From: Gammaproteobacteria bacterium
GTDB lineage: Bacteria > Pseudomonadota > Gammaproteobacteria > Pseudomonadales > JAYPBG01
NCBI GenBank assembly: GCA_038124075.1
Contig: JAYPBG010000004.1
Span: forward strand, 4,173-29,037
Direction: 5' to 3'
DNA: 24,865 nt
Positions 1 through 24,865 of this stretch are shown here, one piece after another. The translations under genes and the position numbers were made by a program. Under the pieces are notes generated by a model. That model did not search any database and was not told where the DNA came from. It was given only the letters and a program-made list of their open reading frames with translations. Position 1 is the first letter of the stretch. Every line of letters starts with the position of its first letter.

Positions 1-399
1 ACCCTATCCATAACATCAAGTGACGGTCGTGCCATGGGTACCTTGGCTTCGTACCAGTTCGATGATGAAGGTCTCTTAACGCTGAACTACTCCAATGGCG
101 AAACCATCGACGGACCCAAGATTGCACTGGCCTCCATTCTCAATTTAAATACATTGGTGGCTTCCAGTGACACGCTGTTCCAAGCGAGCGACGCCACTGA
201 ATTTCAATTGGGCTACGCGCAAGAACAGGGGCTTGGCCGAATCGAACCTAACGCGATTGAGCTTTCCAACGTTGAGCTCTCTAAAGAGTTTTCCGACATC
301 ATCGTTGTACAGCGCGGCTATCAAGCCACCTCGCAAGTACTCTCTGTCACCAATGAGATGATCGAAACCCTATATAACACGATAGGGGGCGGCCGCTAG
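1..399 (+). CDS. flgE: Flagellar hook/basal-body rod family protein (FlgE-like), C-terminal part; 5' end lies outside the window
   Basis: Frame is open from base 1 (TLSITSSDGRAM...). Ends in the conserved hook/rod C-terminal helix ELSNVELSKEFSDIIVVQRGYQATSQVLSVTNEMIETL, preceded by the G-x-G-x-I-x-x-x-A-I-E-L-S-N-V motif. FlgE is preferred over FlgG, but the missing N-terminus prevents certainty. Confidence 0.8.
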   Translation, partial: TLSITSSDGRAMGTLASYQFDDEGLLTLNYSNGETIDGPKIALASILNLNTLVASSDTLFQASDATEFQLGYAQEQGLGRIEPNAIELSNVELSKEFSDIIVVQRGYQATSQVLSVTNEMIETLYNTIGGGR

Positions 400-1082
400 T
401 GGATCCTTCAAGCGGAATTAATATCGATTTTACCGACTTTAATAAAGAGCCTACACAGTTGGCCAATTCCATTCAGATCCTTCTGATCTTAACGGCCCTC
501 AGTCTTGCACCGGCGATGCTGATTGTACTCTCTTCATTTACACGCATTATTATCGTTCTATCGATGCTGCGCCACGCCTTCGGTATGCAGCAGACTCCGC
601 CCAACGTGGTGCTGATCAGTTTAGCGCTTTTTTTAACCCTCTTCTCTATGTCACCCGTGCTCGATGAGATGGGCACCATTGCTCTTAACCCTCTTAAACA
701 GGGTGAGATCACCACGTTAGAAGCCGGTGAGCGTGCCCTTGTACCGCTCAGAGCCTTTATGCTGAAGCACACGCGTGAAAAAGATCTGGCGTTAATTCTT
801 GAGGTCGCCAAACAGCCTCAACCCAACAGTCCGGACGACATCAAAACCACCCATCTGATTCCCGCGTTTATGTTGAGTGAGTTACAAACCGCATTCCAGA
901 TTGGGTTTGTCATTTTTCTCCCTTTTCTGGTCATCGATCTCATCGTTGCAGCCATATTAATGTCGATGGGTATGATTATGGTGCCCCCATTAACCATTTC
1001 CCTTCCGATTAAAATTTTAGTCTTTGTGCTTATTGAAGGCTGGGCACTGATATCACACGCATTAATTGGGAGTTTTTTTTAG
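399..1082 (+). CDS. fliP: Flagellar type III export gate protein FliP (227 aa, no N-terminal signal peptide)
   Basis: Hallmark FliP motifs SFTRIIIVLSMLRHAFGMQQTPPNVVLISLALFLT, KHTREKDLAL, LIPAFMLSELQTAFQIGF and MGMIMVPPLTISLPIKILVFVLIEGW. GTG start overlaps the flgE TAG (TAGTG). G-rich RBS AGGGGG at 384-389. Confidence 0.96.
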   Translation: MDPSSGINIDFTDFNKEPTQLANSIQILLILTALSLAPAMLIVLSSFTRIIIVLSMLRHAFGMQQTPPNVVLISLALFLTLFSMSPVLDEMGTIALNPLKQGEITTLEAGERALVPLRAFMLKHTREKDLALILEVAKQPQPNSPDDIKTTHLIPAFMLSELQTAFQIGFVIFLPFLVIDLIVAAILMSMGMIMVPPLTISLPIKILVFVLIEGWALISHALIGSFF

Positions 1083-1138
1083 ATGGCCATTGACCATGGC
1101 GTAGTGGCCGCATAGAATCGACCCCCTTAATCAATCCT

Positions 1139-1157
1139 ACGCTAAGACACGCTAAGA
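1139..1157. promoter_or_regulatory. Tandem 9-bp direct repeat ACGCTAAGA (10-bp period), possible regulator binding site
   Basis: ACGCTAAGA at 1139-1147 and 1149-1157, intergenic, upstream of the secreted-protein genes. Confidence 0.3.
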
Positions 1158-1260
1158 TGACGGCCAACAATTGGAGGGATGCGCAGTGCGAATTGAAGCC
1201 GGTGAAAATGATATTAACACGTTACACACCACAACAACGTATACACACCTCATATCAAGT

Positions 1261-1641
1261 ATGAACCCTATATCAACACTTAAGCGTACAGCCTCACGAG
1301 CCCTCACGTTTTTAACCAGTTTATCCAGCGCAACCCTTTTAGTTACCACCACAATTGCCACAACAGCACACGCAGGGTGGAGCACCTTTGGACAGCTATC
1401 AGAGGTTCAACCAAACCCTCGTCATGCCGGTATCCTAGTCGGCCATGAGCGCTCCACCAACTCAGATTGGGGCGGTTGCAACAATAATGACTATTTCATT
1501 CTTTCGCAGAGCAACGCCTTCTATCAACCAATGCAGTCACTGATCACCAGCAGCTTCTTAAATGATACCGAAGTCGATCTCTATGTTGAAGGTTGCTTGA
1601 GCGGTTACCCAGAAATTAAAAAAGTAAAAGTTCAGCAGTGA
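1261..1641 (+). CDS. Small secreted protein (about 88-aa mature chain), C-x38-C, AB5-toxin B-subunit/OB-fold-like
   Basis: ATG 1261 gives a Sec-type leader ending AHA|G; the ORF track's TTG 1171 start adds a non-signal-like extension. Cys codons at 1477 and 1594. MQSLITSSFLNDTEVDLYVEGC aligns without gaps to Shiga toxin B [22 protein letters not shown] (recalled sequence). Confidence 0.75.
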   Translation: MNPISTLKRTASRALTFLTSLSSATLLVTTTIATTAHAGWSTFGQLSEVQPNPRHAGILVGHERSTNSDWGGCNNNDYFILSQSNAFYQPMQSLITSSFLNDTEVDLYVEGCLSGYPEIKKVKVQQ

Positions 1642-1643
1642 CA

Positions 1644-1670
1644 CAGCATGAATATGACTCATTCATGCTG
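1644..1670 (+). terminator. Perfect 10-bp stem-loop just after the stop codon (terminator or mRNA-stabilising hairpin)
   Basis: CAGCATGAAT (1644-1653) / ATTCATGCTG (1661-1670) with a 7-nt loop. No adjacent U-tract, so function is uncertain. Confidence 0.45.
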
Positions 1671-1775
1671 AATACCCATATTCAATACTCTTTTTAACAT
1701 TTTATTTACATGCATTTGATCCATCTTGTAACAGGCAGGCCGTGACCCTCTACGCTGCCTACGAGGACTGTATTC

Positions 1776-2648
1776 GTGAAATTGCTTCGACAAATAAATA
1801 CGCACACCCTATCCGTAATGGGTCTCATCACCGCACTCATCAGCACACCCAGCGTCGCGATCGACTGGGAAAGAGAGGATTATCAGTTCTATTCAGGTGA
1901 TTACGACAACAATGGCACAACCGATTTAGTGATTAAACCTGCCCCCCGCATTTTGATCATCCATGGCGATGTGGCCATCCCCATCGACATCAGTACCGAA
2001 AGTTACCTTGTCACCCCAACCACCGTCGATGGGGATGGCCAGTTTAATGTGGACCGCACCGTTGTCACCAGCAGCTGGAGCCAAAATTACACGCCGCTCT
2101 ATGCCGATTTTGATGGTGATGGTCACCAAGATGCTTTGCTGCAACCCAACGCCACGGGCGACGCGCTTCTCATTTACGGTGGTGACCTGAGCAGCATCGC
2201 CATAGATCAGAAACTGGGTGCGGCTCAATTTGGGCTTGATCTTACGAAAGAGCATGTTTCATTAAGCACATCGGATCTCAATAACGATGGAAAACTCGAC
2301 CTCATCGTCACTGAGCCAGGCGGCCCCAGCATGGTCATCTACATGAGTGACAGCGGCTTCCAACCGGTTGACAATAAATACAGCGAATCAGGCAATATCA
2401 CAGAACTGCTGGTAGACAGCTCATCCAACTCGGTCTTCATCAAACATGACGGCTTCTCCTCGTTTGCCTGGAGCTGCCCAGACCAAACATACGCCATTCT
2501 CTCGCCATCGAGCACCATGTTTAATGAGATCTATTTCCAACTGGTCTCCGCCCAAGCCTCTGGCAGCTTTATCGACCTTCATATTCGTGGCTGCAGCAAC
2601 ACCCAACCAAGCCGCCCCATCGTCACGCACACACGGATCCAAAAGTAG
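1776..2648 (+). CDS. Secreted FG-GAP/VCBS-repeat protein with a C-terminal C-x38-C domain paralogous to 1261..1641
   Basis: GTG start with GAGGA RBS. Signal peptide ending SVA|I. Three Ca-binding FG-GAP-type motifs: GDYDNNGTTDLVI, ADFDGDGHQDALL and SDLNNDGKLDLIV. C-terminal Cys codons at 2475 and 2592. Confidence 0.85.
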   Translation: MKLLRQINTHTLSVMGLITALISTPSVAIDWEREDYQFYSGDYDNNGTTDLVIKPAPRILIIHGDVAIPIDISTESYLVTPTTVDGDGQFNVDRTVVTSSWSQNYTPLYADFDGDGHQDALLQPNATGDALLIYGGDLSSIAIDQKLGAAQFGLDLTKEHVSLSTSDLNNDGKLDLIVTEPGGPSMVIYMSDSGFQPVDNKYSESGNITELLVDSSSNSVFIKHDGFSSFAWSCPDQTYAILSPSSTMFNEIYFQLVSAQASGSFIDLHIRGCSNTQPSRPIVTHTRIQK

Positions 2649-2668
2649 GGTCTCTGAAGAGCTTAAAC

Positions 2669-2696
2669 ATAAGAGATAAGAGATAAGAGATAAGAG
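2669..2696. repeat. Heptanucleotide tandem repeat (ATAAGAG)x4
   Basis: Four exact ATAAGAG units ending 19 bp upstream of the lipoprotein ATG. Confidence 0.9.
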
Positions 2697-2715
2697 AACA
2701 GGGTTACACAATACG

Positions 2716-2946
2716 ATGAAACAAGTACTGAGATCACAATCGCCTTTTTTCTTAAACATCCGTCAAAAAGCCGTGCTGCTGTCACTGCTTATCACCCTCA
2801 CCGCCTGCAGTGGTGGTGGCAGCGATGGAAACGCTGGTGCCGATCAGAGCGATGCGAGCAACAGCCAAGCCACTTCAAAAAACAACCCTAACCACCTGAC
2901 TTGGGATTCAGATAATAATCACTGGGACAGCGCTGATTGGGAATAG
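2716..2946 (+). CDS. Small lipoprotein with a Gly/Ser/Asn linker and a C-terminal W-x6-W-x4-W motif
   Basis: Basic n-region, hydrophobic h-region and lipobox LTA|C (Cys31, Ser at +2). Low-complexity linker, then HLTWDSDNNHWDSADWE-stop. Confidence 0.8.
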   Translation: MKQVLRSQSPFFLNIRQKAVLLSLLITLTACSGGGSDGNAGADQSDASNSQATSKNNPNHLTWDSDNNHWDSADWE

Positions 2947-3004
2947 CGCTGTCGCCCGTTTTAATTTCCCCTCACTGTACCTGACAGTATAGAAACAGAG
3001 ATAG

Positions 3005-3035
3005 ATACACATACACACATACACACATACATACA
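3005..3035. repeat. Alternating purine-pyrimidine microsatellite-like tract (ATAC/ATACAC/ATACACAC units)
   Basis: ATACAC-ATACACAC-ATACACAC-ATAC-ATAC-A, 31 bp of strict R/Y alternation, upstream of the RBS at 3047. Confidence 0.85.
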
Positions 3036-3056
3036 AATAAAGTTTTGGAGTCCACT

Positions 3057-3470
3057 ATGAAATCAACTGCCTCTTTAAAAAGCCTTCTTATTGCCGCGAC
3101 CCTTTTAGGCATGACAAGCCACGGCAACGCCGAAGCCATATCCCTCCCCCACGCATTCGAATCAGGCACAACGGCCAAAGCCGCCGAAGTCAACGCCAAT
3201 TTCACCACATTGATGGACGAGAGCAACCGACAGAATCAGCGCATCACAGAGCTGGAAGCCAGCGTTGCAGAGACCTTGGCCGCGACCGAGCAGATGGTGT
3301 GCGAATCCTCTTACCTCGTTATTCGTCAAACCGAAGAGCTGAAATGCCAAACAGAAACCGAGCATAAAACGTATTACACCTTAAAAGAGATCTTTGCTGA
3401 GGGGTGGAAAATGATCTCTGTTGGCGGTACTGGCGATGCAAACCGATCGCTCTTCCTTTTCCACCGTTAA
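3057..3470 (+). CDS. Secreted protein with an N-terminal F-x-x-G-T-x-A-x-A-x-E-V-N-A-N-F motif, a coiled coil and a small C-terminal alpha/beta domain
   Basis: GGAG RBS at 3047-3050 favours ATG 3057 over TTG 3045. Signal peptide, then LPHAFESGTTAKAAEVNANF, heptad segment LMDESNRQNQRITELEASVAETLA, a Cys pair, and LKEIFAEGWKMISVGG...LFLFHR (reminiscent of DUF4177-type domains). Confidence 0.75.
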   Translation: MKSTASLKSLLIAATLLGMTSHGNAEAISLPHAFESGTTAKAAEVNANFTTLMDESNRQNQRITELEASVAETLAATEQMVCESSYLVIRQTEELKCQTETEHKTYYTLKEIFAEGWKMISVGGTGDANRSLFLFHR

Positions 3471-3481
3471 TAAGCACCGCC

Positions 3482-3525
3482 AGTCATACGGTAACTTAGT
3501 CATACGGTAATAAAGCACTCATACG
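3482..3525. promoter_or_regulatory. Direct repeats AGTCATACGGTAA x2 plus a third TCATACG core upstream of the giant gene
   Basis: Exact 13-mers at 3482-3494 and 3498-3510; TCATACG again at 3519-3525. Confidence 0.5.
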
Positions 3526-3584
3526 ATTTTATTTTCCTAGGCCCATAGCGAGGGGCCTCTCTAAAGGACGCAGGATACAATTTT

Positions 3585-6500
3585 ATGACCCAGATCATCA
3601 GCTCAGAAGGCTTAGGACTACTCGGCAGCACACTTAATCTTGACAGCAACAGTCAATCACGCGTTGGTCAGAACCCCTCGACCAGCCATGTTAATGTCGC
3701 CACCGGTAACCTTGTACTTACTCGACACGATGAGGTCATCGCCGCCCAAGGCCAACATCGATCACTGGTCTCTACCTACAACAGCCGTGCCGAACTGAAT
3801 GGCCGCACCGCGTTTCAGTTCAACTTTGAACAACGCCTTGTTCTCGGCAGTGGCACACCCAACAGCACCCACCACCAGATCTCGCGCATCTCGGCAGACG
3901 GCACACAAACCACCTTCACGTACGACAGCTCAGACGGTCTCTACCACACCACCGATGGCAGCGGTGCCCACGACACCTTAGAGTACCGATCCAATGATGC
4001 ACTGCCCTGGGTCTATACCGAAGGCAGCAGCCGCTATCAAGAGCACTACGATGCCAACGGCCTTCTTGTGCAAATTAGCGATCTGGACCATGACGGGATC
4101 ACCACCCTCACCTATGTGGATGGTAAAGTCTCCACCATCACCGATGCCTCCAATCAAGTCACCACACTGGTATACAGCAATGGACGTGTCAGCGCTGTCA
4201 ACACAGCCACCCAAGACGGTCAAGGCAACACGATAGAAGCCACTCAGGTTAAATATGAATATGATGCACACAACCGCCTGCATAAAGTGCACATTGATTT
4301 AACGCCTGAGAATCAAAGTGACAACCAGGTCTACTCGACCACCTACACCTACGACGGCAACAGTGAGCGCATCGCCTCCATCACACAGAGTGACGGCAGC
4401 ACCGTCGCCTACCGCTATGACAGCCTTCAGCGTCTAGAACGCCAAATCGTGGGCACAGGATCCGATCAACGGGTCACCCGCTATGTCTATGGCACGCAAC
4501 AGACTGAAATCATCCATGTCATCAACAGCAACACCGACAGCGGACCTAGAACCCTTGTCCAATATGACAGCCAACACCGCATCACTGAGATCACCACCCC
4601 AGCCGATATCAACGGCTTAACATCAACCACCTCTTACACCTACGACAGCGATGACAATGTGATTGCGGTCACCGATGCTGCAGGCAGTACGATAAGCCGA
4701 AGGTACGACGCAGACGGCAACATGATCGAAGAGCAAAATGAGCTGGGCGAAACCGTTACTTTTCAATACGACGATCAAAACCGCTTAATCGAGCAGACCC
4801 ACTATAAAGACCGTGACAGCGACGGCATCAACGGCAGCGCAACCCCAAACAATGGCAGCAGCCAGCACTTTATCTATGATCAAAATGGCCTGCGCTTTAC
4901 TGTGAGTCACACAGGCCAAGTCAACGAGTCCCGCTACAATGAGCTGGGCCAGATGACGCAGAGTTGGGGGTATACCGCGCACTATACCGGTACGCATATG
5001 ACACTCGCTGACCTGCTCAGCTGGAGCCACGATCACCGTGACGCCCTCACTCAACGCAGTGAACACCGCTACGATTTTCGCGGTCAACTGCGTCAAACCA
5101 CTCACTTTACCGAACTGAATGATGACGGCTCGCCCATCCGAGAGAGCGGCCTGACACAGCACTTCACCTATGATCTGCACGGGCAGCTGCTTAAGAGCAT
5201 CGATGCCAAAGGCAACGAAACCACCTACACCTATGACGGCATGGGCCGTCTACTCACCACCGTCAACGCTAAAGCTCAGACAGCAAGCAACGTGACCTAC
5301 GACGACGCCAACCAACGGGTCATCACTGCACATCTGGGCGATCTACACACAGTGACGGTCACCAACAGCGCCGGTGTTGTTACCAGCCGCCAACAGGTTG
5401 AGACCAGCACCCAGAGCAGCGACGGCACAACACACTACCTCTATGACACGTTGGGGCGCCAAGTGGTCGTCACCGACCCATCCGGCATCAGCCAATACAC
5501 ACTCTACGATGATCTTAATCGCGTATTAGCAACCGTGAATGGCCATGGAGAGGTGACCGAGTTTCGATACGATGCTGCAGGCCGCGTCGTAGAGACGGTT
5601 CAGTACGCCAACCAGAAAGCCTTACCGACCGATTTTAAAACAACGATCAGCACCATCACCGATCTAGCCTCTCTGTTTTACGCCACCGTGCAGCCCAGCC
5701 AACACGCCGATGATCGATATACAGCGACCTACTATGATGATGCCGGGCGCATCGCAGGCACTCAAGATGGCCATGGCGCGCTGGTTGAGTACCGCTATGA
5801 CGGTGCGGGCAACCTTGTCGAAACGATTGCCTACAGCAATATTGCTGAGATCCGCTCAGACTATGATGCGAACCGCACGTTTGATCAAGCGGCTTTCGAT
5901 ACGCTCGTACATTCGATCGTTAAAGAGAGCGCCCATGATCGACACACCTACTCTATTTATGATGCCTCGGGCAAGATGCTCGCCAGCGTCGACGGTGAAG
6001 GCTATCTGACGGAGTACCAATACAGCGGTACAGGACAGCAGACAACCGTTATTCAATACAGTGACAAAGCGAAGGCTGTAGCCGACCTATCCAATAAGCT
6101 GTTAACGCAGAGCGGACACGCGCTTGTTGCACAGCTTAAGCCGTCACAAACAACCGATCAAGCCGCACTGAACCGCCCGACGTTCTATGCATACAACGAT
6201 CTAGGGCAGTTAACCGCTGAGCTGAACCCTGAGGGCGCGCTGACGGAGTATCGCTATGATGCAAATGGGCACATGACTCAGCAGACGACCTATGCGACCT
6301 TGATCCCACAGACGGTGGGCCCGTTCGATCTTGAGAATGATCGACCCAATGCCACAGCCGCTGACCAGACAACACGTTATTACTACAATGAGCTGAACCA
6401 GTTAGTCACTGAGATCACGCCGTTGGGTCAAGTGACTGAGTATCACTATACAGATGCTGGCCAGGTTTCGAACCAGATTACCTATGCGACAGCGCTAGAC

Positions 6501-9500
6501 CACTATGGGGCACTGGGGGCTACGCAGTCGGTTGAGAATATCTCAAATGAAGGGCGTATCACCAAGCAAGACAGTGTTAACTTAATCGATGGCGGCAGCG
6601 CAGCCGTCTGGCTCGAAGAGGGCACCTTTACCTTAGCGCTCTACAGTGACGGCACTCCCAGCACACCTTACTCAACGCTCAACCACGAAGCGATCGATGG
6701 CGCAGAGAACCTCAGCATCGGCCAACTCAGTGACGGCCACTTAGTGATTGTTTGGAATCAAAGCAACGGCCATATTCGAGCGCAACGCATCGATCTCGAA
6801 AACAACGTGATCGGCACTGAATTTCAGATATCCACCTCGACCGCCCATGCAGTAGAGGCGATAACCGTTGAGGGCCTGGATAACGGCAACATGGTCGTTG
6901 CTTGGCAAGCCAGGCAGAGCCATGACAGTGATCAGATTATCTACAGCCGAACCGTAAGCAATACCGGCGCAGCCCTTTCGGATGTTCAAACGGTCAGCAG
7001 TCATACCGCCAACGGGGACAGTGCGCCCAGAATATTTGAATTAGAGGGCGGAGACTACCATATCCAGTGGTCCGCCAACACTAAAACGGAGCTTCGGCAA
7101 GTTATCTATGGTGACCTGTTTGCGGTATGGCAAGAGCATATCAACGATAATACGCTGATGCAGCGAAGCTACAACAGCTCAGGGGCAGCCCTAACAGACG
7201 AGATACAGATACACCCTGCACTGCCTGAGCAGATCAGTGGTCTCAATTACCAAACCCTCTCAAACGGTGACCTTGTGATTACATGGGTCTCCTCAGAGCA
7301 GCTTTATGGGCAGCGCTACAGTCAAGAGAGCCGCCAATGGAGTGCCGTCACCGCCATCGCTCAGGCAGAGAGTGCATCCGGGTTTGATCAGGTTGAGCAG
7401 CGTTGGCACAACGATCAGCTGGTGCTCTCACTGGTAGACGGTGCTTCGACTGAGCGGGTGATTCTAGACTTCAAACATTATGCCGAAGAGTGGATCCCCC
7501 AGAGCCGTCACAATGACAGAGAGAGCATCTCTTCATACAACTATAAAGGAGCGCTTACCCAGACCACCTCCCCTCTCGGAGAGAGCATCGACTATCAGTA
7601 CGACGCTGCTGGACGTTTAAAGAAAACCACCAACCATACTCTCTCTACTCATGAATATCACTACTATGACGGCGTTGGACGGTTGAAATATGTGGTGAAC
7701 GGCGCAGGCGAAGTCACTGAGACGCAGTACAACCACTTTGGTGAAGTTGAGAAAGTACTGCAATACGAAAACCGAATCAGTGACACCTCCAGTTTTACCG
7801 GTGGACTGCTGGGCTCCACTGACCCTGTCTCAAATGCTTTAGGCAGCAACGCATCCTTCATTACGGTAATCGAAAACAGGTATGATCATCAGGGTCGTTT
7901 GATCTCAACTGCGGATGGCAACAGCGTCGAAACACGACAGGAGTACAATGCGTTTGGTGAGCTTAGCCAGATCGCCAAAGGCGTAGAGGCCGCGTTAAGC
8001 AGCGCTGAAAGCTTTACCGCCTACCGTTACGACCGAAGAGGCTTGTTAACCCAAAGCATTAAAGATGCCACGGTTACAGAGACCGTCAACAGCGTCACGA
8101 CAACCCTACACCAGGGTGATGATTTAACAACGACCACTCACTACGACGCCTTTGGGCGTCTTAGCAAGGTCACAAATCATAATCATGCTCTACTGACAGA
8201 GAAAATATATGATCGCTGGGAAAGCCGCGTCGACACCAAAACCTATTTCAGCGAAAACAAGAGTGGCACTGAATCGATCGAGCATGACGCCTTTGGCCGC
8301 ATCAAAGCACGCTACCAGTTTGATACAACGGTAACACGCCCCGGTACCCCAGATGTAGAGTTCAGCTATAACGACAAAGATCAGACCATCACTCGAAGGG
8401 ATATCAACCAAAACAGCTCGGTTACCAAGGTCAACGGTTTAGGTGACACCGTTGAGCATAAAAATGCTTTAGGCATTATCACCCAGTACGAGACGGATGC
8501 CGCAGGTAATATTACCCGTATGATCGAGGCGGTAGGCCGTGATGAAGAGCGCGTTACCCAGTATGTCTATAACGCCGCAGGACAACTCCGCTTTGAAGTG
8601 GATGCTCTGCGTTACGTCACTCAGCATCACTATGATGATGCCGGACGCCTCATCGAACGCACACGCTTCGCCACTCAAACCTCGCTTTCATCTTTAGATG
8701 CACTATCATATGAGATGGTCGATGCTGCTGTGACAACCGATGCAGAGCAGGATCAGACCGATCACTACATTTATAACAGCCGCGGTTTGGTCATCTATCA
8801 TATTGATGCGATGAACTACGTGACTAAGAGTGACTATGATCATGTCGGTAACCTGGAGAGAAGCACCCGATTCAGCCATACCTATGCAGGCCCAGCCACC
8901 CAGAGCGACATTGAGCGTCCCGCTACAAGCGGCGGCCTTACAGCGAACAGCGCTCAAGACCAGCTGACCACCTATCAGTACGACGACCTTGGCCGCCTAA
9001 CAGCAGAGACACTCAAGCTGTTTGAGCATGGCGCCTACACCGATCTAACTGAATCTTACCAATACGATGCGCGTGGAAACCTAACGGCTAAAACGGATCG
9101 CCGCGGAAACATCACCACCTATGCCTATAACGATTTAAATCAGCTTACAGGTGAGTTGCGCCCGAAGCACTCTGTTGACGGCGATACCGCTGCTGCTGAT
9201 CGTAAGGGTTATTTGACCCACTATGAGTATGACCTTCAAGGGAACCGTACCAAAGAGACCCTCTATATGGCCGAGATGTCGATCTATAATAGGAGGGCCG
9301 ACAGTTATATAGACAACTCAGGGAATATCATTGCCAACTTAGTGACAACAACCGGCGGTGAATCCGGCGATCGTGTTACTGAGTATGAGTTTGATACACT
9401 GGGTAGGACTCATAGGGTTATTTCGCCTGAGGTGAACGGAAAGCATAGCATCGTTGAGAATCAGTATGACAGCATCGGAAACTTAGTCGATATTGTTGAA

Positions 9501-12500
9501 ATAGAGGCGAGCGGCTCAAGTGCGAATAATAGTTATATAGAGACTGTGTTAAGGGTGACGCACTTTGAGTTTGATGAGTTGGGTAGGGTGACCCATAAAT
9601 ATGAAGGTTTAAAGGAGATTCCAACAGGTTTCGCGGAAAACCTAACAGCACTGGAAAACCCCAGCTACAGCGACTACCTGGACTCTATTGAGCAGGACCC
9701 AGTTACACACACACTCACCCTTTCAATACAGACGCCCGAAAGCTTTTCAGAAGAGCCCTTATTGCGCATTACTGCGGATGGAGAGGTCATCTTCGACCAG
9801 CTGCCCCTCACTAGGAAAGGCTCCAATTTAATTGAGTTAGATCTGGATGATCGAATCCCCTCTTCATTAACGATACAACGTATTGATACAACAGGTACAG
9901 ATTTAACGATAGGCTATATTGAGCTGGCAGGTATACGGTTTGAACAGAATGAGTCGCTCACAATCGGCGAATCGATCAGCATGGACACAACGCATGCAAG
10001 CGAAAAAGAGATTGAGGCTCTCTTTCACTCATTAAGGGTATCTAAATTTGAGTATGATGCATTTGGAAATATCATCACCGAGTTGACCCCTAACGCACAT
10101 GAACTGGTCACGTCCAACAAACAGTGGGCTCAAAACGAACGTGCAAGAATAGCCGAAAAAGCTAGGAAGGGTGACTACAACCCTCTTTATACGCTCAATT
10201 CACTTATGGATCGTGCTTTACGAAGCTTGCCAACAGACAAAAACGATCTTACAGCTGTTCAATATGATGCCATCATTCAGCTTTACTCCAAAAATAACAC
10301 CTACGATGGACTGAACCGCTTAACTAGAAGCTCATACTTTGATGGCGAGTCAAAACAAGCAACATCATACGACGCCTTCAACAATGTTATTTCAACAGAA
10401 GACGCACTAGGCAACAAGACGGTACTTTTCTATGATGCTCTAAACCGCTTAAGGTTCACAAAAGATGGTGCCGGGTACGTCACAGAAAGAGCCTACAGTC
10501 ACTCAAATCTGGTAGAAAAAGAGACGAATTATCACCAGGCTATTCAGAGCATCACTGAATCCCACTCACTGAGTGAAATAGCAACACTGCTCGAACAGGC
10601 ATCCAGCAACCTTGTCAATACGGAGCACTATCAAGTCAATACCGAGACCCGGTATGTCTACGACAATGTGAACCAACTTAAACAGATTCAAAAAGAGCAT
10701 ATTCAACGAGACGGGCTCGAGCAGACCATCTATGAAACCTATGCCTATGACAGAAATGGAAACCAAATAAATCAATACATGTCTGATACAGCGGCTCACA
10801 ATGAAGCGGCACGCTCATACGAATACCGCTATGACGCGCAAAATAAACTCATATCTGAGCTAAAACCTGAGTCATACGTATCAGTGCGGAACAGCTCTGA
10901 CTCATACGTTTCTGTAAGAACCCGATTAGAAACAACTCAAGCTTACGACGCCGCAGGCAACCTTATATCAACAACAGAAGGCAGTAACTTTAGCAGCACT
11001 GATCTACAATACAAAACCGTTTTCACATACAACAAAAAAAACCAGATAACCAAGAGAATACAAACCTCGCACATCGAAACCTATAACCCAACTACTGACG
11101 CCACAACGGATGCGTACAGTGAAACAGTATACGAATACGACAGCCTAGGAAGAAACACCGCTTCAGAAGATCGAATTATTGCCAGCCATGATACAAACAA
11201 CATCATGCAGAGCAGGAGAACCCAAGAGGGTTATGATCTGTTCGACCAAAAAATATGGCAGGTGGCACCCAATGGGTCGTTGAACGTGACCGCTTATGAC
11301 CCATCAGGAAACTCATTCATTCTTAGGCAGTATGGTCATTCCGATCTTTCGAATACAGATTGGGAGAGCATTAAATCTCAATTAACCTCTGGTAGTGACG
11401 ACTATCGACAGACGACCCAGCTCTTCACCCTTTCCGGGAACCTAACAGAGTCCTCTCAGCGCACAGAGCACCACTTTGATTTAGATGCGGTGTTGGATCT
11501 CGGCAGCACTTACGGAGATTTTTATGGGTATTTTGAAGGATCACCAAAAACAGTAAGAGAGTATGACAAAGCAGGAAACCTTATTAAGGTACGAGATGCC
11601 AACCACAATAACACCTACTATTTTTATAACGAACGAGGTGAACAGATTGGAAAAGTTGATGCCGAAGGCTTTGTAACTGAATTCGAATACAGCCATTCAG
11701 GTCAACTCACAAGAGAAACAAAATATGCTATTGCACTAAGGGATGATGAACAGCCTTGGAATGAAAACAGCGACTTCACCACGCTCATCAACTGGGTAAA
11801 GAGTGACGACAACGCACTGTCCACATCAGTGACTCAATCACCCTATGTCATCAACAACTCTGACAATCGGACAACGATCCTAACCTACGACAGCTTAGAT
11901 CGCTTAATAGAAAAAGTAACAAGTGCCAATACAAGCACCACAGATGCCGCTCTTTCAACATCAAGCAGCCTCAACATCTCTAACAGTCAATTAAAAACCA
12001 TCTATCAGTATGATGAACGCGGTAACATGACTAAAGAGATCAATGCAGAGGGTGATGAGACAGATTTTAACTATAACAACTTGAATCAAACAATCAGCCA
12101 AATCGCACCCTCTATGATCGACTACAGAGGCAACTCAGTTCGCCTCAAAACGATATTCTCATACGACCAAAACGGAGAAGTCGTTAGGACCGACTCAAGA
12201 GGTGTACTCGCCTCGACTGAAGAAGATCTAAATTACGATCAATCCCTCACCCAGTCCACAACATTGTTGAGAAACTCTTCTGGATTTGTAGAGCAAGAAA
12301 AAAAGTTCAGCGCTTCGAATGAGTTTTCTACTACCTATTTTAATCACAACGGGTTTGGAAACGTTACCCGAAAGCAGTGGTCAATCACCAACCACGACGA
12401 CTCAACTCAACATTTCAAAACCACATTTCATTACGATGAGCTTGGAAGAGAAACCTCTCGTACAGACCACAACATTTATCAAGGTGATACAAGTGAAAGA

Positions 12501-15500
12501 GCCCGCGGCGCTCTCATCAGTGATACTTTAACGTATATGACCAGCTACAACGACTACGGAGATATCACTTCAAAAGGGACATATGCTGGTACCCAGCCAA
12601 CAGGTTTTCAAGCCCAAGAACAGTTCTTTTACAACAAACACGGCAGTGTTTTCAAAACAAATGCAGGAAATGGAACATGGAGGGTCTACCTCTATGACAG
12701 AGCTGGGAATGCCACAAATGAAATCAGTGCGGTAGAATCGTTCGATCTTAGAACACCTGAAGGAACAGTAACAAGTACACTTGGCTCTATTTCAAGCACT
12801 GGTCAAATTCATTCAGTGCCACTGCAAGATGTACAGATGAAATTAAGCCGTTTCAATGGTAATGGGCAAATTGTAGATGTATATGAACCGCCTATGGTGT
12901 TTGACAACCTGGTCGGTGATATTACACTCACACACGCCAGTTCAACCGACGGGACCACGGAGTCTACAACAGAAAGTGCATTAGAGTGGGGAGATATTAA
13001 ACTATCCCAAGTAGGTCAATGGACCAATATAGCAGGAAAAACCACATCCACACTGTTCACTCAACGCCTAAATAGAGACGTCTATGACTTTAGCGACAGT
13101 AACGCTATCGGCATAGCCAACACATTAGGGCTGAATACCGCAGCGCCCAACAAAACACTGCTCACCCCTAGCGCAGCACCTAAAGAGGATGTGATAAGCG
13201 ATATAACCACGAATCTCTTCAGCGCTTCGTTAGATATCTTAGAAGATCATGCTACTTTTACGGTGAGTCAATCCAGCCACTTAAATTGGACAATAGAGTT
13301 CTACTCACACGACCTTGATCGAATAGAACAGGAAATAACGAACAACACGCGCGGTCTATCATCCGGCATTCACCTCACACTAACAAGCAGTCAATATGAC
13401 ATACATGTCTCTGCTCAAGAGCGTTCAAGCGGAGAGACTGTAGTCAATTATACAAAAAAAGATGTACTGAATCCGATTGGCATCGACTCATTAGAGATAA
13501 CCTGGGATATAGAAAAAAAGATAACAACCACAGAGGTCTTAGATATAAACGGCTCGATACTTGAACGCTATACTAAACAGGATACAGATCACACGATTCA
13601 CGAGGAAGCACTAAAAAAGAGTTATACTACAACCGTCGATGCTAACGGCAACTCTACAACGAGCGTTGATGAGAGAACGGATAGTGCGAAGAAAGCACAT
13701 AGGCAATCACAGCTGGTGGGCCAAGCCCACAACAACGTCAGAGAACGATTCTTTGGTAACTACTTAAAACATGAACTCGACATAGACAAAGCCAATACTG
13801 TCTCACTAAAAGAGTTAGCCGACAATAATAACTATGGGACAATCAGCTACCTCCCTTCTGATAAATTAATTATCGGGCATAGAAGAGGTACACATGACGG
13901 CAAAACAACCCACAGAATAAAGACCATGAATTCACTGGCCGCCACCCCAGGTTCAAACCAAGAACTTTTTCTAAAGATGCGCTCAACTCAAACCACCAGC
14001 TATAATAGTCACCTGAGAAAAAACGTTAACAACGTTACGATTACCAAATCGGGAAGACGAATTAAAAACCCCTACATCATTCAAGACGAAACGTATGAAA
14101 GAGAACCGATAAGTTTTAATTCATCTAACGGTCTAGAAGCCGAGAGCTACCTTTACAGCGGCAGCATTTATGCAATGGATTCCAAGTTAAACTCTGATCA
14201 CGAGGTTACAGATGTTCGAATCAGCATAACAACTGCTGGCGGACACACTCGAGCATCGGGGGACGTCAACCTATACCGTCATTACAAAAACAACAAATAC
14301 TTTACCACTACAATCAACATTCCCGACCTACTCACAGTAGGACAAATACCAGATGCCAACAAAGTTGTTCTATACCACTATCGCAACGGCTCATTACTGA
14401 AATCTGTTAACTTAGAATATATAGAAAAGGATAGGAATTTCATTTGGGAAGACACCAACAACATTAATTGGGGCAGCGATACGTTCAAATTGAAAGCCTT
14501 CTACAAACCAGAGGAAGGTGGCAGCCAAAAAGACGAACTCATCATGTATGCTGATGGTCGATTCGACAGCAACTACACGCCCACGCTTACACACAACACA
14601 ATTCACTATGTTGAAAAAAATACCACCGGCGAAAAAGAGCGAGTCTACTTATCGGGTGTCTATGAAGACACCCTAGACGACCACTGGTATACAGACCCAG
14701 CTCAACGGAGCTACATCAAAAACATTGCCTACTCAATACTTAACACGGGTGACTCACCCACCTCGTCAAGTAATGATCTGTCAGATGACAGTACTACACC
14801 CATCTATGAAACAGATGACAACGGCGATTTCCAAGGAAACATTATTCACCGATCACAAAAATATAACGCATTCGGAGACATCATATCTGAAACCGATGGC
14901 CGAGGTTATACCACCTTTAACAGGTACAACAACGTCGGCTGGCTAGAAGAAACGCGCGCACCAGAAACCGATGTGTATAAAGAGTCCGGCTCGGCAATAC
15001 GACTTTCACCAACGAAGCGATATTTTTACAACGCATTAGGGGAGCTTGTGGCAAGCGAAGATGCCAACTCCACCTCCTCATCCGGCAGCTCTTTGTATGA
15101 AATACGCGTACGCGACAATGGCAAGGTCACCAAGGAGATACACCGAGACAGTGGCGTCAAACTATACGGTTATGATGTCTACGGCAACACACGAAGGGTA
15201 ATCGATGAGATAGATCAACATACTCGCAATGAATTTGACATCAACGGCAACATCACCTCAACAACAAAATTTCAAGTTAAAAGTGACGCAACAACCTCTG
15301 ATCGACGAAACCTAAATGTTAGCCTTGGGAAACTAGACACGTTAGCAACAGAGGAATATGGTTATGATGAGCTGGGCAAACGCATCTCTCATACCAATGC
15401 AATAGGCCTATCTGAACACTACATATATGATGGTATGGGTCGTATCCGCCTCCACGCAGAGCTGTCCGACCTAGGTATATTAGGCCCACAAAACACCTCT

Positions 15501-18500
15501 GGCCCAATTACCCGCTATGATTATGAGTTCAAAAATGAGCTAACACACCAAGGCAGTGGTTTCTTAAAAACGACCGCCAATGAATTAGCTGGCTTGGCGT
15601 GGAACTATCACAACAATGTTGCCAATGAGGCTCCATTCAATACAGACGAATACGAAGATTCAGTCCATATTATCGAAGCGTCACTCACCAATACAAACCC
15701 AAATGGGCACCACAAGATTATAGATGCTGAAAACTATTTTGGGAAAAAGCAGTATCACATAGACATGGGCGGCCATCGATTTGACTATGAATACAATGAT
15801 GCTGGATGGCTTGTCAAACAGACAGCCAATACAGGCGTAAGAGACGCTGCTTCTGGCGACTATGTTACTGAAACCCTAGGCGCTGGCGCCAATAAATATT
15901 TCCGTGTTGATCAACACATAACGTACGACTACTACGCAAACGGTCATTTAAAAAGCGTAAACGATACTGGAACCAACACGCAGTCGCGTTTTGCCTATGA
16001 TAAAAACGGCAACCGTATACAGGAGATCATTCATCACAACTCAGAAGATCTTGATATCGAAGAAGGTTCACAAGAAAACTACGAGCTTGTGCCCTACCAG
16101 GTAAGTCACGCAACGTATGATGAGTTAAATAGAATTAAGTATATCAACGATGCGGAGTACAGCGTCTTTTATGGCTATGATGCAAACAGTAACAGGCGGT
16201 TTGTAGGCAGCTACTTTCATGATGGCTCTGCCACCCCAAGCGATGAAGAAGTTGAAACCCTTCAATATTACAGTGATCGAGTCTCACAGTGGGGTTCTCA
16301 AGAAGTCAAAGTAAACATGAAAACATCCCTCTATGACGGTGTTGGGGCTAACTATGAGATTCTTGCAGATGGCGTTACGATCGGGAGTGGTACTTTAACG
16401 AATACCACATACCAGGAATTCACCTTTCACTATGAAGGCAGTCCAGCAAAAGAGATTCAAGTTAGATTCACAAATGATGCAGCTGACGACAATCAGGATA
16501 GAAACCTTTTTGTTGAGTGGCTTGAGTACCAAATGGTTCGATATCAATCTGATTCGTCGGCCGTCATTTACAATCGCGCCAATGACAGCATTAAAGGACA
16601 ATCTAGCATGGATCGAAATGGGTCTCTCCATTTTAATACATCCATGAAAGCAGGCTCATTATATGGCTACATCTACGACAGCATGGATCGATTCACCACA
16701 ACAATGGGCAAAGTGACCCTGGATGCTTCAGGTAATATTCACTCCATTAACATCGGGCACACGGGGTTTGAGCTCTCCTATAACAAATCAGGCCAGAGAA
16801 CTCAGCAAAAAAGTAACTTGAAATTACTGAACGGAACACCACAACAGGAAGTAGAACGGTACTACTATAATGGGCTGGGACAGCTCGCCAGAATAGAAAT
16901 CGGGACGAGTGAATCATCTCTAGAAACAAAAGGCCTAAAACTGCATGATGCTTCCGGTAGACTCGTTCAAGAGGCCCATGTCACATCATCGGGTGATATC
17001 ATTGCCAAACACTACAACTACACAGCTTATAATCAATTAAACGACTCTACGACCTATGAACCCACATCTACAAGCTCTTTGAGTGGTGCGATCAATCTCA
17101 ATAGTTTCAATCTTGTCTACAGAGATGATACAGACTTGCTCATATCTCATACAACACGAAACGGGCTATCAAAAAGCCAAACGGATCAATACTCATATTT
17201 GGTTGACCAAAAGACACTCGACATCATCAACCAGAAGAGATACGTAGACGGCAGCGTTGACACTGAGATCGACCTCTACTATCTATACTACCAATACGAT
17301 CGATTTGACGAGTTTAAGCTCAGCCAGGTGATCATTAAAGGAACGGGTGTTGATGATCACAGGGAGCATGGCTGGAAAAGTGGGTATTCACTATATCAAT
17401 ATAACGGCAATGGTCATGTACGTCAGGTTCGAGACGGTCATGCAAACAGAACGCTTAGTTACGTTAATAACCATCGGGGCATGGTTTTGCAGCGTCAAGA
17501 AGACCGCATGGTCTCCACTACTGAGTCTGGAAAGCCGTTCCATAGAGACTTTTACTATATGAATGGCATAGTCATAGGCGATGTTGGCAATGACGATACC
17601 ATTGCGAGCCGGGTCGATTATGCTCAAAGCTTGGCGCTTATCGATGCTGACAATCACAACGACATTGGCGACCGGGTTTTTCCAACAATAAGCGCAGATT
17701 TTGATCAGAACTTCCGACCCATTAATGCTAACTATCCCGCTAAAACAGGCACTCAGTACAGAACGGTAGAAGGCGATACTCTACAGGGTATTGCAGCTGC
17801 ACTTTGGGGTGATAGTAGCCTATGGTATTTGATTGCAGACGCTAATGCGTTATCAGCTGACACCGCCTTAGAACCCAATTTGAGCCTTCATATACCGAAT
17901 GTTGTGACAAACATTCATAATAACAGTGATACGTTTAGGCCTTATGATGCTGGGTTAGCCTTAGGTGATACGAATCCGACGTTGCCTGAACCGCCGCCTC
18001 CGCCGAGTCCTGAGTGTGGTGTTAAGCAGATCCTGATCGTTGTGGTTGCCGCTGTGGCTGCTGCATTCACAGCTGGAGCAGCTTTTGCTGCTATGGGCTT
18101 TACCAGCGCCGCAGCTGGTGGAGGTGCACTGACTTTGGGAGCTGCCATTACTGGAACGGCTGCGGCAGGCGCTAGTACCCTAGCCGTCGCTGGAGGTATA
18201 ATTGCTGCATCTGCTATAGGTGGGGCAGTAGGAAGCATTACCCGACAAGGTTTAAATATCGCCACAGGCGAACAAGATCACTTCTCCTGGAGCCAAGTAG
18301 GAAAAGAAGCCCTTGTTGGAGGTGTTTCCGGTGGTCTCACGATGGGCGCAAATGTCGGTTTGCAAGCCATTTCTAACAGTGGTAATTGGGCAAGTTCTGC
18401 AGCGACAATGATTCATAACTCACGTTCATCACAATATATGATGCATGCCGCAAGTAGTGAAGTGGGCAGAATCGCTGCGAATCAAAGCACCCAATTTGAG

Positions 18501-24865: not shown

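Follow-up and report, generated by a model that had tools for sequence, protein, structure and literature searches.

A lone cysteine and a hydrophobic hairpin at the probable constant-to-variable boundary of a giant LysM-RHS polymorphic toxin

The junction between the YD repeats and the C-terminal tip of a giant LysM-RHS protein, encoded in a window of 24,865 nucleotides from a gammaproteobacterial contig (Table 1), is probably the constant-to-variable boundary of a large family of giant LysM-RHS polymorphic toxins. Release motifs, DPxGL and VENN, have been the key to understanding Rhs, Tc, and CdiA toxins; the LysM-RHS family uses neither. On balance, we favor the view that this family, which is devoid of the Rhs aspartyl self-cleavage core, relies on a pre-toxin module of another kind. 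Its motif P5-KKGG-C-GG is a short, testable site that joins a constant carrier to swappable cargo, and the module that follows can be linked to the pre-toxin domain of CdiA, itself still poorly understood. The finding bears on how a 5000-residue toxin, which probably leaves the producer by flagellar-type export, delivers its warhead into the target cell, and it offers one residue for mutagenesis and one fragment (residues 4811–5070) for probing putative membrane insertion. No paper describing the family was found in a literature search; the Cys statistics, the recombination boundary, and the DUF637 link are new here.

Table 1 Features of the giant gene and its junction (positions are those of the window)
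Feature	Residues	Position (nt)	Strand	Basis
LysM-RHS polymorphic toxin gene (giant; 5461 aa, one Cys)		3585..19970	+	ORF list; translation; RHS_repeat, DUF6531, and CBM60 matches; Cys count
Last YD-type element, FYYMNGIVIGDVGNDD	4656–4671	17550..17597	+	Family consensus YYYxNGxxVGDVGNDG; column counts; no TIGR03696 match
ADFDQNFRPI motif	4704–4713	17694..17723	+	F4706 in 243/247 and D4707 in 246/247 relatives
LysM domain	4725–4771	17757..17897	+	Pfam in relatives; PDB profile matches; AF2 fold; Foldseek
Linker PN(K)VTNxHNN..TFRPY..G(D)TxPTLP and poly-Pro run	4771–4807	17895..18005	+	Column conservation
Cys4811, sole Cys, in family motif P5-KKGG-C-GG	4811	18015..18017	+	Count; conservation; motif logo
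Ala/Gly/Val helical hairpin	4813–4886	18021..18242	+	Hydropathy; charge census; AF2; break points
Two amphipathic repeats, Q..G.A.G.Q..F(S/E)W..VA	4888–4929 and 4958–4993	18246..18563	+	hhalign; shuffle control; ESM Atlas
End of conserved helical module (G5063 and G5067 conserved); second swap boundary	4994–5090	18564..18854	+	Conservation; break points
Variable toxin tip, ~370 aa		18855..19967	+	Without conserved columns
Small downstream ORF, overlapping the giant ORF		19960–20352		ORF list; taken as adjacent immunity gene

The giant protein contains exactly one Cys by computed residue count (C4811, codon 18015–18017), as the original prediction had read by eye. Because Cys makes up 1.03% of the residues in ORFs of at least 300 aa in the same genome, about 56 would be expected in 5461 aa (Poisson P ~2e-23). 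The depletion is family-wide, with 0.4–0.5 Cys per 1000 aa. Relatives of the junction module amount to 2271 protein cluster representatives (E ≤ 1e-3; clusters at 50% identity), most of them giants of 4000–7700 aa, and occur in Lysobacter, Hahella, Chromobacterium, Acinetobacter baumannii, Burkholderia, and many marine gammaproteobacteria. Homology to these relatives spans residues ~4652–4990 and diverges beyond.

The original prediction had called for an alignment of homologues at C4811 and at D4795, the Asp of the GDT motif, which it considered as a release residue. C4811 passes this check: of 247 relatives, 244 retain it, and two have Ser or Trp at the position (Trp in one). This pattern in the alignment points to very strong constraint on the lone Cys. 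The motif logo reads P5-KKGG-C-GG-[ILF]-G, with Gly at −1 in 183/242 members and at +1 in 232/242; positions −2 to −5 vary in both residue and length. D4795 fails it: Asp is found in only 167/247 relatives (68%), the others including Asn (50), His (11), and Arg (8), and D4795 therefore cannot be an essential catalytic Asp and is ruled out. An alpha-2-macroglobulin-type CGEQ thioester at the Cys was likewise rejected, Gln being present at +4 in just 58/242 members.

Canonical Rhs and TcC proteins self-cleave at DPxG-L/x, freeing the toxin. A regular-expression search of the 5461-aa protein finds no DPxG downstream of residue 2572 and no PxxxxDP anywhere. The Rhs-associated core model (TIGR03696) does not match residues 4300–5461 of the giant protein, and 0 of 95 relatives give a match at E ≤ 10; as a positive control, a canonical Rhs protein of the same genome, with DPIGL in its C-terminal part, receives 107 bits. 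A degenerate Rhs core at the junction is rejected, as profile signal is lacking in the 95 members. Thus, the earlier statement that PxxxxDPxG is missing after the YD repeats is confirmed; of the alternative release mechanism proposed with it, the absence of the canonical aspartyl core stands and the role given to the Asp of GDT falls. The repeats themselves are evident along the protein (PF05593, E 1e-64 to 1e-14). A 1200-aa AF2 model of the last YD array finds Rhs, Tc, and teneurin shells in Foldseek (E 1e-30 to 1e-15), with poor global superposition on the solved cocoons (TM ~0.2); the AF2 models used here are of only moderate quality (mean pLDDT 65–67).

Comparison of alleles places the swap boundary at the Cys. 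Allele pairs that are 96–99% identical over the upstream 1000 aa drop to 30–55% directly past it. Of the 76 pairs sharing at least 95% identity in the LysM region, similarity is lost 5–30 aa past the Cys in 47 and at +201 to +300 in 8; the pairs overlap in proteins and lineages, so that the counts are not independent events. Since similarity mostly stops 5–30 residues past the Cys, the Cys marks the constant/variable boundary, the break falling inside the first hairpin helix and the LysM lying within the constant part. On these sequence comparisons, the Cys position is analogous, as a boundary, to the DPxGL motif of Rhs proteins and the VENN motif of CdiA. The tips of homologues carry known toxin Pfams (nucleases, deaminase, TNT, and Ntox). 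Together with the variable tip past residue ~5090, the allelic swaps, and the ORF at 19960–20352, these identify a polymorphic C-terminal toxin with an adjacent immunity gene.

The elements of the junction named in the original prediction (ADFDQNFRPI, LysM, GDTNPTLPEPPPPP, Cys, and an Ala/Gly/Val-rich stretch) are all located where it put them. The ADFDQNFRPI motif begins at 17694, 6 nt ahead of the start given there. The last YD-type element, FYYMNGIVIGDVGNDD, looks, at most, like a decayed relic of the Rhs segment 'RYYDPxxGRF..DPIG'; by column counts its Asp residues are not invariant (D4666 in 96/151, D4670 in 113/151). The ADFDQNFRPI motif, which reads ADFDxNYxPI across the family and keeps D4705 in 233/247 relatives, probably represents the shell end or a plug. 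In both AF2 models, pLDDT falls under 50 in this region. In the linker, N4776, H4778, T4783, G4794, and P4798 are near-invariant, and D4795 is not; NIHNN..TFRPY corresponds to residues 4776–4787 and GDTNPTLPEPPPPP to residues 4794–4807 (nt 17964–18005).

The LysM assignment made originally is solid at the family level. The LysM of the giant protein alone stays below the Pfam cut-off (E 0.004–0.01; 16–18 bits vs 20.9), but PF01476 matches 91 of 95 relatives (best E 3.9e-11). In agreement, the family profile finds the LysM of Kbp in the PDB at 9e-9, and AF2 predicts a beta-alpha-alpha-beta fold (pLDDT 88–97) with LysM matches in Foldseek. Among the nearest solved matches are Kbp, which binds K+, and baseplate proteins with a structural role in contractile injection systems, so that glycan binding by the LysM is not a given.

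Residues 4813–4886 form a 74-residue hydrophobic stretch with a single Lys (K4814), followed by amphipathic helices to ~4929. Across the family, a median of 69 aa separates the Cys from the SQ motif; charged residues make up only 0.87% of this stretch and are missing altogether in 158/221 members. The AF2 model of the module contains helices at 4813–4839, 4866–4893, and 4902–4929, and Q4888 of the first amphipathic repeat is invariant. DUF637 (PF04830) aligns with the helical module at an hhalign probability of 64–83% (E 9e-6 at 83%). The sub-region scores 35.1, as compared with 9.8 ± 1.8 (maximum 16) for 200 column-shuffled templates. The best ESM Atlas match of the module is a DUF637 cluster (0.92). 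The Pfam model itself matches only 1 of 95 members directly (1.9e-4), and a whole-genome search finds it neither in the giant protein nor elsewhere in its genome. We suggest that the hairpin and amphipathic repeats are distantly DUF637-like, a remote similarity seen at the profile level. A fold search of the module against the PDB matches only the LysM part, with nothing below E 0.7 for the helical part; Foldseek matches of the latter to TIM23, complex I, and BAK (E > 0.7) are noise. The hydrophobic part also gave PDB profile matches to N4 gp53-like and DUF973 proteins (E ~1e-3), which were set aside as probably compositional.

Our best reading, to which we assign a probability of about 0.6, combines LysM docking, a Pro spacer, hairpin insertion, and the Cys as a demarcation. 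The toxin would be exported, probably via the putative neighboring flagellar-type machine, and the LysM would then dock on peptidoglycan, its putative ligand. The rigid proline spacer would bridge from the wall to the membrane. The basic residues ahead of the Cys would remain on the near side, the uncharged hairpin is predicted to insert, and the helical module would take the toxin tip across the membrane. The Cys may act as the functional demarcation in place of DPxGL and is a putative site of processing or covalent tethering. Self-catalyzed cleavage at the Cys is possible and not favored, because positions −2 to −5 are variable and the Cys does not lead into a HINT-like fold. A bolder version, which we regard as speculative and unlikely, makes GG-C-GG a new release or attachment point that replaces the Rhs aspartyl protease in flagellum-derived export, for example by thiol-dependent self-cleavage at the membrane surface or by a reactive linkage between C4811 and Q4888. 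In the predicted hairpin, these two residues would lie at the same end of two helices.

Several other roles for the Cys have to be weighed. It could form an intermolecular disulfide outside the cytoplasm, with a second copy (pairing the hairpins) or with a partner protein, and so tether or assemble the delivery module. Many members have one Cys per protein and could therefore form intermolecular bonds only; the thiol sits at the start of the hairpin between flexible Gly residues, and extreme Cys depletion elsewhere would avoid mispairing. A bacterial teneurin-like YD protein with disulfide-linked fragments is a precedent (PMC13018210). However, no conserved partner Cys is identified, and FlgE and FlgD, which the neighboring system exports, have none, leaving the disulfide an outside possibility. 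The Cys could instead be a self-cleavage nucleophile that undergoes a Gly-Cys N-to-S acyl shift, as at G|C in Hedgehog and inteins or G|S in SEA domains, freeing the downstream part and replacing the Asp protease. The Gly residues at −1 and +1, Ser as the sole polar substitution (capable of the same chemistry), the allelic boundary at the Cys, and the missing Rhs core all fit. But known Cys/Ser/Thr autoprocessing requires a folded catalytic scaffold at the scissile bond, and here a poly-Pro spacer and a membrane helix flank the site. Pfam detects no HINT or similar domain in the giant protein or its relatives (no Hint or PT-HINT match in the former), and the residues past the Cys are a predicted membrane helix. 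The preceding positions (−2 to −5) are variable and unequal in length, and Trp replaces the Cys in one relative. We consider this chemistry improbable. Tripartite sorting signals resemble a Gly-flanked Cys directly ahead of a hydrophobic helix, the arrangement found here, and the Cys could be a lipidation or sorting site in a motif-then-helix signal such as MYXO-CTERM or GlyGly-CTERM, with cleavage by an intramembrane enzyme and lipid attachment. Yet eight junction segments give no match at E ≤ 10 to the NCBIfam models for MYXO-CTERM, GlyGly-CTERM, and PEP-CTERM. Such a signal would be an internal one, with ~650 aa beyond it; no basic cluster lies past the helix, and no candidate sorting enzyme is seen at the three loci inspected. 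We give this reading very little weight.

Two further explanations separate the Cys from release. A diverged aspartyl protease could cleave at ADFD (D4705/D4707), with the LysM traveling with the cargo. Both Asp residues are highly conserved (246/247 for D4707), and the upstream consensus YYYxNGxxVGDVGNDG is, in our own reading, loosely like RYYDPxxGRF..DPIG. Against this, 95 members show no Rhs-core profile similarity at E ≤ 10, the upstream Asp residues are not invariant, and the allelic boundary lies ~105 residues downstream, at the Cys, with the LysM in the constant part; such a protease is highly improbable. Alternatively, the hydrophobic segment would not be a delivery device and would be the toxin itself, a Tse5-like depolarizing pore, or an anchor in the producer membrane. 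The hairpin is strongly hydrophobic and Gly-rich, the segment is often swapped along with the tip, and the Rhs protein Tse5 has a pore-forming C-terminus (PMC9637101). But the segment is present in relatives with nuclease, deaminase, or NADase tips, and ~370 variable residues and an immunity gene follow it. Moreover, Tse5 is not matched in the PDB profile search, and producer anchoring would need 4800 aa to cross the inner membrane without a signal peptide. We strongly doubt both forms of this explanation, and retain delivery by docking and hairpin insertion.

The family resembles canonical Rhs, TcC, and bacterial TLP shells (RhsA 7q97, Tse15 8uxt, Tse5 8cp6, TcdB2-TccC3 4o9x, and TLP 9ifo) in its YD/RHS repeats with an Rhs-like local fold (Foldseek E 1e-30 to 1e-24), its polymorphic C-terminal toxin, downstream immunity gene, and sharp constant/variable boundary. 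It differs from them in lacking the Rhs-associated core, PxxxxDPxGL, and the invariant Asp pair (the catalytic Asp residues are ~22 residues apart in Rhs), in being 3–4 times longer, and in a junction made of LysM, poly-Pro, a lone Cys, and a hydrophobic hairpin. The pre-toxin region of CdiA/FhaB (DUF637/PT-VENN) similarly places a hydrophobic helix (..IVVAxxTxGxxA..) and Gly/Ala-rich helices before a polymorphic C-terminus of 200–450 aa, and in CdiA the toxin is severed only after the PT region has reached the periplasm of the target (PMC9086364). Unlike CdiA, the giant protein has no TPS domain or FHA repeats by Pfam, and no VENN, ELYN, or similar motif past residue 4600; DUF637 has no Cys before its helix, and the boundary lies at the end of the module in CdiA and at its start here. 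Metazoan teneurins also have a YD shell without an aspartyl cleavage motif, and their C-terminal domains stay attached (PMC13018210). In contrast to teneurins, the LysM-RHS protein has no FN-plug, NHL, ABD, or Tox-GHH detectable by Pfam, its membrane helices are C-terminal rather than N-terminal to the shell, and it is polymorphic, with immunity genes. Colicin pore domains, the diphtheria toxin T domain, and T3SS translocators such as SipB/IpaB are hydrophobic-hairpin translocation or pore domains. The principle of a long uncharged helical hairpin with flanking amphipathic helices, fit to insert from the near side of a membrane, is shared with these proteins, but without significant matches (Foldseek E > 0.7; SipB and MakA at E 0.5–7).

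The locus also differs from those of Rhs and TcC proteins in its export genes, which in the window are of flagellar type, with no T6SS genes. Neither Rhs nor LysM proteins are mentioned in papers on flagellar-type export in Lysobacter and on the flagellar types of Xylophilus. Flagellar-type export genes adjoin the giant gene here and its homologues at both outside loci inspected, in Lysobacter and Parendozoicomonas. In the neighboring system, the exported FlgE and FlgD contain zero Cys and the cytoplasmic FliI, FliH, and FliM contain 4–5 each.

The giant LysM-RHS toxin contains exactly one cysteine, C4811 (codon 18015), according to a script count over its 5461 aa, as the original prediction had it. 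Across the same genome, cysteine makes up 1.03% of ORFs that are 300 aa or longer; at that rate the giant protein should have ~56 (Poisson probability of one or fewer ~2e-23). Each junction element of that prediction is located where it had been placed. The reported lack of DPxG at the junction also holds: scripts find DPxG at residues 631 and 2572 only, both within ordinary YD repeats, and PxxxxDP nowhere in the protein. The observation is confirmed as a whole, and its interpretation, in which the Asp of GDT or the lone Cys serves release, is supported only in part. A 107-aa minus-strand ORF (window 17942-18265) overlaps the Ala/Gly-rich coding stretch in antisense; the composition there, rather than a gene, most likely accounts for it.

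Location of the giant ORF, its junction elements and related genes
Feature	Location	Strand	Remark
Single 5461-aa giant ORF	window 3585-19970	+	ORF list, translation
ADFDQNFRPI	residues 4704-4713		
LysM	residues 4725-4771		
NIHNN..TFRPY			between LysM and GDTNPTLPEPPPPP
GDTNPTLPEPPPPP	residues 4794-4807		
C4811-G	residues 4811-4812		
Ala/Gly/Val stretch	residues 4813-4886		sole strongly hydrophobic part of the entire protein
End of flagellar rod/hook-type gene (Flg_bbr_C ORF) and fliP	window 1-1082		directly upstream of the toxin operon
Canonical Rhs end with DPIGL	contig C154 of the same genome, L006:594-1859	-	

In the giant protein, Pfam detects RHS repeats throughout, a CBM60 insert and, weakly, DUF6531 at the N-terminus; beyond residue 4400 it matches nothing other than a sub-threshold LysM. 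The Rhs-associated core model TIGR03696 (NCBIfam) has no match in the protein and matches 0 of 95 relatives at E<=10. As a positive control, contig C154 of the same genome reaches 107 bits with this model. The canonical Rhs product encoded there has a normal cysteine content (3 in 422 aa), and its DPIGL end indicates that both junction types coexist in one organism. A structure model of residues 3741-4940 (1200 aa; alignment of 62 sequences) has a mean pLDDT of 65.5, with the YD strands at 80-90, block 4791-4800 at 80 and residues 4673-4724, including ADFD, below 50. Its top Foldseek matches are T6SS Rhs proteins, the bacterial teneurin-like 9ifo, teneurins and TcB-TcC, with E values of 1e-30 to 1e-15 but TM scores of only ~0.2, indicating that the predicted fold is Rhs-like locally and that the global fit of the fragment is poor. 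The family is a variant among polymorphic YD toxins.

An exhaustive search with residues 4640-5461 retrieves 2271 cluster representatives at E<=1e-3, of which 564 reach E<=1e-30. Most are 4000-7700 aa long, and their homology spans ~residues 4652-4990 and ends there. Members occur in Hahella, Parendozoicomonas, Zooshikella, Spartinivicinus, Microbulbifer, Lysobacter, Chromobacterium, Aquitalea, Acinetobacter baumannii, A. pittii, Burkholderia, Eleftheria, Duganella, Sphingomonas and Caulobacter, usually under the NCBI name "LysM peptidoglycan-binding domain-containing protein". Known toxin domains occupy the tips of these proteins, namely Endonuclease_NS_2, AHH, LHH, Ntox22, Ntox43, TNT, YwqJ deaminase, PT-TG and PT-HINT. 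We found no published description of this giant family in the literature. Giants of distant genera share the N-terminus M(V/T)(A/Q)I(V/I)SG.GLGL (window 3585-3700), a candidate that could act as an export signal. The Parendozoicomonas haliclonae gene seems split (L005:5710-9591 and 10001-24682): a 1293-aa piece has the family N-terminus (MVAIISS..GLGL) and low-complexity junk at its other end, and a 4893-aa piece lacks that N-terminus. A frameshift or assembly error is the probable cause.

Junction conservation was counted over 247 sequences with the query residue as reference. C4811 is retained in 244, the exceptions being one Ser, one Trp and one divergent sequence, and G4812 in 235. D4795 is retained in just 167 (replaced by N in 50, H in 11 and R in 8). 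Therefore, a role of this Asp in release is rejected, and the Cys, which the original prediction had proposed to align across homologues, is clearly under strong selection. Also near-invariant are F4706 (243/247) and D4707 (246/247) of the ADFD motif; G4742 and N4754 (247/247 each) and D4743, W4747 and P4771 (246/247 each) of the LysM region; and N4776 (246/247), H4778 (242/247), T4783 (244/247), G4794 (247/247) and P4798 (246/247) of the linker. Q4888 is retained in 206/207. The Cys-anchored logo reads P5-KKGG-C-GG-[ILF]-G, and the helix that comes next is rich in I, V and A. The family is Cys-poor throughout: cysteine density is 0.53 per 1000 aa upstream of the junction and 0.41 downstream, and the junction Cys is the sole Cys in many giants.

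The predicted LysM domain is borne out by PF01476 matches in 91 of 95 relatives (best E 3.9e-11), by pLDDT values of 88-97 for residues 4720-4774 in an AF2 model of the module and by Foldseek, which returns LysM structures alone for this part. In a profile search, the family matches both the Kbp LysM of E. coli (9e-9) and LysM proteins of contractile-injection baseplates.

From the Cys, a median of 69 residues leads to a conserved SQ..G.A.G.Q..FSW motif. This stretch is 29% A, 20% G and 14% V, with 0.87% charged residues (zero in 158/221 members). AF2 places hairpin helices at 4813-4839 and 4866-4893 and later helices at 4902-4929, 4947-4964, 4973-4993 and onward until ~5069. C4811 (window 18015-18017) is at the start of helix 1 and Q4888 (18246-18248) near the end of helix 2, and in the predicted hairpin both would be on the same membrane face. 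The Q..G.Q..F(S)W..VA element is present twice, and conservation persists until ~5067-5090, with background level beyond. The Cys-to-C-terminus length is near-constant despite unrelated tips (median 621 aa, mostly 570-730), which points to a limit on cargo size.

The Pfam DUF637 model matches neither the query nor, in a whole-genome search, anything in its own genome; one relative matches it directly (1.9e-4). An ESM Atlas feature search with residues 4805-5075 gives a DUF637 cluster as the best match (0.92), and further matches have DUF637 together with PT-VENN. Aligned by hhalign to a DUF637 profile built from five regions in genomes of the same order, residues 4813-4918 fall on the DUF637 start (probability 83%, E 8.9e-6, 86 columns). 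The sub-region score of 35.1 exceeds the maximum of 16 for column-shuffled templates (9.8 +/- 1.8 for 100 shuffled globally, 9.9 +/- 1.4 for 100 shuffled locally), indicating that the match does not come from composition alone. The similarity of the helical module to DUF637 is still remote. In CdiA, the pre-toxin domain lies before the polymorphic CT and reaches the periplasm of the target first; the CT is removed afterwards, by a cleavage mechanism that is not well characterised (PMC9086364).

Relatives near-identical upstream of the junction most often diverge soon after the Cys. P0018 (Lysobacter) and P0106, 99% identical over 1000 aa upstream, fall to 50, 44, 33 and 20% in successive post-Cys blocks; P0191 (Chromobacterium) and P0051 (91-96%) to 53, 41, 63 and 19%; and P0118 (Duganella) and P0164 (92-99%) to 67, 40, 33 and 18%. 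P0163 and P0211 (Acinetobacter baumannii; 93-98%) stay identical to the end of KKKCGGIAQI.MIVVA.VVT, then fall to 43%. P0197 and P0213 (Microbulbifer; 95-100%) stay high (80%, 66%) until ~+100 (residues after the Cys), then drop to 27%, and other pairs, among them Hahella P0181/P0204 and P0154/P0155, keep 97-99% identity across the hairpin and break only at ~+220 to +230. A change-point scan of 76 pairs at least 95% identical over the LysM region, which overlap in proteins and lineages and do not count as independent events, places 47 breaks at +5 to +30, 4 at +31 to +100, 1 at +101 to +200, 8 at +201 to +300 and 3 later, with 13 pairs lacking a break. This distribution indicates a nested pair of cassette boundaries. 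The main boundary is within the first helix, right after the Cys, and the second is where the helical module ends. The release motif of Rhs and CdiA toxins coincides with their constant/variable boundary. By analogy, the Cys motif may be a functional demarcation in the giant family.

The best-supported explanation is that the junction is a pre-toxin delivery module. LysM would anchor the carrier end on peptidoglycan, and the poly-Pro run would be a stiff spacer. The uncharged hairpin would go into the membrane, with the Lys residues preceding the Cys remaining on its near side, and the amphipathic repeats would help the tip to cross. Located at the membrane surface, the Cys would be a candidate processing or tethering point; its 99% retention in an otherwise Cys-purging family favours a thiol-specific role. 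That it drives self-cleavage is less likely, as a catalytic fold is absent, the spacer upstream of the Cys is variable and Trp replaces the Cys in one relative. Besides the cysteine statistics, the analysis contributes the exclusion of D4795, the placing of a recombination boundary at the Cys and the link to DUF637.

Homologues of the giant gene also neighbour flagellar-type export and hook genes. The Lysobacter enzymogenes homologue is ~7 kb from fliP, two FliMN_C-type (fliM/fliN-like), rod/hook, sigma-70, SLT and TPR genes (L003:29640-34778); published work on the Lysobacter system is silent on the giant protein (PMC7688988). The P. haliclonae homologue has a sigma-70 gene 2 kb away, followed by fliP, fliN, fliM, flgE, flgD, fliI, fliH and fliF (L005:26125-34682); unlike in L. 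enzymogenes, this cluster has no SLT gene. Its exported FlgE and FlgD contain no cysteine, whereas FliI, FliH and FliM contain 4-5 each, a pattern in keeping with export of the giant protein as a substrate. Three RebB (R-body) genes are located upstream of the Lysobacter homologue (L003:2036-5657).
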